A stretch of DNA of 64,000 bases from Sphyrna mokarran (Eukaryota), in contig JAGIQG010000002.1 in assembly GCA_024679065.1 (NCBI GenBank), positions 137,020,001-137,084,000 on the forward strand, in the 5' to 3' direction. The position numbers were made by a program, and so were the translations under genes. Positions 1 through 64,000 of this stretch are shown piece by piece (positions within the stretch are counted from its first letter, which is position 1; each line of letters starts with the position of its first letter). A model generated the notes under the pieces. That model was not told the DNA's origin and ran no database searches. It saw only the letters and a list, made by a program, of their open reading frames with translations.

Positions 1-518
1 ACTTTAACAGAATATCTAAGGAATCTTGCGTGCAGAGGATACTTGGCTTCCCTTAATAGTGCAACGTCTTCTTCAATCCAGTGAAACTTCAATTAACCTT
101 CAGTTTTCTTTATCCTCCCATGGAGGGGCCTGTGGTCCTCTCACCTGTACCCTTACGTGGTAAAGATTCTTTGCTTCCAACTGCATCATCAGGCCCTACT
201 GATGCTGTTATCATTAAACTATCTTCAGCAAGAATTTTGAAATGATCTTAAACCAGGAACAAAGGACCTAAAAATGTAGCAGTGCGACTCAAGCACTGCA
301 GTAAATTGAGGAGCCTGAAGCAGCCAAGACTTGAGATAAAATTAAACGGAGCCCAAGGGAACCGCTGAAGAAAGCAGGGTTATACCCAACACTGATCCAA
401 TACAGGCAGATCATTGAGATTCCTCTCTCCTTTGACTCAGTTCACACATGGTATGCCAAATGTTTAGAATAAATCCACAGAAAGAGTTTGGAAAACACAG
501 ATGATTTAAATTACTTAC

Positions 519-594
519 CAAAATGCGTTTCAGCAAATTCAATGCTGTTGGATTTTCTGCTGTCCAAAGACCCACCAAATGTCTACTCAATTGC
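519..594 (-). CDS. DNAJC13: DNAJC13/RME-8 coding exon (putative exon 18)
   Basis: Reads (R)[25 protein letters not shown]. cag acceptor, gtaagt donor, 76 nt, in phase with the previous exon. Confidence 0.95.
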
Positions 595-685
595 CTGAAA
601 GAACAATTTTTTTTAAACCCTTAAGTTTTTAAAAGAAACGAGATGCTTAGAATAGCAATACCACAACAAAAAAAATTCTACATAC

Positions 686-807
686 CTATTAGTCAGCATG
701 CGCTGGTCTGTACTAACTGTAAACATTGATGTATGCAAATGGCAAGGTAGGGCACCTTCACTTAAGGCAAGTTCCTGCATCTTTGTAGCTATTTCCTTGT
801 CACCTTC
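686..807 (-). CDS. DNAJC13: DNAJC13 coding exon (putative exon 17)
   Basis: [40 protein letters not shown](R). aag acceptor after a polypyrimidine tract, gtatg donor, 122 nt. Confidence 0.95.
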
Positions 808-1249
808 CTTGTTGGGGAAAAAAATAAATTTGATTTATTTACAAATGTGTTTTCAACAAACTGACTTGCAACCATGCTGAGAAATAGAGTATTTCCTTTC
901 TTTCTCCATCCCCCACTTCAATGTCAACCATTGTGATAAAGATAAATGCTATTTGAATTTGTGAATTACATCTTCACAACCCACTATACAAAAGCAAAGC
1001 ATCTCAAATGCATTCCCGCCCAAAAGTTAATTTGACTAGACAATAATTTACTGTAAATTATTTGAATTTCAACCAGAAGGACATTTCTTCTGATAAGTGT
1101 ATGCACATTTCACAATTCTGACATTTTAAAACAAACAAGTTGTTCATAAAAAGAAACAGCTTCAGATTTTTCCCCATTCTAAGAAAATAGTTACTATGTC
1201 ACCTCAAAATGATTGTACAATTCAGGGGCAGTGCAGGGCAGGAAGCTCT

Positions 1250-2215
1250 GCATTCTTGAACATAACAAGCTACCACACCCAAGAGGGTCCAGCGAATATA
1301 GGCCCAGTTGAACCAATCTCTCCTCCTAGGGACAGTCCCACCAACACTGGTAATGAGCCTAATGAACCTCTGCTGACTCCCTCAATGGCAAGTATATCCT
1401 TTCTTAGTAGGGAGGCCAAAACTGCATGCCAAGGCCCTGCAGTAAACATCCTTACTCCTGAACTCAAATCCTTTCACAATGAAAGCCAACATATCATTTG
1501 CCTTTCTAATTGTTTGCTGAAAGTGCAATGACTAGTATACAAGGACACCCAGAGCACTTTGTACATTTACACGGCCCAATATATTGCTATTTAAATAATA
1601 CTCTCCCTATTTTCACACCAAACCGTATCACTTCATATTTAGCCATCCTATAATGCATTTCCCATGTGTTTGCCCACTCATTTCCATTTGTTTAAATCAC
1701 AAAGTCTCCTTGCATTCTCAACTCAATTCCACCCAGTTTTGTCCCTGCTGTACCCCATTAGTCACTGCTTGCCTCTCAGAAAAAAAGACCTATTTATTCC
1801 TACTGTTTCATGTCTGTCAACCAATTCTTGGTCATGCCAACAAGTTTTCCCCCATATCCCATATGCTTTAATTTTGTCCGCTAACCTTTTATTAGGGACC
1901 TTATCAAAAGCTTTCTGAAGATCAAATACATCACATCCACTAGTCTTCCCTTGTAAATTCTAGTTGCATGTTCAAAAATTCCAGTAGATTTGTTAAATAG
2001 GATTTGCTTTTCATAAACCCACGTTGGCTTTGTCCAGTCTTGTTAATGCTTTCCGAATGTTCTGTTATCACAACTTTTATAATAGGCTCTAGCATCTTCA
2101 CTACTGATGCCAAATTAACTGCTCTGTAATTCCTTATTTTTTCCTCTCTCCCTCCCATTTTAAATAGTTGGGTTACATTTGCTACACTCCAATCTGTCAG
2201 AACTGCTCATGAGTC
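1250..2215 (-). mobile_element. Decayed CR1/HER1-like LINE ORF2 (RT) fragment
   Basis: ORF 1940-2158 NYRAVNLASVVKMLEPII...QSQRGFMKSKSYLTNLLEF resembles the CR1 RT NYRPVSLTS...QHGF..GKSCLTNLLEF motif. Confidence 0.85.
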
Positions 2216-2251
2216 CATACAATTAGTTAGGATTTTTATTGTATTACTCAC

Positions 2252-2308
2252 CTCTATAATAGCTTTCATGACTAAACCAGCACCTTTTACAATAGCCATG
2301 GAAGGGTG
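2252..2308 (-). CDS. DNAJC13: DNAJC13 coding exon (putative exon 16)
   Basis: HPSMAIVKGAGLVMKAIIE. tag/gtgagt, 57 nt. Confidence 0.95.
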
Positions 2309-2878
2309 CTAGGAATAAAAAGAAAACCCAATCACTAAATATCATCTTTAAACATAGTCACAAGAGTCCTGCAACTCATGAAAAACAAATACCATTTAGT
2401 AGGGTGAAAATAATATACATACACACACACATAGATCAATTACTCCACATACTTAGCCGTAATTCTTGAATAAAAATTCCTAAGTAGGAAATCTTGCTCC
2501 AAATTCTCTATATATTCAAGTAGCATAATCCATGGAGAAAGTTAGATCCATCAGTGATTTCCAACACCCGTAAAATCGCCCAGTATTTCAGTGTTGCAAC
2601 CTCAGCAATATTTCAGCATCAATGTGGCCCTCTCAGTAGAATTGCCATCTGTGAGGTGGGTAGTACCAAATAGTTATATGCTATCCACACGCATAAATAT
2701 AATGAGACTGCCCTAAACATATTTTATAGTTTAGTTATTTGCCAAATCGATAAGACCAGCCTGGGTATGCCTTGCAAAATCCAACATTTCAATCCAATGG
2801 ATTATCCAAGTCCTTTTCAGAGAGAAGGTGTCAAGAATTAAATTCTTTTAAAAAAAAACTTTGTGACAGAAGGTTTAC

Positions 2879-3034
2879 CTGGAAAAGCTTGAACAAGGTT
2901 CTTCCAATCTCTGCTACCATTTCTAATAGCATGTCAAACTGCTGTCCTTCAGTTGTTTCGCTATAAGGAGCGCAGAGTGCAAAGGTAAGAAAATCCAGAA
3001 GAGAACTAATCACTAGTGCACCAGTCCCATGGTC
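2879..3034 (-). CDS. DNAJC13: DNAJC13 coding exon (putative exon 15)
   Basis: [52 protein letters not shown]. cag/gtaa, 156 nt. Confidence 0.97.
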
Positions 3035-3309
3035 CTGCAGAGAAAAAATTACACAGCCTGAGAACAGCGGTGGACTGACATCACTGATTAATGAGAAAGT
3101 TTCAATGTCTCAGTCAATACCGTGTTTCACGTGGAACTAAGTAATGAGCCAGGAAAATTTCAAATTCAAACCCCATTGAGATCAGAAGGCCCAAGCAGGA
3201 ATTATGGCAATGACGCAGTAACTGATCAGTGTTCTTCAGCCAAGAAGAACATGACTAAACAAACCTCACTCAATTCCACTTCAAAAGTCTATCTGCAGAA
3301 CAGCTTCTA

Positions 3310-3566
3310 TCAGAAAAAAGATGGAAAAGTCAGGAGGTCACATACCAAACAACTCAAGAACAGCTTCTTTCCTGCTGCCATCAGACTTTTGAACGGACCT
3401 ACCTCACACTAAGTTGATCTTTTCTCTATATCACGGCTATGACTAACTCTGCATTCTGCACTTCCCTGTCTCCTTCTCCATGAATGGTATGCTTGTTTTG
3501 TATAGCACGCAAGAAACAATACTTTTCATTATATACTAAAATATGTGACAATAATAAATCAAATCA
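3310..3566 (+). mobile_element. Rex1/Babar-like LINE 3' end
   Basis: LKNSFFPAAIRLLNG C-terminus and tail TGTGACAATAATAAATCAAATC. Homologous to 27965-28365 and 49790-50355. Confidence 0.75.
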
Positions 3567-4979
3567 GATTTTAAATGTTAAAAAAAAACAATGACAACTA
3601 CTTTGAAGTAACATGTATATAATCACTTGGGCATGGGACCAGACTACTGATAACGGAGTAGAATCCTAACCTGGATCCAGTGCATTAGAAACTAAAATCA
3701 CAGATTTTTCATTCAGTTATCTTCCCCTGATATAACTTGACAGCAGAATCAAAAATAAATTGGATTTTAAAAAAAGGGTTTCAGTACCAATGGTTCATTG
3801 AAAAATCAGTGAGAGAATAGGAATGTCTCCACTGTAATTACATTTTTTGTTCTTTTGGGGTGGGAATGAAAGGGTATGGTTCCCAGAAGAGGAGGAGGTT
3901 TTAGTTCAGTCGGGCAGCATGGTCAGTGCAGGCATGGAGGGACGAAGGACCTGTTCCTGTACTGTAATTTTCTTTGTTCTTTATTAATGAGCACCATGTA
4001 CTAAAATACTTCCTGTACACAAGAACGTTGTGCAAGGATTCAACAAACCTAACGAAAGACAAGGTTAATATCCTATACTACCTCATGTTCTTTACAGGCA
4101 TCTTCCTTCAACATTTTCCTCTTTAGCTTTCTCAATGCCCCATCTCATCACCGCACCCTCCCCCCCTCAATTTTTTGGGCTTTTATCTCACGTTTCCCCG
4201 ATTCAAATCTTATCACTTCCTGTGTCATGGGTTCTTTCCAGGTTTAGTGAATGTGTGGGAACAAATCAAACAGCCAGGTGGGTGAACGTGAAGTGAGGCT
4301 ATTTATTATAAAACGACAGAGCCCAGAGATGACTCTTCATTGGCATGGCATTCTTGAACATCTTTTTGACATCCCCTCCCCACCCAAACCAAAACAAACA
4401 TCAGTGGCTTTGGAATCCTGGGATCCAGACTGTATGAGACAAAACTGAACTCACAAAGCATGTTGCTGCAAAGAGCTAGGCACAAGAATAGGCAACTTTC
4501 TGAAATCATGTGCCCGCAAAAGCTGTCGCTGAATGCAGAACAGGTCACCTTTTCCCCTTGCCCCATATTTCTTCAGCTTCTTTAAGCCTCAGCAGATTAA
4601 CTTTTGGCACAAACACATCATCCACATGGAATTCTTATGTAAAGGGTTTGTCAACCCCATTGTAAAATAAATGCACTATGCCCGATTGAGAATAAGGAGA
4701 AATAATTTGCTTACACGAAGAAAAAGCGTAAATCCTCTGGTTATCCAAAACTGGCTGTTTATATTACAGCTCTATAATTTGCATTAATGACAATATTGGA
4801 TAAATTAATTTAAACTGCATTTTCAGGTAAGCTGCATTCTATCAACTCAGTGTAGGACGCATGAAAATCTTTGTACTTTTTTTAAAAACAAAAACTAGTT
4901 TAAAAAGGTGCCTTGTGAAATTTCATTGCGTAATTACCAAAATTGCAATTCTTCCCCGTGTAATTTGAAAGAGGCTTAC

Positions 4980-5087
4980 CACATGGGCATTGAATTTATC
5001 AAGTAAATTTTCTAAAAACTTCTTTGAAGAAAGAAGTGATGCTTTGTTCAGCTGCTCTTGTCTCAAGTCGTAGTCATCATGCATAGG
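4980..5087 (-). CDS. DNAJC13: DNAJC13 coding exon (putative exon 14)
   Basis: [36 protein letters not shown]. tag/gtaag, 108 nt. Confidence 0.96.
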
Positions 5088-5679
5088 CTAAAGGAGATAA
5101 TATTGAAAAGTCTTTACTACAGGAATAACTCATTTTCAAAATGATATTGACTTCAAAAATCATGTTCCAAGATTTGTACAATATAAAGAATTAAGGTCAA
5201 TAACATCTAAGAATCCTTGAAGATGTAGAATATCTGTACGTGCACCGTAAAGTTAAAGGCTGGTTCAACTTTTATCTTTTGTGTATTGGTACTCCGACAA
5301 AGATCAACTGAAATGTATTCATGATTTTATAAGTATAAAACTCCCAGATAACATTTCCGTAGTACAGATCTAGCTCAGTGCAAAAATGTCAATTTTATCA
5401 CCACAAAGTAACATATGTTTCAGTGTCGTTTTCTTCTTGCGTTACATGAAAGACATATTCTGAGTTATGTTCGGGAGAGATATTCCTTTCCCACAGGCTC
5501 CCTCAGATTTTCCTTACAGCAGAACAACAGCACACAAATGCAATTCTGTATTTAATTGCTTTACACTTCAAGTTGTGATGTTCAAGTTGCAACTTTCACT
5601 CAGCACTTGGGAGCAAAGCACAATGAATAGGAATATATTGAGACAGAACCCAAGGATGTTGCTCACAGTATAGTTAAGA

Positions 5680-6600
5680 GGGAAACCAGCGAACGTGATG
5701 CATTTGGATTGTCATAAGGTTTTCCTTTCAGCTTCCTGTGTGGGAACCTAGCAAACAAAATTGGGGTCAAGGGGACTGGCAGATGGAACATAATGTGGAA
5801 GAGAGGTTATTCACTTTGGCAGGAGGGATGGAAGAGGAGTTCATTTTCATCAAGAGATTAGAAAGTATTAATATCAAAAGGAACTTATTCATAAATCACT
5901 GAAAGCTAATATGTCAGGCAACAAGCAATTTGGAAGGCAAAGGGTATATTGGCCTTTACTGGAAAAAGATTTGAGTACAGGAATAAAGATGCCCTGTTTC
6001 AATTGTACAGTACCTGTATTGTGTACAATTTTGGTCCCCTGATCCAAGGAAGGATATACCTGACACTGAAGAGAAGAGTTTCACCAGACTAATTCCTGGA
6101 ATGACAGGAGTGTCCTCCGAGGAGAGCTGGAGAAGACCAGGCCGATTATTCTAATAGAGTTTTGATGAATGGGAAGTGAAACTCTGTTTGAAACGTACAA
6201 AATATTTTTACAAGAGCTAGACAGGTAGATACTGAAAAAGGATGTTTCCCTTAGCTGGGGGCTCTAAGGGACAGACTCAGAATATGAGGGTAAACCATTT
6301 AGGATTGAGACGAGGAGAAATTTCTTCCCTCAAACTATGGTGAATTCTCACTCCCAGAAGACCGTGGANNNNNNNNNNNNNNNNNNNNNNNNNNNNNNNN
6401 NNNNNNNNNNNNNNNNNNNNNNNNNNNNNNNNNNNNNNNNNNNNNNNNNNNNNNNNNNNNNNNNNNNNNNNNNNNNNNNNNNNNNNNNNNNNNNNNNNNN
6501 NTGATATTGCAGTAAAGTGGCTTTGAGGTAGATGGTCAGCCATAATCTTGTTGAATGGCAGAGTAGGCTGCAGGGCCTACTCTTGTTCCTATGTTCCAAA
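5680..6600 (+). mobile_element. Decayed CR1/HER1 LINE 3' fragment (spans the assembly gap)
   Basis: Similar to the intact CR1 copy at 50365-51232. Ends in a ggcctactcttgttcctatg tail. Confidence 0.8.
6369..6501. other. Assembly gap (133 N)
   Basis: Run of N. Confidence 1.
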
Positions 6601-6889
6601 TAGGAAGACAGCCAAAGAGGTGAGAGATAAGATGGGCAAAATTGTGGACAGATTTGGAAGAAGTCGAGGATATTTTAATCATTCCAGTAGAGTATGGGAA
6701 CTAGTACAAATTGGCAACATGGGTGGGAAATAAATTATTCATTCTTGAATGAGTTGTAATTTGTGGAGACATGAGGCTTAGTTGGAGACTATTTGAGAAG
6801 TCCAGCCTTGAGGCAAATAAATAGAAAAATTTTCTGATCAAAGAAATATTCAAAAGATCGAGAGTGAACTGCACTCACAAATTTATGAG

Positions 6890-7650
6890 AAGAATATGGC
6901 AGATTTCAGAAGGACATTGGCTGGTAAAATGAGCAGATAAATGGTGAAATTTAATACAGAGAAGTGTAGAGTGACATAATTTAAAAGGGAAGTATGAGGG
7001 GAAGCAATAGAAGCTAAGTGATTCAATTTTAAATTAACGCAGAACAGAAACTTTGCGTTCAGGATGAGTCAGACAGTTGAAAAGCAAATAGGATGATTTG
7101 TTTTATAGAAGTTTAAGAATGCAAAAGCAAGGAAATATGCTAAACTTTTACCAAAATAAATGGTTCGACCTCAGCTGGAGCAGTGCATCCAATTCTGGTC
7201 ACCCACACTTTAGAACGCAAAAGGAGACTTATTAAAATGGTTACACAGATGAAGAATTCCAGTTAGGTTAGAAATGGAAGAAGTTGCAATTGTTCTAAGA
7301 GGAGACATGGTTAAGGGAGATTTAACAGCAGTGTTCAGAACTTTGATACGGGCAGATAAACGAAGACACACTGCTTCCATTGGCAGAGGGGTCAATATAC
7401 AGAGGAAACACATTTAAGGTAATTGGGGAAAACTGCCTAGGGGAGATGAGAATTATTTTAAATGCAAGTCATGATCTGGAATACTGACAGGATTGCACAA
7501 GCAGGTTCAACATTGTTTGTAAGGGAACAGAATAAATAATTGAAAAAGAGAAATTTTCAGGACTTTGGGGAAAGAGGACTAATTGAACAGCTCTTCCGAA
7601 CAGGGAATACAAGTGTAATGGGCTGATTGACCACCTTCTCTGTACAATCC
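6890..7650 (+). mobile_element. Decayed CR1-like LINE fragment
   Basis: Remnants of RPQLEYCVQFWSPH (cgacctcagctggagcagtgcatccaattctggtcaccca) and a CR1-type 3' region. Confidence 0.75.
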
Positions 7651-7817
7651 AATAACTGCTTAAGCTGCAAAGCAAAGTAAATGGTTGGTGTTTTTAATCT
7701 ACTATTTGCTAAAAAAACACTGATTTTACTTAATGTTTTAATTTTTTGTACAAAAGGATTATTGAATCTGATAATAGGAAGGTCAATGAATAAAATTTAG
7801 TATTATCTTGCACTTAC

Positions 7818-7917
7818 ACACATCAGGGCACACAACATATCAATGGCAGCATGAGTAACACCATCATGGTTTCTTTTTAAAGCTTTCACTGTCTTCACAC
7901 CAAGCCTCTCCCGAAAT
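7818..7917 (-). CDS. DNAJC13: DNAJC13 coding exon (putative exon 13)
   Basis: [33 protein letters not shown]. tag/gtaagt, 100 nt. Confidence 0.95.
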
Positions 7918-8589
7918 CTAAATATACAAAAAGGAAAGAATAAAATGCTTCACATTACAAACAGTGGCATATATGCTGCGCGCTGCTCAGGCCCTTTATA
8001 GAAATGTAGCACAAAAGCTCAGTTTGATCAAAGTAAGTGTTAAAGAAAAGTCTGATAATGTCTTCACTAATGAAGGTTTAGGAGAAAAAGGCAGGAGAAT
8101 GGGGATGAGAAAAATATCAACCATGATTGAATGGCGGGAGCAGACTTGATGGGCCGAGTGGCCTAATTCTATTCCTATGTCTTTTGGTCTTATATCAACA
8201 GACAACAAGCAAAAGAACTTTTTAAAAAAAAGTACAAGACTGAAAGCAAATGTCAAACCAGCTACAGATATAGTCCTCATGAGAGAGAAAAGACAAGTCA
8301 CTGAATGGAATAAGATAGAGATAAGATGGGCAAAATTTCACATAGCATCAACTACAAATCTAACATGCACCATCTTGACCATTCCAACCAAACTCAAGCT
8401 CCAGATTTGCTGATAGTGGGTCAGTCAACTTGGCTACATTTCATTCCAGCCCATTACTCAATATTGACAGGTTCACTGAAGAACATTTACTGTACAGAGA
8501 ACTTCTTTTTTAAGAACTAAATTGAGCATCCCAATTCAGAGTCAAGTGGGAGTCGGGAGACCTTTCAACGTAATAAGTGAATTCCTTAC

Positions 8590-8759
8590 TTGGGAAGTTT
8601 TGTAAATGCTTGAAAGCCAGCCTTTGAAGCAACCAGTCGTCTCACAGCCTGAAACTGGCTCTCCAATTCTGCATTATTAGCGGTTTGATCCCCTTCTTGA
8701 GATAGTAAAGCCGTGATAGCGTTATTAATAAGTTTCTCTTTGTTCTCAGAAAAGAGACC
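8590..8759 (-). CDS. DNAJC13: DNAJC13 coding exon (putative exon 12)
   Basis: [56 protein letters not shown](K). tag/gtaag, 170 nt. Confidence 0.96.
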
Positions 8760-8857
8760 CTACAGAAAAGACAATTCTCTTTAAAGTTTACTGCCTCAGA
8801 TTTTAAAAAGTGGACATTTGAAAGGCTTGCAAGGCTTTGAAGGAAAATTATTCTTAC

Positions 8858-8937
8858 ATCTTGAGTCACTGCATGCAGAACTCCACTGTATGAGATGTTA
8901 GCATTAAACCTGAACACTGCTTCTGAAAAGCTGCCGT
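8858..8937 (-). CDS. DNAJC13: DNAJC13 coding exon (putative exon 11)
   Basis: (N)[26 protein letters not shown]. cag/gtaag, 80 nt. Confidence 0.96.
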
Positions 8938-9395
8938 CTGAAATGCAACATGAAATTAAACTTGAGTACAATGATAGAATTTTCCATCAAACTGTTCACT
9001 GCATATACTGCAAAGTTATCTTCAATTGCATTTATCTTTAGTCAAGTTAAAATTAATCTTCGTTCATGCTTTTAGAGACAGCTGCACTATAAAATCAGTT
9101 ATTTCAAAGCCATGTGTTGCAAACATGAAGTGTCAAGCTTTTTTCAATATGCCAGAATATAACATTACAGGATATCCACGCTGTGCATTCTACAATGAAA
9201 TTAAATGTTTCACTGAGGAACGCATATCTGAGGGACAACTACTCTGACAAAATACAAAGGTAAAACTAAATGAAGTAATTGCAAACTGAATTTTACATTA
9301 GTCTGATCATCCAAAGCAATGGCAAATACCAGAAATGTGAAACAGAAAGACACATCAGGAACAATCTTGCTGATTAAACACATCAGTGCACTTAC

Positions 9396-9562
9396 TTGGT
9401 GGGGCATTTAGAAACCTAAGATGCAGACTTTCTACTTCCTCATCCACTGGCATACTCAGTAGCCCCCATCTCTGCCCTTTCAAAGTTGGTATCATCCTCA
9501 CACAGACATCCCTGTTACCAGAAGCTCTCACTCCATCTAGCAAACTAGCCATTAAGGAGTCT
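9396..9562 (-). CDS. DNAJC13: DNAJC13 coding exon (putative exon 10)
   Basis: [55 protein letters not shown]. cag/gtaagt, 167 nt. Confidence 0.97.
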
Positions 9563-10629
9563 CTGTGGAAAGGGAGATAAAAGAAGCTGTTTAATACAGA
9601 TAATTGGTATAGGATTTGTTACAGTATTCATATTTACTACTGTAAAATTTCATCAAACACAATCCTTAATCAATCCATTCCCAAGTCTCAAAAACACAAT
9701 CGACCAGAGCAAAGCAGTTGTATCCTGTCCTGTACATTCCTATGCTACAAAATTCTTCATATATGGAAATGTCTAATTCTTAAGGTGAGCAATGGATATT
9801 TCATAAATGAAATTAGGGATTTTGGACTTTCATGTGAAAGGAGAGTTTTGGAACCTATTCTTTCAAGATCGTGTTTCCTTTTGAACAAAACTCAGGACAA
9901 CGTTTATCCCAGGATTGTAACATGAACAAGAGAATTAAATTCAATAGAATGAATACTTGGTAAGAGAGCATAATCTGGTTAAAGTATAAACACAAATGAA
10001 GGACGATTCACATGCAATGAAATTACAATGACTCCTTTGGGATCAACAACTCTAAGAACCAACAGTGTGCATGAAACAAAAGACGGAGAGAAATTGTTAA
10101 ATTTGATCATGTTCAGGCAGCGGGTATCATTGCGTCAAATTCTCAGTGATAAACTCTTCAGAGGACACAGGCCACCAACAACAGTAAAAAACATTTGCTA
10201 ATGGAAACCATGAGAAGGCAATTGAAAGGGGAAAAAAAACATTGATAGTTGATCTGCCCAGTAACAGACTTTGGGAGAGTTGAAAATAAAGTACGACAGG
10301 GTTACAGTGATTGCAAAGCACAACCAGTTAGAGATTAAAACTTGACTCTTCATCCCCTAAAACTGACAAGCTTTTGGAATTGCACTCCTCAGATAAGATG
10401 GTGTGGCATCTTTATCTAGAAAGCTATAGTGGCAACAGCATTATTTAGAGACTTTCAAATCATTCAAGAGCTCTACAATACCAATTCCTCAGTTTCACAT
10501 ATTGGCACCTTTCAACATGATTAGCTTCATCCAGCTCCACAGTAGATGTCACTTCTAAATGTTTTGAGATACCTTGGCTCCCCAGTGACAGACTGTTTAA
10601 AAATACAGTAGCTTTTAAAAAGATTGAAC

Positions 10630-11800
10630 ACAAATCAAGACAACAGTGTTCAGGGATGAAAGGCTTCTGTTATGCGGCAACTAGAGAAGCTGGAATTATT
10701 TTCCTTAAAGGGAAGAAAGGTCAAGACAGAAATTTAATTGTTTAAAATTACAATGGGTTTTTAATCAAGTAGGAGGTAACAGTTTCAACTGACAGGAGGG
10801 CCAGTAACAGAGAACACAGGTTGAAAGATTATGAGCAAAACTAACAAGGAGATAAGTACAATTTGATAAATATTGCTTAAGAGAACAAATGGAATAAGAG
10901 CAGACCATTCAGCCTTTGAGCCTTTTCTGCCAGTTAAATTACAGGTGATCTGTATCAACTCCTTCCAACTACCTTTGTTCCACTACCTCTCGATACCCTG
11001 CTCTAAAATAAACCTATCCATCTCAGTTTTGACATTTTCAATTGAGATAGCCTCAACAATATTTTATTAAAACGTAAAGTGTGTTCCAGAATTACAATAA
11101 TTCTTATATGAAGCCTTTTTTCTCCGACAATATTCCTGAACAGTCTAGCCAATTTCAGAGATATTCCAGACTACTAGCCTCATTTAGGCAATCATAATTG
11201 AACCCTTTTAAGCCAGGCATCATTCTGATAAATTTGAACTGCACTCTCATCTGTCAATATAGCCATCCCAAAGTGCAGTACCCAGACCTAAAGGCGGTAC
11301 TCTAAATGAGCCTACCCAGAACTCTTATGATGCAATGTCACGTCTGTCCCTTTATTTCCTGACCCCTTGAGATAAAAGCCCACATTAGCTTTTTCAATTT
11401 TTTTTTTAACCCATACTTTAGCATTTAGGGTTTCTCCACTTGATCTCCCAAATCACTCTGCTGGTCCACAGTTCCAGACTTGTCACCATTTAGGCCATTC
11501 TGACCCACTAAGTTCAATGGACAACTATATATTTTCACACATTGAATCACATCTGCCAGTTTTGTCCATTCACAATCAATGGCACTTTGCAAATTACTAT
11601 TTCCGAACTATACTACTTACTGCACTAACTTGGTGTTAGTAAAATTGGATGCAACTTTCTAGCCCTTCCTCCAAATCATGATAAAATATAGTAAAAATCT
11701 GGCAAACACCAGTCACATTATGACAATCGGAGGATATTCCCATTATCCTCACTGTCTCCTGCTTCCTTGCCAATCCCCTATCCACGTCAATAGGTTGCCT
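10630..11800. mobile_element. Old CR1-like fragments in both orientations
   Basis: Degenerate CR1 ORF2 3' motifs: plus strand ~10630-10860, minus strand ~10880-11800. Confidence 0.55.
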
Positions 11801-12071
11801 TCAATTCCACAAAAAGATGGTGAGAGCAAGATTTAATAGTAGCTTTGGAAAGATAATTGGATCTCATTTTAAAAAGTAGATTGTCAAGTCTATGGGACAA
11901 GGCCAGAGTGCTATGCTAATTGGTAGCTCTGAGGGCCAGCACAGGCAGTGGTTCACCATGTAACTATGAAAGAGAAAGAATTCTTGGAAATTAAAAAGGT
12001 CAATAGCATATTTAAAAAACGTTTCTCTTGGCTGTTGTAAGCCAAAAACTAGATGCCCATGTTGTGTATAT

Positions 12072-12370
12072 GGCAGCACAGTGGGTATAGTGTTGCTGCC
12101 TCACAAAGCCAAGGGTTCAATTCCGGCCTCAGATGACTGTGCGTGGAGTTTGTACGTTCTTCCCATATCTGCATGAGTTGCCTCTGGGTGCTCTGGTTTC
12201 CTGCCACAATCCCACATTAGGTTGATTGGCTATGTTAAATTGCCCTTTAGTATCAGGAGAATTAGCTGGGTAAATATGTGGGCTTATGGGTATAAGGCCT
12301 GGCTTGGATTGTGGTCAATGTAGGTTCGATGGACCAAATGGCTTTCTTCTGAACAGCAGGGATTCTATGT
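12072..12370 (+). mobile_element. HE1/V-SINE with CR1-type tail
   Basis: tRNA-like head (ggcagcacagtgg...ggttcaattcc), V-domain, tail aaatggctttcttctgaacagcagggattctatg. Confidence 0.85.
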
Positions 12371-12512
12371 TGCTCAGTTTACAAGTCAAAACAATCAGAA
12401 AGTGGATACTTGAATACTGCATCAGTTCCTTCACGGATAGAGCATCAGGACTGTTTCTCTTCCTAGCATACACTGTAAACCAAATTACAATAGCATAGAG
12501 AGAATCTCATAC

Positions 12513-12604
12513 CTTTCTGTTGAAGAATACTTGTAGACCTGCCCTTTAATATATTCAATAGTAAACCGTTGAGGATTTTCAGAATCAAGCACTAGAGCAA
12601 ATAT
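12513..12604 (-). CDS. DNAJC13: DNAJC13 coding exon (putative exon 9)
   Basis: [30 protein letters not shown](R). cag/gtatg, 92 nt. Confidence 0.95.
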
Positions 12605-12799
12605 CTGTGGGGGTGGGAATGAAATTTGTTGTAGTTGAATGTTAAACAGTCTCTTCAATATTTCACTAACACAGAAAAAGTCTGCCAAACTGTTCAGCAT
12701 CAACAAAAAGACAACTACAAACATAATCCATAAAGCATTCATTGTAACTCCAATTACAGATGGATATTGATGAAGGGCATTTTCCAAATTAAGTTCAAA

Positions 12800-13045
12800 G
12801 CCAGATTTCAATTGATTCCCAGCTTCTGTTACTGTCTGTGGGGAATTTGCACATTCTCACCATGTCTGCATGGGTTTCCTCTAGGTGCTCTGGTTTCTTC
12901 CCACAGATGTGCTGGTTAAGTGCACTGGTTATACTAAATTCCCCCTCAGCGTATCCAAACAGGTGCCAGAGTGTGGCAACTAGGGGATTTTCACAATAAC
13001 TTCATTGCAGTGTTAATGTGACACTAATAAATAAACTTTCACTTT
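12800..13045 (+). mobile_element. HE1-headed SINE with alternative tail
   Basis: V-domain followed by ggggattttcacaataacttcattgcagtgttaatgtgacactaataaataaactt. Confidence 0.8.
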
Positions 13046-13405
13046 ACTTCGAGTTCCAAACTGCAACATAGGGTGTCAGTGGTTTGATTGAACTATCTAG
13101 GCAATAGTTCAATTTTCTTAGTTTTCAAGCAAGATATTCTAATTTTTAATGCCTAATAGTTTACCAAAACCACTGGTCTGAAAGCAGTACCTGTGCAATA
13201 TCAAATGTCATTCTTCTGATCTTTAAATCAAATTCTGCAGCTAGTGGTTTTTCCTATCTCAAACACAATCTCAACCTGGGGACCTTTAAGAATAATATTT
13301 TTCTAGCATTTCAAAACACTCTGCATATCTCAAGCTTCTCATTTATTTTGCCTAGGCAGTGATCACTGCATTTCAAACTAATTGAAGAAAAGTACGTGAA
13401 ATGTT

Positions 13406-13638
13406 TTGGGCCTGAGACATTAAGAGCACTTTACAGATGCTTCTCCAATAGGGCAATTTAGCAGGATAAAATATTGATATGAATACTTTTTTGAAATTCC
13501 CATACAAGTTGGCAAAAAACTGTTGGGCCTGAGACATTAAGAGCACTTTACAGATGCTTCTCCAATAGGGCAATTTAGCAGGATAAAATATTGGTATGAA
13601 TACTTTTTTTGAAATTCCCATACAAGTTGGCAAAAAAA
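13406..13638. repeat. Near-perfect tandem duplication of ~117 bp
   Basis: ttgggcctgagacattaagagcac...catacaagttggcaaaaaa occurs at 13406 and 13523. Confidence 0.95.
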
Positions 13639-13756
13639 GTGTGAGATGCATGACAATGCATCTCCCAGTAATTAGAAAAGCAAAGATAGACATGAATCAT
13701 TTTCTTGCTCTTGACTACCTTAAAGAAAGGCATATTGATTGAAAAATGGTACAAAC

Positions 13757-13852
13757 CTCTCCCAAAGGCTTTAATGTTACAATATTGTAGGTGGCTGGAT
13801 CACGTTCTACTAAACAAGTTTCTGTAAGCGCTAATACTCTCTTTACTGGATC
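13757..13852 (-). CDS. DNAJC13: DNAJC13 coding exon (putative exon 8)
   Basis: [32 protein letters not shown]. tag/gtttgt, 96 nt. Confidence 0.95.
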
Positions 13853-14076
13853 CTAAGGAAAAAAACGAATGTAGGCAGAAATTAAACAATTGTATTTCCC
13901 ATGCAAGCAAGCAAGGAAATGATATTTGTTGCTCTTAGCAATGATTCTAAAATTGCAAGCTGGAGAAGCGAGTCTACAGATCTAGGCTGAAGAATACCTA
14001 TACTTCAATAATACTTCTGAGCTGATAACATTGATTATAAACAATTGCTCAACTGATGTATTAAAAAATAACTTAC

Positions 14077-14283
14077 CTGATGCCTATTTGCAATTTTCTG
14101 CACAATGAATTCTGCTAGCGAGGTAATAGATTCATCGTTGCTGTACTTTCCAAAGCGGTGATTCTGGTACAAATCAAACTCAAACGGTTCTTTCCGGATG
14201 CGCAGAGAGATACCGATAAAATTGCCTGCATGATCAATTGCACTTTTGATGATCTCTTCCTTTTGCTCAGATGCAAAAAGGTG
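14077..14283 (-). CDS. DNAJC13: DNAJC13 coding exon (putative exon 7)
   Basis: [36 protein letters not shown]...[17 protein letters not shown]. cag/gtaagt, 207 nt. Confidence 0.97.
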
Positions 14284-14379
14284 CTGGAATTTCAACAAGA
14301 AACACTGATCAATAAGCAATTAACTATACAGCAAACTAGAGTGCATCAATAACTTACAATCCTATAATTTAAATGGCCA

Positions 14380-16400
14380 GGGACAATTCATAAGGTAAAA
14401 TGTGACACCAAGCTACACATGATATAAAAGGATGGGCGATTTAAGTTTTAGTCACAATGATAACTTTTACGATACACCTTAAAAAAAGAGGAAAATAGAG
14501 GGGGAGATACTTTAGGAAGGAAATTCCAGGATTTGGGGTCTAGACAACTGAGGATACTGTCACTAATGAAAGGACACATCAGACACACCAGAAAAGAGGA
14601 GGCTCCTGAAAGTCTGCAGAATTGAGGTTATAGATGGGGTCAAGATCACTGAAGGATTGGAAAATTAGGATGAGTGTTTTAAATTTGAAGCCTTGCTAGA
14701 CCACTAATTAATTTAGGTCAGTAACACAAGTGTTAGAGGACAAGAATTGGTCTAGGTTAGGGCACAGCTAGAGTTTTCGATATGCTCAGCTTTATGCCTT
14801 TGTCTCCAAACTAGACTATTCCAATGCTTGCAAAGACATGAATGACAGTTTCAGCAGCTGATGGGCTGAAAAAAGGGATGAATGTAGGTGATATACAGGG
14901 GAGGAAAGGAGGGGTCTTCATCATGGAGAGAATAGAGCGTGGAGAGCCTAGTTCAGGGTCAAGGAAGTGATGAGCCTGGCTTCAGATAGTGACCAGTCAA
15001 TGACTATGGAGTTGGTGTGGGCCCAAATTACTGGCTTTGGACTTCCTAATTCACAAGAAGGCAACGTGAATGTCGGACAATTAGCATGACAAATCAAAGG
15101 CAGCGAAGTGGTCAGGAGAGATAGAGTTTCAGCATATGTACAATCTGATCTTGCCAAGAGGCAGCACGTAATTATACAATAGGAGGTTCTCAAGGATGGA
15201 TCCACATGTGACTCCAGTGAAATGGAAGAATACATTCTCTGGCCATGAATGGGGCGTTGATAAGAATGGAATCACGAGCACTGTCCCACTTAACTGGCCA
15301 ACAGACAAGAATAGTGTGATAAATCATGCCAAAAGTTGGGTGCAGCACAGTGCACAGTACCAAGCATTACTGCCTCACAGCACCATGGACGTGAGTTACA
15401 TTCCAGCCTTAGGTGACTGTCTATGTGGAGTTTGCATGTCCTCACATCACTTGCGTGAGTTTCCTTCAGGTGCCCTTGTTTCCCCTCAGTCCAAAGACGT
15501 GGTTAAGTGGATTGGCCATGCTAAATTGCTCCTTTGTCTCCAGGGATGTTTAAATGAGGTGGATTAGCAATGGTAAATATGCAGGTTACGAAGATAGGTG
15601 GGCCTGGGTAAAATAACTAACCAGGATGGTAGGACTGGGCAAGATACTTTTTCGAAGAGTCAGTGCAGACTCAAAGGCCGAATAACCTCCTTCTGCATTT
15701 GTAGGGGTTCTATGCTTCTAAAGTCTGCAGATTGATCATAAACAATAAGAGGGTCAGTGTGCCACTTGACTATGATAAAAGGTTGTTCTAGTATTGCCGG
15801 AGGGATGGAAACCTGTGGAACTGACGTGAGTCATATAGAAACTGGGCACTAATTTAGTGGGGCAACAAAATGATTGCCAGGAAAGGAAGGTAAAATGTGG
15901 ACGGCAGATACGAAGGGAGGGAGACACAAAAGAAAGGAAACTACTTACTATATTAATAGAGATGCTAGGAAGCGAAACTGCATGGTCAGCAATTCAGAAA
16001 CATTTGGAAATGACAGTAGGCACTTTCGTGGACAAAATGAGCTTAGAGAGTGCACTAGAGAAAGACAAGTGTGAAACTAGAGAGTGGAGAAGCCAGAAAG
16101 AAAGCAATGAAATGCCTTGGGGAATAGTGATTTGATGAACTGAGAAAAGGGAGGGATGCAGCAGAAGCAGCTGAAGGGATAATCTCAATTTTAAAGTCAT
16201 CCATGAGACTCACTTGATGTTTTAGCTGAAGGTGGGGACGAGAGGGAGTTAAGACTGTAGTTAGGGTGAAAGAGAACCAAGAGTGTTAAAAGCATCCTAG
16301 GATGATCCTAAGTAATGAGCAGCTTAGATAGGGGAGCAGGATCAAACATTTTTGCGGCCCAGCCAGAACAGGCAATGAATGGCAAAACCAAATTGTTCAT
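14380..16400 (-). mobile_element. Old L2-like LINE relic interrupted by an HE1 SINE
   Basis: Purine-rich degenerate L2 antisense pattern (aggaaattccagga...ggatgagtgttttaaatttgaag). Confidence 0.5.
15340..15713 (+). mobile_element. HE1/V-SINE
   Basis: Head, V-domain, gattggccatgctaaattg, CR1-type tail. Confidence 0.85.
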
Positions 16401-17054
16401 CATAAATATACACAGTAGTATGCCCCTTGGAATTCAACAAGTGGAGATGAAGCCATAGCAAGTGAAACAACTAAAGTTGAGAGAGGATAAGGTATAACTG
16501 GGGACAAAGACTGGAGGTGAGAATACAAACCGAACAGACTAGTGACTACAGAAATATTGAGCTGAGTGAAATGTCACAGGACAGATAGCTGGAAATTTGA
16601 AAAGTTTGTTGTAAGCAACTTGGAAGATTATTTCCCACAGAAGACCCAGGAGGAAATGGGGAAGGGATACAGGAAGTAATCAGATGCAGCCTGATCTGTG
16701 ATTGAGAATGGAGAGAATACAAAATGATAAAATCAAGCATGAATATGACTAGGAGAATTTATACAGAGGAAGTCATTCAAGGGAGAACAAGAGTGAACTC
16801 AGAACAGGACGGCAGAGGCTATTTGAGATTGAAATTGACATCATGGAAGTTAAAAATTCAAACCAATAAACAGTGTATGCTCCAAGTCATCAGAAACTCA
16901 GCCAATTATTAGATGTGCAGAATTTTCATTTCCAGAATTATATTAAAATTGTCCCAAAAAAGCAAACATTTCATTGTTAAAGAAACCACTTCTCCAAATA
17001 GGATTAGATTATTTAATTTATAACTACTACTGTAAAACCAAAAAAAAAACTTAC

Positions 17055-17255
17055 CAATCGACTAAATCCTCCATGAATTATACAAAACCCTCCCTGATAA
17101 TCAGACAGCTCCGCAAACCCTTCAATGTTTTTGTAATCATAGGAACAGAGAATTTTATTGGTCGAAGGATCAATCTGATCTATCCCACCAGGTGTAACTT
17201 CAAGGACCACAGACTTTCTAGTATCAGTCCAATGATGCTTGTAACAGTTATAACG
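17055..17255 (-). CDS. DNAJC13: DNAJC13 coding exon (putative exon 6)
   Basis: [47 protein letters not shown]...GGFSRL. tag/gtaagt, 201 nt. Confidence 0.97.
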
Positions 17256-18856
17256 CTATGGAAAGAAAGGAGAAATCAAAGTATCACTGGAAAATGTTGA
17301 TCAGTGTTAGATGTCAAACTCCAACCCCTAAAAAATTGTGCCAATGTTTAGATCTGAAATGTTGATTGTTAAATTTCCATTCTCAAGTCAAGTATATTTA
17401 ACCAAAACTACAGGAGAGCTTTAAATTGGCTGCTATGGAAAGCAGACACAAAACTAATAAAATAGCCACTTATGATTATTTGTATTGGGAGAGAAGAATA
17501 TTGGAAAAGATTGGAATGTTTTTCCATCTTTAACTCAATCTGGGAATGATTAGAATGTTAGATAGCTTCTACATTGATTTAGTGAATATGTAAATGCAGT
17601 ATAAATCCAGAAAGTGCTCTTAAACTCCCATAAGTCACAGTCACTCCACTGAGGCCTACTCAACAAAACAAACCATATAGGCAAATATAACGCGTGGCAC
17701 AACATGGTATATGCAATGCTGCTGCAAGTTTCAAAAGAAATCAAAGCACCAACTTGCATGTAGCCAGATTAACTAATGGTATAACAGTAAATGTTCAATA
17801 CACCACATATACACCTGCAGGGCGTGCAACTGCCCAATACCTAAACTGCACCTGTAACAATTCCATTTTGCACACATCCATCTTTATTTACTCAGAGCTC
17901 AGTGTCAATTTGTAAGCAGTTCTGCCATGTGAATTAGACTGTAAAGAAATGAATCATCAATATGAATGAAGGCATGCAGTCCAGTCTTTTCACAGCACCA
18001 ACGAGCCAATCTAAGATCCAGACAAAATGAAACAGCTGCATCCAATGCACTGCATTTCCTCAAAAACACAGGTGATATCAGCCAGTAGTATTGGAGACCA
18101 TGACAGAATGTGGGAGAAGAGAGACATCAACATTTATGGTAGTTATTTAATTACAGGTATTAACAGAGCTACTTTGTATTTCCAGGATTCATCATCACTG
18201 TCGGAACCATCATTTCCAATTAAATATTTGGCCTGAACTCGTGCGACCTCCACCTCAGTGGTGGTGGAGCCTTGATTGCTGGAACAGGTAACTCCAAGCA
18301 CTTGATTGAGTAAGATGAAAAAAACACTGCCCCAAACACTTGAAGCGGAACAATGTGCACCATTATGGGAGGGAAATGGCATTAAGTAAACTGGTCATTC
18401 AGAAAGCCAGTGTGAACATGAATCAAATGGCCACTTTCTGCACTATAATAATTCTGAAATTCCATGAATACGAAGAGGTGCTCTTATTTGCTCTGGTATA
18501 GGATTAGGCAAAAGTACTTTAACAAATTGCTTCATAGTTTTGTGTTTGCCTTGCACAAAGATAATCAACATAAAAACAGAAAAGACGCTCAATTTTTAGC
18601 AGATTTAGCAGCATCAATGGAGAGAGAAACAAATCTAACATTTTCAGCTGAACATGACTCTTACAAAATAAAAAACACAAATTTCAATTCAGCTTAAACA
18701 GTGTAAAAGACCCAACACTTCAGAAGCAGAAACTCTAATGTGAAAGGGGGTTATGATTTTGTTCGTGGTATTTTACAACAATGCTCAGCTATACTTATGA
18801 CATTAAAAATTCACAGCAGGTTAAGATTTATGAACGAGACCATATCTGGAACTAAC

Positions 18857-18898
18857 CTTTCCAGTGATTTTCCCCTCCGAAAATTCAGTTCTGAAGCG
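18857..18898 (-). CDS. DNAJC13: DNAJC13 coding exon (putative exon 5)
   Basis: RFRTEFSEGKITGK. tag/gttagt, 42 nt. Confidence 0.93.
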
Positions 18899-19059
18899 CT
18901 ATACAATGAAAATAATGTTGAATAAGTTGTTTAGCAAAATAAATAGACAATTTTTCTACCATGACTAAATAAAATATCAGCACCAATATGTTAATCAATG
19001 GTTAACATTTATTAGCTCAGCAAGTTTATTGTGAGAGAGCAGACAGATCCCACATTTTA

Positions 19060-19250
19060 CCAGCAGGTCTGACAGCACTTATGAAGGCAAAAACAGTTAA
19101 TGTTTTAGGTTGATGGGAAGGGTTCTAATGAAAGGTCATCAACCTAAACATTAATGCTGTTTCTTGCTCCAGAAATACTACTAGGCCAGCTGAGCATTGC
19201 AGCACTCGCTTTTTAAATTCAGATTTCCAGTATCTGCTGTATTTTGTTTC
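19060..19250. mobile_element. Ancient Penelope-related inverted-repeat element with degenerate hammerhead core
   Basis: Inverted arms 19097-19115 and 19137-19154. Degenerate CTAATGA-AAGGT-CATCA-ACCT-AAA-CATT. Related fragments near 18575, 32800, 41935 and 42415. Confidence 0.5.
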
Positions 19251-19495
19251 AGTCCCAAATCTGACCCCAGGTCTGTGCCAAATAAACTGATCAGTGGTTG
19301 GGCACGGCAATTGGCATTAGCATCTGGCACAGCATGAGGAAAGAAAAACAAACAGAGCTCCTATTTCTGATCACTAATCCTGTGACCTCTCCTGGGAATC
19401 CACATTTGTAGTTCAAGAGCAAAAAAAGGATCATGCTTCATGGTAATAACTGGCTGATACTCTAGCTACTTTTGTAGATACCATGAGACTAACCT
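19250..19495 (+). mobile_element. LF-SINE-like ancient SINE relic
   Basis: caattggcattagc...ctcctatttctgatcactaatcctgtgacctctcctgggaa...ggatc resembles the recalled LF-SINE consensus. Confidence 0.5.
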
Positions 19496-19974
19496 TTACA
19501 TAGGTCTGCAGTCCAGTCTCTAGTATTGAATGCATCCTCAGAGTAAGATTATTTATTAATATTCTTCTTCCCTTCCCCCACCCCCCCAAACTCTACATAC
19601 GTTTTCAAAGTAGAGCAGCTTTAAAAGAGATTTATTGCAAGTCAGTTCCAAGAGACTCTTCAATCAGACAATAAAGCCTGATAAATGACAATCTTTTATA
19701 ACCTTTTACCGTCCCAAGAGCAAGCTTTTGGCCTTGTGAACAGATCAGCAGTAGCCATGGCCAAATCTTCCAAAGTTATTGGCTATTTGCATACTCATCT
19801 AGACTTAACCTAATTCTTCCAACAGTTTTTTTTAATTGAAGCACTGAAATTTGTATTAGAAATGTACTGTAATTAATGACATGTGAATACAGCTGCTGTT
19901 CAAATGAAGCCTCAAACCATTAATTAGTTACAGTTTAAGATTCATTAGTATCATTGGTGCTAAGCAACATGCGC

Positions 19975-20290
19975 CCTGAGCGTACAATCTTGGCTGATCC
20001 TCAAGTGCAGTACTCAGGGAATGCTGCATTATCAGAGGCAGAATCTTTTGAATCAGATGTTAAATTCAAGCCCCATCTTCCTGCTCAGGAATGATATTAA
20101 AGATCCCCTGGCACTTTTCAAAGTCCGAGAATTTGTCTCCATCTCAGTAGTTGCACGCTTGTCTTCAAACAGCTGTGGGTTCTAAAGAATGGAATGTGAA
20201 ATCTGACGCTTCATTGCATCACTGTGGGAGTGCTGCACTGTCAGAGATTCTATCTTTTGAACAAAACTCTAAATGAAGGATCTGTCCGTT
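19975..20290 (+). mobile_element. Deu-domain SINE (SacSINE1-like) fragments
   Basis: ggctgatcctcaagtgcagtactcagggaatgctgcattatcagaggc...aaagatcccctggcact. A second partial copy starts at ~20215 (gggagtgctgcactgtcagag). Confidence 0.7.
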
Positions 20291-20367
20291 CTCATACATT
20301 GATATAATCTTCGCAACTAGCAATTGTTGCATTAGTTTAGTAGGAAATTCCTTAGCCTTCACTTTTA

Positions 20368-20675
20368 GAATTCTCCAGTGCAGGTGGTGGCCATTCAGCC
20401 CATTGAGGCTGCATTGACCACAATTCCATCCAAGACTAATCCCCATAAACCCATGCATTCACCTTAGCTAAACCACCTGACACTAAAAGGGCAATTTACC
20501 ATGGCCAATCCACCTAACCCGCATATTTTTGGACTTGGAAGGGAGCACCCGAAGGAAACCCACACAAATGCAGAGAATATGCAAACTCTGCACAAAGTGA
20601 TCTAAACTGGGAACTGAACCCAGGTCCCTGGCGCTGTGAGGCAGTAGTGCTAACCACTCTGCCACCATGCTGCTC
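20368..20675 (-). mobile_element. HE1/V-SINE
   Basis: Reverse complement of the head (ggcgctgtgaggcagtagtgctaaccactctgccaccatgctgc) and of the tail. Confidence 0.85.
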
Positions 20676-20890
20676 CTATTAGATTTAGGGTAACCTTTTT
20701 TCCTTTGTTCTTCCACTATAAATGCAAGACAAAATACTTCAAAAATGGTTTCATTAACATAACATTTGCAACGAACATTAGAATGTTTTGGGACTGGGGA
20801 ACAAAGGTTTGAAACAGACTTTTTCACCTTTGACACCCAAGTTGAATAGACGAAAGTTTTAAATAGATGTAACTTTATGTCTTTGAAATA

Positions 20891-21181
20891 GGGCTGTACG
20901 ATGGCACAATGGTTAGCACTGATGCCTCACAGCACCAGGGACTCTGATTCAATTCCAGTCTTGGGCGAGTATGGACTTTTCACATTCTGAGTCTGCACGG
21001 GTTTCCTTCCACAGTCCAAAGACGTGAGAGTTAGTTTGGCCTTGCTAAATTGCCCCCTACTGTTAGGGGGATTAGCAGGGGAAGTTCGTGGAGTTATAGG
21101 GAAAGAGCCTAGGTGGAATTGTTGTCGGTATAGACTCGATGGGCCAAACGGCCTCCTTCTGCACTGTAGGGATTCTATGAT
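20891..21181 (+). mobile_element. HE1/V-SINE
   Basis: Full head, and tail gggccaaacggcctccttctgcactgtagggattctatg. Confidence 0.85.
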
Positions 21182-21620
21182 CCTAACTAATACCAGTTGT
21201 GCCTGATGAGCACAAATGCCAATTATAAATCTGCCTTCATCTTATTTTGAACCTTTTAAACTTGCATCTGTTGTGAACTCACTAAAAATGAGGTTGGGAT
21301 TAATGCCACAGTACAAGCAGTGAGCAACCAGCTACTGATTTGCTTGCATGTGAATACACAATGATCAATTTAATGCAGACTGCAAATTACTGCAGACATC
21401 TGGTTAAGAAAAAAATTGCCAAGACAAAACTAATTAACTGGTTACTAGAAGCATTTCCTGACACGAGTTCCGAATTTGCTTTTTACCAGTTTGCATCCAC
21501 TGTCCCATATCGTTTCATCATAGGTTAATTGTGAACTAGCGCTGAGGATGAATCTTTTCTATTTGGCATCTTACAAATCTGCAAGATCCCCTGTCCTTTC
21601 TGATTCTGGACTCAAATTGT

Positions 21621-21877
21621 AGTAAGACATCTCACAACACCAGGTTAAAATACAACAGGTTTATTTGGTAGCAAAAGCTACTAGCTTTCAGGTCTCTGAT
21701 TCTTTGTCAGATGAGTGGAGAATTCTGATCAGAACTCTCCACTCACCTGACAAAAAGTAAGGGACTGAAAGTTAGTGGCTTTTGCTACTAAATAAACCTA
21801 TTGGACTTTAACCTGATGCTGAGAGACTTCTTACTGTGTTTACCCCAATCCAACACCAGCATCTCCATATCATGTCT
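21621..21877. mobile_element. Palindromic Penelope pLTR-derived mini-element with a hammerhead-like motif in each arm and a 10-bp TSD
   Basis: Arms 21621-21728 and 21729-21835 are reverse complements around ttctgatcagaa. Flanked by CTCAAATTGT at 21611-20 and 21878-87. Homologous to the terminus of the GIY-YIG element at 51975. Confidence 0.85.
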
Positions 21878-22137
21878 CTCAAATTGTCTCAGAGAAGGCA
21901 TACTCACTATGCAAAAAAACTGCTAACATCTTTCCACAAAAGATCGGAATGAGGCCAACAGGAAGAATGGGCAACATGATATGCCCTTTTGAAGCAGAAA
22001 TGCTTTCTGAGTAGGCAACTTAGTTTACTTGTATTCTACAGAAAGTACAATTAATTCTAATAGTGATCAAGTCAACCTAAAGCATTTTATATACAATTTA
22101 CCAACATTTCAGCCTTTGGGGAAATTGACATATTTTC

Positions 22138-22338
22138 ACTAATCCCTCTGACAACAGAGGGACAATTTGGCATGGCCAATCAACTAACCCACATTTTTGG
22201 ACTGTGGGCGGAAACAGTACCTGGAGGAAACCCACTCAGACATGGAGAACGTTCAAACTTTACCCAGTGACCAGAGGCTGGAATTGAACCTGAGTCCCTG
22301 ACACAATGGGCAGCAATGCTAACCACTGTGCCAGCCAC
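22138..22338 (-). mobile_element. HE1/V-SINE
   Basis: Reverse-complement head and V-domain. Confidence 0.8.
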
Positions 22339-23552
22339 AGTTAAGAGGCAATTAGTTAAATACACAAGGGAAAAAGGAATAGAAGGTTATCCAACTATGT
22401 TTAGATAAAGAGGGGTAGGAGGATGCATAAATAGACCAGCAGGGCCACTATTGATCCAGCAAAAGTCACTACCTCCTCTCTCCTGGTTTTATATGACCTT
22501 CAACATACATGCTCTTCAGTTGAATCGATTCTTCACACTCTTGGCTTTTTGCCATACAGTTCTGATATTCCATCCTTTAAATACTTTCTGGACTCATTCA
22601 TCAGCCCTGCACCTCCCCTGCTTACCCCACCTTCAAACCTGTGTTGAACCAGAGCATCAGTTTTTTGATGTTGCAAGCTGATTCCACACGATCAATGGCA
22701 ACTTGATCTGATTATATAATCTATAACTTTAGATTTCCTGCTGATATCTGTCCGATATTCCCTGTTTATTACCAGGGCTTATCTATTCTAATATTATGTA
22801 ACCATTCCTATGTAATCTGATTTTGCGCATCCATTTATCTGTGTATTCTAGCTGTTGCTTCAAACCCAGAGTCCACCACCTCCGTTGCCATCTTCTCTCA
22901 CCATTGTATCCTTCACTTTCACCCTCTCAGACACCAGGCTCCCACAAATCTCTACCCCAATCTTGGGCATGCCGCTCCCACAAATCCCTATGGCATTCTC
23001 AGAGGCCCTGCCCCCATAAATCCCTAAGCCAAACTATCACGCTATCCAGCCCCAAGCCCTGAAATTCCTTCTCTAGACTCCTCTCCCAATGATACTCCTT
23101 TAAACATTCCTGACTTGGGCTTCATTTCACCTGTGCCAACATTTTTTTTTATATGGCTCATTGTCAGATTATTTGATAACATGAAGTGCTCTGGTACATT
23201 GCCCTATACAAATGCAAACAAAACATCTGAACAAAATTTTACATGTTTATTAGAAAGGCAGCTAGACATAAAGCTTCAAGTGATGGCTCTAGAGATGCTC
23301 TATTATTGGTTAATGGCGCTAAATATCATCTTATTCTTAATGGAAATGAAAAACCCAGGTGAAGAAATCACCACCGCCAGTGGTAAATATAGTACAAAAG
23401 AACGCAAACAATATCAGATTAAGCAACATAATTCTGGATTTTAAAATCAGGAGGATTGCAAGAATTAGTATTATTTGTCTAGGTCTAAGACAGCTGAGAA
23501 AGAATGTATACAATACAGGAATTCAGGCTTTTGCTTCTGACTTTGAAATGAC

Positions 23553-23810
23553 AGCAGTGGTTAGCACTGCTGTTTCACAGTGCCAGAGACCCCGATTCAA
23601 TTCTGGCCTTGGGTGACTGGCTGTGTGGAGTTTGCACGTTCTCCCATTGCCTGTGTGGGTTTCCTCTGGGTGCTTTGGTTTCCACCTACAGTCCAAAGAT
23701 GCATCAGGTTAGATGTATTGGCTGTGGGGGGAATGAGGCCTGGGTGGGACTGTTGTCAATGCAGACTTGGTGGGCAGAATGGCCTTCTTCCGCTATTCAA
23801 TGATTCTAGA
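23553..23810 (+). mobile_element. HE1/V-SINE
   Basis: cagtggttagcactgctgtttcacagtgccagagacc... with a CR1-type tail. Confidence 0.85.
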
Positions 23811-25885
23811 ATACTGATACAGGTGGTTTCCTTGCAGTTAAACAGTGGATTATCGTGCATTCTACTGTTACTTCAAAATTGCTTTTGCTCAATTATCCAT
23901 TTTGACAGAAGACATTGTAAAGCAATGCATAGGAACACAAAAAAGAAAGCAACTAAATGCTAAACGAACGCACTATACAACATTTGCAACACCACTTCCT
24001 CAGCAATTGCATAAAATTCAATGTCATGATAATAAAGTTATCAATCTTCTCAGCTTCGGGGAAAAATCTACCTGAAATCAGTGACCCCACTAGCAACTCA
24101 GAAGGGATGCTTCACATGACATCAATTTGAGCATGTGTGTCTGCACCACAGCAAATCAACAGCACAAAGGCACCAACAATATCCAACTGCATGTGTCCCT
24201 GTCATTGAATGCTAAATGGAACAACATGGTTGGGCTAGGGGAAAATGAACCTGATTCTCTGACTTTGGAGAAGTAGCATCAACATTTTCCCCACACAGTA
24301 TCAACAATTTCCATTCCAACACAATGAAAAAAGATTCAAACCTCATGTGTCAGCAATCACAACAGGCATGCTCATGCTCAAGAAGGTTCACTGCTTTGGT
24401 ATTGGCTGTTCATACGGAATCCTCTACTTTCAACTGCAGCTTCTATTTCTGCAATAACCTTTTAATTTCTTCTGCCTCATGGAAATCAGGTCAGGAGTCA
24501 GGGAGGGTAATTTGTAATAATGTGAGATACTTATCCCCTCTGATCCCACCCAGACCTTGAGCTGCAGGTGCTCAGACATCTATAAAGAAGAAAGTACAAT
24601 TTTTTGAGTATCTAGCTCAGCTCCCAATCTAACAGCAATATTTTTTGGAAGTGAGAGTCAGGAAGCCGTGATTGAATGCCTGTCAATGCAGATCTGTAAG
24701 GAGCAGCATCATGGATCACAAGGGGCAAAGCAACCAAGTTAGAAAATATACAGTTTTAAGTTTCCTTACAAGTTAGCTGGTGTAAGCATGTCCATGCAGC
24801 CCTCAGTCTCAGGCCAGACGCAGTCCCACATCCCTGCAAGTGCCAGCCACTCCCCTCTAACAACCTCAACTAACAGCCAGTGACTACTGTCGCTACAGCT
24901 CCCTTCTGTAAGATTCTCATTAGATAGAATTCCTATTCATCTGACGCCAAGAGCTTACAGCGTTTTCTTTATCAATGGGTGTATTCTGACAAACCTCTGA
25001 CGCAGTCACAGACAGACACCTAATTCAAAAAGTCAATGCACCAATAAATCTAGTTTAACCATTCAATTAAGAGGCCCAATTATTTAGAAGGTCTTGGACT
25101 GTTTTTCCCCCACTTGTGACAATGACCAAAAACATTCATCTCTCGGAATCACTGTGAAATGAAACTTGTAGCATCTTCAAAAGAAATGGCATTCCTCCAA
25201 AACTGGACAGCTTTAAGCACTTTAAATGACCTAAAGATTGTGTGGGCTTCTGCTGATAATTAAAGCTCTCCAAGGTCATTCCCAAACACACCTTTCTATA
25301 GAATGTTTGTGTATGCAGGCGTAGAGACTCCTTAAACTGAAGTTGGAAGTTAAATTAACATGCAAAGACTATTTCTCTGTAATGCAGATTATTACAGGAA
25401 ATTTTAGGCAAACCTCAATAAAAAGAACAGTCTTGCCCCTCTTTGTAAATGTTTGCAGCTTCTAACTACAGAATATCTTAGTATCAACAAGATCTTTTCC
25501 ATTTCTAACCTCATTATCCTTAAGGACTGAACAATTTCAAGCAAAAGATTCTCTCAATGACAAGGCCAGCTGAACAGGTAATATCAGAACCAACTTAAAT
25601 AGACACTTCATGCCGTCAAGAGATTTTTGACCCCATTGATCTTGCCTGCTTCAAGTAGCAATTTTAGATAGGTTTTAATCTATTGTACACTTTCCTGCTC
25701 CATGCCCCAAACAGCAGGCGTAAGTGCAATTGCATCTAAACCACCCCCCTCACGACTAAAATAACCTTGACAACTTAAGTCACACCAGCTAGGAGGTGAA
25801 ACAAACAACATTTAATAATTTTGCTGAATTAAGTATAGCTATGTTATTTGGTTTACTGCTGCACAGAAGCTCAAGAAAGACTTAC

Positions 25886-26035
25886 CAATGCCTCAGTTAG
25901 TAACTCTGTTCTATGCTCAGTTGAAAATTTCAGGGTTTCGGATTTTTTCCCACTTCCTTTACGAAAGGTTAAGTTGAATTCTGTTCCTTGGCCTTTCCCA
26001 ACAGGACCAATGCTGCAGATATCCCCATAAGGCCA
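25886..26035 (-). CDS. DNAJC13: DNAJC13 coding exon (putative exon 4)
   Basis: [50 protein letters not shown]. tag/gtaagt, 150 nt. Confidence 0.97.
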
Positions 26036-26102
26036 CTACAAGGAAAGGGAGTTTACCACAATTAGAAAAACATTCTCCAGATTCTGAATCAACTTAAGTA
26101 AT

Positions 26103-26193
26103 GCACAATAAGAAGTCTCACAACACTAGGTTAAAGTCCGACAGGTTTATTTGGAATCATGAGCTTTCAGAGCGCTGCTCCTTCATCAAGTGA
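26103..26193 (-). mobile_element. Solo Penelope pLTR fragment with minimal hammerhead motif
   Basis: Minus strand TCAC-TTGATGA-A-GGAGC-AGC-GCTCT-GAAA-GCTC-ATGA followed by AAATAAACCTG. Confidence 0.75.
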
Positions 26194-27307
26194 TATAGTT
26201 GGAAGATTGCATTTTGCAGTTGCCTTCATGCTCAAAATCATAGCTACAAACTCATTCGAGAAAGAGCTTTATACCTAGAATGAGTTACCTGAATTAAATT
26301 CAGTATGTGTGTCTTCAATTAGTCAAGTGCTTTCAAAGAAAAGGATTCCATTATTTTCAAAATTTTGCCTTTTAGCTTCTATTGAAGAATGAAGATCATA
26401 AATCTGCTTTATTTTGGATAAATATGTTTGGACAAAGTTCAGTTTGGCCAATGGTGTTTAAAAATAAATATTAGGCAGAACAGTCTTTAGCCAGTAAACA
26501 CAAAGCAGCTGCCTCTTGTTACTTCATTCCTCAAAAAGGCAACAGTCTCAACAACTCGAGATCTGAAAATTAGGAAGGAAAAGTTAAATTAGGGACATGT
26601 GGTCTATGAATTGTCACATCCTCGCATCACAATCCATCTTGAATGATGAATGTAGATCAGGTGGAATGTAAGCTCATGTGGATACATGGGGGGACAGTAT
26701 GGAGTGGGAGAGCACGGAGAAAAAACAGTGCAACTTATTAGAACAGATTTTGGAATTCAATGAGGCCTATAAACCTTGAAAGCCATCAAACTCAAAGTGG
26801 TCATGTTTCTTTTGAATACTCCAATAAACTGTCAAAGTCGGCTCTAATTACACTCAAATAAATTGTTAGTAATAGATATCACTATGTTGAGTAATCTGAC
26901 CATCAATAGATGTTCTTGAACCTTGTATCTTAAATAACTTATAAACCTTTGATGAAGGACAATAATCCAGAAGGAACAGATTCTGCTCCAATCACTGCTC
27001 AAATTCACAGGCTGGCTGACACAAGAACATCCACATGTGCCTTTGTAACTGACCTAGTGGAAGATATGGCCAATGCCAACACATATTGGTATCTGCCGCA
27101 AACTATGTAAACAAGCCAGCTCTCATGGCATTTTTTTAAAGTTCTGTTGATGCAAAGAACATCAATTAGAAACAAGGAAGGGTAAACCAGCACCCCTCTC
27201 ATCGACAAAGAACTAATGCTGAGAATAGGAGGAAATGGGGAAATGTACTCAACAGCAAAGGGCAAGGACAAAAAACCTTTCTGGACAAATTTTAAATCAT
27301 TCATTAC

Positions 27308-27383
27308 CTGATTGGTAACTTCTAGGGTACTGGGGTTGTATGTGGTTACAGCATGTGTACCAATTGAAAAGACTCGTTTATAT
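27308..27383 (-). CDS. DNAJC13: DNAJC13 coding exon (putative exon 3)
   Basis: [25 protein letters not shown]. tag/gtaat, 76 nt. Confidence 0.96.
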
Positions 27384-27964
27384 CTACAAGGCAAAGAAGA
27401 CACATGGTTAGTTCAGTAATACACAGTTGTCAGTACTCCTTATACAAAAGAAGTTCTGCTTCATTTGAACAGCTCATCTAATAGTGAATAGCTACCACAA
27501 TGGTTGAGATATTTTAAATTAAAACATTTTAATCCATTCTATTTTAAGCTCTGAAGTGCAACTTAAAGGGAAAAAGTATCAAACTTAATACAGTCTTTCC
27601 CCCTTGGCATAAGCAGTAGACAAGTTACAAGAATACAGGATAAATGAACACATATCCTGCAAATCCAAGATGATCCTTGAAGGATTTAGTCAGTCAGCAG
27701 CTGAAAGCAAAAAGCCTATTGATATAAGGTTTGATCCTATGCTCAGCACAATATCTTGCATTCAGAAATCAATAATTCATGTCTTCCAAATAAGATCTTC
27801 TGAAAAACTGTGCAATGCTATGTTTTCCATCCTCCTTATAACCTGGAAACCAAAGCTGTTCAGTGTGATTGAACTGAGGTTCTATAGAAGTTTAACATAC
27901 TTTCTGCTTTTTTGATTATATCCCTCTAGAAACTAAACCCCTGCTTTATTAAAAATATACATTT

Positions 27965-28365
27965 TTGATTTCATTACTGTCACATGTATTAACATAGTGA
28001 AAAGTATTGTTTCTTGCACATTATGAGCTGTGTTTTGTCTGTATAGAGAAAGGAGGGAGAGAGTACAGAATATAGCATTACAGTCATAGCTAGGGTGTAG
28101 AGAAACATCAACTTAATGCAAGATAAATCCATTCAAAAGTCTGGCAGCAGCAGGCAAGAAACTGTTCTCGAGTCAGTCGGTACTTAACCTCAGACTTTTG
28201 TGTCTTTTTCCTGAAGAAGGTGGAAGAGAGATCCAATGTCCGGGATACATGAGGTCCTTAATTGTGCTGACTGCTTTGCCAAGGCAGCAGGAAGTGTAGA
28301 CAGAGTCAATGGATGGGAGACTGGTTTGCATGATGGATTGGGCTACTTTCATGACCTTTTGCAAT
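27965..28365 (-). mobile_element. Rex1/Babar-like LINE 3' fragment
   Basis: ORF 28173-28364 KVAQSIMQTSLPSIDSVYTSCCLGKAVSTIKD..YPGH...PSSGKRHKSLR. Tail tgtgacagtaatgaaatcaaa. Confidence 0.8.
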
Positions 28366-29964
28366 TTCTTGCTTATTCACCTGTATCAGATTCATATAAC
28401 TGATGAGATTTGTGTAAGTGTACCCCTGGATCTCTTTGCTCCTGCATCCTGAGAAGCCCCTCCTTCTTCCAAACACAATGCACATCTCACACTTATCTAC
28501 ATTGGAAGTTGTTTGCTTATTAATTGTACATTCCTCATGTGGTGCAATTTGCAAACCCCCTATAAACTAAACCGCAATTTTGCATCAAACTTTCAAATTG
28601 CATTTCTGATTTCAAATTTCCAACTATTTATACACCGCAAACAATGGTTATAGCACTGACCCTTATGAAACAGGACTTCTTTGCCAGCCTCAACAACTAC
28701 TTTCAATCCCACTCAGTTTTGCATTCTGTAGTGAGCCTGTTAACCATTCTGATGCTTATCACAGCTTCACCCAATGATACTAGTTCCAAGTCCACTATGT
28801 GGTACTTTCAAGTACATCTACTTTATTATCTCTACTTTTTCCAGAGAAGCATGGCTTTCCTTTTTAAAAATCTGAGAATATTAGGAAAGTTAATGGAATC
28901 TTTATAGATTGCAGACCACTGAAGAAGCCAAACTGAGAAGATTTTAGATGGAGGGCTGTGGGGTTGATGGCAATTACAGAGATAGAGATGGGCAAGCCTA
29001 ACAGGAGATTTTAAAATCAAAGTGTTGCTGGACGGGCAGCCTATATAAGTCAGCAAATGTGGAACAGTGCATGAATGGTAAGAACACAGAGGCTTGGGAT
29101 GATCTCAGGTTTCAAAATGAGATCGGCTACTAATGTACTGAATTAAGTTTAGGAGGCAATAAAGACATGGACGAGGGTTGAGAGAAAAATAAGAGGATTG
29201 GGAGGGGGGAGTGGGGGCAGAGGGGTTGGGCAATGTTAAAGGAAATGATTCCTGAAAAGAAAAATTTACAAGGCTCTGGAAAAAGAATAGGGGAGTGTGA
29301 CTCAAAACAACGCTTTTCAAAGAACCAGCTTAGGCAGAATAAGCCATAAGAATGCTGCATATTTGATTTCCAGAAGTGTGTATTGGTGCAAGTTAATTTT
29401 TCTGCACCTTCACTGGGGTCAGCTTCACAAGCAAAAGATACCTATCCTCTATTTATGTGATAGAGTTCACTGAACATTAACTGGCTATTTTACTATAGGG
29501 TTGCTGCCATCACCCACACACACACAGTAGGATAATGGAACAAGAATTCCTACAGGTGGATTTTCCTTCTCTAAATAGTTTCAGATAACTATTGTTAGCT
29601 CCAACTCTATTATACTGGTCTGTATGGCTCATTTGTTTACTAGCCACAGTTAAATCTGCCTAGCCATCAAGGGAACCAGGCATTGCATTTTAAAGTTAAT
29701 ACTGCAGGTTACATATTGAAGACAATATCCATAGTGCATGATAAAAGGATACACTGAAGACAACTTAAGTTTAAGTAGCTATTGACAGCACTGGCCCTGA
29801 TCCCCTCTTGCAAAATGCCACCAAATACTGGTGTCAAGTACTGAAAGAAATTCAAATCAAGGAATTTATAAAAAAGACAGATTTCTAATGAGTAGATGTT
29901 TAAGCATTATGTGATTTAGCACTTAACAGTATCTCATTATGAATAATTAAATCATTAGGCAAAG

Positions 29965-30215
29965 TTCATTTATCATAAGTAAGGCTTCAATTAACACTGC
30001 AATGAAGTTACTGTGAAATTCCCCTAGTCACCACAGTCCAGTGCCTGTTCAGGTTAATGCACCTAACCAACACATCTTTCAGAATGTGGGAGGAAACCAG
30101 AGCACCCGGAGGAAATCCACACAGACACCGAAGAATATACAAACTCCACCCAAGCCAGGAAGCGAATCCAGGTCCCTGGCGCTGAGAGGCAGCAGTGCTA
30201 ATCACTATGCTACTG
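29965..30215 (-). mobile_element. HE1-headed SINE with alternative tail
   Basis: Same family as 12800, 32094, 41388, 49530 and 55760. Confidence 0.85.
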
Positions 30216-31884
30216 TTATTCCCCCATATGAGAATCAACACATCTGCCTTTCTACAGATAAATATTTTGATTTATTTTGGATAAAAAGTGTAACTTACAG
30301 AAACAATTCCTCTCAGACTCAAGCTAGTCCTTAAGTAATTACAGTTCCTTGAAGAGATACTGGAAAAGGGCAATGTTCAAGGTGAAACATCTACAGCATT
30401 TTTTAATCAAAGTGGGAGAATTAATGGATATTAAAGATTAAAGTGTTTGGATTAAAGAATAATATTTGTCTAAATTCTGCTTCAGAGGAGATCACAAATT
30501 CTTACAGGATGTTGATTGTCATCTTGACTAATATTTGACATGCTCAATCTTTCAGCCAGCCAATACGTTAAGTCAGCTCACAGGCTAAATGCATCAGCAA
30601 GGCTGTACATTGACTCAGGTGCTCAAAACTTCTGTAGTACTAAAACAAATTCTACAGCAGTTCTCAGTAAAGGTCCCAACAATTTTGTTAGGCAGTAAAT
30701 GGGGTGCATGTTTAGAAAATTGTACATTTTAAATGATTTTGAAAAGATTCACTTAATACAAATTCCCATGCACTCAGCTAACCAGGGTAATCACAACTCA
30801 CCTGCTTTCCATCTAGCAATGATAGTTTAACAGCCCCTCAATGCTTAAATAACAATTACTCAATGCACTGAACTACAGTGGTGTCAATCAACACCAATCT
30901 AACACTCACTGCAGTTTATTAATTCTCTTGCATTTCTTACCTTGTACAACAATAAAACCAGGGAGATTGTATAATCGTGCACTTCACATTTCAGACACTA
31001 CAATTGCAATTTAATGAACTATAACTCAACAGGGATTAGAAATTTGTCAATGACACCACTCAGAGCCAGCAAATTAGTCCCAACAGTAAAACTGAGGAAA
31101 AGACCAGAGGACAAATTTCCAGAACAAGGCAATTACAGAAGCTGCAAAATTGTCAAGCACTGGGGTCTCTGGTTACACTTTGCACCACTTTGATTGCTAA
31201 TTACAATCGCAATTCTTTCTAGTCCACATTAAAGCTGCTTTATACCTCTGCAAAGTGAATGACAATGTTGCACATATACTTGGAAAAGAAACTCCTTTAT
31301 CCAAAACTCTTGGGGCTGATCATGTTTCAAATACTCTCAGTTTTGTATAGCTACAGTATATATGGTAAGTCCAGGTCTCACGACAATAGCCCAAGCCTAA
31401 ACTAGCTGTAGTCTATGAATTGTATGTTTGTTTCTCCACTTGTCAACACTCTCACACCTTACTTCTTACCTGTTGACACTTATTATAGCTCTAATAGTAA
31501 TTGTTCAATTGCCTCACAGTTGCACCACAGACAATTTTCTACAACAACTCCACATTCTTAACATGGATAAAACTTCCTTTTCTTTTCCTGACTATTACCC
31601 AGAGGAATACCTGATGGTCTTCTGACATATTCACAGTGCAATAAAAACACTAAATACTCTCAAAATCACAAGGTAAGACAAGAGTATCAGACTGTAAACA
31701 GTAGACAGATAACTAGACTTCCCGTGCTAAAGGCCCAACATCAAGGTTCATGCTGGCTCGGGTCACAGACTTCACATGTAAAAAGTCAATAAGGTTCGTA
31801 TTAGTTTAAGACTGAGTCCATTAAAAAAAAATACACTTTCTGGAAGTACAGATAAAGGATATTCAATGACATTGAATATATTCA

Positions 31885-32362
31885 ACATCCAAAGATGTGC
31901 AGGTTAGGTAGATTCGCCATGCTAAAATTGGCCTTAGTGTTCTGAGATGCATAGGTTAGAGGGATTAGTGGGTAAATACGTAGAGATATGGGGGTAGTAT
32001 CCAGGTGGGATTGTGGTCGGTGCAGACTCGATGGACTGTAGGGATTCTATGACATTAGACCAAATCAATAACTTTTGCTCTTATTGCGTAGTGTGGGCAG
32101 CATGGTGGTTAGCATTGCTACCTCAGCGCCAGGATCCAGATTCGATTTCCAGTCTGGGTCACCATCTGTGTGGAGTTTGCATGTTCTCTCCATGTCGCCA
32201 TGGGTTTCTTCCAGGTACTCTGGTTTCCTCTCACATTCTGAAAGGCTTGCTGGTTAGGCGCATTGACCCGAACAGGGGCCAGAGTGTGACAACTAGGGGA
32301 ATTTCACAGTAACTTCATTGCAGTGTTAATGTAAACATTAACTTGTGACTAATAAATATACT
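31885..32362 (+). mobile_element. Two adjacent SINEs: HE1 3' half (31885-32052) and a full alternative-tail copy (32094-32362)
   Basis: Tails ctgtagggattctatg and cttgtgactaataaatatactt respectively. Confidence 0.85.
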
Positions 32363-32999
32363 TTAATTATCAAGATGCAAGAAGTTTGTAAAATTCTGAG
32401 TCATCATTTGAAGTCCTGTTTCACATTAAACAGTATAATGATGACCCATGACACAAACGTCTGAGCACAAGTGAGCAAGAATTTAGTGTGTTGCTCTGTG
32501 GCCATGTCGCCAATGCAAGAATGTATGTTATTTCAGAGGTCACAGGAAGGGCGAGGCAGATCTTACAATTTTGGCCAACTTAGTTCTTCCGCAGTGTGGG
32601 CATAATGCAAAATTTCAGCACTCTAGCATATCCTTCAGCAAGTTTACAAGCATAATCTCCAACTGCTTCAACAATACTTGTATATCCATTATGCATTGGC
32701 TTCTTCAGTTAACAATGATTTACGCTGCATTTTAAACAAGATTCATAAACACTTCCTGCAATTAAAAAACTGCTTAAGCTATGTGAAAAACACAAACTGT
32801 AAAATAAAAGCAAAATAGTGGAGATTCTGGAAATCCAAAATCAAAACAAAGTGCTAGAAATATTCAGCAAGTCTGGCAGAATCTGTGGAGAAAGAAACAG
32901 GGTTAATGTTGAGTCAGATATGTTGGTTATTACTATAATTCCCAAATATCATTATGAATTAAAGTATTGCAGGAAAGATTTAGCCCATTGCTTTCTATG

Positions 33000-33520
33000 C
33001 TGACACTGGCTTCCTCGCCATAACACTGCCAGTTAGTCCTCTTCAAGAACATATCCACTGCCTTATGAAGGTTGTTTTAGAATCTGCTTTCGCCACTCTC
33101 TAGAACACTTCAGTTTCCTAAACCTTCTATGTTCCAAGGTCAACAATCCCCAGTTTCCCCACTCTCTCCACAGAACAAAAGTCCCTTCCTTCAAAGTGAA
33201 TCCCCTCTGTCCCCTTTTCAATGTCTAACCATCTGATCTCAAACTTGCTATTCAGTATCGCAACAAGAGGCTTATCCTGCGACTTATAAAGGTTTAGGTA
33301 ACTTACTCGTTTTTGTAAAGCATTCCCATATGCTTTCTGAACCATTTTATCAGTCTGTTCTACCAGAGTTGTAAATATATTCCCCTGGTGCTGCTGCTCA
33401 CACCTTCCCCAATAATATTTAGAATTTGCCCTTCCCAAATTGTTGCCCCTAAACTGTATCATTTCACATCTGTATGCATTAAAATTGCATCGATCTGGTG
33501 CCTTCCCATTTTACCACCCT
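33000..33520 (-). mobile_element. Decayed CR1-like fragment
   Basis: ORF 33127-33462 QTDKMVQKAYG...LNLYKSQDKP resembles the CR1 VDKVVKKAYG...LQLYKTLVRP motif. Confidence 0.7.
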
Positions 33521-35635
33521 TTTAATCCCACTTGCTGGTAAGAATCATTAACGGCAATGAAAACATAGAAAACTAAAACTAGAAACGAAGATGTGTATTT
33601 CACATTTGGACACATCTGCCAGATTAGAATCACGTCAGGTAGTGGAGAAGTCAACACAAGTAGTAATCAAGTTGAACTCATCCTGATGTCAGCCCATGAG
33701 AGCATTGACAGAAGTGAGCATTGCAGAGTTCTACAGACAAAGCCTTGTTTTCACACTCAGAACTTAATAGATCATGTAGTATGGCACTACTAATGTGCAA
33801 AATGAGACAAAGGCCCAAAATTAAACATCCATGCAACAGTGCAGACCACCAGAAGCAGAACTGCAAATTACCACAATCTGTAAACTGATGGGCTGACACA
33901 TCCTTCACCCAAATCACTGTCAAAGCAAGTGATCAATTCTATTTCAAAGGGAAATGGGATTGCAGAAGGGCCTTTAAGCAGTAACACTAGGTCTATATTT
34001 CCATACCAGCCAGCAATCTAATAAGATTGTAACACAGGAGATTACACATGATGAAATATGCTGCAATGGATCTGATCAAAGTTCTCCAGTGCTATAAGGT
34101 AGTAGGCAACTGGATAAGAGGAGGAGCAGACTGCTTAAACATCCTCAACTGTGGTGGAGCCAATACACAAGTGTAAGAGACAAGGCTGAAGAATGTGCAT
34201 GGATGATCCTACACTGCTTCCAGAAGTCTTTACTATTGCCAATGCCAGTTTCTAGCCAATTATGTTGGCCTCATATGGTATTAAACCATTGCTGAGGAAA
34301 CACAGTAAAGACTATGGACAAAAACTCCAGTTCTAATACTGAAGATGTGCACATTCTGCACCAGAGACAGCACCAAAGCTAGATGCCTCCACACTTGACA
34401 GTCATCTACCCAAAATGGACTGTTGAGATAGGTCACATCTAAATAAAAAAATCAATTTAGCTCAATTATCACCTTATCAGAAATATAAGTGATGGGCAAC
34501 TTTGGCTAATGAGCAAGTCACACGTGTGGACATCCTTCATCTCAGATTAAAATTGGATATGTTCACTGACTATGATCCTTAATTAGAATTGAATACATTT
34601 AATATACACCAAATATTTAATTAGAAGTTATAGAAGATGTTCATTCATACACTATCAACCAAGTGGCAAAAATATTTATGTTCAAATGGACAGAGGGACC
34701 ACATGGCTCTCAGTCAATGTTGCTAGAATCACATGCATTTCACCTGCCCTTTCTTTATATGCATATTATTTCAATCATACTGGTAGGAAAAAGCTAGGCG
34801 AATGGAAATCAGAAGAATATGGCAGCGGACAATAGTCAAAATGTCTTATGGGCTGCACTCAGAATCCTGATGGATCACATGTTGATCACTAAACTAACTG
34901 ACATCATTAAGTGACATAAATAATCTACACAGACCCTCAGATGCATTTCAGAGGCCTACTGGTCTCCAGACGTGACAGAGGGATAAATGCTAATGGAGAG
35001 GCGAGCATGCTGCCCAGCAACATTTGACCAATTTGACTGATCTAGTAAAGCTGAAATCAATGAAGAGTCAAAAGGTCATGGGGATTGAGCCTTTACAGAG
35101 AGGATCTTTGTTCCCTGTAACATACTGTTGCCTGGTATCTAGTTAGATAATTGCATTTCCCAGGCAATAACTGCCCTCCTGTTGTCAGTATGGGATTCAA
35201 TGATGTTACAAATGCCACATGTCCTCATCGATCATTTTGGAAGCTGAATAGCACTCAAAGGCATAATTAGAAGCAAAAGAAAACCCAAATTATTTTATGT
35301 AGAATAACTGATAGTTATTTTTGATGTAACAAACTGTAAGAAATAAGTCTTTCTGGAAAACTATCCTGAGAATCTTTGATTTGAAATTTCCATTTGTGGC
35401 AAATGATTTTTCTATCCAGAAATAAAGTAAATATACAATATATACACAAAACAAAATCTCCACTGGTAGATTCAGTGAAAACTCATTCCATGAAATACAT
35501 CAAACATTGATCAGCATCTCAAAACTAAAAAGGAGTAAACAAAAATGAACAACTAATATTTAGTACAATCCTATCAGGAACTTCAAAATCCTATTTTATC
35601 TTTAATATCACTGTCATTTCCTCAGAAATAAGCCT

Positions 35636-36407
35636 GTGAAGGTGTGATTGGTCTATTAGATAGTTGATAGGGAGATTGCAAAAGTCAAACATTGATTAAT
35701 GTGTAAAGACAAGTGGTTAGACATGACGACAAATGGAGAGGGTGTTCAAATAGAAATTCACATCAAAGCAGGCAAGTGGGTTGAACTTGACTGTCACATT
35801 TCAAAAGATTACATGTGGAGGCAGACTAGTGCAAGTTTACTTTTAAATATTGTAGCCATAAAATATAAAAGGGCTTGATCAATTCTGAGAATATGAACTT
35901 GTGAAAGAATGTAGAACAGAGTGTAAGATCAAATGAAAAAACAGATTTAAGAAAACATTAAAGGCTGTCTCTGTGTGAGGTGACTGGTGAGATCTTGTGT
36001 GGAGGAAGCCGGACCTGTGATCATCACTTTGCTGTTTCAAAATACCACAGAGCATCATGTGATAAAGTTACTAGAATCTGAAATCAGAAAATATGGTGCC
36101 AAAATGGGGTTTAGCTTGAGTTTACTCAAGTCATTTTTTATCAGGAAACATTTGAAAATTGTTAACTGTTTAACAGTGTTCTTGTGTTTAGGTGTTATTT
36201 TCTTCCACACCATCCTCCTTTATTCCAAATAAACGTTTTTACCTTTAATACATTTCAAATGATGACAATTGGTCCGAGTGTTATTTCTTGACTTCAGAAA
36301 TACATCTTAATACACAGATTGCAAAATTGTTCTGGCAGCTGTTTCAAGTTTCCCTTTGGGGTTTGGGCAGCCTGGCACTTATCATCATCTGCCACGCCGT
36401 TCACTAC
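35636..36407 (+). mobile_element. Possible solo LTR (Gypsy-like)
   Basis: TG...CA ends, AATAAA at ~36228, LTR-like 3' segment. No TSD seen. Confidence 0.3.
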
Positions 36408-36667
36408 AAATATGAAGTTCCAAACATACCCAGATAATGGTAATCATACTTAAAGAATAACTAAACTTCTGTGAAACTCTTTAAATCAGAAAGTGATAAG
36501 ACATTGTACAAATGGAACATTTTTCCATGAACAGCACAAATATATTCAATTGCTGATGAAAACCAGTAAAGCTATTTAAAAAGCTCAATAGTAACTAAAC
36601 CTTTAAAGTGTGTGAACAGTTTTCTTCAATTCAGAACAATTAACCCAGTATCAGCAACAGTACTTAC

Positions 36668-36735
36668 TTTCCCCTCCATGAGTGTTTTGTAGTATAGAAA
36701 CAGGCCAAATCCTTGTTTTCTTTGATGATATTCAT
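36668..36735 (-). CDS. DNAJC13: DNAJC13 first coding exon (exon 36668-36746, ATG at 36735)
   Basis: [22 protein letters not shown](K), matching the recalled vertebrate RME-8 N-terminus. cag acceptor at 36747-49, gtaagta donor. Confidence 0.96.
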
Positions 36736-38566
36736 TTTGAAGTGACCTGAAAAATAGATTACATACAAATGAGAAAAACTGAATGTATTACAAATTGTAA
36801 ACCAATATTAGAAATATACCAATATTAGAAATATTCTAATATATATTAGAAATATTGGCTCACATGGCCAATGCATTAGTGAAAAACAAAGGACAAAGCA
36901 ATAAATGTATAATGTTTTGTTTAAGTACAGCTGCATACAATGTTAGCTGTCTCCTTAATGCCACAAAGTTCAACTGTTAAATGCATTCACATCCAAATAT
37001 CAGAGGATCATTTCCGTTGGTGGAAAGTTTTCTGAAGCCAACAGGAAATTATTGACTTTGATAGTGATAGAAATGCCTCAGTTCCTTTATATAGATTCCA
37101 GTGAATTGTCTATGGCATTACAGTGGCCTATTCAATACTTCAGTGGGCAGAATGTGGTTCTGGCAGAGAAGAGGGAAAACAAAAAGTTAAGTCTTAGTTA
37201 AAGATTTGGGAAGACAATCAAATGTGATCAAGTGTTTTTGTAAATTGCTTCCTGGCAAATAAATACTTTCCATGCCCGCCCCCCCATCTCCCCCTCCAAC
37301 AAGTACAGATAAGCAAGGAATCATGTCCCCTTAGATAGAATGATATGGGATAGGAAGCATTTCCTTGGTCTTTCCTCATTAATCTGCAATTTCTTTGCCA
37401 TCCACAAAGTAGAATTTTACTCATCTTGAAAAATTACTTCTGAAACCATTCACTTTTCCAATTTCTCAGATCTCCTTTGATCATTCTGCCAGTTATATTA
37501 AAAAATGATTATTCCATTAATGGATACCTACTTAAGTATTTTCTGTCAGGCATCACAAGTTTCAGGACTTTCCACTTTACCTTGCTTTGATACTTTTAAA
37601 CAAAACCATGCACAAAGAATGATTTTCTCATTTTGTTTTGTGCATCCTCCCGTTCAATCTCTTATCAGGTATGCAGGGGCAAGGGAGCATAGCTTACAAA
37701 CAGGAAGTCTTCCAATCAGCAAATAGGCTGCAAAGGCTAACTAATGAAAATTCAGTGATTCCAAAATATCAAGGGAGGCTACCCATATTCTCCTGTGTTG
37801 AAAAATTCTCATTCCAATTGCTTGGTTCCTGGGAATTATGTTAGGAATGCTAGAAATCAATTAGAAAGAGAAAACAGCTAAATGAGAGAAGAGAAAGTTG
37901 CATGCCAGAAGTTTGAAAAATGTGGGATGATATAATTGATTCGACTATTTGCTATTATTGAGCTGTTAACTGGCTGCTTGTTTTGAACTAGTGAGCTTGA
38001 ACATTGAGTGTAGACCTTTTGTCCCATTTTCTGCTGGTTTCCTGTTATTGAAAGTGAAACCTGAACCAGCAGAAAATGTGAATAGGTACAAGAATGAGGT
38101 TCAAAACATATCAGACCCGGGTTTTTGGGACTATTTTTGACCTGATAAACACACTGCAATAGTATGCATTGCACATGAAATAATTTTTGATGTTTACTTA
38201 TCTTTACAGAGAGCAATTACTTTTTATGATTTTTACTATAGCCATCCCCTCCTCTTTTCTCCCCGGTAAATCCTGACCCCTTGCAAATGTTGATGTAGCC
38301 CAGAGGAATTCCGGTCCTAAATGCTAAGGAACTGCCAGTTATTATTATGGAAACCACTAATAACTGAGTCAGCAAGTTTTGGAAGTATAAGAGAGAAATA
38401 TAACAATATATAGAACTGTTGAACCCATCATACACACAATCACCTATCTGGTCTCAAATGGAAATAAAGCTTACAGCCTCAAAATGTGTTCATGGACCTT
38501 AATTTGCCAAAACATTCAGTGAACTGAGGTACAGACAAATATCCAAGAAAACTTGGATATTACACA

Positions 38567-39567
38567 GAAGTGATGTGTATGCTGGATGGGGGAATTGCGG
38601 TGGATGTGATGTATATTGCCTTTTAGAAAGTGAAAATGCCATGTGGATGTTTAGAGCAGATTTAGTGCATAGGAAATTGGTTGAAGGAGCAAATTGCAGC
38701 TGCAATCTAAGCCTGAGCCTTGAGGGGGAAATGATTGTTTAAATTGCACAGAAAGTATATTACACAGACAAATTCGAATGGGTCACATTTCAGTGCTTTA
38801 TTATGGATGCTGTTGTCAATGTAAAACTGCAGGACATAAACAGGATGCTCCAGTACGTTAGTTCTGGTATTCAAACAAGTATCTTCCAGTTTAGTGTGTG
38901 CAATTTATCAGACAACGCAAATCAACTCAACTGCTTTCTTTATTAGGATGCATCGAGGAAAATCAGTCAAGATGACTCCTTGCTCTAAACTCAGCCACCA
39001 GAAAGTTTATATAACATCCACAATCCCTTCGTCATTTTAAACACTGTCGAATTATCTCTAACTACAACTTTTTTGATATCGTGCTTCGATTGACATTTCT
39101 TCATCCTGGATACGGGTGATTCTAACTGCATCTTCCAAATAGATAGTTACATGGGTAAGAATGATAGAGGGATATGGGCCAAACTCCAAGTCAACCAGCA
39201 AAGCATTATTATTCTTTCAACAAAATATATCACCCCTTACACAACAACATTGAATTCTGGCTACCAGTTTTTGCCCATTTGCCCCCATCAGTACCACTAT
39301 CCAATTTCCTCTAGTCCTCATGATTTATGAGCACACTACTCCTAGATTTTTACCAGGTGAAAGCAATTAAACAAATCATTTCCCCCTCAAGGCTCAGGCT
39401 TAGATTGCAGCTGGAATTTGCTCCTCCAACCAATTTCCTAAGCACTAAATCTGCTCTAAACATCCACATGGCATTTTCACTTTCTAAAAGGCAATCCACA
39501 TTCACCATGGATGTGTGCAGTGAATCACATCCACCGCAATTCCCCCATCCAGCATACACATCACTTC
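38567..39567. repeat. ~180-bp inverted duplication (38567-38747 vs 39363-39567)
   Basis: Near-identical reverse complements. The left copy lacks a ~25-bp internal segment. Confidence 0.95.
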
Positions 39568-41387
39568 CGACACAATCCTCCTTTGAATTGATGCTGGCTA
39601 TTAATGTTATCAAGTTCACTTCGTTCAAGTCCAAACAATTCCCCACCCACAAATGTAACGCAACTTGGTTTTTATAATTAGCATCAACTTAGTCATAACG
39701 ACTGTTATTTCTGCCCTCCTCCAATCCTGTATTTGTGTACACATTGTTCAAACGTACTTCACTGGCCACAAAGCTTTATGGGATGCAGTAGTCATAAACA
39801 GTGCTATATAAATGTAAGTCTTCTAACAGGAACAAAGCCACACTAAGACAAAACAGTTCAAGAATCTCAACAAAACAAGAAAATTGGATAAGAATACAAA
39901 CATTATGGTGCTCACACATCCCAAAAATTAAAAAGGACAATAGCAATATAAACAGATAACTGTTGTAAAATAGAGCTACATATCCTATTTAAATAGTCAA
40001 TTAAGGTTGGAGCCTGGTTGTTGTACTCACTTGCCTGGGTCAGGTAGTTCAAGATATTGTAAGCAATATTCAAATGAAAGAGACAATATTTGACCATCTT
40101 CCTCTATTACCAAAGTTTATTTTAAAGCAATTCACGAACTAATCCAAAGTTGGATGAAATAAAACCACATCAAAAGAGTGTCCATTTTAAAACATGCAAC
40201 AAGAAGCTTATCTGCAAGTTGCAAAAGGGACGCGCTGCTGCCACAAAGATCAGTGTCTAGAATTATATTTGATGGTACGAGACAACGATCCATTTTTAAA
40301 ATAGATGTCATTTTAAATGAATTGCAATTTAAATGCAAGGGGATTTTTAAAATGCGCTGGCTGGCATTAAATTGGGTAACCACAAACAGCTAAAAGACAA
40401 TGCACAAATTGCTTTTTGTTGCTGATAGATGCAAAGAACTTGGTAATTAAGTCACCACATTGCAACTCTGGCATTCAAATAACAACTTGGTGCTCCATAG
40501 GATGCTCCATTTATGCCTTATGAATGGTATGCCAGGCAAAGATTTTGAAGATGTAAATGCAGCATTGCTTTAGCTCACACTTTTACTAATTGAGTAAATG
40601 GCACAGAGAGCCAATGGCCAAGACATATGTCCAATGTGACAGGATTATTCCAGCATGGAGCAGATAGTGCTCAAATTCCACCAGGCTTTCAGTACAAAGT
40701 CCAGGACAGCTTTTTTTGCAGCACAAGGCAATCTGCATTTGCAGGACTGAAGCTGCTGATAAGCAGACCACAGTTTTCCTGGAATTATTCAAAGTTTGAC
40801 AAAAGATACAAAATAAAAATCATCCTTTACCCCTCCTTCCCCCACACATGTAGTAGCTACAAAGCAAATTGCAACATCAGAGCAAGGTCTTGCATGATAA
40901 AGATTCAGGGAAGGAGCAATATTTCACACAGCTCTTATGAAATACCAGAATGTTTAAACAGGAAAAGGATCCTCTGACATCAGTGGTAGGGGTTGAAGAA
41001 TATGCCAAAACTATACCTAAAGTAAGAGAACATTATAGTGCCTAGGAGACTGAAGATAAAAAGAAAGCATACATGATTCAACATGGTTTGAGATTTGGAG
41101 GAATGATGAAAAATGTGTTAAAGTAGTCCTAGTTACAAACTTAAAAGCTAGATCATTTTCACACTCCACTGATGTTCAATTTGTGGATAAAATGAAAAAC
41201 AAATCACTGTTTCACAAAAATAAAAATGCAACATGTGGACAGCTCTGAAGCATATGATATTTAAATTTTGGTTTTCAAATTTTGGAATCCAAACTCTGAT
41301 GCACTCTGCAGATTTGTTGGAAAGTTGACAAATCCAGACTGAGCACCCTGGAAATGTCCTCTTGCATATTTTATTTAACTATTCAGG

Positions 41388-41650
41388 GAAGCATAGTGTT
41401 TAGCACTGCTGCCTCACAGCACCAAGGTCCTAGCTTCAATTTCCAGCTTGGGTCACTATCTGTGTGAAGTTTGCACACGTTCTTGCTCATGTCTGCATGG
41501 GTTTCCTCTTGGTGCTCCGGTTTTTTCTCACAATTTGAAAGACATGTTGGTTAGGTACATCGACCCGAACAAGTGTCAGAGTATGGAAATTTCACAGTAA
41601 CTTCACTGCCTTATTAATGCAAGCCTTACTTGTGACTAATAAATAAACTT
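41388..41650 (+). mobile_element. HE1-headed SINE with alternative tail
   Basis: Head plus ccttacttgtgactaataaataaactt. Confidence 0.85.
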
Positions 41651-44600
41651 TATTTTTATTACTCAGAGGTCTAGGATTGTCTCCATTTATTGAAGAGGCC
41701 TAAATGGTATCGATATTTTAAAAAGGGAAATATAGGTCCAAACCAGGAACATTCAAGCCTGTTAGTTTGACCAGAATAAACCAGAAGGGATCATTTGAGA
41801 TAAATTACGTGACCTCCGGGGAAAGGCTCAGTACAGAATCTCAACAGGTCATGCTTCAAAGGAGAAAATGGTACAAACAAACATTCAGAATCCAAGACAA
41901 CAACAACAAATCAAATGTTTCAGTGTTAAGCAAAGAGCAAAATACCACAGATGTTGGAATAAAAGTTCTGAATGTGTCAGATTAGGCTGGAAACATTACT
42001 TCAGATTCTCTCTCAGGTACTACAAAACCTGTGGGGCTTTTTAGCACTTGCTTTTAATTTATTTCAGTAACAAAACTTCAAGGAAAGGTTTCACTCCCAA
42101 GTGTAGAATCACATTTGTTGGATAGATTCTACCTAGCAAGTCAAGCATTTGCAGGACTTCAGTTTTTGTTTCAGATTGCAAGCAAGTGAATTACGCTCTC
42201 TGTTCACACCTCACCAACCTAGTTGAGCTTCTCGGAGGAAGTTGCTAGGATGGTAGTTAGTGAGTTGAATAAAAATTGTTCATCTTGGCTTTCAACAGCA
42301 CTTCAACCACATGCCACACAGTAAGCTAGTTAGATGAAACTGACTCCAGTGCAATCAGTGGATAAACTTTGTCAAAAGGCTATTAAGTAAAATGTTTTTC
42401 CTCCTCACACAGTGACTGACTGACCTGCTAAGTGCTTTTCAACATTTTCTACCTTTATGGCAGATTTTGGTCCAAGCAAGATATTGGATGAATTTTCCCT
42501 GGAGAACGTTCTCTTGACAGACACTGCCTGACAAGCGAATGTGCGCAGGATGCCTGTTTCAGATTTTGCCTTCTTAGGAGAACAGCGATTAACAGAATAC
42601 ATTAGGGTTCAATGTTATTCTTCACCTTTTATTAATGATCCGGAGCAAGACGTAAGGGGAAAACGCACGCAAGTTCGCAATTGTTCCAAAGATGCATCAA
42701 AAGCTTAGATAAGAAAACTTATTCAAAAACTACATTCAAAAAGAAGATCTAGATGTGAAGAAAATGGGTCCACATCTAGCAACTATCACTTAATGTAAAT
42801 AAACGGTGCTATTCCAGTATAAGGAATACTTAATTCAAGCATAGTAAACTTGAGAAAAACCTGGATTTTAGTTCATGAAGCTTGAGAGTCCACGATCAGC
42901 AAACAGACTGTCAGGATGATCAAATATTCATGTGTCCCCAGCTTTGATCCTCTTTTAGTGGGTGTTGAAGGCTCTAAAGAAGATCACTAGCTCCTCACCT
43001 AACAACCACATACAATAATCATCAGGTGTTTGAATGTCACAGGACATGCACAAACTTTACATGGGCTAATTATTGCTGGTAGCAGTCTTCTGGGTTCCCA
43101 TCCTGACTGCTAGTCTTTGAAGATCTATTCAATATGTTGATTTGTAAGGACCATAATCTTTTCACTTCACAAAAGTCAGTATAATACTTCACAACAGTAT
43201 GTTACACTGAAAACTGAAGCACACATTAGTTTTTAATGGGTGAGAACATTGTGTTTCTGACATTTGCTTCCAGAGCTTGATTCCAGATTGTGATTTATGC
43301 ATTACCACAGTCCTCCTAGTAGGCCAATAGTTCCATTTCTACAGCAGATGTTTCTGTACCAAGAGATGGATCGAATAACCATCACTGACCATGTCAATCA
43401 TGAATGGGTTTACAAGAAAGGTAAAAGCAGGATCTCTGTTCCTGCAAGGCATCAAAACTGGCTTGAAAATTACCAAGCAATCCATCTTTAAATTTTGGAA
43501 TGTGTTTACTCTTCTTTAGAGATGGGGAAGTGGTTGAAGGTTCATGACAATATGTCTCTTTACAAAAGCTTTACTTTATTCTGGAAGTTGAAAATGATCT
43601 GGGTAAGAGTATAAATAATCTTATCCTTCCCCTGGATAGCAAGGGAAGGGTTACAAATGTTTCATAATATCCTAAAAAGCAGAGATCTTGCATCCATTTA
43701 TCATGCTCCAACTTGGACAGGGGAAAAGTAATGGTAGGTTCCAACATTCCCAGAAACCTATTCAAGACAACACTGGTTAACAACTTCCACAATGCAGTAG
43801 AAAGACTCATTGTCAAGCTCCTGTTCAAGATCCAGCCTTTCAATAAGTTTTCAACTGTCAGTGAGTCTTCAATTTAGAGAACTGTTTTCTTAAGCTTTTT
43901 GTATGATCAATGAATATAGAGAAACTTCAGAAATTTGGGATCACTATCCAAGAGTACCCACATTTTCCCTACCATTGCAGATGCTCCATCCAAAGTTCAC
44001 CCAATGGTTCATCAGCAAATATGGTTCCTTAATGGTGAAAGCAAAACTTCCTTCCCATTCTGGCTTAAAATTTCTGTTTCCATAGTTCTGCTTTTCAATT
44101 TGACAACATCATTTTCATTCACAAAATTTAGAGTTGACATAAATCTAAAGCTAAAGACAATTTATGTTTATCAACCGGAAGATAGACTATCCCCGGCTCT
44201 GCCATTCCCGATTACCAGATGACTGAACTTTCATTAAACTGCTTCTCTCATTTAGATTCTTCCTTAAATAAAGAGACTAAATGCTGCTAGATGTGGTATC
44301 ACTAACACCATACACAACTGTAGGAAAACATCCCAGCTTTCATACACCATTGCTCCTGCAATAACATTTCATGTGTCTTCGTAATTACTGGCTACAGGGA
44401 GAATGTCTCTGTGAGGAAAACAATTGTCATTGAAATAATACATCAAGAATTCCAATAGGGAATCCAGAAGAAACTTCTTTACCCAAATAATGGTGAGAAT
44501 GTGAAACTCACCATCACAGGGGGAGGCTGAAGCAAATAATCACACTGAAGGAGAAGGTTACTAACAATGAATTTACAGAATTTCAAATTCATTAAAGCTC

Positions 44601-46019
44601 AAGGAGGCCACTCAGCTCATTGTAGCTGCAACAGCTCTCCAAATGAGTGATTCACCCAGTGCCTTGCCCCACCTTCTCCCCATAATCCTGCACTTCTTAC
44701 CATTTCAGGTAACAGCCAATTCCCTCTTGAATACGTCGATTGAACTTTGAGAAAAGATGGAAAGAGGTTTGAATGGAACATAAACACCAGTATGGAGAAT
44801 TTGGGCCAAATGGCCTATGTCTGTGCTGTATAACCGATATAATCATTTAGCACAATATTAGGTTTATAGTATGGAAAAAGACAAGGAGAGTACAGAAAGT
44901 GCAATGGAAAAAAAGAGGGACAAAGGAAAGTGAGAAATATAAAAGCAATCTTAGCATAGAGGTTAATCAAAAGAAAGGATGACAGTGATCAGGGACAAAA
45001 AAAAGTTGCCTGTGGAGGCCGAGGACATGGCACTAAATGGAGATCTTGGCATCTTATACTGTATGATGATTGTTATTGACAGAACACACAAGTGATAATA
45101 GAATCAATGCTCTGTCCTTAACAGAATCCGACTAGACTGAAACAATCGGCACTTCATCTTACATTAAACAGTAAGCAAAATTACATAATTTGATGTCCAG
45201 TCATGGTTTGCATCTTTCCGGTTCCAATAAAAAGCACAAAACAACGCTTGAAGTTGTTTGGAACACTAAACAAATTTCAATTATTTCAGATTATTTGAAA
45301 AACAGTGTCTCAGGTTCAAAGGATGTTTCAAAACAATGTAGAAGTTAACATTTTTTTGATGAAAATTGCTAATTTTAAATAAAATTGAAATATTTAAAAC
45401 ATTTTTTCTATTTTTCATGCGCTTGGATAACAAGGCTGTCACAAACAATGACTTAGCACTAAAACTGATGCTGTATTTAACCTATTAAAGCAATTCAACA
45501 TAGGCCTGCACTTTTGCAACCCCCATTGTATGCATGAAGTCAATGCTTAACACACACTACCAAGCTAACTATAAAAAGCCCTTTCAAACCTTTGGCAAGG
45601 AAACAAAGTTAAATCAATGTTCCATCAGTCTCTCTATACACTAAAGCCATGAATACCACCATAACCTGGGGCTCTGAAATGGATTTGGCTGCTGAAAAGA
45701 CAGATGTGCAAACAGCCTGTTTCAAACATGAAGAATTACAAAGTCAATTGCAGCAAAACAACAAAAAAAAAGTACAATGTAATCCTCATAGAATCAGAGC
45801 TGAGAAGGAACCCATTCAACTCACCACATCTTTACTCTGAAATATCTGATTAGTATCTTTAGCTCTTTCCGTAGATTTTTTCTTTTTGATTATATCATCC
45901 CTTTGAAAGTGACTATTGATTCCGTTTCAGCTGCCTTTTCAGGAATTGCATTCCAGATTGCAACAATTTGCTGCATAAAAAAGATCTCATTTCCCCTCCC
46001 TGGATTTTTTGCCTTTAAT

Positions 46020-46360
46020 TTTTCCAGCTTGGGTCACTGTGTGGAATTTGCACATTTTCCCTATGTGTCTGCCTGGGTTTCCTCTGGGCACTACTGTTTC
46101 CTTCCACAGTCCAAAAATATCAGGGTTAGGTTAATTGACCATGCTATATTGCTTCTAGGTGTTACAGGATTAGGGCCAGGATGGGATTGTTGTCTGTGGG
46201 CTAAATGGCCTCCTTAGTTAGGTGCATTGACTCAAACAGGCACCGGACTGTGGCAACTAGGGGAATTTCACAGCAACTTCATTGCAGTGTTAATGTAAGC
46301 CTTACTTCTGACTAATAAATAAATTTTATTTTCTTTTCTGCACTGTAGATATTCTATGAT
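46020..46360 (+). mobile_element. Composite SINE: alternative-tail fragment inserted within an HE1 CR1-type tail
   Basis: gggctaaatggcctcctt | alternative tail ~46216-46330 | ttctgcactgtagatattctatg. Confidence 0.7.
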
Positions 46361-46960
46361 TTTTAACTTGTGTCCTCTGGTTATTGATCAATCTGCCAGT
46401 GGAATATTTCCCAGATTTACTCCTTATCAAAATCTTTTATCAATTTTTTAAATAGTTAATTCTCCCCTTAACTCTTCCCCACTCAGGAGAAAGTCCAGGT
46501 TTTATTGCTCCTCCACATAACTGAAATTCATGGTACCTCTGCACCCACTCGCCAAGAGTTTGGCATCCCACCTGAAATGTGCTGCCCAGAATCTGATAAT
46601 ATTCTGTTCTATTTGAAGCGCAACCAATAATTTATAAAGGTTTACCACAACTTCCTTGCTTTGTATTCTATGCCTATTTATAAAGCTAAGGATCACATCT
46701 GCTTTTTTTAAAAAAAGACAGTCGCATGAACTTATCCTGGCACCTTTAAAGATTTATGTACATCAAATCCCATGTCTCTTCGAACACCCCCTTAAAAACT
46801 GCATCATTTAATTTTTAATCAACTCTCTGCATTCTTCCTTCCACCATGCATCACTTCACACCTCTTGATCATATTGCATTCATCATTTACTGCTCCTTTC
46901 AGCAATATGAAGTAGCTCTCCCATACAGAGCTGCTTGTATCCTCCTCCTGTTTATTAAAT
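46360..46960 (-). mobile_element. Decayed CR1-like fragment
   Basis: ORF 46502-46696 ILSFINRHRIQSKEVVVNLYKLLV..QIE...FWAAHF. Confidence 0.75.
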
Positions 46961-47984
46961 TTGTAACTTCGGTCATTCACAAACTGAATTCATATTCTTG
47001 AGTGCAAGGACAGTTGACATTAAAATTCAAACTCAATATTGCAAACACCAAATGCATCCTACTCCATGTCACTCCTGAAAATAGCTGGCAGTCTGCTATA
47101 CTTTCCATGAATAGGACCCATCTACATTTGCGAGTTTCAATTTCTCTTCAGTAATACTTTTAATTCTACTTTTTTTGGTCTATAGTTGGTTTTGCATTTC
47201 TGATGTTTTCAGAAGATTGAGTTTTTACTTCCATAAAAAAAGTACTGAACAAGTGACTGCAACCAACTTGCATTTAATTGAAACCAGAGACAAAAGTACT
47301 CAGCCAATTGACCCAGCAATATATTAAAATAGATCCCCACCACAAATAACAATGCCATATTAAATCTAGCTCATCCATCATCCCATACCACCAACTTTCA
47401 TCTGTTAGCTCCCTACAGATGAGGAAAATATACAATTTGAAATCGGTAAATTTCTTCACAGCCTTGTTCGTAAGCCAGCTGGAATCTGGGATCAAAGAAA
47501 AATGGCCAACAGAATAGTTGCACCCAATCCGTGCCAAGTTGATTGAGTGGGAACAGGAAGCTACTGGTCAGGCTGGGAAATGCATTTCTGGAGCTGCAAA
47601 GTGCTATAAACACAGATTCCAGTCTCCTCACAAGCAAAATCTCACTTCCTTCCAGCCAAGTCCTCCATTTATTTTCTTCCTCAATCACGCTTTCATGGGC
47701 TGCAAAAACCCCATGGGAAGCAAGAAAACCTGAGCATGACATGCAGAAATTGACAGGCAATACAATGCTGAGTAAGACACGGGATAAAGGCATGGAAAGT
47801 GCATGGAAATGAAAAAGTAAGCCAAATTTAAAATAGAGAAAAAAAATAAAAGTGGGACACAAGGCAGGGAAGGGAGGGTTACAGTTCTTTCATTTTTCTC
47901 CATAGAAAGCCAAAGACAAGTAAGGCAGAACGTCCATGTTCATCTTCATGGGTCATGTAATCCTATCTTACGGTAGATCATAGA

Positions 47985-48340
47985 TGTCACTGTCTCCAAG
48001 TGAAAGTTGCAGGATCAAGCCCCACTTTACAAACTTTAGCACTCAATCTGTGCTGACTGCCGCCGTCAAATCAAGACTGTATTTAGGTGCTCCAGGTGAA
48101 CGTCAAAATCCCATGGCACTATTCAAAGGGCAGAAGGTTCCCCTGGTACCCCGGCAAACATTCCTCTGAACCAACACCACCAAAAATGGATTCTCGGTTC
48201 AATTCATCTCTGTTCGCGAAAGGCCTCGTCGAAGTGCAGCTTAGCTGTACGTGTCCGCCGACAGAAGTTTCAACGCTTTGCTCTCTGCCGAAGGGTTTCA
48301 CCGACGTTGTAAACAGCGCGGAAATCAATGCATTTCTCTC
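47985..48340 (+). mobile_element. Deu-domain SINE relic with retained CpGs
   Basis: caggtgaacgtcaaaatcccatggcactattcaaagggcag...ccggcaaacattcctctgaaccaacaccacc matches the recalled Deu-domain core. Confidence 0.65.
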
Positions 48341-48479
48341 TCAAATTTCCTGGGCTCGCCGATTTCCTCGTCACCCTCAGCCGCACATGCAAGCATTGGC
48401 GATGCAGTTCTGCCAAACACTAGCACACAAAAACATGGCAAATGTCCATCGCGCAGAAACGAGGGGTTGGCGGGGGTGG

Positions 48480-48860
48480 GAAATAGGAACGAGAAATAGG
48501 AAGAGGGAAAGAGGACAAGCGTGAGAAATGAGAGAAAGGACAGGAGTAATAGGAGGACAGACAGAACGAGGATAAGTGAGAAATTGGAACAGAAAGAAAG
48601 TACGAATAAGAAATCGAGGGAGAGGGGGAACAAGAGTAAGAAATAAGGAGAGAGAAAGATGACAAGAGTGAGAAATAGGAACAGAGAGAAAGAACAGTAA
48701 GAAATAAGACAGAAAGAAAACAAGTGAGAAATAGAAACAAAGAAAAAGAACAAGAATGAGAAACAGACAGGGAGAGCAGTGAGAAATGGGAAGACAGTGA
48801 GAGAGAATGGACAGGATTAAGAAATAGGTGACAAATATGAACATAGAGGGAGGGAGAGGT
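48480..48860 (+). repeat. Purine-rich degenerate tandem repeat (~27-30 bp unit gtgagaaataggaacagagagaaaagaacaa)
   Basis: Repeated gagaaatag/caagagt(g/a)agaaat motifs. Confidence 0.85.
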
Positions 48861-48949
48861 GGATGGATGTGTGTCTGGGCTCAGATGATTGTTTGTGTAA
48901 AGTGATCGCCACTGGGAACCACACTACTGAGAGAGGCAGGGCTTGCCAA

Positions 48950-49450
48950 AGCTGAAGTCGGGGCGCTGAAGCCACAGCCCTTTCCCTTCAGCACTCACTC
49001 CGGGGAAGTGGGGAGACAGGAGTTGGGGGAAGACGGGGGCCCGGCCGGAGCCACTGTCACCACCTTCCTCCCTGTCTGAACAAACTCCACGGAACGAAGG
49101 GGCGGGATCCATCGGCGGCTCCCTCTGGATGTTTTACCTGGTGAGAGGGGGAAGGAGGGAGGTGGAGGAGAGTCGCCGGGCTGTGCGCTCTCGGCCGTCC
49201 ACTCGGTCAGTCTGCTCCCGCTCCTCCGGGCTCCTGTCGCCTCCCTCTCTTCCTAGGAAGCTGCCATTTTCAGACGGCCGGCACCGCGCATGCGCCCTGC
49301 TCCCTGCCGCCGTCACGGGACCCGCGCCTGACCGGAAGTTGACCCATCGGCAGCGGTTGGAAGTTGCGTCATTTCGAAGCGACAGCCCGGCTCAGTCAGT
49401 TAAGGGAGAAGGTTGTCCGGCAGTGACTGATGGCCAGCGTTAAATTCCCA
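48950..49450 (-). promoter_or_regulatory. CpG-island housekeeping promoter of DNAJC13
   Basis: GC/CpG-rich. YY1-like AAAATGGC (49263-70, minus), NRF1 palindrome GCGCATGCGC (49286-95), ETS/GABP CCGGAAGT (49332-39), CRE-like TGCGTCA (49365-71). Confidence 0.8.
49138..49300 (-). other. DNAJC13: Probable non-coding exon 1 (5'UTR) of DNAJC13; 5' end approximate
   Basis: CAG|GTAAAA donor at 49138/49137 inside the only strongly CpG-rich region upstream of exon 2. Confidence 0.65.
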
Positions 49451-49529
49451 GTCATTATTTTACATTTTAATCCAGCTATGACTGTAACACTATATTCTGC
49501 ATCCTCTCCTTCTCTGCGTTAAAGTTAAA

Positions 49530-49780
49530 AAGTTTATTTATTAGTCAGAAGTAAGGCTTGCATTAACACTGCAATGAAGTTTCTGTGAAATTCCCCTAGC
49601 CGACACAATCCGGCGCCTGTTTGGGTCAATGCACCTAACCAGCACATCTCTAAGTCTGCGGGAGGAAACCCACACTGACCTGGGGAGAACGTGCAAACCC
49701 CACATAGTGACCCAAGCTGGGAATCAAACCCAGGTTCCTGGCGCTGTGAGGCAACAATGTTAACCGCAATGCCGTACCAT
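49530..49780 (-). mobile_element. HE1-headed SINE with alternative tail
   Basis: aagtttatttattagtcagaagtaaggcttgcattaacactgcaatgaag...ggcgctgtgaggc. Confidence 0.85.
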
Positions 49781-49789
49781 ATGAACTCT

Positions 49790-50355
49790 ATGTTTTGAAT
49801 GGAACTAGCTCTTATTAAATTGATCTTTCTCCACATCCTAGCTATGAATGTAACACTAACATTCTGCACTTTCCTTCTCTGAACAGTATGCTTTGATTTA
49901 CAGTGCAAGAAACAATACCTTTCACTGTATACTAATACATGAGACAATAAATCAAATCAAAACGTCCTACTGTAAGAAACATAGCTCAGTCCATCACGCT
50001 GACCAGCCTCCCATCCATTGCTTCCATCTACACATTCCACTGCTCAAAAAAGCAGCCAGCACAATCAAGGACGCCACACATCCTGCACATACTCTCTTCC
50101 ACTTTCTTACGTCATCACTTACCGATGAACTTAAGAATAGCTTCTTCCCATTGCCATCAGACTTTTGAATGGACTAACTTCTATATTAAGCTGATCTTTT
50201 CCTACACCCTTGTTATGACTAACATTACATTCTGTACTCTCTCCTTTCCTTCTCTCCTATGTACTCTATGAACAATATGTTTTATCTGTATAGCATGCAA
50301 GAAACAATACTTTTCACAATATCCCAATACATGTGTCAATAATAAATCTAATCAA
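49790..50355 (+). mobile_element. Two tandem Rex1/Babar-like 3' fragments
   Basis: KAASTIKDATHPAHTLFHFL...LKNSFFP. Tails aataaatcaaatcaaa at ~49955 and ~50350. Confidence 0.8.
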
Positions 50356-50364
50356 AGCAAAACT

Positions 50365-51232
50365 GTCCATGTCGATAGTGAAGAGGGGTGTTCTAGTTTG
50401 CAGAGAGACTTGGACAAGTTGCAGAGCTGGGCTGAGAGGTGGAAAATGGGGTTTAATGTGGAAAAGTGTGAGGTAATGCACTTTGGCAGGAATAACAAAT
50501 GTGTAGAGTATAGGGCTAATGGTAGGACTCTTAATAGTGTTGATGAACAGAGGGATCCTGGTGTATGTGTGCGTAGATCCCTGAAAGTTAGCAATCAAGT
50601 CGATAAGGTTGTTAAGAAGGCATATGGAGTCTTAGCTTTTATTGGTAGGGGGATTGAATTTCGGAGCAGCAACGTCATGTTGCAACTGTACAAAACTCTA
50701 GTGCGGCCGCACTTGGAGTATTGTGTGCAGTTCTTGTCCCCGCATTATAAGAAAGATGTGGAGGCATTGGAGAGGGTACAGAGGAGGTTTACCAGGATGT
50801 TGCCTGGTATGGAAGGCAGGTCTTACAAAGAGAGGCTGAGGGATTTGAGGTTGTTTTCGTTAGAAAGAAGGCGGCTAAGAGGAGACCTTATTGAAAAATA
50901 TAAGATGATTAGAGGTTTAGATAGGGTGGACAGTGATAGCCTTTTTCCTAGGATGGAGAAAGCTAGCACGAGGGGACATAGCTTTAAATTAAGGGGTGGT
51001 GGTTTTAGGACAGATGTCAGAGGTAGGTTCTTTACCCAGGGGGTGGTAAGGGTATGGAATGCCTTGCCTGCGTCAGTTGTAGATGCGCCAAGTTTGGTGG
51101 CGTTTAAGAGGTTAGTAGATAAGTTTATGGATGAAAGGGGAATGGTTTAGGTTAGAGGGTCACTGCTTGTTCCTAATTGGTCGGCGCAACATCGAGGGCC
51201 GAAGGGCCTGTTCTGCGCTGTAATGTTCTATG
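50365..51232 (+). mobile_element. Young 5'-truncated CR1/HER1 LINE (ORF2 C-terminus plus 3'UTR)
   Basis: Open 250-aa frame QRDLDKLQSWAERWKMGFNVEKCEVMHFG...LYKTLVRPHLEYCVQF...LERRRLRGDLIE...FFTQGVVRVWNALP. Tail gggccgaagggcctgttctgcgctgtaatgttctatg. Confidence 0.95.
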
Positions 51233-51339
51233 TGTAACTATAAGACCCAGGAATATAAATATAAATTTGAGAGTCTGAATTTGTAAATATGAATTTCTAA
51301 TTAGGAACTTTTTTCCTGTGGTGAAAAGACAGCTATTAT

Positions 51340-51530
51340 TCAAGAAATAAACACTCCATTTATTTGAAATCTGCCTGTTTTAATTTCAGTATCTATCATT
51401 GAAGAGAGCAGCTTCCTAACTAACAATCCTATTCCATGACAAAGTCCTTGTTTTGGATTCAAGTCCCTTGGCAACATTATAATTGTTCCATTCTTCAGTC
51501 TGAGTTTGAAATGAGGTGGGTAGAATCTCT
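51340..51530 (-). mobile_element. Helitron Pif1-type helicase relic
   Basis: PPHFKLRLKNGTIIMLPRDLNPKQGLCHGIGLLVRKL...IDTEIKTGRF...VFIS matches the PPH.L.LK.G..IMLLRNLNP..GLCNGTRL motif. Confidence 0.8.
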
Positions 51531-51974
51531 GAAAGGTACAGAGTGTTATCATATTCTATCCTTCTGCCCTGTCTCTCCCATACCACCCCCACCCCATGTC
51601 ATTCCCTCTTTCTCCTTGCTATCTCGAGCCCTATCCCTACTGTCAATCCTGTCACATTGCACACACAATCATTCTCTCCAGCCAGGCTAACTTTGTTGTC
51701 AGGCTCCTCTCTATTATTTTTGTTCTCCTACAGTACCAGCCCCACCCCCTCGCTGTCACCATCAACAGTTGGCAGTTACATGTCTGTTAAATGCTCCAGT
51801 CCTCTGCAAGTGCTAGGCACCACCCACCAAATAAACACTTCAACGTATGTGCCCGTTAAACTGACCAACTTAAACAATCTGGACAGACAAGAACTCTGTA
51901 TATTGTAGAGATAAACGTGAAAAATGTTGGAAAAACACAACCTGAAAGTCATGGACTCAAAATGTTAAATCTGA

Positions 51975-52615
51975 CTATGATGTGGAGATGCCAGACTTAG
52001 ACTGGGTTAAGCACAGTAAGAAGTCTCACAACACTAGGTTAAAGTCCATCAGGTTTATTTGGCAGCATAAGCTTTCGGAGTCTCGGTTCTTCATCAGGTG
52101 AGTGAGGCTTGTATTCACAAACATATGCAGACACAAACTCAATTTACAAGATAATGCTTGGAATGCGAGTCTTAAAATAAGATAATCAAGTCTTAAAAGT
52201 ACAGACAAAGTGAATGGAAAGAGGGTTAAGCACAGGTTAAAGAGGTGTGTATTGTTTCCAGCCAGAACAGTTAGTGAGATTTTGCAATCCCAGGGAAGTC
52301 GTGGGGGTTACAGGTAGTGTGATATGAACCCAAGATCCCAGTTGAGGCCGTCCTCATGTGTGCGGAACTTGGCTATCAGTCTCTGCTCAGCGACTCTGTG
52401 TTGTGTGTCGTGAAGGCCATCTTGGAGAATGCTTATCCGAAGATCAGAGGCAGAATGCCCGTGACTGCTGAAGTGTTTCCCAACAGGAAGAGAACACTCC
52501 TGCCTGGATTGTCAAGCAATGTTCATTCATCCATTGTCGAAGCATCTGCATGGTCTCCCCAATGTACCATGCCTTGGGACATCCTTTCCTGCAATGTATC
52601 AGGTGGACAATGTTG
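51975..52615 (-). mobile_element. Penelope-like retroelement 3' end (GIY-YIG endonuclease plus pLTR with hammerhead motif)
   Basis: Minus frames read NIVHLIHCRKGCPKAWYIGETMQMLRQWMNEH...SLPVGKHFSSHGHS...EQRLIAKFRTHEDGLN. pLTR CAC-CTGATGA...GAAA-GCTT at 52066-52100. Confidence 0.9.
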
Positions 52616-53019
52616 ACTACTGGGGAATTAATAGTTAATGATGGATGGTTAGAATTAATAGTTAATGATGGATGGTTAGAGACAGAGCATGCAGGGCGAG
52701 GGTTTGTAGGCAGAACTACTTCTTTTAAATCTTAGAGGGAGTGAATGTTAGTGTAAATTGAAAAGGAGAAGGCCATCCTGCTGAGTTGAGGTGAGGTGTA
52801 GGAGTGGACTGCTGCTTCAATCTTCCAGGACAGTGGTTTCTGTGAAAGGATAATGACATTGTGAATTGGGGAAGGTAGCTGGAGAAAACATCAATGTCTG
52901 TGTGAGAGTGTTAGGAGGGATAGTGCTGTTCTAAATTCAAGATGGGTAAAGGAGTATTCTCTGCATAGGAAGAGCGGGGAAGACTATCATTGTCAACTGG
53001 GGAAGGTTTGGAGGGAAAT

Positions 53020-53146
53020 CACATTGTCTGTACTTTTAATTCTTGATTACCTGTAAAGATTTGCATTCCAACCATTACCTTGTAAATTGAGTTTGTGTCT
53101 GTATGTGTCCTGTTTGTGAACACAAGTTCTCACTCACCTGATGAAA
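53020..53146 (+). mobile_element. Inverted partial Penelope pLTR
   Basis: Reverse complement of ~52090-52210. Ends ctcacCTGATGAa (53138-44). Confidence 0.8.
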
Positions 53147-53419
53147 CAGCAGTCCACCTCCTACAAACAAAGACAGTAGGATTAATAGTCTCCAGCTGCC
53201 ACTCATTCATTATCCTGCAGTCAGCTTGGGCTATGAAGGGGCAAATAGAATCAGCAACACTTCCTTCCCCAACGCAGTAAAGCCTGCTGGGCTATCAACA
53301 TATACAGATAGCAACAGAAAAAAAGGAAGAAGATTGATGCTGTCACAGCTTAAGTACCTGCCAGCACTTGCACTTGTCACTGACAGTCAGCCCCCATCAA
53401 ATGTCAGCAGTAAGACTTA

Positions 53420-53810
53420 AAATCTCATTCAAACATACAAGATCCCTGGAAAGGTTTGACAAGAATCAGTGGCGAGAGGTTACCTCCTTCTGGCCAGAGT
53501 GTCTTTAACCAAGGTTGGGGGAGGGGAGGTGCAGGGGACCGGTGGTCACTATCTCAGTATAAGGGAGTGAGAATGGAGGACTAGCTATGAGAATTCTTTT
53601 CACTTTGGAATTATCTATGCCAGATAACTGTGGATGCTCACTCATGAAGTACAAGATTGTGAGCAATAAATTTTGGACACAGAGAATCAAGGGGTATGGG
53701 AATCAGGCGAGAAAGTGGAGTTGAGGTAGATTAGCCATGAGTGTTAATTGGCACAGCTGCTTTGAAGGGCCATGTAGCCCATCCCTCATCCTAGTTCTTA
53801 CGCTCTTTAT
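53420..53810 (+). mobile_element. Decayed CR1 3' fragment
   Basis: atctcattcaaacatacaagatcc...aatcaaggggtatggg...ttagccatga...cctagttcttacg. Confidence 0.7.
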
Positions 53811-54029
53811 GGTACCTTTAGGAGAGGTATGGTAGAATGAAACAAAGGCAGTTTAACAAACATATACAAAGGGTTGATATCTTGAGGCAGCTGATTTAAC
53901 AGTTCACAAGTTTGAACATAATAAAATTTAGTTAGTTTTCATGATGCTCACCTCAACTCAGCAAGATGGCCTTCTCCTTTTCAATTTAGTAGTTGTTGCC
54001 TAAAAACTCTCCCCTTGTGTGCTCTGTCT

Positions 54030-54485
54030 CTAACCCCCCACTATTAACTATTAACTCCCCAGACACTCTCTGACTCTTAATTTCCCATTGTTAACCCCCC
54101 ACCCCCCCAGGTACTCTCTGACTCTAACGTTCCATTATTAACTATTAATTCCCCAGACACTCTTTAATCTAACTCTCCATTGTTAACTATTAACCTTCGA
54201 GCACTCCCTGATTCTAACTCTCTCCTATTAACTATTAATTCCCCAGCCACTCTCTAATCTAACTCTCCATTGTTAACTATTAATCTCCCAGCACTCCCTG
54301 ATTCTAACTTTTCCCTATTAACTATTAATTCCCCAGACACTCTCTAACTCCCCACTGTTAACTGTTAACCTTCCAGAACTCTCTGACTCTAACTCTCTCC
54401 TATTTACTCCCTGGACACTCTCTGACTCTCTCTCCACTATTAACTTTACACTCAGGTACACTCAGACTCTAACTCCCCACTATTT
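54030..54485 (+). repeat. Minisatellite, ~40-bp unit ctattaactattaattccccagacactctctgactctaactctcc
   Basis: About 10 degenerate copies visible. Confidence 0.9.
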
Positions 54486-55759
54486 AGACATTGTTCCCTC
54501 TGGTAATCCAGTAGTTTTTTTCACAGTGCAGGAGGAGGCCACTTACTTAACCGATCGTATCTGCACTGGCTCTCCAAATGAGCAACTTAATGAGTTCCAT
54601 TCCCCCCCTTTCTCTCCATAACTTGTACATTCTTCCTTTTTGATTGAACCTGTCTCGACTGCACCCAGAGCATTCCAGGCATTACCTACTCACTGTGTGA
54701 AAATGTTTCTCCTCACATCAGATCTCCTTAATTTAAATCTGTGCCCTCTCATTCTTGATCCTTTCACGAGCAGGAATAGCTTATCTAGATCTATTCTATC
54801 CGGATTCTTCACGTTCTTGAGTACATCTGTCATTCAATCCACAGTAATTCTGATCAAAAAGAGTAGGGTGTTTAAAAGAGCAATGTACTGTAAGTACAAT
54901 ACTCACCAATGTGCTGTTCCTCAGATAGCTGACTCATTGATGTAGGAGAAACAGATCTTGAGAAGATAAGCCTCACCAGCAGTTAAATTTATGTGATGTA
55001 TTATCATTTGGAACTGGGCAGTTAAGTCTTACAATCTTGGCAGCCCTGTCAATGGAAGTGAAAGTGAAACAACTTTCAGTATCACATGATCTAAGCACCT
55101 GCAAAACATGCCTTTATGTTTAGACAGAATGGATTTCACTATATTGTTAATGGAACAATAACAAAATCCTTGTGCCAAAATCCTCCAACCTCACCTGTGG
55201 CTGGGATTCTCCAGTGCCAGTGCAGTGAACGCAGTTTTGGCTGAGTGCCAAATTCTCCATTCTCGCTGACAGTTACAGATGAGATCAGACATTCCTGTCC
55301 TAAGTCTGCTCCAGTTGCACGGTTAAACTTGGAATAAAGCACACATTACTTCACTAACCAAATGTGGAAAGTTATAAGATATAACCTCAGATAGCAGAAT
55401 ATAAAGGAGTAACTGTAAGAACAGGTTAACAGCAACGATGTGGAAGGCTAGAAGGGGGAAGGTTACAATAGATATCCATGGTTTCTTATTAGTAATGAAA
55501 AAAACATGGGTGGTGTTACACAGGTACATAGAGAAGGAGCTTCCTGATAACGTAGTAGTAAATGAGCATGTCATGTACTTAACTAGAGGGAGGCTGGACA
55601 TGTTGACATATTAGCATCACATTAGGGATTATGATTAACCCTACAAAGGTCTGATGTACCTCAGGAGCTTCAACTTCAACTTGGCGACATCTGACATGCC
55701 CTATACTTATGAGACTATTGAGGCCAGTCTGAGGGATATAGCAAGTAAAAGATTAACAA

Positions 55760-56046
55760 GTTTATTTATTCGTCACAGGTGCGCTTACATTAACAATGCA
55801 ATGAAGTTACTATAAAAATCCCCAAGTCATCACATGCCACTGCCTGTTCAGGTACACTGAGGGAGAATTTAGCATGGTCAATGCATCTAACCAGCACATT
55901 TTCAGACTGTGGGAGGAAATCAGAGACCTGGAGGAAACCCACGCAAATGCAGGGAGAACATGCAAACTCCACACCCAAGTGACCCAAGTCAGGAATCAAA
56001 TCAAAGTCTCTGGCAATGTGAGGTAGCAGTGCTAAACACTGTGCCT
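55760..56046 (-). mobile_element. HE1-headed SINE with alternative tail
   Basis: Same family as 49530. Confidence 0.85.
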
Positions 56047-56191
56047 TTTAAGGAATTGCAATGTATGATTGAATTGACAACTGAAGGGTAATAATCAGAT
56101 GTCTTTTGTTTCCATGCGCACTAATTTATGGTAGAAATAAAGTACATGTCAGAATATCCTATAATTCCATGCCATAAAAGAGAAAGTATAT

Positions 56192-56325
56192 GGGGAGGCA
56201 GTGGCGTAGTGGTATTGTCACTGGACTAGTATTATCTAGAGATAACACTCTGGGGACCTGTGTTCAAATCCCACCATAATGACATTTGAATTGAATATAA
56301 ATCTGGAATTAAAGATCAAATAATG
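56192..56325 (+). mobile_element. Different tRNA-derived SINE head
   Basis: A-box gtggcgtagtgg and B-box tgttcaaatcc. Confidence 0.6.
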
Positions 56326-56364
56326 CTTCCTCTGCAGTCGTTAAAATTTAACTTAAATTTCCTA

Positions 56365-56658
56365 AATCATAGACCCCTATAGTGCAGAAGGAGGCCATTC
56401 AGCCCATCAACAACAATCTCACCCTATCCCTAGAACTTCAAATATTTACTCCACTAATCCTCTTAATACTAAGGGTCAATTTGTCATTACCAAACAACCT
56501 AAAGCACACATTTTTGGAGCATGGAAGGAAACTGGAGCAACTGGAGAAAACCCGTGCAGATACGGGGAGAATGTGCAAACTCCATACATTCATCCAAGAC
56601 CAGAATCAAACCTAAGTTCCTATCTCTGTGAGACACAGCACTACCCACTGTGCCACCC
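56365..56658 (-). mobile_element. HE1/V-SINE
   Basis: Reverse-complement tail (atagtgcagaaggaggccattcagcccatc) and head. Confidence 0.8.
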
Positions 56659-57254
56659 CAGGAATCCCCCTCCAAGCCTCAAAATAAACCTTCAGCCTTC
56701 CTTGCATAGGAAAACAGTCACATCCAGATGGTTTCTTTCCCCATGATCATGGAAAGACCCCATTCCCTAATCACAGACAGGGCCCTCCTCCTATGGCAAT
56801 CTGAAATTGTCCCTAATCCTCAAACACATCACAAGCCTTCCTATTAACAGTCAGACAGCACCCCCCCAACCATCTCTGATCACATCCAAGTTGCCAAACT
56901 CCTTGTTTCAACAAAACAATTTAAAAATCAACGAAGTTGTATGATATTTTGCTTCTATTTCATACAGACTGTTCTGCCTTTCTTTTTTACCTGAGTACCA
57001 AAGAAAGGAAGTAAATTATCTGATAAAATCTTCTCACCACATCCCCTTTGTTTTCAGCTAATGAAGACCATTAGGTATTAGGCAATTAATAAATAGAGTT
57101 TTCCAACCTGTTACTTTTTATTAATGAAAAAATGAAATGCTTATTGGTATGCCAACACTGAAGACTAACAAATTAGTTCTAGACTTTCAAGAGAAACGTT
57201 GAGAGGAAAACCTTGTATAGCTATTATAAATCACAAGAGAAAGTCAGGACCAGG

Positions 57255-57545
57255 ACAGTGGTTAGCGCAGCTGCCTCACAGCACCAGAGATCTGCGTTCA
57301 ATTCTGGCCTTGAGCATTTGTGTGAACGTTCTCGACATATCTGTGTGGTTTTCTGCTAATTTCCTTGTACAGTTCAAAGACGTGCAGGTTAGGTGGATTG
57401 GGCACGCTAAATTGCCCTAAGATGTGTAGGTTAGGAGAATTAGGGGGGGTGAATATGTGGCGTCATGGGGATAGGACCTGGGAAAGATGGTCTGCCAGAG
57501 AGTCAATGGGCCGAATAGGCTCTATCTGCACTGTAAGGATTTAAT
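57255..57545 (+). mobile_element. HE1/V-SINE
   Basis: cagtggttagcgcagctgcctcacagcaccagaga...ctgcactgtaaggatt. Confidence 0.85.
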
Positions 57546-57630
57546 GAAATGTGAATGATGTCTAGGCTGATGATAGACAATTGAACTGGAGATGCTAGCA
57601 TTGGACAGGGGTGGGCACAGTAAGAAATCT

Positions 57631-58113
57631 TGACAATTTCTAAGGTTCAGCGCTCTGGATTCAGCTTGGTTTGATAATAATCAAGTCAACTCCAGATAGA
57701 AGATTTATACCTTTACTCTTTTACGATGCCGGGGCTAGTTTTCCTTAAGGTGGGTAGGCATCAGTGGTCCCGCACACTCAGGCAAAACTAATTGCTTGTC
57801 TACTTTTTCCAAACACTTATCCCAGTCTGTAGGTGGGTTTCCAGAGCATTAACCTATTACAACTTGTCCCCGACTCTTTTACACCAATAGAGCAGTGGTA
57901 TAGCTGCACGCACAGTTCAAGATGTTCTGAAAACCAATCAAATCTGTACACACTTTTATCACAATAAATCCTTAGATGACAGTTAAAACACTTGGTACTA
58001 GATACAGCTAGACTACAGACTGTGATTAATTGCACTTCTGCATATGCGCAGGACAGCATTTCACAGCATGAGATTACAAACTATACAGAAACCTTATGGC
58101 TTTTATATTCTCA
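57631..58113 (-). mobile_element. ERV-A 3' LTR (~483 bp)
   Basis: Starts TG directly after the polypurine tract AAAAGGGGGGAA (58114-58125). Terminal inverted repeats TGAGAAT...ATTGTCA. AGTAAA at 57714-19. Interrupts a Penelope pLTR fragment. Confidence 0.75.
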
Positions 58114-58332
58114 TTCCCCCCTTTTATCACTCTGTTATAACCATGGATGCTGACCGAGGATCCTCGATTCCATTTACAATTGCATTCTCATTAACTCTAA
58201 ATCCAATTGTTCATGTGTATCTTCATCCTTCAGCTCCCTTTTCACTTCCCGCTTTGCTTCTGCCATTACCCCCTCGTCCAGCATTGGCTCACATTCCTTG
58301 TCCCCTCCTTCCTTGTCTTTAGCCAGCATCAT

Positions 58333-60310
58333 TCAATGGGTTGAGTTCAATCCTGCCGTCCCCAGTAAGGTCATCATCTGAGTGATTAAACATTTCACAA
58401 CTCCGATTCCACTATAGATACATGTAATCATCAATATCACGTACAGCCTCACATGCTTTAACCATCCAAACCATCCAGATAGTCCCCATCCCCAGTCTCC
58501 CCATCCTTTCTCCTCATTAATGGATCCCAACTGCTGGTCAATCTGATTTATATAGTTGGTCAGGTTGGTAGTAATCTCATCTAGTCCCAATATACACTTT
58601 CCTTCTACCATGGCGCAAACCCCTCCCTGTCTAGCCAGCAAGTAATCAAGTGTATACCTATTCTGTCTAGTGAATAGCCTGAGTTCCTCTAGTCTATCAG
58701 TAATGACTCGAAGGGCTTCCCTAGTAGCATTTCCTAGTACAGTGAGGCCGCATGCAATATGATTGTCTGCTGCCATTCGTCCTGGGACGGCCTCAAAGGA
58801 GAAAAATCCGCTTCTCCATACCCATTAGTCTGCCCAGGCGCTAGGGTGGTGATTTCCTTATAGTCAGCACAAAATTCATTTGAGACTCCTCGTTTATCCC
58901 TTCTCATCTGTCCTGGGAGTTCCCAATGATCAAGGCAGAGGGCTATACTGGAAGTAATAGTCCCAATTGCGACTGAGTAAGGGTAAGAGTACTGTAAGTA
59001 ATTGATAGCCATGCCATTGTTAACGAAGAAATAGCCCTTTGTGTGTACATAGTCTCAGCACACTTTTCCACCTCCTCCTGGTCCCAAAATTCCCCTATAT
59101 CATGATAAGTAAAGCCTTGGCACTCCACTTTCCCCTGCCTCTTTAAAATGGGGAATGCTTGCCCCTCAGACTCAACATAGGTATCATTTATGGTACTGCA
59201 GATCAGGTTTTCCCCCTCTTTCAAAGCTATACATGAGGACTGCAAGCACTTACAGATTATCTCACCTCTGCGGGCTTCATACTCACATTTATGCTGATCG
59301 AAATGTTTCCTAATGCAAGAGTGATTTTGGCACACATAAACTAGTGGAGACCCCCAACTTCGCGCCCCTGAAGTAATTCTCATAGCTCCTAGTGTCCCAG
59401 GTAGGGTTGTCTGAAGGAGTATCACCCTGTTCCTCCCACCATAGGGAAACCCTTCGGAATTCCCCATTCTCCATTTTCTGCCCTAAGGGAGGATAATTAG
59501 CAATCTGCAGTTGGAGCAAGAGCTGAGTCATACTGGAAAGTAATTCTATTCTTCTTGGGGAGGGTTGCCTTGTGCCATGCGCATTGGAACAATTCAGCCT
59601 CCCGATACCAGGCAGGAGTAACCATGAATAAGGACTGTATTCCCCTTGGTTGAGGATAACAGGCTACAGTGGACATCCCTTGGATGGAATAATGGGTCTA
59701 TACAAAGCAATTCCCAACGCCTTTGGCTACTGTCCCAAAGGGAATACTCCGTCGGTGCCTAAAATGGATTTCCTCCCCTGGAGCTGGAGTATCCTGTGGA
59801 ATCCAACCTTGTTCTCTCACTTCCCTATAACAATGGTAGACATATAGAGGCCGATGTCCCATATCCTCCCCTCTCCTTCTTTGACAAGTATAATCAAAAT
59901 GGCATGCTTGGTAGTGACAAGGAAGTCCCCACCTATTACACAAATCTAAAGTTACAGTGCAGTCAGGCTGCCGAAGAGTTCCAGTATAGTAGTCTATCTT
60001 TGTCACATTCCATGTTCCAAATGCATCAGGGCCATTACACACAACGACATCCCCACGACAAAGGTGATGAATTTTATTGGGCTGACTGATTTTGCACGTA
60101 TGTCTCTTCCCTGCACTCACGGTACAGATATTCCAAATGCATATTCAAGGGTTATATAAAATGCCACCCACACCAGTCATAATCAAAGAATTAGAGATCA
60201 AAAACTAAAAAATCAAAAATCAAAATTAACGCCAAGGAGCCCAGCATTCCCATGCTCTTGTTCAGTTTCTTACTCGCCCGCTTCATCTGTAAAATTATCT
60301 CCCAAGTCAT
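58333..60310 (-). pseudogene. env: ERV-A env (frameshifted): signal peptide, Cys-rich SU, furin site RDKR, TM
   Basis: MGMLGSLALILIFDFLVFDL signal. ISD-like QNRYTLDYLLARQGGVC, CX6C, Trp-rich WGDWGWGLSGWFGW, transmembrane helix. Confidence 0.9.
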
Positions 60311-60354
60311 TGCCCACCCTCTTCCTCCCCCTCCCTTCTCATGATCGGCTTGCC

Positions 60355-62610
60355 CGATCAGCTTACGGTGATGTGAATGGACCCACGCCTCACACCTGGC
60401 CAGTTTGGCCACTGTGGGGGTAGTCAGGAGGACCTGAAACGGGCCCTCCCATCAGGGCTCCAAGTGTCGGCGTGTCCAATTTCTGATGAGTACAAACGAG
60501 CCCGGTTTAATAGTGGTAGGGGTTGTCAAGGTAGGTGCGCGAACTTGGGAGTGGAGGGGCCGCATGGATTGGGTGAGCGGAAGAATATAAGAAGTAATTT
60601 CCTGGGACATTTGGTGAAAATGAACAGAGGTAGTTGGCCCGGTAGTCCATGGGATTCAAAAGGGTCGGCCATACAAAAGTTCCACTGGGGAAAGATGGGA
60701 CAGACCAGAGGGAAGCGTGCAGAGTTGAAATAAGGCTACAGGGAGCACTCAAACCCAGGACAAGCCAGTTGCTTCCACAAGCTTAGTTAGTTTTTGAGCG
60801 TTTGGTTTGCTCTCTCAACCACCCCAGCTGCCTGAGGGTGATTAGCACAATGAAGTTGTTGTGGAATATTAAATTGAGTACACAACGCTTTGTTGACATG
60901 CTATAAAATGCAGACCATTATCAGCGCTCAAGCAAGCTAGAATCCCAAAGCGAGGCACAATCTCACGTAACAATATTTTTACCACAGTGGCTGCCTGAGG
61001 TAGGGTATTTCTCTGTCCACTTACTGAAGACGTCGACAATGACCAAGACATATTTATATCCCTGACATGTCTGCAACTCAATGAAGTCCATCTGCAAGGT
61101 CTCAAAGGGACCTGCCAGCAAGGGAGTTTTGCCTGACTCATATGGTACCAGGATCGTGTTGTTGGCAGATTAGACAACAATGACTAAGACTCTGCACCAT
61201 GTGTTGCACCCGAGGATGCCATCAGGTTTTGAGAAGTAAATCACCAAGAGGCCGTGTACTACAGTGAGTTGCAAAATGTACACAATCAATGACCCACAAA
61301 ACCAAAGTATCAGACATACAAGTCTGGCTAGCAGGGATGACCCAGACTCCGGATTCTGGATCTACCCCTAAGCCCATACTTTCCCATAGTTATTTATCAG
61401 TGTTAGGAGTGCTAATAACATCATCAATGGTTGGCATTAATTTCTCAGAGTCAGACCGGTTCTTGTCAGGACTTTTGTCCTGTTTCTTCATCTTAGGCAC
61501 AATCATGTGACGACACTTCGAAGCTAATTTGGCTGCTTCGTCGGCACAGCAGTTACCCAATGCCACGGAGAGTTTACCAGCCATGTGGGCTGCGCATACA
61601 ATTACTGCAACGCTCTTAGGCAAGAGGACAGCCTGAAGTAAGTCAGACACTAATTGCTTGTGTGAAATGGGAGCACCAGGCGACGTGAGGAAGCCTGTAT
61701 TTTCCCCGAGTTGTCCAAAGTCGTGAACCACTCCAAAGGCATATTGGGAGTCCATATAAACATTGACACTTAATCCACGACCTAGGACACAGGCTCTAAT
61801 GAGAGCAAACAATTTGGCTTGTTGAGCCGAAAACGGAGTCTCAAAGGCTGCCAATTCCAACACAACCCCTTGGTCATTAACTAAAGCATACCCAGACAGC
61901 CGGTGATCCTGTTCGTTAATGGAAGCACTACTGTCGGTGAAGACAACAAGATCGGGATCGGTCAAGGATAAGTCAGAAATGTCAGGATGAATGGAGGTGT
62001 CTTCCCGTATGAGGGTAGCACAGTCGTGGGAAGGGGCCTCTGTAACTTGGGGATGATGTGTCAAAAACTTGGCAGGATTAATGACAGTGCAATACTTGAA
62101 AGTAAGCTGCGGGTTACTTAGTAGAGAAATCTCATATCTATTCTGTCTGGCTGTAGTTAAATGTTGGGTTTGCAGCTGTCCCAACAATGCTGCTACTGCA
62201 TGGGTAGAGTATGTATACCACAATAGGCTGCTGCAGGGTCAGGTTCACAGCAGCCTGCTGGCTTTGGTATGTAGCTGCAAGGATTTGCGTACAAAAGGGG
62301 TATCCGAGTGCCACTGGATCCAGTTTGGTAGAGAAGTAAGCCACGGGCCAATGTCGGTCACCACGAAGCTGAGTCAGGACAGATGTGGCACAGTCTTCAA
62401 TGACAATGCAAAAAGTTGGAAGGTCGATTGTATAAAGGTCGTCCTAAGGCTGGAGCCTGTGTCAACAGCCGTTTCAGTTCGGGAAAGGCCTCTTCTGCAA
62501 CTGGGTCAAGAGTAAAAGAGCTTTCTTTAGCTGTGTTAGTTTTCTTCGTTAAGAGCTTTGGTTTGGGAATCCACTGCCTGCAATAGTTGATCATTCCAAG
62601 CCACCGTCAT
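60355..62610 (-). pseudogene. pol: ERV-A pol (RT thumb/connection, RNase H, integrase), class I (gamma/epsilon-like), disrupted
   Basis: LGMINYCRQWIP; QAPALG; AYFSTKLDPVA; VFTDSS...SAQQAKLFAL...YMDSQYAFGVVHDFG...GNCCADEAAK; LREIVPRFG..LSADNGLHF; WEGPFQVLLTTPT...WVH. Confidence 0.93.
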
Positions 62611-62614
62611 ACCA

Positions 62615-62949
62615 CGCTGGTACCTGGTTGAAAACCTACTCATTTTTTAGCCAGCTGATTCCCATTCTATCGTATCTCCCCTGGCTCCTGTTTGATTTTG
62701 ATGTAAAATCCACTCCATGGTCTCTGCTAAATGAAATAGGAGGGATTGGAGAGGTATTCCTCCTCTTGAATGGATAGGGATGTGGGTACAAACCCTACAG
62801 TTACTTCCATTCTTTCTTTCAGCATAAATGTATGACATATATAGATAGGTATTAGCATGCAGTCTTTGGGTAACTGGTTTTTTTACTACCATGTGTCCAT
62901 TAAGTCCAAGTAGTCCACAAAGTCCAAAACATATGATAAGGATCTTCAT
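62615..62949 (-). pseudogene. env: ERV-B env 5' end (truncated)
   Basis: MKILIICFGLCGLLGL signal, then NTYLYMS...NGSNCRVCTHIP (CXXC, CWVC-like), starting right at the IN stop. Confidence 0.85.
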
Positions 62950-64000
62950 CCTGTGTTTGTATCTGGGTCGGATGTAATCTTCTTACAATCGGACAGATGA
63001 ACCCAATTTGAATGTCCTTCAAGCTTGGCCGAAGTCTGTGGGGTCAGTAGTACTTGAAACGGACCGATCCAGCATTGTTCTAATTTCTTCCTATCCCAGT
63101 TCTTTATCAGTACGTAATCTCTGGGTTCGATCCAGGGGTTTCGAGAGGTAGCTGTCCCCGTTGTCTGTGGGAGATGTGCTTGTTTTACCTGGGAGTGAAG
63201 AAACTTCAGAGAAAGAGTTAATTGCTTCAAGTAATTCTGCATCTGTTCACCCACCATCCAGGGAGGTCTACTTCCTCTAGGGGATTTTTATGGACATCCC
63301 AGGGAATCCTCATTGGCCAACCATAGACTATCTCTGCAGCTGACAGTCTGGTCCGTGAATGGGGAGTCACTTGCATGTGAGACAATGCCAAGGGCAATAC
63401 TCTCAGCCAATTTAATCCAGTTTCTTCAGTCAATTAAGATAATTTCTCTTTGAAAGTCCCATTAGATCTTTCCACAATTCCTGCTGCCTGTGGATGATAC
63501 GCGCAATGCGGTTGTTGTTTAATTGCGAGGGCTTTGCAATACTTCAATGTTAATCTGAGCCACAAAATGTGATCCATTATCTGAGCTCACCATTTTGGGT
63601 ACTCCAAAACGGGGAATAACTTCTATCAACAATAACTTCACCACCATATATGCAGTACAATTTGTGGTGGGGAAGGCTTCAATCCATTTACTAAACATAT
63701 TGATTATTACTAAACAATATTTAAAGCAATGTACTTTTGGTAATTCAATAAAATCAAGTTGTGTACAAGCAAAAGGGCCATGTGGCAAGGGAGTGGCTCT
63801 AGGAAGGCATTAAATACCTTTACCCTTATTATTTTTCATGCCTATAAGGCATCAATCTAGCCATGTTTGTGCTGCTGTATACAAATCTGGAAGCCACCAA
63901 GTCTTTAGAGGTAGCTGTACTGTTCCGTCCTGGCCAAGATGGGTACAAGAGTGCAAATAATCAATAAGTACCAGTAATAAAGAATCCAGAATACAAACTT
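62946..64000 (-). pseudogene. pol: ERV-B integrase (disrupted, runs off the window)
   Basis: GPFACTQLDFIELP...FSKWIEAFPT...EVIPRFGVPKMVSSDNGSHF; WLRVLPLAL; WIGPFQVLLTPQTSAKLEGHSNWVHLSDCKK. Confidence 0.93.

What the first reader, a model, noticed from the sequence alone, without database searches (positions are those of the whole stretch)
21611..21887. TSD-flanked 257-bp palindromic element with a hammerhead motif on each strand
Seen: a non-coding element with a 10-bp TSD (CTCAAATTGT), two ~108-bp head-to-head arms and a 42-bp tail. Each arm has CAC/CAT-CTGACAA-stemII-GAAA-G(C/T)TA-GT(G/A). Known: Penelope-like elements carry minimal type I hammerheads whose helix III is reduced to a palindrome (AGCU) and which cleave as dimers. 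Inference: an independently inserted, MITE/retrozyme-like non-autonomous derivative. It is transcribed within DNAJC13 intron 4 as a ~100-bp hairpin and presents a ribozyme motif in either orientation. Both arms carry G8>A (CTGACGA>CTGACAA, a CpG-type change), so this copy is probably inactive.
Basis: partly seen in the sequence, partly recalled or inferred. Interest (0 to 1): 0.7.

Follow-up and report, generated by a model that had tools for sequence, protein, structure and literature searches.

The report
Head-to-head Penelope retrotransposon stub in intron
This 257-base mirror-image insert is an old, broken end-piece of a very abundant Penelope-type jumping gene in a shark-like genome, in a layout already described, and its two halves were likely copied separately at the moment of landing rather than moving as a ribozyme element of their own.

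Summary
In detail: 10-bp TSD, 108/107-bp head-to-head arms (83% alike), one-sided tail and a G8>A hammerhead motif on each strand, in a DNAJC13 intron. Contigs from two other organisms show the empty site; four other runs carry the insert. Both arms are the 3' end (pLTR) of an autonomous Penelope-like element whose linker motif marks the Neptune/Nematis type, and a 3.2-kb coding copy has the same two ends. In 1.78 Mb of evenly spaced genome samples, 47 head-to-head pairs had variable centres and arm lengths; none shared this centre. Left and right arms form no separate lineages. Inverted 5'-truncated copy plus tail plus TSD is the textbook PLE insertion. The likely mechanism is two cDNAs, primed on both nicked target strands from the two RT start sites and joined at TGATCA. 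Side result: arm 5' ends pile up just upstream of the ribozyme (8-fold), not at its cut site, with a modest excess of an extra G, hinting at run-off from a capped RNA start. This scan noted the same pattern before, in this and other genomes. Both motifs here are probably dead.

The parts
21611..21620 (.). Left target-site duplication (10 bp)
   Evidence: single copy in empty-site contigs of organisms F and I
21621..21728 (-). Inverted, tail-less copy of the last ~108 nt of the Penelope-like pLTR
   Evidence: same outer end as in all look-alike loci and in the 3.2-kb coding copy L087
21679..21713 (-). Decayed minimal type I hammerhead motif (G8>A at 21705; helix II mismatched); the only motif in sense in the host pre-mRNA
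21726..21731 (.). TGATCA palindrome shared by both arms: junction microhomology, present in the element's own sequence
21729..21835 (+). Sense copy of the last ~107 nt of the pLTR
21744..21777 (+). Decayed minimal type I hammerhead motif (G8>A at 21752; AGCU changed to AGUU; helix II reduced)
21836..21874 (+). 39-nt PLE 'tail', ending at the ORF start codon (ATG 21872-21874)
   Evidence: family profile; continuation into the ORF in L007, L075/L086, L087
21876..21887 (.). Right target-site duplication (exact 10 bp at 21878-21887; perhaps 12 bp from 21876)
18899..25885 (-). Host intron of DNAJC13 (RME-8), between the 150-nt exon 26035-25886 and the 42-nt exon 18898-18857
   Evidence: PF19432 exon matches and translations

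Best explanation
This is a dead, 5'-truncated insertion of an autonomous endonuclease-bearing Penelope-like retrotransposon, consisting of two head-to-head copies of its pLTR end, likely made once at landing when both nicked target strands primed a cDNA and the two short cDNAs were joined at TGATCA. Shown: family identity, TSD, empty and filled orthologous sites, variable centres, absence of arm lineages. Inferred: one cDNA began at the tail end and the other at the pLTR end (the two RT start sites known in vitro for an Anolis PLE); both stopped near the RNA's 5' end just upstream of the hammerhead; repair sealed the join. Afterwards the arms decayed independently, including CpG decay of G8. 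The palindrome does not move as a unit and its ribozyme motifs are predicted to be inactive.
For: (1) L087 holds a 3,244-bp copy with the same ends: tail-less inverted arm at left, tail at right, own TSD. Its frames match RT proteins with RVT_1 and a GIY-YIG region with a CX4CxxC linker. (2) 178 x 10-kb samples: 171 arms reaching the 3' end, 47 abutting head-to-head pairs; 38 of 47 have one tail, 5 two, 4 none. 20 of 31 testable one-tail pairs have a TSD scoring >=9, against 0 of 93 mismatched flank pairs. (3) In 21 of 38 one-tail pairs the tail-less arm reaches further upstream, in 3 the tailed arm, 14 are symmetric (p=0.0003 for 21 vs 3). In those 21 each arm holds sequence the other lacks, so neither is a fold-back copy of the other. 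(4) Arms of one locus are closer than arms of different loci (0.18 vs 0.27, 0 of 5000 shuffles; 21 pairs), with no side effect (p=0.63). (5) The CpG in the core differs between the two arms in 16 of 23 scorable look-alikes (read), so the double G8>A needs no common cause. (6) PMC11167929 (parts 1-2 of 4 read): the PLE protein cuts and extends both strands, starts at two sites that bound the tail, and ribozyme mutants still insert.
Against: The focal copy itself is symmetric and centred on a natural palindrome, which also fits self-priming (Arkhipova 2013, PMC3846280, passages). 14 of 38 pairs are symmetric. Arm ends come from HMM alignments and are good to about 5 nt. Later deletion at hairpin centres could create asymmetry, though not an obvious one-sided bias. 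The in vitro data are from a Poseidon-clade element, while this one has the Neptune/Nematis linker. A weak side effect among the 25 best look-alikes (p=0.066) is not fully null; that set was selected by likeness to this copy.
Confidence: 0.8

Rival explanations
1. Same parent element, but the inverted arm arises by self-priming: one cDNA (or a copy of an antisense RNA) folds back at TGATCA and is copied onto itself, and the endonuclease trims one end to leave a one-sided tail.
For: The focal junction is a perfect palindrome, and several other symmetric pairs are centred on short palindromic words. The model is published (PMC3846280, passages), and a TATAAA word lies on the antisense strand of the pLTR.
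Against: In 21 of 38 pairs each arm holds sequence absent from the other. In a few loci (L031, L107, L029; by eye) the two arms carry different helix II variants, which points to two templates.
Confidence: 0.13
2. A non-autonomous MITE- or retrozyme-like family: the whole 257-bp palindrome is transcribed, self-cleaves and is re-inserted as a unit.
For: Many look-alikes of similar size with their own TSDs exist (40 scored of 8,596 candidates; a TSD in 17 of 25 distinct loci). Short pairs of 90-240 bp are the commonest class.
Against: Centres differ in 23 of 24 other best look-alikes; the one match (L020) has a different helix II variant. 0 of 47 unselected pairs share the centre. No side-specific lineage. 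No tandem units as in retrozymes. The motif is buried in a ~100-bp duplex in either strand's RNA.
Confidence: 0.04
3. The host keeps the hairpin as a functional intronic RNA structure (editing substrate, small-RNA source or ribozyme) in DNAJC13.
For: The insert is fixed and shared by runs X2, X4, X9 and X8, and a strong hairpin is predicted in the pre-mRNA strand (z=-16).
Against: The arms differ at 18 of 108 columns, mostly transitions, as expected from neutral decay. Both catalytic cores are broken. Tens of thousands of such pairs are expected genome-wide. No Rfam family reaches its cut-off.
Confidence: 0.03

Closest known systems
Insertion unit of canonical EN+ Penelope-like elements (Craig et al. 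2021, PMC8557442, Fig. 2 legend and passages; Arkhipova et al. 2013, PMC3846280, Pen2a_Av)
   Same: Inverted 5'-truncated copy adjacent at the 5' end, 30-40-bp tail at one end only, 8-10-bp TSD, palindrome at the inverted junction, tail running into the ORF start.
   Different: Here both copies are cut down to about 108 nt, so no coding sequence is left; such stubs are the commonest product in this genome.
[quoted passage not shown]
   Same: Short helix I, extra nucleotide before helix II, variable helix II, palindromic 15.2-16.2. That paper already reports dual motifs 100-700 bp apart on opposite strands in Schistosoma.
   Different: Both motifs here have C3 with A8 (not the U3-A8 covariant) and damaged helix II. 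Sharks are not mentioned in the parts read.
Poseidon element of Anolis, PAc (Frangieh et al. 2024, PMC11167929)
   Same: Tail bounded by two RT start sites; both target strands cut and extended; ribozyme not needed for insertion in vitro.
   Different: PAc is Penelope/Poseidon clade with the ribozyme overlapping the ORF start; this family has the CX2-5CxxC linker of Neptune/Nematis and its motif lies about 100-130 nt before the ATG.
Animal non-LTR retrozymes (Li et al. 2026, 10.64898/2026.07.22.740005, part 1 of 5 and passages)
   Same: Non-coding, PLE pLTR-derived, type I hammerhead.
   Different: Retrozymes are head-to-tail tandem units with same-strand ribozymes; this is a head-to-head pair with one motif per strand and no unit-length propagation.

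Membership tests
EN+ Penelope-like element insertion | Sequence is the pLTR of an element encoding RT plus C-terminal GIY-YIG endonuclease | tested here: met
   L086/L087 link this end to an ORF; homologues P0001, P0003 carry RVT_1, the DKG motif and a GIY-YIG-type region. Pfam gave no hit on the six decayed fragments themselves.
EN+ Penelope-like element insertion | Inverted 5'-truncated copy adjacent to the 5' end | tested here: met
EN+ Penelope-like element insertion | 30-40-bp tail at one end | tested here: met
   39 nt here; one tail in 38 of 47 pairs
EN+ Penelope-like element insertion | Target-site duplication | tested here: met
   empty sites
Neptune/Nematis-type PLE | CX2-5CxxC linker upstream of GIY-YIG, absent in Penelope/Poseidon (PMC8557442 passages) | tested here: met
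   CX4CxxC in L087 and P0003
Neptune clade specifically | RT phylogeny groups with Neptune rather than Nematis | not tested
   no reference set was on hand; no tree built
Minimal type I hammerhead | Core boxes with helix I and II pairing and palindromic 15.2-16.2, in the family | tested here: met
   78 of 120 arms spanning the motif parsed; helix I CAC/GTG or GC/GC and several helix II variants with compensatory changes, read by eye; no formal covariation count run
Minimal type I hammerhead | Intact C3-G8 and helix II in this copy | tested here: not met
   G8>A in both arms; helix II mismatched; neither motif folds as a hammerhead
Minimal type I hammerhead | Self-cleavage | not testable with these tools
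   needs an in vitro assay
MITE-like non-autonomous family | Copies of uniform structure derived from one another as a unit | tested here: not met
   variable centres and arm lengths; no side lineages
Non-LTR retrozyme | Head-to-tail tandem units, each with a same-strand hammerhead | tested here: not met
   head-to-head pair, one motif per strand, no further copy beside it
Non-LTR retrozyme | Circular RNA accumulates | not testable with these tools
   no RNA run was available to lay

The most novel reading that the evidence does not exclude
These stubs are a genome-wide fossil record of the Penelope insertion step: both target strands prime cDNA on the short 5' leader of a capped, uncleaved RNA, and the copies run off at transcription starts just upstream of the hammerhead (a CA at -95/-94, perhaps another at -105/-104), often adding a cap-templated base. 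This would explain the inverted arm and one-sided tail of all PLEs and show that the ribozyme does not set the 5' end of templates in this family.
Probability: 0.45. Interest if true: 0.55.

Novelty: new member of a known kind. Interest (0 to 1): 0.22.

Why it matters
As a single locus it matters little: one of an estimated 70,000 or more head-to-head pairs in this genome, old and decayed. As a class, the stubs bear on an open question, how PLEs build inverted arms and tails. Their end statistics favour two separately primed cDNAs over self-priming and give exact, testable predictions for the RNA start. The filled and empty orthologous sites also make this insertion a usable presence/absence marker among related species.

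Tried and rejected
Rfam scan: only weak miRNA-type hairpin matches, none at cut-off, no hammerhead family. A genome search with the conserved 72-nt end found nothing because common words are skipped, so I sampled the genome instead. Pfam on six decayed ORF fragments gave no significant hit; identity rests on homologues. Sequencing-run search: no RNA holder listed; expression, editing and circles were not examined. Run X22 did not cover the flanks. Pile-up of 5' ends at the ribozyme cut site (-59): 8 arms within -64..-56 of 26 in -84..-45, p=0.23, not supported. Extra G before A-104 in the focal subfamily: 37 G, 38 T, 15 A among 90 matches (hand count); confounded by the partner arm's sequence and by template variants, so inconclusive. 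My first pairing script mispaired several loci and was replaced by abutting pairs only, which leaves out long pairs with gaps over 40 nt. I first called the family Poseidon (notebook); the linker motif corrected that. Literature: 9 searches ran. None listed a paper on these shark stubs, on twin priming in PLEs, or on cap-derived bases in PLEs; the library lacks most subscription journals and no supplements were read, so these may be in print.

Full report
Observation. The feature is as described. An exact 10-bp repeat flanks it. Two arms of 108 and 107 bp face head to head and differ at 18 of 108 columns, 13 by transitions. The hairpin is far more stable than shuffles (z=-13.8). Each arm carries a minimal hammerhead-like motif with G8>A. 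Helix II is also damaged in both, the right arm has lost the AGCU palindrome, and neither motif folds as a hammerhead alone. Rfam gives nothing at cut-off. PF19432 (RME-8 N-terminus) matches exons on the minus strand on both sides. The insert sits in the intron 25885-18899, after the third coding exon found. In the pre-mRNA only the left motif is in sense, and it is predicted to be locked in the long duplex.

It is a real insertion, and old. Contigs of organisms F and I run from 21610 straight to 21876 in one record: the empty site. Runs X2 and X8 show both filled junctions, X4 the left and X9 the right. Their flanks differ from the window at about 7-10 letters in 100. The 265-nt skip suggests the duplication may have been 12 bp and the true tail 39-40 nt.

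What family. The genome search gave 8,596 candidates, of which 40 were scored. Following the tail onward led to coding copies. L087 holds a 3,244-bp element with exactly the same ends as the focal stub: tail-less inverted arm, tail, own TSD. One of its frames finds 11 longer homologues, 7 of them named from sharks, most with RVT_1. [quoted passage not shown] By PMC8557442 (passages) that linker marks Neptune/Nematis and is absent from Penelope/Poseidon. No tree was built. The tail ends at the ORF's ATG.

Is the palindrome a family of its own? No. Best hits are biased towards the query's shape, so I took 178 stretches of 10 kb at round-number places on 19 large contigs. They hold 171 arms reaching the 3' end and 47 abutting head-to-head pairs, about 266,000 arms and at least 73,000 pairs if scaled up. 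A reversed-sequence control gave 0 hits on the first 98 stretches. Of the 47 pairs, 38 have one tail, 5 two and 4 none. Arm 5' ends run from -14 to beyond -885 (0 = pLTR end), across several subfamilies. Three pairs have both ends in -118..-100, and none has the focal centre. TSDs scoring 9 or more were found in 20 of 31 testable pairs and 0 of 93 mismatched controls. Among the 25 distinct best look-alike loci (30 fetched, 5 duplicates dropped), only L020 shares the focal centre, and it has a different helix II variant. Left and right arms form no separate groups (p=0.066 in that selected set; p=0.63 in 21 unselected pairs, focal included), while arms of one locus are closer than arms of different loci (0.18 vs 0.27). 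So each palindrome was built at its own landing. G8>A is ordinary CpG decay: 15 of 78 parsed arms have A8 (42 of 120 did not parse), and the two arms disagree at this CpG in 16 of 23 scorable look-alikes.

How it likely forms. Reading outward-in, each arm is a cDNA that could be primed from a target 3'-OH, one per strand. One starts at the tail end and one at the pLTR end. This matches the Anolis PLE in vitro: both strands cut and extended, two RT start sites bounding the tail, ribozyme mutants still inserting (PMC11167929). In 21 of 38 one-tail pairs the tail-less arm reaches further upstream, in 3 the tailed arm, and 14 are symmetric. In those 21 each arm has sequence the other lacks, which a simple fold-back cannot give. 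A few loci carry different helix II variants in their two arms (L031, L107, L029, by eye). The focal copy alone cannot decide, since it is symmetric about a TGATCA present in the template, which also suits the self-priming model of PMC3846280. The dual-priming step is inferred, not shown.

Side result. Of 168 arms not cut by a sample edge, 59 end in -116..-85, just upstream of the ribozyme core (-88): 8.5 times the per-base rate further upstream and 4 times that downstream; 23 end in -96..-92. Arms in pairs are not independent and ends are good to about 5 nt. Long copies of the same subfamilies align through this region, so it is not a profile artefact. There is no excess at the predicted cut site (p=0.23). 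Genome-wide, for one 19-letter word starting at A-94, the preceding base is the template C 5,202 times, G 639, T 422, A 243. Leaving out the class in which the partner arm can supply the G, 254 remain; about 210 of these have a purine in front (83 of the first 100 listed), against 110 for A and 74 for T. Of the first 20 such loci inspected, 18 are true 5' ends and 2 are point changes in longer copies; in at least 5 of the 18 the G can come from the partner sequence. This is modest support for run-off at a capped start. The cap idea came from earlier notes of this scan; D. virilis Penelope has its start site in the pLTR region (PMC2377424, passages). The same test at A-104, nearer the focal junction, was inconclusive.

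Comparison with what is known. An inverted 5'-truncated copy, a one-sided 30-40-bp tail and a TSD are the typical PLE insertion (PMC8557442; PMC3846280). Opposite-strand pairs of minimal hammerheads 100-700 bp apart were noted in 2014 (PMC4209133). Retrozymes are head-to-tail tandems, which this is not. The scan has noted the same stubs many times in this and other genomes; those are unchecked notes and are not counted as evidence.

Verdict. A real but ordinary, decayed PLE stub: a new member of a known kind. Interest 0.22. The class-level reading (dual priming and run-off at a capped start) has probability about 0.45 and would deserve about 0.55.

Noticed in passing
window 51977-52618 (-) with 53019-53154 (+): Longer copy of the same family (GIY-YIG end, pLTR, tail) with a partial inverted piece about 400 nt upstream.
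   Followed up: partly
window 26099-26193 (-) and 57583-57680 (-): Two more short stubs of the family; the first is tail-less and begins at about -92, some 60 nt from a DNAJC13 exon.
   Followed up: partly
window 20887-21177 and 22139-22333: Two copies of another dispersed repeat (SINE-like, not identified) flank the element in opposite orientation, about 70% alike.
   Followed up: no
window 38567-38747 and 39363-39567: An inverted repeat pair, 84% alike over about 205 nt, unrelated to the query hits.
   Followed up: no
L124 around 5426-5442: The junction holds the inverted arm's end twice, each time followed by the same extra base, as if the RT ran off and restarted.
   Followed up: partly
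L007:1460-1925: Three-part insertion: inverted arm with tail, sense arm with tail running about 60 nt into the ORF start, then a second tail-less sense arm.
   Followed up: partly
family profile, about -125: A TATAAA word lies on the antisense strand of the pLTR; the sense strand has only a weak TATA-like word about 30 nt before A-94.
   Followed up: no
P0004: A database protein annotated as an epn2 isoform of Heptranchias perlo carries this family's RT region, either exonisation or a gene-model artefact.
   Followed up: no
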